DNA from: Amoebidium appalachense
Taxonomy: Eukaryota; Protista; Ichthyosporea
Reading direction: 5' to 3'
Assembly (NCBI GenBank): GCA_963693365.1
Contig: CAVNZM010000004.1
Coordinates: forward strand, 6,733,093 to 6,797,092
DNA: 64,000 bases
A model generated the notes under the pieces. That model had not been told where the DNA came from. It worked only from the letters and a program-made list of their open reading frames with translations, and did not search any database. Position 1 is the stretch's first letter. Each line of letters starts with the position of its first letter. Shown here in pieces: positions 1 through 64,000 of this stretch. The translations under genes were made by a program, and so were the position numbers.

Positions 1-40
1 CCAATACAGGTGGGGCCAGAACACACAGGCTAGGGATTAC

Positions 41-4374
<4,334 letters not shown>

Positions 4375-5826
4375 GATGTGTCATCTTCCTAGTCGTTTTT
4401 GCTACACCATCAAGGTCCGTTTTGCAAACCTTGGAGGGGAAGAAAAAAAAGCAAAACCCAATGTTTCCTAATGTAGTAGTGCCTAAGAAGCATATACTAT
4501 CCGCACGCCTGCTTGGCTTACCCGGATGGAGGTCTGGAGGGTGTTCATGTTTGACACGAACGAAGGAGGGATGGAAACGACCTTGCGCCCACAACCCTGC
4601 AACCACGCCTTGTGTCGGCGACACGTGATGGTTGGCCCTTTTCTTTCCGAGGCCTGGATTTGGGCGTGACAAAGCAATAGCATGATCTGAAGCAAATAGG
4701 AGTAGCGATACTTTGTTTTAAAAATCAGGTATCTACATAACAGAAGCTAATTGGCCAAATAAAGACGTGTAAAAGCCATTATCACCGGCTCCTATTCGAC
4801 TGACGAAATTTGCCATGTCTCAGATTCATTGTGGAAGAGAACAAAAGGACATGTGGTTACAAAAACAGTAGGTAATTTTTCGAAAAACATAACTTTTTGA
4901 CTAAAAAAACACCCTATTTAAAGAAACATACTCGTGCGGCGTAAAACTCTCATTCTTAGGCGAAAGGGTGTTGCACGCCTCCAAGACCTACTACATTTGG
5001 AATACTAACCTCAGAGTGATTGGTCTATTCGTAGGGTATACTAGAAGCACTGGCTGGCCGCTATCAGGCCGTTCATAACTTTAAACATGGTAACTTTATT
5101 ATTTATATATATAGTTTCTGTTTTATTCTATGTGCATCACTATCGATTCTTCATGCTCGGTTATATCCTCGAATAGCTGTTCTTCTAGGCTTCATATACA
5201 TATTGTAGTTGCATATTGTACTTCAACTTCACTTAAAGTGTGAACGGCGTGGATTTGATTTTGATTGGTTAGCCCAACGACGTGTGCTGGAAATTTTGGG
5301 GCAAATGGCCCATTAGATGCGAGAATACGTAAAGGGTTTACACAAAATTACAATATAAAAAAATCTCCTAAAGTTAAGCATTTATCTTTATACAACTTAA
5401 AGATACTGTAATAACAATATTGGGCATTCCTGATACGCAGCTGCCCCACTATAGGCATATGTAAAAGTTTTAGAGAGTGGCTCAAACTCAAGTAACAGAA
5501 CTTTTACCCCCCCTCTCTTGCTGGTATATAAACTGGCAGTGTGCGAGTGAAACGGATCGATGGACGTGCCGACGACGGCTGACGAACAACGTTGAACAAC
5601 TCGGATACATGATATGATATCATATGCATGTGAATGTACATAAGCTTGTGCGTTGAATGGGACCTCATAAGCTGGCGTCATTGCCAGCTGGCCTTAGCTA
5701 CAGCGAGACTTAGAGAGGAGGGGGGAGGGTACAAACGTTTCCTCAAATTGATAACGTTGCTGTATGACATGTTTGAATTTGACCTTGCAGACCGTGAGAA
5801 AACTGAGCGTATGAAATTGTGACTCT

Positions 5827-5892
<66 letters not shown>

Positions 5893-5915
5893 GGGGATGG
5901 GATGAAAGCGAAGGG

Positions 5916-6024
<109 letters not shown>

Positions 6025-6041
6025 ATCGATCCCTACTTGAC

Positions 6042-6671
6042 TGATAGATCGCAGATCGAAAACGTTGGCAACCAACGTTTTCGCCACGTTTTTCGCCATA
6101 TATGGCTTTAAACGTTGTATAACCATTGGTTTACACCGCACCACCATGAAACTCTCCCAAAACGTAGGGGAGAGCAAGGGCTCAAGCATGTGGGGGTTGA
6201 TGATGGGTGAGCGAGATCATGTGCGGCGATGCACAGCTGAAACACGTGTTTTTTCTTTCCTTTTTTTTTGTTATCTATTTGATATAGAGAGAAATTCTAA
6301 ACGGTTGCTCTCACCACCCCCAAACTTCAGGAGTGTGTGTGGGTACCCAAAGAGGTACCTTGCCCCCAAACATCACCACCAACATGCGAAAACATGCGAA
6401 AGCATCTGATTCTTCCTTATGGGCACCCGAGAGTCCCTTATCGCTATGAAAACAGAGTTTGATGCACATGCTTGCACCATGCTACAAATACAACAATCCA
6501 AACTCTGTTCTTATTGGCCTCCCACATATACAAGTATAGTATACAACAAATACACGTTGCCACAACCACCCGTCGCAACATCAGACTATAGACATGCAGT
6601 CTCACACAACACCAAATGAGTTGGTCAATGACTCTGTGGGTGGGTGTTGTTTGCGTATAGGTACACGTATG

Positions 6672-6740
<69 letters not shown>

Positions 6741-7484
6741 TAGCAGTATAAACGAGTGTATCTGGTGCTTTTTTCATAACGGGAGCACCGGTACCAGAGG
6801 CAGTGCGAGACTTGCTGTCGAGTAATAGGCTAGGCCCCAACGTGAGCTTGGGTATGAGGAACTCCCCTCCCCACGCCCTTATAGCCGGGATTGGACATAA
6901 GAGCCTGCGACAGCTATCTGCAAAACGACCCACTGGCTTCACACCCTTCTGCCCTTGCCCCACCAAAATATTGATAGGCGTAGTGTTGGGTTCACTATGA
7001 CCATATACCAATGAAAGTGGCCCTGCCCTCGAGCTGCTCATCCTGTTACTCAGAACAACTGCCTGCTCTACCACTCATTATTGCGCTCTCGCCGTCAAAC
7101 ACAGACGCCTACGTCCTAGCTAAAAGCTTTACTTCCAAGTGCTTCGCCAAAACTATAGCCGAAAGGCCGGAGCAACAGACACACGGAAAAAATAAAGGAA
7201 AGAAGAACACAAAACGTGAACGCGTCGCCTGATCGATCGATCGATATCCGGCAGTTGAACGGAAAAAAAAACGCGAAAAAAACATCGACCACATGCCTTT
7301 CTGAGCCCAACTTAGTAGAAACCGCAGCTTGCAATTTTTAGCGGTCACCCAAAGACAAAAAAGGCTGTTTATATAGCCCCCTAATTGGGCGTACCAAGAA
7401 ACCCTGGGTTCGACGGCCCAGGAAAAAGTTGGGTTTCGCCAAAGTTTTGGTTGAAAACGTTGGCCAACGATCTGCGATCTATCA
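6042..7484. mobile_element. Non-autonomous TIR-bounded element (putative DNA transposon derivative)
   Basis: Perfect 17-bp inverted repeat TGATAGATCGCAGATCG (6042-6058) / CGATCTGCGATCTATCA (7468-7484). Subterminal GAAAACGTTGG and TTTCGCCA motifs at both ends. No clear TSD or transposase. Confidence 0.55.
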
Positions 7485-7967
7485 CTACCGTATGATACAC
7501 GGCACGTGTACCACGGCCATGCAACCGACGAAAACAAATATGAGCTGTGTGTATGTGTGTGTGTGTGTGTGTGTATCTGCGTGCTCACGTGCCAATGTTT
7601 GTGTGTGTACTTCTGTACGTGTGTGTATGTGTGCGTGTACACGTCTGTCCATGTGTGTGCGTGTGATGTGTGCGCGGATGTACGTGTACATGTACGTGCG
7701 TGTGTGTGTGCACACTTTGTGTGTTATGTTTGTGTGCGCGAGCGTGTGTGGTGGAGATTTTTTTGATGGGAAAGGAGGGCACCTCGAGCAGACCAACGCT
7801 GAGCAGTCTATTAGTATGGTAGAACTTTGCAAATTTAAAGGGCCCCATCTTTACTATTTGGTGTCCGTGCTGAGACCACCCATGACCCTCTCTTCTATGG
7901 CATATCCATCTGATTCATCCATGTCTGATCCAATCTGTATTTATGTGAAACTAAACCGAGCAAGGTG

Positions 7968-8064
<97 letters not shown>

Positions 8065-8451
8065 ACATGTGTTGTGTGTGTTTGTGTGTGTGTTCACGCG
8101 CCACATTCGCGTGTGTGAGTGTTGCTGCGTGTGCGCATTGTGCATGCACATAACAGGCGCATGTGCATGACAGTGTTGTTCTTACTACACGATGACTCTG
8201 ACTTTGTGCCACCAATGTGATATGTAGTAATGGCATGCTATGTAAACTGCATACAAGGTTAAGACTAGCATCACTGCAGTGCGCACAGGCTCTCGGACTG
8301 TGAGAAGTTGGTTACTCGGGTGTATAGCAGATACACATCCCATCTACCAGTTGCCGGAAAAATTATGATTCGAAAAAAAAATAGTAACCCTGGCAATAAA
8401 TGTGTGTGCTTGAAATGTGTGCGCAACAGACCCGTATCCTTTGTTCGTTCC

Positions 8452-18874
<10,423 letters not shown>

Positions 18875-19392
18875 TCTTCCTCGTCCCCACGAACCTTTCG
18901 CGTCTATGCTATGTCGTGAACTCTCACAGTGTATATAACCCCTAAGGAAACGCGAACGAAACAGCCCGTCGTGGAAGACCAATTAGCGAAAGCAGGCCAC
19001 CTTCTACAATGCCCACCGTTCCTATGTCTGTATACTCTAAACCCTTTTTTTGCGCAGACATACACTACAGCCTCTCTCACGGCCTCTTGGGTGTACACAC
19101 ACACCACACACACACACAGGCTCCTGAGCTATATAGCTGAACGAACTTGCGCACGCGCGCGTGTGCGCATGGCAAGTTGATTGCGCAATCACCGGAGAGC
19201 GCTAAAAATAGAAAATGCAAACCTGACCATATATGGTATCTGAAATCACTCGTTCATTGGTGTTTGATCATGGAATTCCCTACTACATCTGTTTAGGAAT
19301 GTGACTCTACTCTTGTATAGCAAGTCTGGCGTCTACGTCATGGTAGACTAGCCGGACATAATTATACATAGGTCAGCCAGAGCAGACTGCCT

Positions 19393-19490
19393 AAAAAAAT
19401 CAAGTCCCCAGCCAGAGGCTCGATTCCGCTCGAACATGGGTGCTATAGGTCCATAACCAAGTGCATACCCAGATCGGCCAAAAGGCATTG
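19393..19490 (-). other. tRNA-like Pol III cassette (possible tRNA-derived SINE head or tRNA pseudogene)
   Basis: Minus strand has A-box-like TGGCCGATCTGG, B-box-like GTTCGAGC and a T7 run; the acceptor stem does not pair well, so it is not an intact tRNA. Confidence 0.3.
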
Positions 19491-19726
19491 CCGGTGGGGG
19501 ACAGCGACTGCTGTTTATATTTTATGACACCTATACCATATCTACCCTTATGTGCGTGCTGGCTGGCGTGCTGACTGGCTAGTAGTGGCTACCCTCTTGT
19601 TCAACGTCTCTTCCCCAGGAGATAAAATCAATAGGTAAAAAAAGTTATAAATAAATGTGTGGTAAAACAAAGAAAGTGTTGGGAGATACAGCCTGCGTCA
19701 CAACGGCCATATCGGTCAAAAGTATG

Positions 19727-19799
19727 ATTGGTCACAAGCCAAGACAAGCCTTGCGCCGTTTGTGATTGGCTCGTTTTAGTCAAAGCCGGGACTATAAAA
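19727..19799 (+). promoter_or_regulatory. Inverted CCAAT boxes plus TATA box upstream of UBL gene 1
   Basis: ATTGG at 19727 and 19765; TATAAAA at 19793-19799. Confidence 0.45.
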
Positions 19800-20102
19800 C
19801 CTATGAGCTCGGTGTCTCCCCACCAGTTTACGATCAGTTTCAAATGATGATCATACACACCCATAGGCAGCTACATAGGCAGGCACTTTACACCCTGTGT
19901 CAGGCTTGCACAGTAGGCCACACATATGTGTAAAAGCTTACGCACAGCCTACCTTGCTTTGCATATAAGTAGACATTATTATACCACCGCACGCGATTCT
20001 GAGTCCCTCGCGAGGCCCGAGTACGGTGCAGGCTCTAGCGAATTTACTACCACTCGTGGTACACCTTTGCACATACATACACATCACATTTGCAAGCACA
20101 CC

Positions 20103-20594
20103 ATGAGGGTTAGGGTAGAACAAGCAGGCGGGCCGACCATGACTGTGGTTGTGGGCGACCACGCCACTGTGGGTGCGCTCAAGGCACGCCTGCACGAGTC
20201 CCACGGCATTCCCGCCAACCTGCAGACCATCATCTACAACAAGCGAAAACTCGCCGATACAGCGTCTCTCAACAAATACAACAACAACTCCGCATGTGCG
20301 AAAAACTGCGACGGCCAGCCTCAAACCGTCCCCGAGAACCTTGTCATATGCACGTCCCCTGCTGTTGTCTCTTACATGGGCATCGACACGCCTATTGTTG
20401 TGGATGCCGACGGTTATATCGTCGACCAACCACCCGTCGTTTCCAGTAGCAGCAGCAAGCTTGAGCTTCACGAGGACTTTGAAGTTGTGCGCCTGCCCGG
20501 ACGGGAGGCGCCTGCGCAAGAGGAGGAGACTTTGGTGGTCCAGATGGAGGTGAACTTGAAAGGGGGATGTTTTCCGAAATTTCTGTGCTTTTAG
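20103..20594 (+). CDS. Ubiquitin-like protein with internal insertion, LKGG motif and short C-terminal tail (CFPKFLCF); intronless, 163 aa
   Basis: MRVRVEQAGGPTMTVVVGDHATVGALKARLHESHGIPANLQTIIYNKRKLADTASLNKY aligns with ubiquitin residues 1-59; TLVVQMEVNLKGG aligns with TLHLVLRLRGG; paralog at 24596. Confidence 0.8.
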   Translation: MRVRVEQAGGPTMTVVVGDHATVGALKARLHESHGIPANLQTIIYNKRKLADTASLNKYNNNSACAKNCDGQPQTVPENLVICTSPAVVSYMGIDTPIVVDADGYIVDQPPVVSSSSSKLELHEDFEVVRLPGREAPAQEEETLVVQMEVNLKGGCFPKFLCF

Positions 20595-21344
20595 ACTTAT
20601 TATCGTGCTGAGATGTAAAAGTTTACGCAGGTGTGTGCGTTGTGTAAATGAGTTTTGTATTTTCCTGCAGCGTTGCCACGCTCCCCAATCTGGTGACTGC
20701 TCACTCAGGTTTACCAGTGGTGGTTGGGATTTGTATCCCCTTTTGGGGCCCTATTTTGTATCGGAGTTGTCTTGTCACCTTTGAGCTTACGTACAGAAAA
20801 AACTTTCTCCTGCCTGGACTCTGACTCGGAGGGGCAGAGACCCATGTAAGATTTGGAACTGTGTTTTTGCATTGAAGTATTACCTTAACACAACACAACG
20901 GCCCGAATTAGGTGATACCACTGGTTTTCCGTCCTTTATGAGATAATCTTTATACCACTAGCCAGGCTATACAAATATAGCTCTTTCGATTTCATACATG
21001 CATTGCATTTAGTGTCAGCCTGGCTGTGGATGGTGGTACTGAAGAGCCTTTAGGTTGGCTTCGAATGGCAATGCAACAAGGCCATACCTTTTTCATCGTA
21101 AAGTCTTCGCCGAAACAAAAGAATTATGTAACTGTACAGCGACCTTGTAAAGGTCTTTTGGAAATATAGTGAAAGAGGCCTTGTTTAGCACGAAAATAAT
21201 ATCGGATTTTTTGCCCCCGTTCCGACCCCTCTTCCCGCCCCCCACAACCCCCCCCCCCCCCCCCCCCCCCCCTCCCCCTTATCCACACACGCACACACGC
21301 ACACACACAAACACACAAACACAAACACAAACATTACACGGGCG

Positions 21345-21397
<53 letters not shown>

Positions 21398-22168
21398 ACA
21401 GAACTAACACAAACCACCACTGCAACAACGGCAGCACCCGAGCCCATTATCACGTAAAAAGACAGTTTTCTATATTTTAATACATTTTACAATTGGACTA
21501 TATATGCATTATTTGAAATTAATCAAAATGGGCACGGAAAAAAAATCCGATGATCTGTGCTGATTTGTTGTTGTCCCCCACCCCCCCTCTTACCACCCTC
21601 CCCCCCTTCCCCCCCCCCCCCCCCTTCCCCCGGGCCCCCCCAACACACACACACACACACGCACAACACGGAAGAACCACCACCACAGCAGCAGCAGCTC
21701 CCCAGCCTATTTCCATGACCATCCTTGCTTTATTCCCCTCCTTCATTCTCCCCCGTCCCCTTCTCTCCCATCTTGCCGCAGCTTCCCATGCAATGAGTAT
21801 ATCCCTGTCCCCTCCCCTGCCCCAATTCATGCGCCCAGAGTCATTTTTATCCTCCCCGCCCCCCATTCCCCCCCCCCCCACCATCCCTCTCCCCCCCCCC
21901 CCCCCCCCCCACTATCCCTTTCAGCCCCCCTCCGCCCCTTCCCACTTGTTCCCGCTCTCCCCTTCATATATATTCTGCACACACACACAGTTAACTCTGG
22001 GTCCTGTTCCTCCACCTCGCGTGTGACACCCCCCCCCCCCCCCCCCCCCCTTCCCCCCGAGGTGGGTCATAGCTGCTATAACATAAGAGAAACAGAGAAG
22101 CCAACAAATTTTGGGAAAGAAGGCGCCCACGCAAATAGTTTTTGCCGCCCACGCAAATAGTTTTTGCC

Positions 22169-23597
22169 AGGCTCCGTGGAGATCTCGTGGGTAAAAGGGC
22201 ACCAGTCCAACCAGAAACGACCGGGGCAGAGGATCAACCAGGCCGACAAGGCTGCCAACACCGGCAGAACCCTCCCCCTCCCCCCACCCCTCTACCCCCA
22301 GCCCCAGGAGGGGGCCGATACACCCTTCGACTACAAGGACACCAAATCCCCGGCAACATTCCCGGCGCCCTAAACCGGCTGACCAGGGATTACCTCAAAG
22401 AAAGGGCCGGCAAGACGGAGGCCATGTCCGTCCTCACCGACCCCCGTCTACTCCCAGCCGAGAGGGACCCCTTGAAACTCAACAAGGGCCCAGCCCAGGC
22501 ATCGATTCGGGCCGTAAAGGGCAACACTCGGAGCCTATCACTGGCTATAGGCACCCTACCGACCCTGGCCAGGCTACACCGAGACCACCCGACCATCGTC
22601 ACGGAACTCCAGGTGCCCCAGGTGCAAACAGCACCCGGAGACGACGGCCCACCTCTGGTCCTGCTCGGCACATGCCGAGGAAGCCCCCTCTCTGGCCACG
22701 GCCATCACGGCATGCATCCACAATGTGTTGTACTCCCGTCACCCCAAGACCCCCACGGCCCAACACCGGCAGATAGCCAACACGGCCACCTCCCAGTGTG
22801 AGTGGCTCAAGTGGATCGGAGGGCAGCCCGACCCACAAGACTCTGAGGACATCAAGTGGGTCACACGGGGTTTTTGCCCACGATCCGTGGCGGCCCCTAC
22901 TAACAGACCTCGGCACCACCGAGCCCACGGTACGGGCCATTTTAGCTAAAATAACCGTAGAGATGCAAACTTTTTTCTACACTAAGATATGGACACCACG
23001 AAACACGACCCTCCCACCCACACACCCTAAAATGCACAAACACAAACACTCAAACACCACACGTAAACAGAGACGTAGAGCCCCATCGAAACCCAAACCA
23101 CACACACCCACACAACCCACACACACACAGGCAGCATGCCCAACCTGCAGACACACACATAGAACAACCCAACCATGCAACCCTAGGCTCTTAGACCATT
23201 ACACCGTAGCCACCCAATACGTACAACACCACATACTATTAGGCAGCCACTCACCACCACAAGACCCCAACATACACTTTTCCCCCCCTTTTAAACCCAC
23301 CCACCCCACACCACACACTCCACCACTTTAGATGAACCAATGAGAGCCCAATATTCAAGTTTATTCGCCTGTTCTGAGTGGAGGGGAAGCCTGGTGCTAC
23401 CCACCGGCGTTGGCTGGGGTTAATACCCTGGGCAAAGTGTGTACATATAGTTAGGATTGTTATAGGTGTGTTAGTTTAGCTAATAGCATCGTAGCACCCT
23501 AGCTAGAGTACTGTCGGTGCTGGGTGGAAGACAGTAGTTCCCCAGGGGGGCCCCCAGGGGTACCTCCGGGAACAAAACGGGATAAAATAAACAATAA
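22169..23597 (+). mobile_element. 5'-truncated, frameshifted non-LTR retrotransposon (LINE): RNase H remnant, Cys/His knuckle, structured 3' UTR, A-rich tail
   Basis: ISWVKGHQ...INQADKAA (RNase H C-terminal motif, ~22180-22260); CPRCKQHPETTAHLWSC in a shifted frame (~22614-22665); tail GATAAAATAAACAATAAAAA; TSD AAATAG(T/C)TTTTGCC at 22155-22168 and 23598-23611; homologous 3' end at 61207-61595. Confidence 0.85.
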
Positions 23598-24279
23598 AAA
23601 TAGCTTTTGCCATCAAGCCTGCGTGCGCCCCATTCTTGATGGGCTAACGGCATTCACTGTCAGTAAGCAACAGTATTCATAATGTATTATTATATGCAAA
23701 CTTGGAAGCAGGCAAATGAATACACCAAGAGCACCCATCCATAGGTGGGCTCTGTTTGCGATAAATGATGGGATGGCTGCACATCAGGTCTTAGAAATGA
23801 ATTCGAATACCAAAATTGAACACGGTGATTTCCAGGGCAAGTCTGGAAAATCAATTGTGACACTGCCATCGGCACATCTGGATACTCAACCAAAAGCGGC
23901 GGTGCTGAATAATACTCTCAAAGAAAAAGCTTCATGAACTGTGGCACAGCCGGTCCATGGATGATGCAAAAGACCATCACACATGCCGGACCTACGTATA
24001 CTGTAGGTCATGCATGCGTGTCAAGATCATGAGATGGAGAGGATCCTTTTTTTAGTAGCATCACTGTTTTGGGGGGGCATGGCATTGACCGCATGGGTGT
24101 GAGCAAATTATTTGAAAGCGTGCGTCCCCGTGTCAACCGGTACCGCGGCACACAAAGGCGCATGCACAGACACACACATGCTTTCTGAGGCTCAGCTTGT
24201 CTGGACATGGGCGTGGGCATCACCCGTGTGACGTCACAGCATGACCTCATCTCTGTGTAATCTGTGCAGCCGCACGATG

Positions 24280-24374
24280 ATTGGCTGCTAACAATAGCAC
24301 CAATCAAAACACTTCCGCAAAAACTGCATGCAACTTCTGATTGGTTATTCATTTGGGATGCGCGCGTATATAAA
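24280..24374 (+). promoter_or_regulatory. CCAAT boxes plus TATA box upstream of UBL gene 2
   Basis: ATTGG at 24280 and 24340, CCAAT at 24300, TATATAAA at 24367-24374. Confidence 0.5.
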
Positions 24375-24595
24375 CGAGTGGTTCTAGCAGATGCACTCAT
24401 CAGATCAGTAACAACTCTTCGCAGCACACAAGCACAGAGAACAACTTCAGTATCAGCTTGCACAAAAAGTACCGCGTGTCAAATATCCAGCCGTCTCTTT
24501 TCACCCGAATCTTTTGGTCTTACATCTCAGTAACAACTTTATTCCTCAATAATCTAACTTGCCGTGTCTATTTATTCCCACATCCATCCGCAAAC

Positions 24596-25120
24596 ATGAG
24601 GGTCCGCGTTCAGCAGCATAACCTCGAGGCCATGACCGTTGTCATGGGCGAGAATGCCACCGTCGGCGACCTCAAAGCGCGCATACACGACTGCTACGGC
24701 ATCCCCGCAAACCTCCAGACCCTCTACAAAGGCACAAAAAGACTCTCAGACAGCACTCAGTTGGAAAAATGCAAGGGCAAAGATAGCGAGCAAACAGCAG
24801 TTTATGCACAACCAGACGGGGTTGTGTGTGCGGTACCGACAGCAACAGTGCGCATGGGGAGTGACAGCGCTTCAGCTACCACACGACCAGAGCAGCGAGG
24901 AGACACAAGAGATGAAGGGGTGGAGTTTGAGGTGGTGGAGCTTCCCAAAGTGGGAGGTGAGGAGGTTGGGGAGCAGGATGTTGTTTTGAACCTGCAGGTG
25001 GAGTTGAGGGGTGGGTGCTGTGGGGCATGTGTGGACTGTGTGTGCTGCCCGTGTGAGTGCCTGTGGGATATCATCACCTGTCCGTTTAGGTGCATTGCGG
25101 ACTGCTGCGGGTGCGACTGA
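24596..25120 (+). CDS. Ubiquitin-like protein with internal insertion, LRGG motif and 34-aa Cys-rich tail; intronless, 174 aa
   Basis: MRVRVQQHNLEAMTVVMGENATVGDLKARIHDCYGIPANLQTLYKGTKRLSDSTQLEK fits the ubiquitin fold; ends VLNLQVELRGG-CCGACVDCVCCPCECLWDIITCPFRCIADCCGCD*; paralog of 20103-20594. Confidence 0.82.
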   Translation: MRVRVQQHNLEAMTVVMGENATVGDLKARIHDCYGIPANLQTLYKGTKRLSDSTQLEKCKGKDSEQTAVYAQPDGVVCAVPTATVRMGSDSASATTRPEQRGDTRDEGVEFEVVELPKVGGEEVGEQDVVLNLQVELRGGCCGACVDCVCCPCECLWDIITCPFRCIADCCGCD

Positions 25121-25644
25121 GAGTACGGTTGTATATAGATAGATTCTTTTTTGCTCCGAGACTTTTGTGGTTTAACCACTGTATACCGTCATGTAGATAG
25201 ATATGCCGCCTAATATTAGTATTCAAGAAAAGACTTGGGCTTAATTTTGTAGATATTTTAACCACTGTACCGTGATAGACATGCAAGAAAAAGTACGGTT
25301 TGGAATTGAGCTCCAGGCTCGTCCGTTGATGTTATGATAGCCATACATGCCAAAGAGAAGTGTACCTGGTTCATAGGGCTTTTTTCCCCTATATTTGAAG
25401 AAACGGTGCCCGCTGGTCGGCAAGCTTTTGTAGAATAAATTGCGAATCTGAAGAATTTATTCGTGGCCAAATATTATTATCCGTACTATATCTCATTCCA
25501 CACAAAAGTACACGCACACACGCACGTGCACACGCACACGCACACGCACACACACACGCACACACACCCACACACACGCACACGCACACGCACACACACA
25601 CTCACACACACGTGCACCCACACACGCAGGGGCGCGCGCACACG

Positions 25645-25679
<35 letters not shown>

Positions 25680-25689
25680 ACGCACACGC

Positions 25690-25735
<46 letters not shown>

Positions 25736-25824
25736 GTGCATGCACACGCACGCAACGCGTGTACATGTACACGTACACACACGCATGCACGCATGCACGC
25801 ACACACATCACACATTGTGTGCAA

Positions 25825-25855
<31 letters not shown>

Positions 25856-26279
25856 AGACGAAGAAGAAGAAGAAGAAGAAGAAGAAGAAGAAAGGTAAGA
25901 TACTTCACAAATGATTTTTTGCTTGTTGTCATTCACTTAGCTCATTTTTTATTTTATTGTTATCATATGATTTTTGCATTATCGTAAAAAGTTTGGATCC
26001 GTTTTTTTATTGTTTTCAAGTTTACCAAGCCAATGCTGCACTGCAATAGTATTTGCTTTTTGCTTCTTGTAGACATTGTGTTTGTGAGCGTGTGTGTGTC
26101 GACAGAGAGGGAGGGGCGGGGAGACCCTGAGGGGGGTGGGAGGTGGTGGGGGGGGGGGGGGGGGGGGGGGAGAGAGGGGGGGAGGAGGGGGTTACTGAAT
26201 GGGGCCTCTCTCCAGCTCTGAAGCAGATTGGATTGTACAAATCTATTACTACGGTATGCCAAACAGATCATCAGTGTGT

Positions 26280-26310
<31 letters not shown>

Positions 26311-27629
26311 GGGAGGAAAGGGAGGGAGGGGGGGGGGGGAGGGGGGGGGGGCTATACTCTGGAGAATAGATTTGAAGGATATGCTGCCATGAATACAACA
26401 CTGCACCAAGCTCAACATAAGTGAAACATGCTAGGAGCAAGACGGCGGAACTTGAACCGAGGCAGGAAACCAGGTAGCATCAAAGCTGAAACAGAGTAGG
26501 GTAGAAACGTGTGCTCCTGGTGAAAGTTTACTAAAATGTAGCTTGCATGCACCAGTGTGTGTGCGCGCGCTTATCACCATGTGTTCGTGTGCGCGTTCGT
26601 GCGTGTCCGTGTGTGTGTGCACGTGTGCATACACATGTGCATATGCTTCTGTATGCGCGTGTGCTTGTGTGCGTGTGCTTGTGTGAGTGTGTATTTGTCC
26701 ATGCGTGTATGTGTGTGTGTGTGGGTGGTTGGGTGGGTGGGTGGGTGGTGTGTGGGTGTGGGTGTGTGATGTGTGTGGTGTGGTGTGCGTGTGCGTGTTT
26801 CTTCGGCGTGTGCGTGCGTGTGCAACGGTGCGTGCGTGTGCGTGCGTGTGCATGCGTGCATGTGTGTGCATGTGTGTCTGTGTGAGTGTGAGTGTGTGTG
26901 TGTGCATATGGGAGCATGCCTTGCGTACGTAAGGGGGGGTGTCACCGGTGTGTGTGGGTGTGTGTGTGTGTGGGCGCGTGTGTGCGTGTGTGCGTGTGTG
27001 CGTGCGCACGTGTGAGTATGTCCGTGTAGTGTGTCTGTGTGTATGTGTGCAGTCTGTGCATGTGTGCGTGTGCATGTGCATGTGCGCGTGTGTGGGTGTC
27101 TCTAATTTGGCTGGGTGTGTGCGCTTGGCATGCATGTGTGGAGCATTCAATATGAGTGCATGAATCATTGGATCTTGCGGGTGGACGTGTGTGTATGTAA
27201 TTCTTTGTGTATGTGTGTTTTTGTGCATTTTCAGAGCAGGAGGCGGGTCATTGCGTTCATGTGTGCCAGTGTTTGTGCGTGAGTGAACGATTTCAGCTTT
27301 TTAATGCATTACTCAGGATCTGCCTCCCTCTCTCCGTTGACAAACAGAGTGCGTGTTTTTGCGTAGTCATATCATTTTAGGAATGTGCATAGAAAAGCCC
27401 GAGCTTTTTCTCGTGTCCAGCTGCCATCGAATCAGAAGTGTTTGTGCGCACACGTGCACGCATATTATATTTGCCTGGCGCACTGTCGCCTCGGCCGCTG
27501 CACAAAAGAACATGATTTTGCGTACGCTTAACCACCAACTTTTAGGTCGCGGTAAACGAGTCAGAAGGAGGGGTTGAGGGGAGGGAGGTTGCATGTGAGT
27601 GTGATCATGAACCGAGAGAAGGCATGAAG

Positions 27630-27663
<34 letters not shown>

Positions 27664-28712
27664 TTCCTCCCCCCCTCCCCCGGGCTTCGAAGCTTCTTTA
27701 GTAGGCCAGGCCGCAATTCGGCACGGTCCATCATTATGGCGCCTGCCTGTACATGTTTCGTATGCGTGTTAACTTCCAAAAAAGCGTTGACCATGCAAGG
27801 GTGTAAGACAGATCTGTCGATAGCTATCGATGCACATGCAAGAAGCCCGGTCAACTGCCTGCTTTGCCGATGGCTCGGTGCTCGGAGCAGCTGATTCGGA
27901 TACAGTATGCAGTATCAGCCAGCATATAGCCCGGGCCGCCCGGGCTGGATCCGGAAGAATAATAGCCTGTGCCCACGTATACAGTAGGTACTTCATGTCC
28001 TGTAGCGAGATCTGTGCAAATAATTATAAATAACATATTTGCAACACGCACTTGTATTCCATCGATACCCCATAAAAAAATATTGGGGTTTGGTTATTTG
28101 CAGTGATGTTTGATACAGGGCTGCACCTGCACAACGAGACTAGTAAACACAAGGGATCACCGGCGTTGGGTAGGCCCCGGGCCCGGATAGCTGTGTACAT
28201 GTACTGGCCGTGGCAGCCATCATACTGGGCCTCACATCAGGCTATCTATTTCTATTGCTCGGCGAATTCTAACCCTGAATATTGCGTGCTTTTACCTGCT
28301 TCCTCAATATCCGAAAGGCCATCTTCACTGAACATTGCATGTGGCTGTTTATCATCATGTGGGCCGCCCACTCATGACAGACGTGAGCTTTGCCTGGGCT
28401 GCCTGGGCTACTCGAGTAGCCAATCAAAACACCGAAACGTTCTACACTGGGCGATCCGTCGTCATCTGACCAGCCTGGCAACCCAGGATGGCAGCTTTGC
28501 ATGTACGTAACCAGGAGGTAACTGAACAATAAACTGCCAATTTTTGTTTCGGTTTAAAATTACATATTCTTAAGCTGCTAAACTGAAATGCTTATAATAA
28601 ACTTGCTTCGAGCAATCATTTTATATTGCCAACTGCACATATGGCCAAAGGCGTTGAACACTAATAATTAGTTACACTATGTATAATGTATGCGTGGGAG
28701 GTGATGGTTTTG

Positions 28713-28858
28713 ATTGGGTGATGTAATTAGCTTTGATTGATTGGATGTAGCGAAAACGGTGATTGGATAACGGTTCTTGAAACAATTTTGATTGGTTGCT
28801 TAAGTATGTTCAAAAAGAGCTTTTAATTGGCGGAAATCTATGACAGCTGATATAAAAA
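28713..28858 (+). promoter_or_regulatory. Array of five inverted CCAAT boxes plus TATA box upstream of GH114 copy A
   Basis: ATTGG at 28713, 28740, 28762, 28791 and 28826; TATAAAAA at 28851-28858. Confidence 0.6.
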
Positions 28859-28988
28859 CATTTCACCATCGCGGTAAAGAAGTTCATTCAATCGATTGAC
28901 GCCAAACTATCATACTAACTACAGCGATAGCACCGACAGTGCCACGTCTAACAGGTAATACCGGCACACATTGCAACAAACAACCAAA

Positions 28989-29765
28989 ATGCATCCAAGC
29001 GTACTTGTTCTTGCTTTGGCCGCCGCAGCCGCAGCCGCCCCACATCATGTAGCGCGCAGGGAAGGGTCATGGAACACAGGCCTGACGTGGGCAAACAAGG
29101 CCTACCTATTTGGCTCAAACACGGATGGTGTGGACGTGGTGGAGGTCGACACCTTCTATTCCACAGCCGAAGAGATCCAGGGCTACCATAGCAAGGACCA
29201 GCGCGTCATCTGCTACATGAGCGCAGGCACCCTCGAGCAGGGCCGGCCAGACCGCGACCAGGTGCCCAGCTCAGCGCTCAACACGTGGGCACCGTACAAC
29301 GGCGAGCAGTGGTTCAACGTGATGAACTGGCAGGACCTGCAGGGCGTCATGGGCGCACGCATGGACATGGCAAAGGCAAAGGGCTGCGATGCCATCGAGG
29401 CAGACAACATGGACTGCTTCGAATACAACGGCTGTGTGCCGGGCACAAGCATGGGCGCCAAGCAGGCAGCCACCAAGGAGTATGCCCTGTGGTTGGCCTC
29501 CCAGGCCCACCGTCGCGGGATGGCCATCGGTCTGAAGAACGCATTTGAGCTTATTCCCGAATTGGTCAATTCCTTCGACTTTGCCATTAATGAGTCATGC
29601 CCACGGTTCAAGCAGTGCGGTGTGTACAAGGCATTCCAGGCACAGGGCAAGGCCGTGTTTGGTGCCGAGTATTCTCTGAAGGGCGGTGCCGCATGTGGGC
29701 CAGCCCAGGAGAACGGCATCTCCATGTTGTATGAGTCAGGCAACGGATATGCTAGATGCTGGTAG
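28989..29765 (+). CDS. Secreted glycoside hydrolase family 114 (endo-alpha-1,4-galactosaminidase-like), intronless, 258 aa (copy A)
   Basis: Signal-peptide-like MHPSVLVLALAAAAAA; motifs VICYMSAGTLEQGRPD, ARMDMAKAKGCDAIEADNMD, AHRRGMAIGLKNAFELI, FDFAINESC and GKAVFGAEY typical of GH114. Confidence 0.9.
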   Translation: MHPSVLVLALAAAAAAAPHHVARREGSWNTGLTWANKAYLFGSNTDGVDVVEVDTFYSTAEEIQGYHSKDQRVICYMSAGTLEQGRPDRDQVPSSALNTWAPYNGEQWFNVMNWQDLQGVMGARMDMAKAKGCDAIEADNMDCFEYNGCVPGTSMGAKQAATKEYALWLASQAHRRGMAIGLKNAFELIPELVNSFDFAINESCPRFKQCGVYKAFQAQGKAVFGAEYSLKGGAACGPAQENGISMLYESGNGYARCW

Positions 29766-30261
29766 AATCCAGAAGAAAGTACTACAAAAGATAGTAAAAA
29801 GGCTTCAAATGTTCAAATATTAGGTTAAGTAATTGATTTAACACATGTACATAATAATAATTAGTGCTACGCTAGTCTAGCTGAGCGGACATGTATATAC
29901 TTTGAAGCGCCGAATGCCGAATGCAAGCAGAAAGGCGAGCTACTGGCTCACCATTTTGATTTTTAGTGCTGGTTCCTGGAGGACATTGTAATATAGCAAG
30001 AGTGACCGCTGAAGGTCACGTGCCAGGCATTGTATGTCTTGGGCAAGAAATACCATGTAAATAAATTAATATTCAGCAACAATTGGAAATAACTTGCTAT
30101 TACGTAAGAATATGCAAAAAACTAAAACCTTAACAGAGCAGCTGCTGACCTGGAACCACGGCGCATGCATACACGTGCGTGCGCTCACACACACACACAC
30201 ACAGACACATGCGCACATACAAACACACATACGTACACACATGCGCGCACACGAACACACG

Positions 30262-30306
<45 letters not shown>

Positions 30307-30343
30307 CACGCACACGCACTGCACACACACAACACGCACACAC

Positions 30344-30375
<32 letters not shown>

Positions 30376-30410
30376 ACACATACACACACACGCACACACA
30401 ACACACACAC

Positions 30411-30444
<34 letters not shown>

Positions 30445-31652
30445 ACACGCACACGCACCCACACACAACACACACGCACATACACACACACACACACGGA
30501 CACACGGACACACGGACACACGGACACACACAGACACACACACACACACACACGCCCACATACACGAGCGCGCCCACTGTTAAAAAAACCACACAGGCGC
30601 ACCGTGCAGCTGAATGCGCTAGGCATAAAACGAGTACACGACAACTTTTTCAAAACCAAACATCTGCACCTCTGACAAGTAGTGACCCCATCCCCCCCAC
30701 CACCCCCTTCCCCTCCCCCCCCCGCCCTCCTCCCCCCCACAACCCCACACGCGCACACACAGACACGCACGCACCGTGAGACACACACACACACACACAC
30801 GCACACGCACAAAATATATATAACATATATGTGTGTGTGATAAAAACCTAACCTATGACCACACTTTGACACACTGCTACCACACAGCTACCACACAGCT
30901 ACCACACAGGGTGAAGATCAAGCCACTAATATTAGCCACAAACAGTTTGATACAGGCCAGTTAAGAAGGCAAAAGGCCACACAAAGAATATGCACAGGCA
31001 CAGAAAGGGTACATGCGCACGTGCATGCAAACCTACTCTTGTGTGCACCTAACACTGGAGCTTGGAGCAACCTTCGAATTCATCATGCGAGTGTAAGTGT
31101 CAATGGTGAGACCGAATGCAATTTGACCGAGCTGCATGGACATACAACGAAACAGGGACGAATCGATGAAACCACTTCGGCTCTGCTGCTACTTGAAAAG
31201 GCTCTGTGCAGATGTCAATGCAGCTCTTTCCTCTCAGCTAAGCCGAAAAAAAACAAGCAAAGCCCCCCTCCCCCCTCCCCTCCCTTTTCCCTGACATCCC
31301 CCCCTTTCCCCCTCCCCTCCCCCCACCCACCCACCCACCCACATCCGCACACCCCATCCCTTATGTTTCGTTTTAAGCCCACCTTATATTCGCTTGGCGT
31401 CCACACACTAATGCATCTGACCTTTCGCATACTATTCATAATGCTGCACCAATCAAATTTTCGCACCGTGAGCCTTAAACGAGATTTAGTGCTCTACTGT
31501 TTTTGAAAAATGAAAAGGAGCTAATGCAGATGAACAGGGCAACAGGTATCCCCTCTTTCCCTTAACCGCAATACCCTTCCCCCCCCCTTCCCCCCGCGCT
31601 CCATCCCCCCTCCCCCTCCGCCCCTCCCCCCCCCCTCCCCCCCCCCCCCCCC

Positions 31653-31683
<31 letters not shown>

Positions 31684-31774
31684 TCAAAATGAAGAAAGAA
31701 CAAAAAGGACAACTAGAAGGAGATGAAGAAAAATAGGGGGGGAAATCTTCTTAGACACGGAACCTTTCATTGAC

Positions 31775-35616
<3,842 letters not shown>

Positions 35617-35718
35617 GTTTGGCTTTCCTGCTCGTGTGGTGTAATGTGTTTGCGTGTGTGTGTGCGTGTGTGTATGTGGGTGGGTAGGTGGGTGGGTGGG
35701 TGGGTGGGTGGGTGGGTG

Positions 35719-35767
<49 letters not shown>

Positions 35768-35781
35768 CTTTTTTTTTTTAT

Positions 35782-35823
<42 letters not shown>

Positions 35824-36266
35824 TGCACGCCTGTGTGTGACTGTGTGCACATTGGTGCGATTAGTAATCCACGTTTTCACCTCTTCTACTAGCATCCTCC
35901 TACTCCACCTCCTTCACCATCTTCTCCTTTTCTTCTTTTTGTTTCGGTTTTCCTTTCTTCGCCTTTGCTTTCTTCTGCTTTTTTTCAATTCTTTTTCCCT
36001 TTGAAAGGGGGTTGGGGTGGGGGGTTAACCAAAGGCATGTCCCCCAATCAATCCAGCACTGCCCCCCCCTTCCCCCCCCCCCTCCTTATCCAATCCAGCG
36101 CTGCCCCCCTCTCCTATCCCCCCCACCTCCCCCCATCCCCACCACAATCAGCACTTCCCCACCTCCCCCCTCCCCCGTGCACCCCTTCTCCCCCTCTCTC
36201 CCTCCACTCCCCGTAATCCAGGGATTTGAGTTCCTGATCCCTCGAAACACAGGCACACGCACTAAA

Positions 36267-36301
<35 letters not shown>

Positions 36302-36305
36302 AACA

Positions 36306-36378
<73 letters not shown>

Positions 36379-36547
36379 GTCGTCCAGCTGGCACCCAACC
36401 CAATACATAATAAAGGACTCCCACGTGCAAGGTGGGCTTACCAGACGTTGGAGGCGAACACTGAACTTAGTCTCGAATGCCTCGCAGTTTCTACACGTCT
36501 ATGTTGTGCATTCATAGTTAACTGCGTGTTGCACACTGAAGTTGTGT

Positions 36548-36641
36548 GTGAGATTTAGGCTTCATTTTTGCTGCCCGCAACTAACAATTGGTATAAGTGA
36601 GATGTAGGCTTCATTTTTGCTGCCCAAAACTAACAATTGGT
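36548..36641. repeat. Tandem duplication (~48 bp x2) in the divergent receptor promoter region
   Basis: GTGAGAT(T/G)TAGGCTTCATTTTTGCTGCCC..AACTAACAATTGGT occurs twice. Confidence 0.8.
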
Positions 36642-37118
36642 TTTTTTTTTTGGTTTTTTTTTGCGTGAGCACAGAGTCTGCGGAAAATTATTAATAATTG
36701 CCCGTATGTACTGAGCGTGAACCCTTCCTGAAACGGTCGAGACTTTTTATCATACAAGTTCACTAGTGTGTCCGACATGGACTACCCCATAAATGAGCAG
36801 AAAATGGCCTCCATTTCCATAAAGCAGCGTGCTGCAGTGCTGCACGAGCAGGCAGCAGGCGCATGCACGCGACTGGGCAATGCATGGGGGACAAGGAGGG
36901 AACGCAATGTGGCATGCCCCATAATGGAATGGTTTTTATTCGATAGTGCTCCTGCAATTTCATGTTTTGATCTTTTTCTCCATAAAACGACGGCTGGCCC
37001 AACTATATATGACAGGTCGCTGATCATACAACGTTGATGAGTCCAAGCGCCTACATTCACCCATTCACCCTAGATCGTAATTCGAGTACCACCCGCTAGT
37101 CTCTAAGGCTTTGTAGGG

Positions 37119-37188
37119 TTTACACACTTTTTATTGCGCCGCGACACTGCCGGAGGCCCAGCCACATTCGACGGCCTACTGCGTTTTC
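37119..37188 (+). repeat. Dispersed ~70-bp repeat (second copy at 62454-62522)
   Basis: TTACACACTTTTTATT...GACACTGCCGG(A/G)GGCCCAGCCAC..TCGACGGCCTACTGCGTTTTCCA at both sites. Confidence 0.7.
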
Positions 37189-39020
37189 CAGCGCAGCCAA
37201 TCAAATGCAGCCAGTGACATATGTACATGTAAGGCAACAATGAGCGCCATCGTAGTATATGACACCCCTATTACATATTATGGGTAAGCAGAGGCTAGCA
37301 TCGGTAGCTCCGAAAGAAAGTTAAGGCACCGGATCACACTATCATACTGTGTCACAATATCATACTGTGATACCCGCTGGCTTACGTAAGTGGCCGGGGC
37401 GGCCTACGACGCTGCGGGACCTCTCCGGCGGGGTCCTTCTGGATGTAATGACCATCAGATCGTTCAATGTGCAGTGACCAATCGAAATGCTCAAACATTT
37501 TAAAGCAAACATTTAACTTCATTGATTAAAAAAGCACGGGCAAGCGGATCATGTCTTCTTTTGACTGGTAGGATGGGCTTACGTCATTTTGAACTAATCA
37601 CCGCTCGTAAAGAAAGATCCGATTACGCGCGATCAAACTACAAGGTATGTTATAGGGCGCAGGGAGACAGCACTCAAAGTGACTAACCACCAGCACCTGT
37701 TCGTGATCAGTTTCTATTAGTTACATTAGAAGAATAGCTTACAGAAGCAACTGTCATGGCACAACAAACCAAACAATTGCATGCAATAACGCGGTTGAGC
37801 TTATTATATGTAGGGGAAAGTGGATGAGCTTTTGGCCTTTAATGACACTGTGCCTAGCAGCCGCTACTGTTGTTTGTCGTACGGTATGAAATGAAACAGC
37901 CGCACTTGAAATCCCTAGCTGTTTGCGCAACCACTTTGTGGTGCTCTGCGAACCAATCGGAAATCGTCCATTGTTTACATTTTTCAGGAACATGTGACGG
38001 TGACATGTCCGGCCAAGTACGCGGCCAGGACTCAGCAAACGCAGTGCCACACGTGCGCGCGCGCGCGGGATCTTAGCGGGGCGAGTGCGTGGACTTAGCC
38101 AACAACAAATAAACCGTTTCACGAACACAGAGACAAAGGCGGAGTACACTTTCACTTTAATTCACATCATAGTGACAATAGCTGTGCCAGTGTTCAAGCA
38201 AGAACATTGTGATCTCGGTGTAGAAGGAAATAGGTTTCCTTTTTGATTTTGTAGTAGAGAGTTGACAACGTGATTGAAGCTTGGCGGCGTTGCTCGTTCT
38301 TGCACACATCACGCCCGTTGAGTTTGTGTTGCACACAATGTTGCCACGCGGTTCACACTAGGCACAAGCAAACACTCGGCAAGAAAAAACCACATCAACT
38401 AAGTTATTCAGACCTAAGGCGACTTTTTCATTGCAGACAGAAGGCATCAAGATGTTTATTATGGCCAACATTGGCACATTTCTGTACTCTCTCGGTTTTT
38501 GTCCCCTCAACTTCGAAGTCCCATATAGCAAAGGGGAGTTATGTGCTTATGTGTAACGAGCAGTGAAGAATAGGAGAGTACCTTAGCCTAGAGAGAAAGA
38601 CAAAAGAAAAGTACACATGTTGTTACTTGTAGACGGAAGGAGGAAAGACTCTGGGTCTACTACGAAGAAGCGGGAAAAAGGAAGATCGGTTCGCGTGTAT
38701 GAGGTGAGGAAAGAAGCTGGATTTGTGTGTGGAGCCTCATAGATTACCGTTGGTATTTGTTTAGGAGGGCTTCCAAATTGGTGGAGGCCTATGTAAGGTA
38801 CCGAGATTTATTACTGAATGTGTGTGCTTGTGACAGAGCCTCTTCATATGTGAGTGCGTGCGTGCGTGCGTGCGTGTGCGTGTGCGTGTGTAGGTGCGCG
38901 CACGTATGTGCACTCATGCGTGTGTGCGTGCCTGAGTGTATTTCTTTTTTTCTTCCTTTCCTTGCCATTGCTGCTCTGCTCTTGTCCGACGCGTTTATCA
39001 GATAGCGTGCACACACACAC

Positions 39021-39087
<67 letters not shown>

Positions 39088-39195
39088 ACAACAAACCTAC
39101 GCACCCACGCGCCACACATGTGCCGCCACACAAAATTTAGAACAAAAACGCAGATTCGCCTTAAGTTTTGTTGTCCCCGCTCCCCCCCCCCCCCC

Positions 39196-39249
<54 letters not shown>

Positions 39250-39277
39250 ATCTATCTCTCTCTATCTCCCCACCCCC

Positions 39278-39322
<45 letters not shown>

Positions 39323-39467
39323 CGAGGCTCTCTCTCACCCTCCCCATCCCCCCCCCCTCTCTCTCTCCCCCCCATCCCCAAACCCCCCTCCCCCCTCTCT
39401 CTCTCCCTCCCCCCCCCCCCCCCCCCGGTCTCTCTCTAACACCACCATTATTCCCACACAGGTCGTC

Positions 39468-40722
39468 ATGTCCACACCTACCCCCTGGACACCATCCCAA
39501 AACCTAATGCTGACCATTACAGGTCGGATCACCAGCACTCTAGGAATGGGTGGGTGTGTGGCAATACTTGCCCTGTACACCCGCACAAACCACCAAAGGC
39601 GCACAGACAGGCACTGTATCTTGGCTCTGCTCTCTGCCTGTCTGCTTCTCAGTACTTCTGGAAACTTCCTCGGCACGTGGCCCTTTGCCTCTTACACAGT
39701 GTGCTCCTTCCAGGTGCATGCCCTCCCACCCTTCCCCCCCCCCTCCCCCTCCCCCCTCCCCCTCCCCACCCGCCCTCCCCTCCCCCCCCCCCCCCCCCTG
39801 GCACACACACACACACACACATTTCCCCCACTCCCCACCCAACCACCCCTACGTCATCTCCTTTCTCCCATGCCTACCTCCTGTCTTCCCCCCAGCCCCT
39901 CCGGCCGCGTTCCCCCTCCTCTCCTTTTCTCTCCCGCATCCCCTTCCCCCTGCCCCCCTTTCTCTCATCCCCTCTTCCCCTCCTCTGACCTCTCCCCTTT
40001 CTGCCCTTCCAATACACCTTACTAACGGCTGCCACAGATCAATAATTACGTGATACGGCCCTAATATAAACACAATGACCTCCCCCTCCCCCTCCCCCCC
40101 CCCCCCCCCCTGCGGGGGAATCGACACTGCCTACCACGATCCCACTTTACACTGTGTAGTACCTTGCACCTCTCGTCTTTTACAAATGATAGTAATAAAA
40201 ACCTTCCCCCCTCCCCCCACCCTCCCCCCTCGGGCCCCTTGCCCTCCTATCTACCCTGCCTTTTATACTTGAGCCGTGCCACCTCCCTCCCCCCCCCCCC
40301 CCCCCCTCTCCCGCCCGCCTTCCGGCTGCCTGCCCTCACCCTATCCATTCGCTGCCCCCTCCCCTTTCCCCCACCCTACACACACACCAATTTCTTTTCC
40401 ATCCTCCAATCCTCCCCCATCCATCCCCCAATTACTCTCCAGGCACACAATGGAATACTCACACGTTCTGTCGATTTTTTTGCATGTGTGCACGCGCACA
40501 CACACACACACACACACGCGCGTGCGCGCGCCGCACACACACACACATGCATGCGGGCACACAGACACACACACATGCTACCAAGACGTGCACACACACA
40601 CACACACACTACACACACACATCCCCCCTCCCCCACAACACACACACATATCCTCCCCCTTCCCCTCCTCCTTTCCCACCCACCCCCTGGCCACTACCCC
40701 TCCCCCCTCCCCCCCCCTCCCC

Positions 40723-40753
<31 letters not shown>

Positions 40754-41468
40754 ACACAGGGATTCATCATCCAGTTTGCCACAGGCAATGCCCTCTGGAT
40801 CGCCCACCTCTCCACCCACATGATCCTGACAATCCTCTTTGGAATCCACCCTTACCGCCTACGTTTTTACCCGCATTTCGCCTGTCTCGTTTCGTTTGGA
40901 ATCCCCATCTCTACTGGCATCTATTTCTGGATGAAAGGAATGTACGCCCCCGCGGGTCCCTGGTGTTTTGTCGACGCAAAATACACAAAACACCGCCTCG
41001 GACTACTCTGTGTGGCGTGGGTGTGTGGTGGCTATGTTTTTCTCGTGTCTCTGCTCTTTCTCATCCGTGTACACCGCGAGTTCGTATATTTTCGACGACT
41101 GCGGATGTCCCCGTTTATAACTTCGGACGCCAACAAACGCATAGCGTATCAGGTCCTATCGTTTTGCTTCGCTTTTATCCTTATTTGGATACCCCCGTCC
41201 ATCCACCGCATACACAACCTTCTGCACCCGACCCGCCCATCCTTTCTCTTTTCGTTCCTCACCGTTCTAGTGACCCCCCTCGAGGGGTTTTTCAACTTTC
41301 TCGTTTACGTTTTCCCTACTTTGTATCGAAAATACAGCCAGGCAGGGCGGTTTGATCGGTTTGTTTTCGATCTGGACAACGCACCCACGGAGCCCTACGT
41401 GTTTCCACCCACTGTTACACCGAGGCACACAGGATCTGTGCTTCACAGCTCAATATTACAGGTGCAAG

Positions 41469-41500
<32 letters not shown>

Positions 41501-42134
41501 TACCCCCCCCCCCACCATCGGGGCTCCCCTACCCTTGCCCCCTCCCCCCCCCCCCCCCCCTCTCTCCCGCCCTCCTCCCCTATCCCCCCGGCCCCGGGCC
41601 AGTGTTCAAGCCCTTCTTTATTGTCGATGATATCGAATTTCTTACTTCAATTCCTGTGGGATATCTTTCCACAAACACGAGACTGACCTGTTAGTAGTAA
41701 CTAGTACATAGGGGTGTTGCAGTGATATATGGGTGCTTTTGAACCACAGGAAAACACAAAAATTTTCAATTAAATCTGTTGCTAACTAAGCTTATGCCTA
41801 TGCCCCAACCTGGGCCTAGTAAGGCCTTACCATAAAACGTACCCACTTCTCTAACCCTCTCTCTCTCTCTCCCCCCCAACCCCCCCCCCCCCCCCCTCCC
41901 TCCTCCCCCCCGTATCACACACACACGTGCGCGCAAACCCCCCCTCTCCCTCTCATCCTCCACTCCCATTGCCCGGTTCAATCCCACTCACAACCTACCC
42001 TCACCACCCCCTTCCCCTGCCGGAGCACACACACAACAGCAGGAACCCCCCGTTCCTCTTCATCCCTCCACTTTCTCCCTCCCGTTCACCTCCCCCCTCC
42101 CCTCCCCCCCCCTCCCCCCCCTCCCCCCCTCCCC

Positions 42135-42165
<31 letters not shown>

Positions 42166-42402
42166 AAAAAAAAAAAAAAGCCACCGATGGTCTTTGACAT
42201 AACACCAGTACAAGAGCCAGCTCCCTGGCCGGATGGGACCAGTCTGAACACTGTGATTGGTCGAAGATCATGCACAAAGTCGACATCAAGTGGGTCAGAG
42301 GGGACGGCAGAGGAGGGAAGTGCGGGGCACAGTGAATGCGACGTGGTTGGTGAGACCAGCGGGGGACGGGTGGAGGTGCAAACGGTCAGCGGGGATGAGT
42401 GA
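39468..42402 (+). CDS. 7TM receptor, cAMP-receptor/Git3/GCR1-like GPCR (copy B)
   Basis: Exons 39468-39713, 40760-41461 and 42181-42402 (all phase 0); motifs CSFQGFIIQF, YAPAGPWCFV, FCFAFILIWIPPS and TPLEGFFNFLVY; an acceptor just upstream of the ATG suggests a 5' UTR intron. Confidence 0.85.
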
Positions 42403-43252
42403 GTTTATGGGGGGGAGGGGGGGGTGGGGGGAGGGGGGGAGAGGGGGGGGGGGGGGGGGGGGGGGGGAGGAGTGGGGGGAAGACAGAAGGAAATAGAGAA
42501 AGAGTCAATGAATGAAAAAGGTAATGAATGAATGAATGAATGAAATGAATGAAACAAATACAAAAAGAAAGTTCTTTTTTTTACCCTTCATGTATGTGCA
42601 CCATTACTGGATTTTGGCTTTATGGACGCTCAAGTTGTGTTTCCCGGGCTTTGCATGAACGTTTGGCAGATTTATTATTCTCGTGTGTGGTGACTTAAGG
42701 TGTAGATGTTGTTTTACGACCATTTTGTGCGTCTGCTGGCCTTAATACCTGCTATGGAGTCAATATGCCGTTGTGTGTACTGTATATTGCGTTTCTATCA
42801 TGATTATTGTATGATCGGAGAAGGGCGGGGGAGGCGGGGAGGCGGGGAGGAAGGGGGGGTGGGAGGAGGGGGGAGGGGGAAGGGGGGGGGGAGGGGGGGG
42901 GGGGGGGGCTTGTTACAAGCCCACATTGAATAAGCAAAAGCATATGATTTTGAACGGTTTCAGCTATGCATGATAACGCTTTCAAGCAGCTTAATGATGC
43001 ACATCGACTTACTATCTGAGTTGGAGAGGTCCGTGGGCATTTTTATACTGCCAAACTTTTTCAACCCCATATTTTCCTTGCCCTCAAATTCCGTTTTTCT
43101 TTAAGAGTAAAGCTGTTAAGCTCGCCTGGGGTGTATGAAGATAATGTCTCTGTAAGGGGGCAAAAGGAATGGCCCCAGTGACCGAGCCAAGTGTGTGGGG
43201 AGAGGGTGAGAAGTGGGAGGGGATTTGGTTGGGGAAAGGGAGGGGTTTTTTT

Positions 43253-43285
<33 letters not shown>

Positions 43286-44123
43286 GGGGAGGGACGGGGA
43301 AAGGGCCGAGGGGGGGGGGGGGGGGGTGGGGAGGGGGGAGGGGGGAGGCGGGGACGTTTCTTCTTTTCTTTTCCTTTTTTTTTGGGGGGGGGGGGGGGGG
43401 GGGGGAGGGGGGGAGGGGGGGGGGGGGGGGGGGGCGTTAACTTCTCAACAAAGCAATGACTTACATTGACTTCATATTCTCAACGTCCTATTTGCCGCAA
43501 GAGATGCGTAACTTTTTTTTCCCAAAGTTTTTGGTTGGGGGGGGGGGGGGGGGGGGGGGGGGTTCAATTTTGACAAAATTGGGAGCGACGGAGAATTTCT
43601 GATCTAGCCAGAAACAATCAGGCAAAAGATCTGAAGACAGAAGGGGGGGGGGGGGGGGGGGAAGAAGGGGGGGGGGGGGGGGGGGGCTGGAGCATGGGGA
43701 TGGAGAGAAGTGAGTGAAATTACAGGCGAGGAGAAAGTTGAATGGAGAGGGGTGGGTGGTGGTGGTGATGGTGGTGGTGGTGGTGGTACACATAGAATTA
43801 TTTGCTCGATGCCACAGATTTGTGTTGGACAACGAATCATGCGAACAGTCAGAGTTGTATGAACGTGTGTGTGTGTGTGCGGGTGTGTGTTTGTGTGTGT
43901 GTGCGCGGGTGTGTGTTTGTGTGTGTGTGCGCGGGTGTGTGTTTGTGTGTGTGCGCGCGCGCACGTGTGCGCATGTGTTGTATGAGGAGTGTGTGCGTGC
44001 ATGTGTGTGTGCGCGCGCGTGCGTGTGTGTGTGTGTGCGTGCGTGCGTGCGTGTGTGTGTGTGTGTGCATGTGTGCGTGTGTGCGCGCGTGTGTGTGTTT
44101 GTGTGTGTGTGTGTGTGCGTGTT

Positions 44124-44202
<79 letters not shown>

Positions 44203-44289
44203 TTGTGCGTTTGTGTGTGTGTGTGTGTGCGTGTGGGCATGTGTTTGTGTGTGTGTTTTCGCAGTGTTCTGTGTGAGATGGGGGGTGGT

Positions 44290-44320
<31 letters not shown>

Positions 44321-44551
44321 ACCCGGGTGTTTCTTTTCTTTCTTTTTTTTCTTTTCTTTGTCCTTTTTTATTTTTCTGGGGCCGGGGGGGGGGGGGGGGG
44401 AGGGGGGAGGGGGAGGGGGGGAGGGGGGAGGGGGGTACCTTGACTGTAAGGACCCCATCACTACCCAGCTAGGATGATGATTGTGGGTGGATGGAAGGAA
44501 GTACAGATAAAACTTTACTAATATGAAAAGGGATAACCTGTACCATGAGCC

Positions 44552-44597
44552 ATTATGCTACACCCTGGCCCGCACATGGGCCAGGGTGTAGTATAAT
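44552..44597. repeat. Near-perfect palindrome (20-bp arms, 6-nt spacer)
   Basis: ATTATGCTACACCCTGGCCC-GCACAT-GGGCCAGGGTGTAGTATAAT; one G-T mismatch. Confidence 0.8.
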
Positions 44598-45336
44598 CCG
44601 CAGGATGGCTGTTGCATTCGGCGTATGCACTATGCCTGTGTAATTGTGTTTTGGTGACGAAGTCACTAGTATGCTATTGTGTGTTGGCATGAACGGCTGT
44701 GCAACTACATAATACTAAGCGCCATGAATCCTTCATCGCCATGCCCACGTGCATATGCACATGTAAATGTCTGCGAGCGCGGATGGGCTGTCTGCCTTAG
44801 TACGGTACGTGTTTTCTACATACTATGACCGCATATTTCCGTGCGTGTGTGCATGCATGTACACTACTGTGCCACATGGGTACTACAGGTTGCAAAAAAA
44901 TTCCTGGTTTGTATTTTAAGCACCCCTTCCAAGCCCCTTGCGTTGAATACCCAGCAGTGTGCGGGCAAGATATTTGTGCACTCCGACTTTATTATTGTGA
45001 TCATCATGGATGACTCACGATTTCCGGATCTGGTTTGCACAAGTTTCTTGAGTGCCCAGGCCATACACTATCATTCTGCCTGGCAATTGAGCTTCATCCC
45101 ATTTCGAGGCTGCAGTAAACGATGTTCTCCAGGGACCGTCGTACTATTGTAGTGTTCATTAGCCTAAGATGCCCTGTAATTTGTGATTTCATTCTCGCGT
45201 AACAAGTTTGCTAGACACGCATTATGTAAACTAACCTAATAGTATAATCACGTAGTGCTTGCTTTAAGTGCAGTACTGGTACCAAAGATTATTAATATAG
45301 ATATTGCTTCAGTGGTGTTTTAGCAAATACTACCGC

Positions 45337-45402
45337 CTACCAGCATCGAGCAAAACCGTTGCCCGATTCATAGAGCAAGTAGATGCCGTTCTCCTGGGCT
45401 GG
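45337..45402 (-). pseudogene. C-terminal remnant of a third GH114 gene
   Basis: Encodes PAQENGIYLLYESGNGFARCW*, versus PAQENGISMLYESGNGYARCW* in copy A; upstream coding sequence is replaced by a (CA)n tract. Confidence 0.8.
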
Positions 45403-45425
45403 GTGTGCATCTGTGTGTGCTTTTG

Positions 45426-45541
<116 letters not shown>

Positions 45542-46318
45542 GATACTGCCGGTCCTACGTAGTTTGTGTTCATGAAAATCTACTCATTGCATGTGTGTTG
45601 ATGTGCCGCTGTGTGCGCGCGAGAGAAAGGAGGGTTAGAGGACATTAAGAGTTGGGGTTGGGGGTTGGGGGTGTGAGGGAAAGGGGGGTTGGAGGGGGGG
45701 GGGGCGGGAGGGGGGGGGGGGAGGATGGTTCAAGAGAGAAGAAAAAGCAGGAGATGAGACGGAAGACGTGAGAGAAGTATGCATGTGTTTGTGGGTTAGC
45801 CAGAGAGAGCGGTGAAGGGGGGGGGGGGGGGGGGGGAGGGGGGGAGGGACTCGGAAAATTAGCATCAAATTAGTGGATTTTCGATGCCATATCCACCGTA
45901 AGCACCACCTCAAATCTGGCCAGCAACCTGCCACATTACCACACTGCAACTTACAAATTGCATCGTGGTTGAACACTATACTATTACCCCGTGTGCAGAT
46001 TTTTCTTGGAGGGGTGGGGAGGCCCCGCGCTTCCCCACTAGCAAGGTTGGGCCACAAACCCTGGGCTAAGTGTGTACAACTTGGTGATTTAGGATTGGTT
46101 GTACACTATATGTTAGCCTGTGTTTAATAGTTGGAAGCACCATTAGCGCCCTAACATCACTGGGGTACAGTCGGTGCCATGTGAAAGACAGTGGTGCCCT
46201 TGAGGAATCATTGAAGCGCACACTACGAACAAAATGGGGCATAAAGAAAAAAATAAAAAGGCAAGTTGTCGGTTTACTATTGTACATGTTGCTGTGGGGT
46301 GGGGGTGGGGGTCTGTGT

Positions 46319-46470
<152 letters not shown>

Positions 46471-47360
46471 CAATCACATATCTATACCCCCAAGCCCCCC
46501 TCACCACCACCTCCCCATTTCCCACTATTACAAACACCCGCACGCCCTGGCACATGTCACCTGATAAACTTTTATGTTAAGCCAAGCATTCCGATGATTA
46601 TTCCAGGCTATTATTCAATGATAAAAAAGGTACTGGTCTCGCATCTGTTTAACTTTTGGCTCGAAGTGTCGTCAACACACAGTTTTCCCAGGTGGCCCTG
46701 GTGGCAGAAAAAAGGGGAAATGGGGAAGGGGAGAGGGGGAAGGGGGATAGCGGGGTTTAAAGTGTCATCGCCGGGAGGGGGGGGGTTGGGGGGGGTGGGG
46801 AAGGGAGGGAGGGAGTGAAACGTGCACCAGCAGTGCCTCTGGTTTCGGAGTGCTGCGCCAGCCGTGGGTTCACATTCCATACTGATTGCGCAAACCCAAT
46901 GCTCGCCAATCACACGTAGCTTTTAAATCCCGCTATACCACCCAACAAAGGGGTCTGGTCTGAGGAAGGCACGTACAGATCTTGCCTTTGTGTCACTGTT
47001 ACGTGTAGTGTTTCAGTATAAGAGTCTTTGTAATAAAAATACTCTATTGCATAAAGAAGCAAATAAAAAATTCAAAAAGTGCGTATGTTCTGTAAACGGT
47101 GTTCTGGTTGATCAGGTTTCCTCAAAGTTTAGACGTCGGACGATGCAGATCCAAAACTCCAGATTTTTGTAGCGCCCCCACCACAAAAGATCTATCTATC
47201 ATCAGGTGGTGCATCTGCCACGTCATCACTTTGACACAGCCACCTCTTCAGTTCGTGTTTGGAGCTGCGAGACCCATGTTTACCCCATGTTTACTAAGTG
47301 ATCGAGATAGCCATATAGTTCTAGCGTTTTCCCGAGTCTTTCTATTTTTCAAATATTATC

Positions 47361-50325
47361 ATGGCGTTCTTTTCAGACCCATCTTGCCTTTCTGCGCCAC
47401 AGCCTCTCTGCCGTGAGTGCCGGGTGGCGACGATCATACACGAGGACCACGAGTCTGGGGACGTGGTTTGTACACGCTGTGGTTTGGTGCTGTCGGAAAG
47501 GTAAGTTTATGGGGTGGATTAGGTGCAAAGTACTGTGGGGTTTTTTTAGGTGCAACAGAACATTTTTATGAGAACTAAACTTGACCCTTGGGGACTAACG
47601 GATGTGTGCTTTGCATAGCTCTGTGTATGTGCGTAGGGCGACACCAATTATTAGTGTGCATCAGTGCATGTGTCCATGGTTGGGTTGGATGTGTGAGATG
47701 CCTGGGAAACTCCAAACATGTGACTGTGTGTGCGTGATTTGTGTTGACATGCTTGTGCGTGCGTGGCGCGCGTGTGTATATGTGTGTGCACGTGTGCGTG
47801 TGTGCACGTGTGTGTGTTTGCCGCTTTACTGCAGTGAGTGTCTGTGCTGCTGCCGAGCAGATTTTGTCCCGAGCTCTACTGCCCCCCTCCCCCCCCCCCC
47901 CCCCCCCCCCCCTTAAACCCACCCCAACAACCACCACCACCACGACCTACGTGTGCATCTTAACACCCACCCACACACACACGTATACACTTCCGTTTCT
48001 TTTCTTCTTCCGTTTTTTTTTTTTGCCCAGTGCACGACATCGTCAAATCTAATACCACTCGAAATTTCCCCTTTGTTTCAGGTTTGCAGTCAGCAGAGAA
48101 AGGCAGCAAGAGCCTCAGACAGTGAGCAGCCACCACCCCTTTCTTGCAGTCACAGGGGGCTTGTATGCGGCACATCATCACACAGACACAGAGGGCGAAA
48201 TGGTGGTGGGTGCCTTTTCAACACACACAACAAGGAAGGGTTGCAAGATTTCTACGGCGAATGGTGGTGGATGTGTTGTGGCTACAGAGGGTGTACAGGT
48301 ATGTCTTTGTGACTCCTTATATGTTGCGGAGTAGTGGGGGTTGGAGGGGGGGGGGGGGGGGGGGGGGAGAAGGTACGGTCCGCGTGCGTGTGTGAGCGTG
48401 TGGTATGTGTGTCTATGTCTCTCTCTTTCTCTGTGTGTGTGTGTGTGTGTGTGCGCGCGCGCGGGCGTGTGCGTGTGTGTGTCTAGTTGTGCTATGTGTG
48501 AGGTGTGTATGTCCGTGTCCGTGTCTGTGTCTGTGTGTCTGTGTGTCTGTGGATGTGTGTGTCTTTTTGTTTATACCGAGAAATGGGGTTCTTCGTCAAA
48601 GTCACAACAGCCGCTTCCGGATTTCGTAAACTCTAAACCGAAATGGTGGATCTTACCTATTACGAGGTGGTGTTTACTTCTTTGCTTCTTAGCCCCCCGT
48701 CCTATCTTCCGCCCTCAGATCCCCCCTTGCTCCTTTTCCATTGTCGCTCCTTAGTTCAATATTCCCGCCTCTTATTCGTCCTCCCACGTATGTCTCTCTT
48801 CTTTTCCTTAACACGGACCAAGTCTAACACTCTTATCCCTCTCTCCCCCCTCCCCCCCCCCCCCCCTCCCCCCCCCCCACCCCCCCCCAACACACGCACA
48901 CAGGTTCTGGAGCTTCTAGGCCATCGACTCCATCTCCCCAAGGATGTGATTTATGCGGCAGGTACATTCCTTGCACATGTGGTATGTAGCGGTAGCGGGA
49001 GGGATAGAGGCAGGATCAAAGACACACATGCGCTTGCCACTGCGTGCCTGTTTGTGGTGTGTAGGGCCGCAGGTGTCTCACGTGCGTGGAGGGAGGTGTG
49101 CCACTCAGCGGGGGTGCGCAGGAGGCTGGCTGCAAGGTGCTACAAGACGGTGGTGGCGGTGTGGAGGGAAGCTTCTGGGCCCCAAGTGCGCGAAAACACG
49201 TGGTGTTCAGGTAAGGCGCACGTGTGTGTGTGCGCACACAAGCACATGTGTGCTGGGGACCATGAGGTGCCTGATAATGAGTGGTAGATTTAGGATGGTT
49301 GATTGGTTAGGATTTTGTGGTAGGGTAGAGTGGTTTGTTGTTTGGACAGGTGGCGGGGTGGTACCGTGGCAACGGTGGTATGTTTCTTTTTTTACGGTTT
49401 TTCAATTTGATTCGCAGTTTCGATTTCGCCGTTTTTCTCTAGTGGGGTTCAATTGTGATACGCTAGATGCTACATATGGTCCAAGGATAATCCAACGACG
49501 GACAATTCTTTATCGACCAAACATGGACAGTTTGTGTACATTTTCCCTCGTGGACTTGGCTCGAGCAGGGAGAGAGAGGGGGGGAGGGGGGGGGGGGGGG
49601 GGGGGATCTATATGTACCAGGGAGGCACAGATGATGGTGTCAGGGTGGCGGATTTCCTTATTTGGGCTGTTGGTGGCTGGACCCTCACATCCCTATGCGC
49701 CTGCCCAGAGTCTACACGGCACAGCCCTGAGCCGACAGGTAGATACTTCAGGGAGAGGCATGCAAGGCAAAGCAATCAGAGCATTTAAACTTTCTCTTGC
49801 TTTATATGAATACACAGGTGTGTACGACGTGAATATATAGAACAAGCAAAGTCAACAAACGAAGGAAAAAAGAAAAGGAGAAGGGGGAGATGTAGAAACA
49901 CAAGGGCCAAGCAAACACAGAACTAGAGATGAGCATCTGTTTGTTTGTTGGCCATTTGTGGGTGTCTGTGTCATGTTGGATCACATTGACGATGGCTGGC
50001 TGATAGGTGCTGGGCCAACGACAGCTGCACCATCGGGGGATTCTGTGGATACCATGCTGAAAGGGTGCATAGAATCCCCCCCCCACCCCCCCCATTTCGT
50101 CGTGTCCCCATCTCTCTAAACACACAGGCGTGCATACACGCACACCATATACTCCCTCACACGCGCGCGCGCACACATGCACACACACACACACACACAT
50201 CCCCGCCGTCTTTTGTTAAATGCACGTATATGGTTGTGCGCCCTCCCCCCCTCCCCCCGCCCCCCCCCCCCGTTAGGAGTGTTTGTTTACAAGTAGGCCT
50301 AGGTGCAAGCCCTGAAGAAATATGA
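47361..50325 (+). CDS. Divergent TFIIB-family transcription initiation factor (Zn ribbon plus cyclin repeat); 3' end uncertain
   Basis: Exons 47361-47500 (CRECRVATIIHEDHESGDVVCTRCGLVLSER Zn ribbon), 48082-48298 and 48904-49210 (RLHLPKDVIYAA...ALATACLFVVCRAAGVSRAWREVCHSAGVRRRLAARCYK, cyclin repeat 1). Tentative exons 50007-50064 and from 50277. An unspliced stop lies at 49287. Confidence 0.75.
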
Positions 50326-50685
50326 TAGCTCCCAACTCTCTATGCTACGCAACCATGTTTTTCGTTTCGTTGTTGTTTGCTGCCCAAACTTTGTGGTCGT
50401 GCTTTGCCAACTTTGGGTAGGCGTTTGTGTTGTATGTATTGACCATCCCAACGAAATGTTGGGTTTACAAGCACGAAAAAGGAATATGCAATATTTTGGA
50501 TTGAGAGGGAGAGGGGGTGTAGTGAGCACTGCCTGAAGAGTGCTATCATGGGGGGGGGGGGGGGGGGGGGGGGGAAGGGCTGTTACTTCGTGTTCACACA
50601 CAGACACACTTGCAAGGGGTGGAGGTACAAGTGCATGGGCCGGCCACTGCCACACATGCCTTCATACCCCCTTCCATCATCTCCC

Positions 50686-50729
<44 letters not shown>

Positions 50730-50886
50730 TGCCCTCAACAACAACAAAAAAGAAGGGGGGAAACCCCCGCTTTCTTCCTCCTTTCTCATGAGGAGCAGGA
50801 AATATGGTCTCCGAATCACGCTGGAATGAGGTTGGAACGAGGTGTGTAACTCCTCCCTCCCCCTCCCCCCTCCCCCGTTCAGCCCT

Positions 50887-50955
<69 letters not shown>

Positions 50956-51154
50956 TCACAAGTAAAACCCTAAACCTCCACCCGTCTGCCCGTCACCCTG
51001 AGCCCTCCCGCTCTTCCCTGCCCAATGGGCTTCGTTGCACCATTATTAGGGCAAAAGGAAAGGACACCGTAGTGTCGGGGTGTGTGTGCATGTCTGCGTG
51101 TGTGTGGCTATGTGTCTGCTTGTGTTTTATAGCCGGGGCGCGGGGGGAGGGGGA

Positions 51155-51208
<54 letters not shown>

Positions 51209-51332
51209 AGAAGCACCGTTGAAACTTCATGGGTCATGGGAGCGGGAGTTCAGGATTCGTGCCAGCATAAACCCTTGCACCCTCCGTATATTATTAGGGT
51301 GACACCATGATCCGTATTTGCCCCCCCCCCCC

Positions 51333-51369
<37 letters not shown>

Positions 51370-52404
51370 CGCCCATCCCCCCCCCCCCCCCCCCCCCCCC
51401 CTCCCCCTAGGCGGGCCCTCTCTCCCTCCTGCACCTAGTATTAGTGTCCAGTTGGCTTTGGGGTTCCCCAGTTTGTGTAAAGCTCCATTTGTGAGATTGA
51501 TTGATTGCTTCTGTACACGAGTGCATCCACACATGCTGCACATGCACGTAGGCTGCATACGCTCGTGCACACACACCTGTAAGCGTAATTAGCGACTACT
51601 TTTGGGTGTTTCAGCGCTATGGTTTGGTCTGCCACACCTTCCACCCACCCCACCCCATCCCATCCCGGTGCCTTCCTACTTTCCCACTCTGACCCCCCCC
51701 CCCCCCCCCCCCCCCTCCCCCGGGCAACCCCCTCCCCCCTCCCCGGTGCGTGTGCATACACATATGGCCCCCCTCCCCTTGCCCCCCCTCCCCCTTCCCC
51801 GCCCCGCCCCCGTAGTGTTACGTATAGTGGACTGTGTTTGCTCTGCAACCGGATTGCAGTTATGGCACTATTCTTCCTGGCAGTGCTAATTATAAAATGA
51901 AACCTGTTGAAATTCACTGTGCCGACCCCTCATAAGTCCCCCCCCTCCCCCCGCGCCACCCGTCCCTCCCCCGCCGCATTGAATATATACACACACCTGG
52001 AACCCTCCCGAAGGGAACCTCTTTCCCACATTCAAATGCACGTATGCATGCACTATCTAATTAGCACACAGATAATGATACTATGATACTAGTAGCTGCA
52101 GTGCTTGTGCCTGCAGGCATGTGTACACCTGATCACCAGCTTGAGGTGGCTTCTCGTGCATCCCTGTGTGTGATACTATGACGCGCCTTTGACCCCCCCC
52201 CCCCCCCCCCCCCACATCGTTAGTCACAATCTTCTCACATATATGAGAGAATGATCGTATTGGTACGATTTGTCTAATATCTGACGATTCTGCAGCATCC
52301 CTAAGACCCCCCTCCCCCTCCCCTCCCCCCCCCCCCACCTTCTCTCTCTCTCTCTCCCTCTCCCTCTCTCCCTCTCTCCCTCTCTCCCTCTCTCTCTCGC
52401 TCTC

Positions 52405-52519
<115 letters not shown>

Positions 52520-52742
52520 GCGCCTGTTGTTTTGCTTGTCATTTGTTGTTCTGGTTGATTACCTGTAATCTTCGCTTATTTAGTGTGTGTGTGTGTGTGT
52601 GTGTGTGCATATGTTGTGCGGGGTTGCACATACCGGTGTCTACTTTTCTTCTTACTGTTTTTCTCTCCACACACTTCATCTGTCCACTTCTACATACCCC
52701 CTTTCATAGCTATAGACACACTTCACACATTGCGTTACGCGC

Positions 52743-53416
52743 ACGCATGCACACACCGCTCTGTTGGCGACAGCTCCCTTGGAACCCATGCGGCATGTTA
52801 CCCGCCGGCGTAACATAACTCGGACTATCGGTTTGGCTTTTTTCAAGCCCAAAGCAATGGGTGATACCATATTTCCGGCTGACATCCGGGGGCATAGCTT
52901 TCCGTTCGAAGACGATAAAGTTCCGCCCTAGTAAGCGTGTTACTACCCTGCGGCGTGGGTCAAATCTCATATTTTCCCCTCTGATTGCGAATTCTGCGGC
53001 CTTTGGGACTTAATTCTTTTCAGCTGGTGTAGTATGTTAGCCAGGGAAGTATCGACTTAGGTATCGACGGGGGAGCTTCCTAGAAGCCCCGTCTCCTGAG
53101 TTCCTATCTATATTTTTCTTGCTTCTGCTTACTGCTGCAACTTTAACCCCCGGCCTTTCCCACTGCCCTTGCCTGCATAAGCAACCCTGCTCGTCTCTGA
53201 TCAAGACGGGTGACCTACTCATGTTCAAGTGAAACAGTATCTGAGTTGGGTTTCGTTAACGAGGGGAATAGGTCGAAACTCGGGTACTGTGGATGACGTG
53301 GGCCCCCCCTGAGGATGGGCTCTGCTTATTATGCATCCTCTTTATGTATGGCTTGCATTCTGCATCGTGTTATCCGTTTGTTCTTGTGTACTTCGTACTT
53401 TTTGACGCATTCAAAC
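52743..53416 (+). mobile_element. Longest copy of the poly(C)-associated repeat: ORF C-terminal remnant, 3' region with structured RNA, end at poly(C)
   Basis: Open frame 52743-52931 (..RNITRTIGLAFFKPKAMGDTIFPADI..*), loosely like the post-RT segment of Penelope-like elements (inference). ~52960-53416 is near-identical to 12486-12941 inverted and ends GCATTCAAA-CCCC. Confidence 0.8.
53177..53329 (+). ncRNA. Predicted conserved structured RNA module within the repeat
   Basis: Helices 53177-83/53323-29, 53190-96/53204-10, 53212-17/53269-74, 53218-24/53296-302 and 53234-47/53277-90, with compensatory changes in the copies at 1051-1209 and ~9890-9985. Confidence 0.6.
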
Positions 53417-53998
53417 CCCCCCCCCTCCCCCCCTCCCCCCCCCCCCCCTCCCCCCCCCTCCCCCCCTCTCCCCCCCCCCTCCCTCCCTGCCCCCCCCTCC
53501 CCCCCCTCCCCCCCCCCCCCCCCAAAAAAAAAAAAAAAAAAACCACAAACACAACCACCCGCCCACCCATCGACCTACCCACCGATCCACCATCAACTTA
53601 CACACACACACACACACAGACAGACAGACAGACACACACACACACAAACGCACACACACACACACACCCCCTCACTCCTGATAATAGTTTCCGTATCAGC
53701 TTTGGTTATCCTTGGTTGCTCAACACCTTTCGTTTTCTGGGATTGACGGCCCAGGTGCATGCGTGCATGCATGCATGCATGTGCACATATGGTGCGCATG
53801 CATGCACGCATGTAACTACTCTAGGGACACGGGCACCTACTAGTGCCATGTTTCAGTACCGGCAATGGCTTTTGTTGCCCACGGCCCCACCCCCACCCCG
53901 TTTCCCACCCTTATCCTCTCCCCCTCCTCCCCCCCTCCCCCCCCCGGTCCCCCTTGGTATTATAGCATAGTTTACCCCCCACCCCCCACCGAGGCTGC

Positions 53999-54051
<53 letters not shown>

Positions 54052-54071
54052 CCTCTCCCTCTCCCTCTCCC

Positions 54072-54103
<32 letters not shown>

Positions 54104-54609
54104 CCTCCCCCCCCCCCCCTCCCCTCCGCCCCAGCATATGATTGCTTATCCCCCCCCCCCCCCCCCCCCCCCCCCCTCCCCCCCCCCCCCCCCCCCCCCC
54201 GGCCCGGGCCCCTCCCACCTCCCTTACGATTATGGGGCTTTATATTGGTACTTGCTCATAGTGGAACATGTTTCCTCTGCAACTGAATTGCAGTTATACT
54301 GCTGTTGTGGGTAGCCTTGCGGCGCAGACTGTCAGTGCTAATAAAATTAGACGAATGGAACTTCAGTGTGTTAGTTTACTACCGGCTGTTATGAGCCCCC
54401 CCCCCCCCCCCCCCCCCCCCCCGCCCCCTCGCTCCCCCTCGGCACGTACACACTCATAACCCCCCAACCCCCCCCCCATTACACACACATAAATGTCTCT
54501 CCCTCTCTCTCCCCCCCCCCCCCCTCCCCCTCCCCTCGGCACGTACACACACAACCCCCCCCCCCTCTCTCCCCCGTGGCATTCACACACACACGTCTCT
54601 CTCTCTCTC

Positions 54610-54771
<162 letters not shown>

Positions 54772-54997
54772 CCTCCCTCTCCAGAGGCTCAGCGGCTACC
54801 ACACACATCTGATTCATGATCAAACACGTAGAACCCCAAGTCACTATAAGTCTTTCAAATTCCCACATAGTTCAAATCCATATGCAAGCATCTTTCAAGC
54901 ACACAGCAACTAGCAGTTCTTGTGTTTAAATGACAGACACCTGGTCACCCAGTTACACCCTTCCACGCACATCTAACAGGTTCAACATGCCCCCTCG

Positions 54998-55031
<34 letters not shown>

Positions 55032-55442
55032 TACTCCCACCCCAACCCCAACCCTCCACCCCATGTCTTGTGTGCTCTGCAACTTCGGCAGTTTTTGTCC
55101 GTCTTGAATGTTTCAACGTTCTCCGTAATGCAGCGTTAATAAAAATCCCTCTCCCCCCCCCTCTTCCCCCCCCCCCTCCCCCCCCTCCGAACACGCAGAC
55201 ACTCGGCATGCACAAGTGCAGGTTGCAGACCCCACACACGTGATAGCCCATATTTGAAGCTAGATTCTCCTGCTGCAGCATCAGGTTCACGTCTCTTGCC
55301 TCCCCCCCCCCCCCCCCCCCCCCCCCTTCCCCCCTTCCCCCCTCCCCCCTCCCCCCCCCCCCCCCTTCTCCCGCCCCCTCACCCCCACTCTCTTCAGCAC
55401 CAACCCCCATTATCCCTCCCCCCTCCCCCCTCCCCCCCTCCC

Positions 55443-55476
<34 letters not shown>

Positions 55477-56444
55477 CCTTCCCCCCTTTTCCTTAGGATA
55501 ACTGGGTGTATTGCTAGGTGACTCTAATGGGTTGTGTTCTCTCTGCTACCTGATTGCAGTTAAGATAGGCTGTGAGCACCCTGGATAGTGTTTGTCCGTG
55601 ATTATAACACATGAACTTAAAGAAAACGGTGTGGCAATCGTTAAAGGACCCCCCCCCTCCCCCCCCCCCCTTTCCCCCCCTCCCCCTCCGTCCCTCCCTC
55701 CCCCCCACGCTCCCTTTTCCCTTTCCCCCCCCCCCCCCCCCCCCCTCCCCCCCCCCTTCCTCCCCCTCCCTCCCTTCCCCCAGGCTCCCCGGCCCTGACC
55801 AGCCCACACATACACACCTGGAAGCTTTCCCTTTCCCACCATCAAGCCGATGCATGCATGCATGACCAGGCACACAGGTGTTAATATTGTTCCCACAGAC
55901 ACCTAATCTCACAGGCTGCCACTGGTGTGGCCCACTCCCACACACCTACAGCAGCCCCCCCCCTCCCCCCCCACTCTCCTCCCCCCCCCCTCCCCCCCCC
56001 TCCTCCCCCCCCCCCCCCCCCCCCCCCTCCCACCAAAATAGAACGCACACACACATACACAATGCGCGCGCACACACACACACATGCACACACGCACGCG
56101 TGTGCGTGCGTGTGCACAAATTTAAACACACACCTTTTCCATCACCAGCTACCCCTACCCCCTCCTCCCCCCCTACCCTCCCCCCCTCCCCCCGCCCCCC
56201 TCGTCCACCCCCCTTGCCCTTCCCCCTCCCCTCCTCCCCCCCTCCCCCCCCCCCCCCCCCCCCCCCGCTCCCCCCTCCATCCCTCCCCCTTGCGGTCATT
56301 CCATCATGATTAGCCCCATGTATCCAGTTCTTTGCACCTGCACACATGATTGCTACACAACACCGAAGCATTACCCCTACTCTCAAGATTAATGGTGTTG
56401 ACTACCAAATTTTTGAAAGGGTAACGTGTCTACCGGGCTGATCG

Positions 56445-56745
56445 GGTGGGATGACGGACATATGCAGAAGCCCTAACGAGCATGTGCAATTGCAAGGTGG
56501 GGTCATACGGATGGGATATATAGGGTGGGATATATGGATGGGATAAACTGGGTGGGATATATGGATGGGATCTATCTGGTGTGGGATTTCTTCCGTGAGT
56601 TGATTATTGAATAAGTTAGACCAGGTGGATTGATGGTTCGAATAGTGATGGAATGATGTTTCAAGTAGAATGCATGGTGGGGATATCTCTTATGCGAAAT
56701 ATGGATAGAATATATTGGGTGGGATATATCGGGTGGGATATGGCA
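56445..56745. repeat. Degenerate array of GGGTGGGATATA / TGGGAT motifs
   Basis: Roughly ten TGGGAT-core motifs in the same orientation, including two GGGTGGGATATATGGATGGGAT units. Confidence 0.6.
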
Positions 56746-56920
56746 ATTACAGACAACCAATTTTTCGCAGTGCTGCAACCAAACCGAGAAACCTTGAATC
56801 CGAATATCTCAACAACGGTTGGGCTTTCTGCAGGAAAACATAACTTCGGAGCTATACCTTACATATCGTTTTAGAACTCCACATTCTTTTCAGTCTTTAG
56901 TGTTTCACAAGACTCGTGCC

Positions 56921-56958
<38 letters not shown>

Positions 56959-59138
56959 CCGCGCAAAAGGTTGGAGAAGGGGGGGGCGAGGGGGGGGGGG
57001 GGGGGGGGGGGGTCAGAATGCATGGCCTCCCAGCAGTACAAACTCACGATAGACAGGAGACAGTGTCCGTAGCAATAAATATTGCGGAATCCACTAATTT
57101 AGCTAGCCTGAGCTCGAAATGCACAACCACAGGTATCGACATTGGCAGGACAGCCCATGAACCCGCTCTCAGAAACCAAAGCCATCCAGAGTGACCAGAT
57201 TTTCGACGGGAGGTCTCCTCCCCAGGGGGGAGGGGTGGGGGGGAGAGGAAGGAAAGGAAGGGTACGGAAGGGGAGGGGGGAGGGGGAGGGGGAGGGGGGA
57301 GGGGGGAAGGAATTGGGAAGGGAGGGAAAGGGGGGCGGTGGGGGGAGGGGGGGGGGGGGGATGAGGGAGGGGGAAAAGGAACTTCGGAGGGGGAGGGCGG
57401 ATGAAAGAAGAGCAGGGGCATTCATTATTCGACTATTTGGGGGAGGGGGGGGGGATGATAAAAGACAGAAGATAGAATTGAGACGGGTTCGGGATGAAAT
57501 ATCGAAAAGGGAGCAAGGGGGCAACTTTCTCTCACCCGTGGAGGGTCGGAAAGGGGGAGGGCTTTTGAAAAGCCAGGGGGGGGGGGGGGGGGGGGGGGGG
57601 GGAGGGGGGAGGGGGAGGGGGGGGGGGGGGGGGGGGGGAGGGTGAAGAGGAGCATGAGAGTCGTGGTCCGACTTCTGAGGGCTGGGGGGGCGGAAGGGGG
57701 GGAGGGGGGAGAAGGTGAGGATGGGATGAAGGAGCCTAGGTGGGCTCGGGGGTGGGGTGGTGGGGTGAGTTGTGTGTACACGTTTGTGTGTTGGGGGGGG
57801 GGGGGAGGGGGGGGGGGGGGGGGGTTGGTTGGAAAGAGAATCAAGGGAAAAGACGGGGGCTTTGTGGGCCAGAGACTCGGATGAAGAAGAAGCAAGGAGA
57901 AGATGTTTTTGTACGTGGGGGTGGATGGGGTGAGAGAGATTGAGGGGGAAGAGGTGTGCGCCGGAGGGAGGGGGAGGGGGGGGGGGGGAGGAGATTGTCA
58001 ACAGTTATTTTTCAACCGCAGCTGTGGGGAGAGGGGGGAGGGGGGGGGGGGGGGGGGAGGGGGATGTGGATTAGTTGAAGAGGGGGGAGAGTTGGGGGAA
58101 TGAAATTGGGGCAAAGGATGGACACTCCGAACGTTGGAAGGGAAGGGAGATGGATAGCAGCTGGAACCTCGATTTCCTTACCTATTTATAGTAATGAAGG
58201 ATTGGCTAGGATTCAATGTCCCGACAGCCTGCCCGGCGTTATATCCTGAGATAGACCTGCTTGTGATTGGCTCTGCGGCTATGACGTATGACATGGGCCA
58301 CATGGGGCTCACACAAAGAACGTTCATTAGACAACCGCTACAAAACTTAAAAACACTAATATAATTAGTGCACGACGTCAAAAGCTTGGAAATGTTATAT
58401 AAAAATATTGATATATTAACAGGTGACGTATTATGTATTTTTTAGCCACAAATGAATCAACATCACCAGCAAGCCAGAAACATGCTTTTGCTTTTCTATT
58501 GGCGAAAGATCATGCATGTGGCATAAAGTTATGCAGAGGAGTGTAAGCCGAATAGACCGGACCCTAGTTCAGCTTTATGATTATTTAGCTCATAAATAGC
58601 ATTGATACCACATAAAAACTTTAATTGTGGGAGACTTCACAACCGAACGAGTGCTTGAGCATTTTTTCCCTTGGAGAGGAGGCGTACAGGCACCCACAAT
58701 CGAGAGAAATGGTGTCTCACAGCAATCACCTCATAACCCTAAATCGACCTATGCTATTTGGCGTGAGCACATCACCGAATGGGCCGACCGGGTCCCGCCA
58801 ACCCATATTTAGGTAGGGGATTCGAGGTGGCTGGGGGAAGAGGAAAGTGCTATTGGAGAGCCGAGGGGGGGGGGGGGGGGGGGGAAGGGGGCAAAGAGAA
58901 GCCAGAGACATACATTTTTCGACTGGGGGTGGTAGATGGGTGATGGGGGGTGGGGATGAGGAGAAAGAAGGATTGGGGGGGGGGGGGGATGATCAACTTA
59001 ATGAAAGAGGAGCCTGTGAAGAACATTTCGTTCCGGGATGTGAGGGGAAAGGGAGGATGGGGGATGGGTGGCGGAGGAGGGGGGGGGAGGGGGAGCGAGA
59101 GAGCGAGAGTGATATTTCGAGACCCGCAGGCACAGTGC

Positions 59139-59201
59139 ATAGAGGGAAAGAGAAATGCACACACCGTGTATAGACGGAAAGAGAAATGCACACACCCGTG
59201 T
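59139..59201. repeat. Tandem duplication (~31 bp x2)
   Basis: ATAGA(G/C)GGAAAGAGAAATGCACACACC(C)GTGT occurs twice. Confidence 0.75.
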
Positions 59202-59756
59202 TCGGAAACTAATGTGGGTCCAGGTGCTCGTAGATGGAAAGCGCCTCACCTTGCCCGTGTGCTCTAAAATGCAAATAGACCGTGCAATGTTAATAGAGTT
59301 GAAAATAACTGTATTTCCACCATCTCTAGCATGGCACCGTGCATCAACCAGTGATGCCAGCGCATAATGGAATACTATATACATTACTACGTGCTAACCC
59401 ATCGAGTCAATCGCATGGGCGGTGTTAATTTTTGACGATGCGTCCCGCGCATATCGCCATTAATCTTCCTAGAGCATTAACACTATATGGCTGGCTTAAG
59501 GCATTCTGGGTCCCAAATTACACATCCTATATTACAAATTACGTAAGGCTGAGCCCTTCTCACGATTCAAAAGGACCTGGATTTGCATACATACATACAA
59601 GAAGAAGGGCCGGTATCACCCAGTTAATCCATTGGTCAATTCTGGACGCACGATTTCCTTCTTCCAAACATATATCCTTCACAGTGTAAGCTACCTTGTT
59701 CAACGACCATTCATCTATACAATTCCGGTTGAACCCTACACGCACACAGGGAGTCT

Positions 59757-60557
59757 TCACCAGCAGCGGGCGTACCCGTTGCCTGAGCGATAGAGCATGG
59801 AGATGCCGTTATCTGCTGCTGGGCCGCATGCCGCACTCCCCTGCAACGAATACTCAGCACCAAACACGGCCTTGCCCTGTGCAGCAAAGGGTTTGTACAC
59901 ATCGCACTGCTTGAAACGGGGGCACGATTCGTTGACTGCAAAGTCGAAGGCATCCACCAGGTCGGGGATGAGCTCAAATGCGTTCTTCAGACCAATGGCC
60001 ATGCCACGGCGATGAGCCTGGGAGGCCAACCACAGGGCATACTCCTTGGTCGCTGCCTTCTTGGTGGCCATACTTGTGCCCGGCACACACCCGTTGTATT
60101 CGAAGCAGTCCATGTTGTCTGCTTCGATGGCATCACAGTCCTTCGACTTTGCCATGTCCATGCGTGCGCCCATGACGCCCTGCAGGTCCTGCCAGTTCAT
60201 CACGTTGAACCAATGCTCGCCGTTGTACGGTGCCCACGTGCTGAGAGCTGACCCCGGCACCTGGTCGCGGTCTGGCCGTTTCTGCTCGAGGGTACCTGCG
60301 CTCATGTAGCAGACCACCCGCTGGCCGTTGCCCTTGTACTTCTGGATCTCCTCTTCGGAGGCATAGAAGGCGTCGACCTCCACCACGTCCACACCGTCCA
60401 TGTTTGAGCCAAACAGGTAGGCCTTGTTTGCCCACGTCAGGCCTGAGGGCCAGCTGCCACCGCGGCGTGCAATATGGTGGGCCTCGGCGGGCGCTGCGGC
60501 CACGGGGCTGAATGCCGCCATAACGACAAAAAGAGCTGACACTGTGAAAATGCTCAT
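59757..60557 (-). CDS. Secreted glycoside hydrolase family 114, intronless, 266 aa (copy B)
   Basis: Signal-peptide-like MSIFTVSALFVVMAAFSPVAA; mature part highly similar to copy A with EADNMD and FAVNESC motifs. ATG 60557 preferred over the longer ORF start because the TATA and CCAAT elements lie at 60831-61079. Confidence 0.9.
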   Translation of the reverse strand: MSIFTVSALFVVMAAFSPVAAAPAEAHHIARRGGSWPSGLTWANKAYLFGSNMDGVDVVEVDAFYASEEEIQKYKGNGQRVVCYMSAGTLEQKRPDRDQVPGSALSTWAPYNGEHWFNVMNWQDLQGVMGARMDMAKSKDCDAIEADNMDCFEYNGCVPGTSMATKKAATKEYALWLASQAHRRGMAIGLKNAFELIPDLVDAFDFAVNESCPRFKQCDVYKPFAAQGKAVFGAEYSLQGSAACGPAADNGISMLYRSGNGYARCW

Positions 60558-60830
60558 TTTCCCCTCGTGGTTAATGATATCTATGATAAAAAGTTGTTTG
60601 ATATTGCAAGGGTTGCCTAGATGGAATAATAATGATGATGGCAATAATTGGGCGCGGTCGCTGCTGAAAAAAATGTACGGACTTTGGACCGAGTGGGAGA
60701 AGTGAAGGTTCAAACGTCTGTTGGTTTTAACGATATGTGTGCATAAAAGTGCATAAAACTGCATCAGGATACGTATGGCATGTGCGAAGGTGTGCGCCCG
60801 ACTGAGTGGGACAGTGGGTCTTGGCGAGCG

Positions 60831-61079
60831 TTTATAAAGCCAACGCCAAAAAGAGCAGCCAATCGGAAATCCAATCCCAAATAACAAGGTAGGCACATGG
60901 CCTGGGAAGCCAATCACGAACAAGTATCATACTAGTATCTAACACAGCTGATTTGAAGCCAATCACCATGGTCTAAAGTATGCCTTGCCAACCTTGGCAA
61001 CCAGTTCCAATTTGAGTTGGGTCTGATTTCTTTGCCTGGACCCGTAGCCCGGGCGTCCAAGGCTACAGGGCGAGCCAAT
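60831..61079 (-). promoter_or_regulatory. TATA box plus six inverted CCAAT boxes upstream of GH114 copy B
   Basis: TTTATAAA at 60831-60838; + strand CCAAT at 60859, 60871, 60910, 60959, 61007 and 61075. Confidence 0.55.
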
Positions 61080-61206
61080 CATCTGGGTGGGAGATAGGTA
61101 TGCTGAATACATGACGCTCACAATAAAACCAAACGCTATGATTCTCGTAATATATTAATATATTTCATAGCTCCGGAAAATCTTTTACGACAATATTACC
61201 TGTAAT

Positions 61207-61595
61207 TTTTTTTATTTTATTTATTTTATCACGTTTTGTTCCCGGAAGGCCTTTTCGGGCCCTCTAGGGAAACTACCGTCTACCACACAGCACCGACAGT
61301 ACACTAGTTAGGTGCTATCTATGAGTTCAGCTACAAATCCTTCACAACCTAACTATAAGTACACACTTTGCCCAGGGCTACTACCCCAGCCACGCCGGCA
61401 GGAGGCTCCAGTCCTCCCCTCCATTCAAACCTAGCAATAAACGTTAACCGAGGGCTCACATTGGTCGATCTACAGTTTTGGGAAGTCCTAGGTGTTGTGT
61501 ATAGTGTTTAACATGGGTATGGGTGGATGATGGGGTGTGGTGGTGGTGGGGGGGGGTTGCTGCCTAACATTATGTGCTGTTGTACGTATGTTGTG
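61207..61595 (-). mobile_element. Short 5'-truncated LINE copy (3' UTR and A-rich tail), related to 22169-23597
   Basis: Reverse complement aligns with ~23211-23597 (CCCTGGGCAAAGTGTGTAC, GTACTGTCGGTGCTG, TCCGGGAACAAAACG); TSD ATATTACCTGTA at 61193-61204 and 61596-61607. Confidence 0.85.
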
Positions 61596-62453
61596 ATATT
61601 ACCTGTAATATTACCTGTAAATTATGTTTATATTTTTTCCCTTTATTTTTTGAGTGTACGAGAGAGGGAGGGGTGGTGAGGGGGCCGGAGGAGAAAGCGA
61701 CGATTGCTATTGTGGGCGGCAAAATGTGGCACAAAAAAAAACAAAAAAAAAGAAAAAGAAAAGAAAAAAAAAACGCCATACTTGGACGGGGCTCGGACCG
61801 ATGGCGCCAAGAATCCTGTGTCAAGATGTGTATAAAGCTTTTACCAAAACATCGTTCGAAAACCATGTTTTTTCCCCGCCATCACAGTTTACCAAGGCGT
61901 AACCACAGGATGCAGCTTCTGCGGTTCAGCGTGTAGCTCCCTGTCTAACGGAGGTATCCTCCTGCACAACAGTGAACACTGGCTCCTTCCGGCGTTTTGG
62001 CATTTGCACTTTTGGCCCTGTGCACGGCACTTTGCCCTGCCCGGGAGAGGCCCAGGAGGACTTTGTCATCTGGAGTCACATACCGCGCATAGGACTCCAT
62101 CGCACTGTGCTACAAACGTAGCCCGCCCCGGTGGGCATACAAAAGCGGCCCTGTACGCGTATTCATGACTCGTGACACATATGCATGATATGGAACAAAA
62201 ACTACACAACACGCGCATATATATGCAATGCCGTGCATGTGCATATTATGCATGTGCCCAGCCATTGAAGCTTACATGCATGTGCATGCATGGCTTGGAA
62301 GTTGTGACAGCTACTGTACTTGAGTTTTCCGTCAATCAGGGCGTTTTCCCGGATGGCAGATTAGCCATCATATGATGATAATAAAATTGCCCAAGGTCGG
62401 TGGTACCATTTAGCAAAATTACGCTACGATCTTATAAGACTCAATAAATTGGC

Positions 62454-62522
62454 TTACACACTTTTTATTACGTGGACACTGCCGGGGGCCCAGCCACTCT
62501 CGACGGCCTACTGCGTTTTCCA
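62454..62522 (+). repeat. Dispersed ~70-bp repeat (first copy at 37119-37188)
   Basis: Direct alignment with 37119-37188; followed by short TGCATACTC tandem units. Confidence 0.7.
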
Positions 62523-63510
62523 TATTTGCATACTCTGCATACTCTGCATAGATATTTGCATACTCTGCATAGCGAAGGGCCCGGCATTATTTATTTGTTG
62601 TTGCTTGCATCATATGATGAACACCATACGTACAGCAATCGTCGTCTTTCAGGCAAAATTCTAGTCGCGATTGGTGCGAACGAATCGAAGCCGGTGCAAT
62701 TTGTGGCAAGCTCTTGGCCCGGCCCAGGCATGCAGCTGCCGGATGCACGGTCACGGAACACGTGACGTGGGGCTAAGTTTTGTTCCTATGAGTATTTGTT
62801 CCCGATTATTTCGATGGAAGCGCTAATTATAAAAAAAAGATATTTTCCTTCGAGTGGCCCTTCAAGTTGGCAGCTCGGACCCGTTTCTCTGGCCCTGGAC
62901 CGACGATCGAGCGAGAGTTCCATGCAAAGGCTTTTCTGATTTTTTCTAGGTCTACGTTTAGAGTGTATGTATTGTAATTATTTTTTTTATGTGCAGGTCT
63001 GAGTGGTAGGTACACATGGGCACTGGGCAGACAGTCTCAGATCTATCGTAATTATGATAGATGTATGTATGTGCGTACCGCGATGGCTGTAACAAAAAGC
63101 CCGGGATAATCATCAAAAATGATTTTATTGTTTTGACCTAAAAAAAAAGCAATGGCCTTTGCAGCCAAGAGCTATGTACATGCACATACATACACGTGCC
63201 GTGGGCATCATAGTAGTATGCATAGTACTGCTCGTGGCATGATTGATGCTGGGATACTACGCTAGCTACTGGTACCGTGTGTACCGTACAACGTGTGTGT
63301 GTGCGTGTGTGTCAGTGTGTGTGTGTGCGTGTGTGTGTGTGCGTGCGTGCGTGCGTGTGTATGTATGTGTGTGTATGTGTGTGTGTGTGTGTTTGTATGT
63401 GTGTGTGTGTACGCGCGCGCGCGCGCGTGTGTGTGTGCGCGTGTGTGCAGGTATACATGTATGCTTATCATATGCGTGTGTATGTGTGTGTTTGCGTGTG
63501 TGAGTGTGTG

Positions 63511-63556
<46 letters not shown>

Positions 63557-64000
63557 ATGTTGCCTTGCGGCTTAGAATCAGCAATAGCGCTAGCGAGTTG
63601 ACAGCCTCCTTTTTAGGCAGTCATCAGGTCCAAATTTGATTATCGGGAGAGAATTCGAATGCACATTTATATGTCAAATTCACATTACATACACAGCTGG
63701 CGATGTAGCTAATTGGTATATATGCGCATGTACCTTTTGCGTGTGTGGTACAGTAGTAGTGTGTGCCTGCATATACTATGCCTATGCACATGACTGTGTG
63801 TGCATGTCCGGTGGTCGGAAGAAAGGGAGTGCAATTGGCGTCACGTGAGTCAGGTATGCTATCATGAAGTGGGGCGGAGCATATTCGTATATTAGGCCCT
63901 GCAAGTAATTAGGATCTGTACAGAGTACGTACAACCGGATTCAGGGAAGGAGGAGGTATGGGGGGGAGGGAGGGGAGGGGGGGGAAGGGGGGGGGGGGGA

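What the first reader, a model, noticed from the sequence alone, without database searches (positions are those of the whole stretch)
20103..25120. Ubiquitin-like carrier genes ending LxGG and fused to variable Cys-initiated peptides: possible DUB-released peptide system
Seen: two neighbouring intronless paralogs share a UBL fold and keep L(K/R)GG, followed by unrelated tails that both begin with Cys: CFPKFLCF (8 aa) and CCGACVDCVCCPCECLWDIITCPFRCIADCCGCD (34 aa, 13 Cys). Established: LRGG-X bonds are cut by DUB/ULP proteases, ubiquitin fusions release ribosomal proteins this way, and an exposed N-terminal Cys can be an oxidation-sensitive N-degron or an acylation site. Inference: a conserved leader plus hypervariable core, like a peptide precursor, releasing metal-binding, palmitoylated (CYSTM-like) or cyclisable peptides and a conjugatable UBL.
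Basis: partly seen in the sequence, partly recalled or inferred. Interest (0 to 1): 0.75.

Follow-up and report, generated by a model that had tools for sequence, protein, structure and literature searches.

The report
Looped ubiquitin-like proteins with cysteine tails
Two neighbouring genes of an unidentified eukaryote encode ubiquitin-like proteins, each with a long insert, a kept Gly-Gly motif and a different cysteine-started tail; they are likely cut at the Gly-Gly to part the domain from a probably lipid-anchored tail, which would be a new twist on known ubiquitin-fusion precursors, though no cutting has been tested.

Summary
Two paralogous ORFs (20103-20594, 163 aa; 24596-25120, 174 aa; 34% identical) end in L(K/R)GG plus the stated tails. 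Single contigs of a probable RNA run cover each ORF with no splice joint.

An AlphaFold model of gene 2 still puts residues 1-140 on ubiquitin 1-76 (rmsd 1.3-1.5 A), so the GG ends the last strand after a large floppy loop. The G-G-C codons all changed synonymously between the paralogs. Of 17 equally diverged ubiquitin-like units elsewhere, none keeps GG. This favours a GG-reading protease.

Against: Arg42 and Arg72 are lost, so activation by the ubiquitin E1 is unlikely and ordinary DUB cutting is not assured. No orthologs or third paralog were found, so a 'hypervariable peptide family' is unshown. The tails fail the MUB and CYSTM definitions but look S-acylatable.

Best reading (0.5): cleavable UBL-fusion precursors with lipid-anchored Cys tails. 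The scan noted similar architectures in other genomes; I did not verify these. New variant of a known kind; interest 0.45.

The parts
19793..19799 (+). TATA-like box (TATAAAA) upstream of gene 1
   Evidence: sequence; about 40 bases before the start of the X1 contig; function inferred
19844..19933 (+). 29-codon upstream ORF in the likely 5' leader of gene 1; it overlaps an in-frame upstream ATG at 19926
   Evidence: role untested
20103..20594 (+). Gene 1 ORF, 163 aa (P0001)
   Evidence: covered without joint by X1 contig 19835-21217
20103..20288 (+). Gene 1 ubiquitin-like core, residues 1-62, gapless against ubiquitin 1-62
20289..20525 (+). Gene 1 insert, 79 aa, acidic, no family match
20526..20567 (+). 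Gene 1 presumed last strand plus LKGG (residues 142-155)
   Evidence: aligned to the modelled strand of gene 2; gene 1 itself not folded
20568..20591 (+). Gene 1 tail, 8 aa, hydrophobic, starts with Cys, 2 Cys
22299..23600 (.). Multi-copy repeat between the two genes (not part of the system as far as tested)
   Evidence: many divergent contigs lie on it; 23217-23600 is 74% identical to 61209-61589 on the other strand
24367..24374 (+). TATA-like box (TATATAAA) upstream of gene 2
   Evidence: sequence; function inferred
24596..25120 (+). Gene 2 ORF, 174 aa (P0002)
   Evidence: covered without joint by X1 contig 24415-25385 and in three pieces by X2
24596..24781 (+). Gene 2 ubiquitin-like core, residues 1-62
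   Evidence: pLDDT 89-96 over residues 1-60
24782..24973 (+). Gene 2 insert, 64 aa, acidic, predicted disordered loop before the last strand
   Evidence: pLDDT about 46-55 over residues 61-120; composition
24974..25015 (+). Gene 2 last strand plus LRGG (residues 127-140), structurally equal to ubiquitin 63-76
25016..25117 (+). Gene 2 tail, 34 aa, 13 Cys, starts with Cys, hydrophobic middle, net charge -4

Best explanation
Both genes encode ubiquitin-like fusion proteins that are likely cut right after the Gly-Gly by a cellular DUB- or ULP-type protease, which would separate a looped ubiquitin-like domain from a cysteine-started tail that is probably S-acylated and membrane-bound. Shown: the ORFs, the homology of residues 1-62, the inserts, the motifs, and synonymous-only change at G-G-C. 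Predicted: the late strand completes the fold and puts GG at ubiquitin 75-76 (gene 2 model). Inferred: cleavage, acylation and membrane binding. On this reading the tail is a lipid anchor before cleavage and a small lipopeptide with a new N-terminal Cys after it. The protease would be one that does not need Arg72.
For: (1) Model of gene 2 from an alignment whose 30 ubiquitin-like rows covered only residues 1-61: a strand forms at 128-135. Model 1..140 superposes on ubiquitin 1..76 with 74-75 aligned residues, rmsd 1.3-1.5 A, Z 11.2-11.5. (2) The Gly, Gly and Cys codons differ between the paralogs only synonymously (GGG/GGT, GGA/GGG, TGT/TGC). dN/dS is 0.39/1.37 in the core and 0.57/1.08 in the 31 codons up to GGC, while the insert has dN 0.94. 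(3) Control: among 247 gapless ubiquitin-like units from the search hits, GG is kept in 0 of 17 under 40% identity to ubiquitin and in 8 of 84 at 40-55%. These two proteins are at 18/59 and 17/59 and both keep LxGG. (4) Cys after GG is uncommon elsewhere: 1 of 36 short extensions in the hits and 2 of 77 viral ubiquitins. (5) The tails are hydrophobic (GRAVY 1.46 and 1.09) and C-terminal. Yeast CYSTM/CYSPD tails bind membranes by palmitoylation (PMC10840359, passages). (6) Precedent for GG cleavage of divergent domains: SDE2 by USP5 (PMC13572447, first part of section 8 and passages).
Against: Ubiquitin's Arg72 position holds Asn or Glu and Arg42 holds Thr. In SDE2 the equivalent R73A change abolished cleavage, so USP5-like recognition is doubtful. 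The strand before GG has no significant sequence match to ubiquitin's last strand on its own (1051 and 747 of 2000 shuffles reach it). With GG included, only gene 2 is significant (3 of 2000; gene 1 520 of 2000). The model is middling (mean pLDDT 67, pTM 0.55; last strand 72-78), may be drawn by the LRGG motif itself, and gene 1 was not folded. The control units come from tandem poly-UBL proteins, are related to one another, and are few in the lowest bin. The two genes are one ancestral event, not two. S-acylation cannot be read from sequence: the paper read states there is no consensus.
Confidence: 0.5

Rival explanations
1. The proteins are not cut: they stay whole as membrane-tethered ubiquitin-like adaptors that work like MUB/UBL3, with the Cys tail as lipid anchor and GG as a hinge or a leftover.
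For: Loss of Arg42 and Arg72. Hydrophobic C-terminal Cys clusters. Acylation of the Cys right after GG could block a protease (inference). MUBs show that a ubiquitin fold can work as a lipid-anchored adaptor (PMC4996978, passages).
Against: MUBs lack GG, whereas LxGG is kept here with synonymous-only change, and diverged units usually lose it (0 of 17, 8 of 84). Neither tail ends in a canonical CaaX.
Confidence: 0.25
2. Cleavage releases soluble bioactive peptides from a conserved carrier: a metallothionein-like metal binder from gene 2 and a short thiol peptide from gene 1, as members of a wider variable family.
For: The gene 2 tail has 13 Cys in 34 residues with CC, CxC and CxxC spacings and net charge -4. 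The tails show no similarity to each other. Nematode UBCEP12 is processed in planta into ubiquitin and a C-terminal extension that suppresses immunity (PMC4312480, passage).
Against: Only two members; no further copy in 64 kb; no orthologs found. The tail holds Trp, Phe, Leu, Ile and Val, unlike typical metallothioneins (recalled). No metallothionein Pfam or PDB match. No N-terminal hydrophobic signal is visible in the sequences, so the peptides would stay in the cytosol. No modifying enzyme gene was recognised among the 6 other ORFs scanned.
Confidence: 0.13
3. These are pro-forms of a lineage-specific ubiquitin-like modifier: the tail is a cap that is removed, and the looped domain is then conjugated to targets by its own E1.
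For: GG at the right structural position. Gene 1's tail is only 8 aa, in the range of pro-extensions of known modifiers (recalled). Residue 72 selects the E1 and is Glu/Gln in SUMO (PMC12355090, passages); gene 2 has Glu.
Against: A 34-aa tail with 13 Cys is elaborate for a disposable cap. Arg42 and Arg72, which contact UBA1, are lost, and Ile44 is Tyr in gene 2. No dedicated E1 could be sought (no genome).
Confidence: 0.12

Closest known systems
Ubiquitin-ribosomal protein precursors (UBA52/eL40, UBA80/eS31) and FUBI-eS30
   Same: N-terminal ubiquitin fold ending LxGG fused in frame to a short downstream product; DUB processing of these is established (PMC13572447 passages).
   Different: The carrier is about 30% identical to ubiquitin with a 64-79 aa loop insert and no Arg72; the tails match no ribosomal protein or any Pfam family.
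SDE2 (cleavable ubiquitin-like domain, cut by USP5 in human; exposes an N-terminal Lys degron)
   Same: Divergent UBL cut at a kept GG, with a specific conserved residue exposed after it (Lys there, Cys here).
   Different: No sequence link found; the SDE2 C-part is a 41 kDa domain, here 8 or 34 aa; SDE2 needs Arg73, which these proteins lack.
Cyst-nematode ubiquitin carboxyl extension proteins (GrUBCEP12)
   Same: Ubiquitin-type carrier processed to free a short C-terminal peptide (PMC4312480 passage).
   Different: Those are secreted, with a signal peptide, and release free ubiquitin; here there is no visible signal peptide, the carrier is divergent and looped, and the tails are Cys-started.
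MUB / UBL3 membrane-anchored ubiquitin-fold proteins
   Same: Ubiquitin fold followed by a C-terminal Cys tail that could carry lipid.
   Different: MUBs have no GG and end in a prenylated CaaX; these have GG and no canonical CaaX.
CYSTM / CYSPD proteins (Pfam PF12734, accession recalled)
   Same: Cys-rich, hydrophobic module at the extreme C-terminus of a small protein; candidates for S-acylation.
   Different: No run of 3-4 Cys, no Pro/Gln-rich head, a UBL head instead, and no Pfam match. The CYSTM paper never mentions ubiquitin (0 occurrences).

Membership tests
Ubiquitin-fold (beta-grasp) proteins | Sequence or profile match to the ubiquitin family | tested here: met
   PF00240 30.7 and 30.1 bits against a cut-off of 25.4; gapless 1-62 to ubiquitin; hhalign 98%
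Ubiquitin-fold (beta-grasp) proteins | Complete fold including the last strand | tested here: met
   Predicted for gene 2 only: model 1..140 on ubiquitin 1..76, Z 11.2-11.5, rmsd 1.3-1.5 A, 74-75 aligned; gene 1 by alignment
Cleavable UBL-fusion precursors (UBA52/UBA80, FUBI, SDE2, UBCEP) | LxGG at ubiquitin 73-76 followed in frame by more protein | tested here: met
Cleavable UBL-fusion precursors (UBA52/UBA80, FUBI, SDE2, UBCEP) | Arg at the position of ubiquitin 72 (needed for SDE2 cleavage by USP5) | tested here: not met
   Asn in gene 1, Glu in gene 2; requirement from PMC13572447 section 8; not known to bind every protease
Cleavable UBL-fusion precursors (UBA52/UBA80, FUBI, SDE2, UBCEP) | Actual proteolysis after GG | not testable with these tools
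   needs protein-level data
Ubiquitin itself / substrates of UBA1 | Arg42, Arg72, Arg74 and Ile44 patch | tested here: not met
   Thr42 in both; Asn/Glu72; Lys/Arg74; Ile44/Tyr44; roles from PMC12355090
Type I UBL modifiers with their own E1 | Cognate E1 and conjugation to targets | not testable with these tools
   no genome held
MUB / UBL3 | No C-terminal GlyGly motif | tested here: not met
   GG present in both; definition from PMC4996978
MUB / UBL3 | C-terminal CaaX box | tested here: not met
   Gene 1 has its last Cys second from the end. Gene 2 has a Cys fourth from the end but followed by Gly, Cys, Asp, not two aliphatic residues (CaaX rule recalled)
CYSTM / CYSPD | Patch of 3-4 consecutive cysteines | tested here: not met
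   longest run is 2; definition from PMC2804304
CYSTM / CYSPD | Module at the extreme C-terminus | tested here: met
CYSTM / CYSPD | Pro/Gln-rich disordered head (most members) | tested here: not met
   the head is a UBL
CYSTM / CYSPD | Match to the Pfam model | tested here: inconclusive
   no family at E up to 10 for the tail pieces; short Cys-rich queries can be lost in HMMER's filters
CYSTM / CYSPD | Palmitoylation-dependent membrane binding | not testable with these tools
   needs acyl-biotin exchange
Metallothioneins | About a third Cys in CC/CxC/CxxC spacings (recalled) | tested here: met
   gene 2 tail 13 of 34; not true of gene 1's tail
Metallothioneins | Near absence of aromatic and large hydrophobic residues (recalled) | tested here: not met
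   the tail holds Trp, Phe, Leu, 3 Ile and 2 Val
RiPP-like leader/core precursor families | Many paralogs with constant leader and variable core, plus dedicated maturation enzymes | tested here: inconclusive
   2 genes, no third in the window; genome not held

The most novel reading that the evidence does not exclude
A eukaryotic system in which a dedicated, non-conjugating looped UBL serves as a cleavable carrier for interchangeable Cys-initiated peptides. A GG-specific protease frees an N-terminal Cys that Met-initiated translation would not expose in the same regulated way, and acylation or oxidation of that Cys gates both cleavage and the fate of the released membrane or metal-binding peptide. 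The design may have arisen more than once across eukaryotes and giant viruses.
Probability: 0.2. Interest if true: 0.75.

Novelty: new variant of a known kind. Interest (0 to 1): 0.45.

Why it matters
If cleavage is real, it extends ubiquitin-fusion processing from ribosomal proteins and SDE2 to small Cys-started lipopeptides. It would also give a simple switch for releasing a UBL from a membrane. The proteins would show that the ubiquitin fold tolerates a natural 64-79 residue insert just before its last strand, and that a GG site without Arg72 can be under selection. The case is limited to two genes in one unidentified organism with no orthologs found, which caps its reach for now.

Tried and rejected
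No genome was held, so paralogs outside the window could not be sought.

Ortholog searches, all blank:
- Word-index protein searches with P0002 (32 candidates, 0 at E<=0.001), P0001 (37 candidates, 0 at E<=1) and the last 45 residues of P0002 (no candidate).
- Exact look-up, 0 of 3 sequences.
- ESM Atlas, whole protein and residues 125-174: no usable hit.
- phmmer of 1.84 billion representatives: 224 hits at E<=0.001. The 150 listed are generic poly-UBL proteins, nearly all matched over the N-terminal core. None has a Cys-started, Cys-rich terminal tail like gene 2's after its last L/I/V/M-R/K/Q-GG; two (P0090, P0104) have Cys there.
- Viral contigs: 0 of 6 and 0 of 19 candidates.
- Metagenome contigs: 2 of 225 candidates, both the same UBL gene fused to a collagen-like protein, not orthologs.
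- A DNA pattern for the GG junction gave 10 viral loci, 0 with a UBL.
These blanks do not show absence.

Ideas rejected:
- Second, degenerate UBL in residues 63 onward (a di-UBL like ISG15): no profile match.
- Tail as a TG-microsatellite artefact.
- Intron removing the insert or changing the tails: no joint seen.

Uninformative results:
- Single-sequence fold, pLDDT 33; the tail stays under pLDDT 50 in the better model.
- Tail against PDB sequences: one hit at E 7.9, chance level. NCBIfam: only weak hits far under cut-off. Rfam: 0 in 18000-27000.
- No listed sequencing run is on record as RNA. Unique stretches beside the genes (19432-19647, 23752-24399) had no cover in any run; this fits RNA but is not counted as evidence. 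No spliced gene was laid as a positive control.
- No complex prediction was run: the organism's proteases are unknown.


Full report
Setting. The window is eukaryotic and rich in CA, poly-C and poly-G repeats. It holds an aconitase spread over several frames, two cAMP-receptor-like GPCR ORFs, a TFIIB-repeat ORF and a GH114 ORF (5 of 6 ORFs scanned had a Pfam hit). No whole genome is held, and the organism was not identified.

The observation. Both ORFs are present as described. Gene 1 is 20103-20594, 163 aa, with LKGG and an 8-aa tail. Gene 2 is 24596-25120, 174 aa, with LRGG and a 34-aa tail with 13 Cys. They are paralogs at 34% identity by BLASTP. L[KR]GG occurs 16 times in 127,996 six-frame positions of the window and L[KR]GGC twice, in these two genes; tblastn finds no third copy. 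Because the genome is full of TG repeats that read as Cys-Val, I tested whether the Cys-rich tail is an artefact. Of 55,295 stop-free 34-codon windows, 1290 have 13 or more Cys. Only 2 of these have 12 or more residue types, both on this tail, and the tail uses 8 TGC and 5 TGT codons. It is a real coding feature.

Expression and splicing. Three runs of one sample were listed, none on record as RNA, all guessed to be. In run X1 one contig covers 19835-21217 and one covers 24415-25385, both with no difference, gap or joint. Run X2 covers most of gene 2 in three pieces, also without differences. Each X1 contig starts 40-50 bases after a TATA-like box. The inserts and the GG-tail junctions therefore exist in unspliced form. 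Transcription is likely but rests on the guess that the run is RNA, and contigs cannot exclude rare splice forms.

Ubiquitin homology is confined to residues 1-62, which align without gaps to ubiquitin 1-62 (hhalign 98%). The rest has no match to a profile of 355 ubiquitin-like units, which rules out a detectable second UBL. The GG lies at 154-155 and 139-140, after inserts of 79 and 64 acidic residues. Whether this GG is ubiquitin's GG was thus an open question. By sequence alone the answer is mixed. A 14-column profile from 33 GG-ending units picks the right segment in both proteins, but significantly only in gene 2 (3 of 2000 shuffles; gene 1 520 of 2000), and not at all without the LxGG columns. 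A single-sequence fold failed. I then folded gene 2 with an alignment in which 30 ubiquitin-like rows covered only residues 1-61, so that they carried no information on the last strand. The model has pLDDT 89-96 over residues 1-60, about 50 over the insert, 72-78 over 121-140 with a strand at 128-135, and mostly under 50 in the tail. Structural alignment maps model residues 1..140 on ubiquitin 1..76 with 74-75 aligned residues, rmsd 1.3-1.5 A and Z 11.2-11.5 (Foldseek agrees). The insert is therefore predicted to be a floppy loop before the last strand, and GG is predicted at the canonical cleavage position. Caveats: AlphaFold may be drawn by LRGG itself, and gene 1 was not folded.

Is the GG under selection? 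The Gly, Gly and Cys codons all differ between the paralogs at the third base only. dN/dS is about 0.28 in the core (59 codons) and 0.53 in the 31 codons ending at GGC, while the insert has dN 0.94 with saturated dS (small samples). As a control I used the 247 gapless 76-residue units among the 355 (from 664 domain hits, thinned at 75% identity). GG near the end is kept in 0 of 17 units under 40% identity to ubiquitin, 8 of 84 at 40-55%, 17 of 136 at 55-75% and 2 of 10 above that. The two window proteins are about 30% identical to ubiquitin and both keep LxGG. Cys as first residue after GG is rare elsewhere: 1 of 36 short extensions among the 150 hits and 2 of 77 viral ubiquitins. The control units come from tandem poly-UBL proteins and are not independent, and the two genes share one ancestor, so this is suggestive, not a formal test.

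Evidence against a simple ubiquitin-like reading. Position 42 is Thr in both proteins, position 72 is Asn or Glu, position 44 is Ile or Tyr, and Gly47 is lost. Arg42, Arg72 and Arg74 contact UBA1, and residue 72 selects the E1 (PMC12355090, passages). In SDE2 the R73A change, equivalent to Arg72, abolished cleavage (PMC13572447, first part of section 8). The domain is therefore unlikely to be activated by the ubiquitin E1, and a cutting enzyme would have to tolerate a non-Arg residue there. NEDD8 with Ala72 and SUMO with Glu/Gln are processed by their own proteases (recalled), so such enzymes exist.

The tails. They match no Pfam family, no solved structure beyond chance and not each other. 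Both start with Cys, have a Cys second from the end and are hydrophobic (GRAVY 1.46 and 1.09). The longer tail has an amphipathic middle and net charge -4. They fail the MUB definition (no GG, CaaX end; PMC4996978, passages). They also fail the CYSTM definition (3-4 consecutive Cys, Pro/Gln head; PMC2804304, parts 1-2 of 3 read). They resemble CYSPD tails in position and make-up, and those bind membranes through palmitate (PMC10840359, passages). A metallothionein-like role for the 34-mer is possible from its Cys share but fits its aromatic and aliphatic residues less well (recalled criteria).

Relatives. No ortholog was found in any collection searched. The claim of a conserved carrier with hypervariable cores rests on two genes. 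Earlier notes of this scan describe similar architectures on other DNA: a 76-aa UBL with GG and a Cys-rich membrane tail in oomycetes and diatoms (e1-9584885), ubiquitin with a metallothionein-like tail in giant viruses (e1-7854389), and fungal LRGG-Cys proteins without a UBL (e1-7124090, e1-7522841). These are unchecked AI notes. I could not compare sequences, and my sample of 80 viral ubiquitins did not contain such a tail.

Mechanism. Most likely (0.5), the proteins are cut after GG by a cellular DUB- or ULP-type protease, and the Cys tails are S-acylated, so that cleavage parts a soluble looped UBL from a small membrane lipopeptide with a new N-terminal Cys. The ORFs, homology, inserts and codon pattern are shown; the fold is predicted; cleavage, acylation and localisation are inferred. 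The rivals are an uncleaved MUB-like adaptor (0.25), release of soluble metal-binding or otherwise bioactive peptides from a larger family (0.13), and a pro-modifier with a disposable cap (0.12).

Known and new. Cleavable UBL fusions are known: ubiquitin-ribosomal precursors, FUBI and SDE2, and nematode UBCEP12 (PMC4312480, passage of a review; the primary paper was not read). I found no paper on a UBL-GG fused to a Cys-started Cys-rich tail in five searches aimed at it: (5 papers listed; 6; 0; 0; 1), judged from listings and abstract starts only. The library lacks most subscription journals, and supplements were not examined. Verdict: a real feature, a new variant of a known kind, interest 0.45; the boldest reading has probability 0.2 and would merit 0.75.

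Noticed in passing
window 19844-19933 and 19926: Gene 1's likely leader holds a 29-codon upstream ORF that overlaps an in-frame ATG; use of that ATG would add 59 residues starting Met-Cys. Gene 2's leader has no ATG. Possible translational control of gene 1.
   Followed up: partly
window 22299-23600, and 61209-61589: Multi-copy repeat between the two genes, with many divergent contigs in the runs and a second 74% copy of its 3' part elsewhere in the window; no Pfam or Rfam match. Possibly a mobile-element remnant.
   Followed up: partly
window 33024-34631 (-) and 40199-41683 (+): Two divergently oriented ORFs with weak matches to the slime-mould cAMP receptor family, apparently paralogous GPCRs.
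   Followed up: partly
window 59760-60926 (-): GH114 glycoside hydrolase ORF with a signal-peptide-like start inside the frame; E 2.7e-56.
   Followed up: partly
window 33-3978 (-): Aconitase gene in several exons; one ORF piece matches PF00330. It would be a good splicing control for the runs.
   Followed up: partly
window 48637-49284 (+): ORF with a TFIIB repeat match.
   Followed up: no
window 12646-12861 (+) and 53040-53255 (-): Two near-identical copies of a roughly 215-base stretch on opposite strands, seen as almost the same translation.
   Followed up: no
L002:2929-3828: Metagenome contig gene in which a UBL ending in GG is fused to a collagen-like repeat protein.
   Followed up: no
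L055, L056, L065, L067, L073, L076, L080, L091 (after base 628): Eight of 77 viral ubiquitins are fused to a 53-61 aa basic tail that looks like an HMG box (resemblance recalled, not tested).
   Followed up: no

What the first reader, a model, noticed from the sequence alone, without database searches (positions are those of the whole stretch)
53177..53329. Covarying, pseudoknot-like ~155-nt RNA module in a dispersed retro-like repeat: candidate new ribozyme or RT-recognition RNA
Seen: the module occurs at 53177-53329 (+), 12572-12724 (-), 1051-1209 (-) and partly at ~9890-9985 (-). Sequence outside it is poorly alignable between the 1-kb and 53-kb subfamilies, but the helices are kept by compensatory change: GACCTA/TAGGTC versus GACCC/GGGTC; ACAGTATCTGAGTT/AACTCGGGTACTGT versus GTCTGAGTT/AACTCAGAC versus CCCCGA..GTT/AACTCGGGG; C(C/T)CATG/CGTGGG versus CCCAAG/CTTGGG. 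There is also a CTCGTCT/AGACGGG hairpin and a closing ATAAGCA/TGCTTAT helix. The GACC/GGTC helix crosses the long stem, so it is a pseudoknot or an alternative conformer. Conserved short motifs are GAAAC (CAAAC in the 9.9-kb copy), GATGAC and CTGAGGATG. Established: canonical Penelope-like elements carry hammerhead ribozymes in their pseudo-LTRs, while the N-terminal-endonuclease clades (Naiad/Chlamys) lack canonical hammerheads. Inference: this could be the functional substitute. It has hammerhead-like words but not in hammerhead topology.
Basis: partly seen in the sequence, partly recalled or inferred. Interest (0 to 1): 0.82.

Follow-up and report, generated by a model that had tools for sequence, protein, structure and literature searches.

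The report
Split-core rearranged hammerhead in mobile repeat
A short repeated jumping element in this genome ends in a predicted self-cutting RNA of the hammerhead type, whose catalytic pieces sit in a scrambled order and are braced by a predicted sharp bend; it may be the self-cutting RNA that a related group of jumping genes was reported to lack, but cutting has not been tested.

Summary
The module is real: three complete copies plus fragments. It is not a new ribozyme class. It carries the whole hammerhead core: CUGAGGA (53309-15), GAAA (53275-78), a GUU site (predicted cut 53247/53248), G10.1-C11.1 and stems I-III. The order is permuted (site, GAAA, CUGAnGA), as in the type-SGC hammerheads of Eckert 2023.

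A descriptor hit 3 copies and 0 of 60 shuffles; the core is 14/14 identical between subfamilies against 55/86 elsewhere. Formal covariation on four copies is not significant, and cleavage is untested.

By eye, 3 of 6 published Naiad 3' ends (two near-identical) share the order. The scan noted this architecture earlier in other, animal genomes; I found it in no paper. Here the stem III arm looks too long to fold within one copy, so two copies may cut each other. The Penelope-like assignment rests on insertion pattern, not on an ORF.

The parts
53177..53329 (+). Whole module (type copy, 53-kb subfamily)
53177..53187 (+). 5' strands of the closing helices a (53177-83, pairs 53323-29) and b (53185-87, pairs 53317-19); these sit between A9 and G10.1 in the hammerhead numbering
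   Evidence: sequence; invariant in 3 of 3 complete copies, so not supported by covariation
53190..53210 (+). Hairpin c, the second helix inserted between A9 and G10.1; loop holds the palindrome TGATCA
   Evidence: variant C53197>T extends the stem
53212..53217 (+). Stem II 5' strand, G10.1 = 53212; pairs 53269-53274 (C11.1 = 53274) as a pseudoknot
   Evidence: 6 Watson-Crick pairs; UA to CG between subfamilies; T53216>C and A53270>G at matched shares of about 3-4% of laid depth in runs X1 and X3; weak Rfam Hammerhead_1 alignment in the same register
53218..53227 (+). Helix e 5' strand (9 bp with one bulged base; pairs 53294-53302); equivalent of the stem I-II interaction helix of type SGC
53228..53233 (+). 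Predicted k-turn: 3-nt bulge 53228-30, G.A and A.G pairs (53231-32 with 53293 and 53292), 3b.3n = A.G (U.U in the 1-kb copy)
   Evidence: sequence against the definition in PMC5061560; the four G/A bases are identical between subfamilies
53234..53247 (+). Stem III 5' strand (13 bp, pairs 53278-53290), U16.1 = 53246, U17 = 53247; predicted cut between 53247 and 53248
   Evidence: G53282>A turns a U.G into U-A
53248..53250 (+). Stem I 5' strand; pairs 53306-53308 as a second pseudoknot (4 bp in the 1-kb copy)
   Evidence: C53306>T keeps a G.U pair
53251..53268 (+). Linker hairpin h between stem I and stem II, centred on a 10-nt palindrome (a different 10-nt palindrome in the 1-kb copy)
53275..53278 (+). 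Core G12 A13 A14 A15.1
53309..53315 (+). Core C3-A9, CUGAGGA
52758..53395 (+). Host element, 5'-truncated (5' boundary approximate), ending at a C run; 52758-52892 reads as a 45-aa remnant that resembles by eye the pre-CxC motif of Naiad/Chlamys proteins
   Evidence: no credible database hit
12452..12941 (-). Second copy of the 53-kb subfamily (96.7%), module 12572-12724, flanked by C runs; predicted cut 12654/12653
931..1381 (-). 1-kb subfamily copy, module 1051-1209; predicted cut 1137/1136
1384..1530 (-). 5'-truncated copy in head-to-tail partial tandem with the 1-kb copy (pseudo-LTR-like)
9806..9982 (-). 5'-truncated third subfamily copy; G12 changed to C, predicted inactive
13912..13993 (-). 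Decayed divergent copy (stem III, GAAAC and k-turn strand recognisable, no CUGAnGA)
17015..17117 (-). Tail-only copy of the 1-kb subfamily

Best explanation
The module holds every conserved hammerhead core base in a permuted order and is predicted to fold into a split-core hammerhead ribozyme that would cut the RNA of a likely Penelope-like retroelement after U53247. Shown by sequence: order site-GAAA-CUGAnGA; stems I and II can form only as pseudoknots between the apical loop of a long rod and the multiloop at its base; two helices lie between A9 and G10.1; a k-turn consensus joins helix e to stem III. Inferred: the loop docks on the base to build the catalytic core, and cleavage trims or unit-sizes tandem transcripts as proposed for pseudo-LTR hammerheads. 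Inferred with less confidence (about 0.4): because the stem III arm (16 layers) is much longer than helix e (9 bp), the loop cannot reach its own base with all helices formed, so docking happens between two copies, or helix e opens and the k-turn rod is an off state.
For: All core positions and three stems in 3 of 3 complete copies; 0 hits in 60 shuffles. Core 14/14 and k-turn 4/4 identical between subfamilies versus 55/86 other positions (Fisher p 0.0035 for the core alone). Both-sided changes in stem II, stem III and helix e and in stem I (sequence). Common variants in laid contigs spare the core and mostly keep pairs. Rfam Hammerhead_1 aligns, below threshold, in the same stem II register. 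The S-G-C order with a stem I-II helix is a validated, cleaving hammerhead form (PMC10085705). The 3' ends of Naiad_Ovul and of the entry before it show the same order with different stem sequences: 6-bp split stem II, 5-bp stem I, 5-bp stem III, GUA site, k-turn of reversed polarity, hairpin and short closing helix between A9 and G10.1 (read by eye). Naiad_Esco shows the order and stems I, III and e. Partial tandem, 5' truncation and C-run insertion fit Penelope-like elements.
Against: No cleavage data. Formal covariation on 4 copies is not significant (42 of 500). Stem I is only 3-4 bp, and 2 bp in the decayed 9.9-kb copy. Absence of common core variants is weak alone, since few sites vary at all. 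Eckert et al. state that known hammerheads have at most 1-2 inserted bases next to CUGAnGA, so a split core has no tested precedent. A weaker contiguous stem II exists. Rough geometry leaves a 39-53 A gap for the cis fold of the complete copies. Palindromes of 8 nt or more arise in about 43% of shuffled modules, so they support the dimer idea only weakly. Three of 6 Naiad ends and 2 of 2 Chlamys ends read by eye did not show the fold. In one tested Penelope element, hammerhead cleavage needed protein and was dispensable for insertion in vitro (PMC11167929).
Confidence: 0.72

Rival explanations
1. It is an ordinary type-SGC hammerhead: stem II forms with the strand just after A9 (two bases skipped), and the 5' GACC pairing is an alternative conformer.
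For: A 4-bp (53-kb and 12.6-kb copies) or 6-bp (1-kb copy) helix is possible with a 2-nt skip, within the limit that Eckert et al. allow. A53270>G would extend it too.
Against: Half its pairs are G.U; duplex energy -2.2 versus -6.7 and -5.1 versus -8.7 kcal/mol for the split helix. The 5' strand co-varies. In the Octopus Naiad ends only 2 bp form after A9, while the split strand gives 6 Watson-Crick pairs (by eye).
Confidence: 0.1
2. The module is a non-catalytic handle: a k-turn rod bound by the element's reverse transcriptase or a host L7Ae-family protein, with hammerhead bases kept as an inactive relic or as a protein-binding surface.
For: The nested rod dominates the predicted ensemble. 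The cis catalytic fold looks strained. Genomic copies run through the predicted cut to a 3' end about 150 nt further on, so uncut RNA must be copied. Hammerhead activity was not needed for insertion of PAc in vitro.
Against: Perfect conservation of all catalytic positions and of two pseudoknot helices between diverged subfamilies, and the same core order in Naiad ends with different stems, is hard to explain without catalysis. The folding program cannot represent pseudoknots.
Confidence: 0.13
3. It is a new class of self-cleaving ribozyme that only shares short words with hammerheads.
For: No Rfam family reaches threshold over the module. The topology matches none of types I-III.
Against: Every hammerhead core base falls in register with stems I-III, and permuted hammerheads are known.
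Confidence: 0.03
4. The helices and motifs are chance or simple shared ancestry in a young repeat.
For: Few independent copies in the window; covariation test not significant.
Against: 0 of 60 shuffles. None of 73 metagenome hits to the 3' half had a convincing 5' half, and none of 70 viral hits to the 5' half matched the model. Flanks do not align while the core is invariant.
Confidence: 0.02

Closest known systems
Type-SGC hammerhead ribozymes (HRIMA-1 and variants; Eckert et al. 2023, PMC10085705; read: introduction, sections 13 and 18 part 1, passages; supplements not read)
   Same: Order site, GAAA, CUGAnGA; stems I and II as pseudoknots; a helix joining the far ends of stems I and II; full core conservation.
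   Different: Here the best stem II strand is not next to CUGAnGA but at the 5' end, with two helices between A9 and G10.1. A k-turn links the interaction helix to stem III on both strands. The short linker is replaced by a hairpin. [quoted passage not shown]
Pseudo-LTR hammerheads of Penelope-like elements (Cervera and de la Pena 2014, PMC4209133; Frangieh et al. 2024, PMC11167929; passages read)
   Same: Hammerhead core in the terminal repeat of a 5'-truncated, partly tandem retroelement; an extra base between A9 and G10.1; dimer action proposed.
   Different: Those are type I or minimal forms in canonical order that dimerise through stem III. This one is permuted, has a long stem III, and would dimerise loop-to-base.
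Naiad 'HHR_half_core' 3' ends (Craig et al. 2021, PMC8557442; passages, supplement search and supplement parts 7, 24, 25, 42 of 59 read)
   Same: The paper reports cores whose halves lie 35-50 nt apart and fit no descriptor. By eye the two Octopus ends in part 24 have this architecture and Naiad_Esco has most of it.
   Different: Octopus version: 5-bp stem III, k-turn of reversed polarity, 2-nt linker, probably able to fold within one copy. This version: 13-bp stem III, linker hairpin. The paper did not describe the fold.
Standard k-turn, Kt-7 type (Huang and Lilley 2016, PMC5061560; passages read)
   Same: 3-nt bulge followed by G.A and A.G pairs; 3b.3n = A.G in the 53-kb subfamily, the pair that lets Kt-7 fold in metal ions alone.
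   Different: The 1-kb subfamily has U.U at 3b.3n. Kinking is predicted, not measured.

Membership tests
Hammerhead ribozyme | Core C3 U4 G5 A6 N7 G8 A9 directly 3' of a stem I strand | tested here: met
   53309-53315 after stem I strand 53306-08; 3 of 3 complete copies
Hammerhead ribozyme | G12 A13 A14, A15.1-U16.1 pair and NUH site | tested here: met
   GAAA 53275-78, GUU 53245-47; G12 is C in the partial 9.9-kb copy
Hammerhead ribozyme | Stems I, II (G10.1-C11.1) and III | tested here: met
   3-4, 5-6 and 9-13 bp
Hammerhead ribozyme, types I-III | CUGAnGA followed by stem II and GAAA in a three-way junction | tested here: not met
   no GAAA within 80 nt 3' of A9 in 5 of 5 copies checked; Rfam Hammerhead_1 14.2 bits versus threshold 34
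Hammerhead ribozyme | Site-specific self-cleavage | not testable with these tools
   only assembled contigs were available, which cannot show RNA ends
Type-SGC hammerhead | Block order S, G, C | tested here: met
   53247, 53275, 53309
Type-SGC hammerhead | Helix joining the far sides of stems I and II | tested here: met
   helix e, one both-sided and two one-sided changes
Type-SGC hammerhead | Block C uninterrupted: stem II strand within 0-2 nt of A9 | tested here: inconclusive
   the strong, co-varying partner is 5' of block S (not met); a weak G.U-rich partner exists at a 2-nt skip
k-turn | Canonical helix, 3-nt bulge, tandem G.A and A.G | tested here: met
   3 of 3 complete copies by sequence
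k-turn | Kinked 3D fold or L7Ae binding | not testable with these tools
   needs FRET, gel shift or structure
Penelope-like element (Naiad/Chlamys) | N-terminal GIY-YIG, CxC motif and telomerase-like RT | tested here: inconclusive
   no such ORF in these truncated copies; remnant has no credible hit and resembles the pre-CxC motif only by eye
Penelope-like element (Naiad/Chlamys) | 5' truncation, partial tandem pseudo-LTR, microsatellite or (C)n insertion | tested here: met
   (CA)n and (C)n bias reported for Chlamys

The most novel reading that the evidence does not exclude
A fourth-block hammerhead architecture: the catalytic core is split between A9 and G10.1 by an inserted two-helix domain and braced by a k-turn. 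It is the ribozyme that N-terminal-endonuclease Penelope-like elements were reported to lack. In this long-armed version it works only when two copies dock loop-to-base into a k-turn-shaped ring, so that tandem transcripts are cut and single copies are spared.
Probability: 0.35. Interest if true: 0.88.

Novelty: new variant of a known kind. Interest (0 to 1): 0.72.

Why it matters
It would overturn the assumption that the CUGAnGA block cannot be interrupted, which underlies the six-permutation scheme and the descriptors used to count hammerheads. It offers a concrete, cheap-to-test answer to why Naiad/Chlamys elements appear to lack the ribozyme that other Penelope-like elements carry. It also suggests how the distant ends of stem III and the stem I-II helix, which Eckert et al. 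left unexplained, can be joined: by a k-turn. A two-copy-only ribozyme would be a natural counter of tandem repeats and a design element for RNA engineering.

Tried and rejected
No whole genome is held, so no genome-wide alignment was possible. Rfam over the window gave only low-complexity matches and nothing over the module; a local rerun gave three sub-threshold matches. Pattern scans: 13 viral, 73 metagenome and 70 viral loci, all judged chance; prokaryote genomes were not scanned. The 45-aa remnant: no hit among longer proteins; two repeat-protein hits rejected (only P0002 was inspected); atlas scores below 0.9. Sequencing runs: no RNA holder listed. Two contigs of the guessed-RNA run X14 stop at 53249, close to the predicted cut, but subfamilies diverge at 53250, so an assembly branch explains it; not used as evidence. 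Laid depth was not read as copy number. Single-strand folding z-scores were weak (-1.4, -2.2). Two-copy cofolding is uninformative, since any hairpin gains energy, and the 12.6-kb stem values had an index error, redone. Host lineage was not resolved: an aconitase exon is 82-91% identical to the 120 listed proteins and at most 88% to named animal and chytrid ones. HDV-like, twister, pistol, hatchet, hairpin, glmS and SECIS folds were considered from recalled topologies and dropped; Rfam gave none of them here. Literature: searches found no paper describing a split-core or k-turn hammerhead in retroelements; of the papers other than PMC10085705 I saw only the listing and abstract starts, and subscription papers are not covered. 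The supplements of PMC10085705 were not read and could hold SGC variants with insertions.

Full report
Observation. The module is present at 53177-53329 (+), 12572-12724 (-), 1051-1209 (-) and in part at 9890-9982 (-). Further pieces lie at 1384-1530 (-), 13912-13993 (-) and 17015-17117 (-). The 53-kb and 12.6-kb copies are 96.7% alike over 490 bases; the 1-kb subfamily aligns with them only over the module. The named helices are real. Three pairs change on both sides in the alignment, but on four sequences this is not significant (42 of 500 shuffles). The family is highly repeated: 3731 and 8246 contigs of runs X1 and X3 lay on the 461-base stretch, which is not a copy number.

Context. The window is eukaryotic, with introns, microsatellites, aconitase exons and GH114 genes; the lineage was not resolved. 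All copies are 5'-truncated, end at a C run, and one pair forms a head-to-tail partial tandem. Craig et al. describe these traits, and a (CA)n and (C)n bias, for N-terminal-endonuclease Penelope-like elements. The longest copy starts with a 45-aa remnant that by eye matches the spacing of the pre-CxC motif in Naiad and Chlamys proteins, but no search confirmed it, and no CxC or RT follows. The element is therefore likely Penelope-like; its clade is open.

What the module is. The conserved words assemble into a full hammerhead core. Stem III (53234-46 with 53278-90) carries A15.1-U16.1 and U17 (GUU). GAAA follows stem II, whose C11.1 (53274) pairs with G10.1 (53212). CUGAGGA (53309-15) follows the strand that pairs with the bases just 3' of the cut (stem I). 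A descriptor for this arrangement hit the three complete copies, none of 60 shuffles, and one weak sequence (twice) in 86 pre-selected loci. Between subfamilies the 14 core bases and 4 k-turn bases are identical, against 55 of 86 other positions (p 0.0035 for the core). Common variants in laid contigs mostly keep pairs: T53216>C with A53270>G at matched shares in stem II, G53282>A in stem III, T53219>C in helix e, C53306>T in stem I; G53298>T breaks one pair of helix e. None listed falls in the core, which alone is weak evidence. Rfam gives no match at threshold, but its type I hammerhead model aligns weakly in exactly this stem II register.

It forms the unbulged strand of a k-turn: a 3-nt bulge (53228-30), tandem G.A and A.G, and A.G at 3b.3n, matching the published definition and the Kt-7 pair. 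The 1-kb copy keeps the k-turn with U.U at that position.

Comparison. The order site, GAAA, CUGAnGA with a helix joining stems I and II is type SGC, shown to cleave by Eckert et al.. They assumed that CUGAnGA and its stem II strand cannot be separated by more than 1-2 bases. Here the strong stem II strand lies at the 5' end, and the path from A9 to G10.1 runs through a closing helix and a hairpin. A plain SGC reading is not excluded: a G.U-rich helix of 4-6 bp forms with a 2-nt skip, 3.6-4.5 kcal/mol weaker. Types I-III are excluded. Earlier notes of this scan report the same architecture in other, animal genomes and pointed me to the SGC paper and to Naiads; my hammerhead-plus-k-turn reading predates them. 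I checked the Naiad claim by eye in the Craig supplement. Naiad_Ovul and the near-identical entry before it show the full architecture with different stem sequences and a k-turn of reversed polarity. Naiad_Esco shows the order and stems I, III and e, with a poor stem II and no clear k-turn. Naiad_Omin, Naiad_Adux, Naiad-1_Skow and two Chlamys ends (tObl) did not show it. So 3 of 6 Naiad and 0 of 2 Chlamys ends read; the first two were found by a motif search and Esco was chosen for its half-core label, so this is not a random sample.

How it likely works. Shown: sequence, pairing potential, conservation. Inferred: the apical loop (stem I 5' strand, stem II 3' strand, GAAA) docks on the basal multiloop (stem II 5' strand, stem I 3' strand, CUGAGGA) and cuts after U53247. 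The likely role is processing of tandem or read-through transcripts, as proposed for pseudo-LTR hammerheads. Simple A-form arithmetic, with my assumptions of 2.8 A per pair, coaxial stems II and III (recalled) and a 50 or 0 degree bend, leaves 39-53 A between helix e and stem II within one complete copy, too far for a 0-2 base linker. Either two copies swap loops, as other Penelope hammerheads act as dimers, or helix e opens and the k-turn rod is an off state. Both hairpin loops are palindromic, with different 10-mers in the two subfamilies, but palindromes are common by chance, so this is weak support. Against a central role: genomic copies read through the cut, and in the anole element cleavage needed protein and was dispensable for insertion in vitro.

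Verdict. A real, conserved RNA structure; most likely a new architectural variant of the hammerhead, not a new class. I found it in no paper, the scan has noted it on other DNA, and cleavage is untested.

Noticed in passing
window 22139-23600 (+) and 61205-61589 (-): 3' part of a broken non-LTR-like element (weak zf-RVT match, Pfam E 0.13). Its 3' UTR and a 74% homolog share a hairpin whose loop can pair with a strand just upstream (possible H-type pseudoknot) and a second hairpin before the A-rich tail.
   Followed up: partly
window 37117-37190 and 62451-62522: Short GC-rich dispersed repeat (88% alike) ending on the minus strand in an AATAAA-type signal; unexplained.
   Followed up: partly
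window 28989-29765 (+) and 59757-60551 (-): Two intronless paralogous genes, 86% alike in DNA; the second matches GH114 glycoside hydrolase (E 3.6e-38).
   Followed up: partly
window 1-4000 (-): Exons of mitochondrial aconitase; the 1-kb copy and its tandem fragment lie between aconitase-like exons, on the same strand, so the predicted ribozyme would be in the pre-mRNA.
   Followed up: partly
window 53199-53202: The loop of hairpin c (GATC, preceded by T) can also pair 4 bp with the stem II 3' strand, a further alternative partner.
   Followed up: no
laid contigs, table 5c and table 5c: Other subfamilies exist: one with a stem III arm 4 bp shorter, one with U instead of C at position 15.2.
   Followed up: no
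window 19917-20594 (+), 24374-25120 (+), 33021-34631 (-), 40199-41686 (+): Ubiquitin-like-domain ORFs and two paralogous membrane-receptor-like ORFs (labels recalled from the look of the translations, not searched).
   Followed up: no
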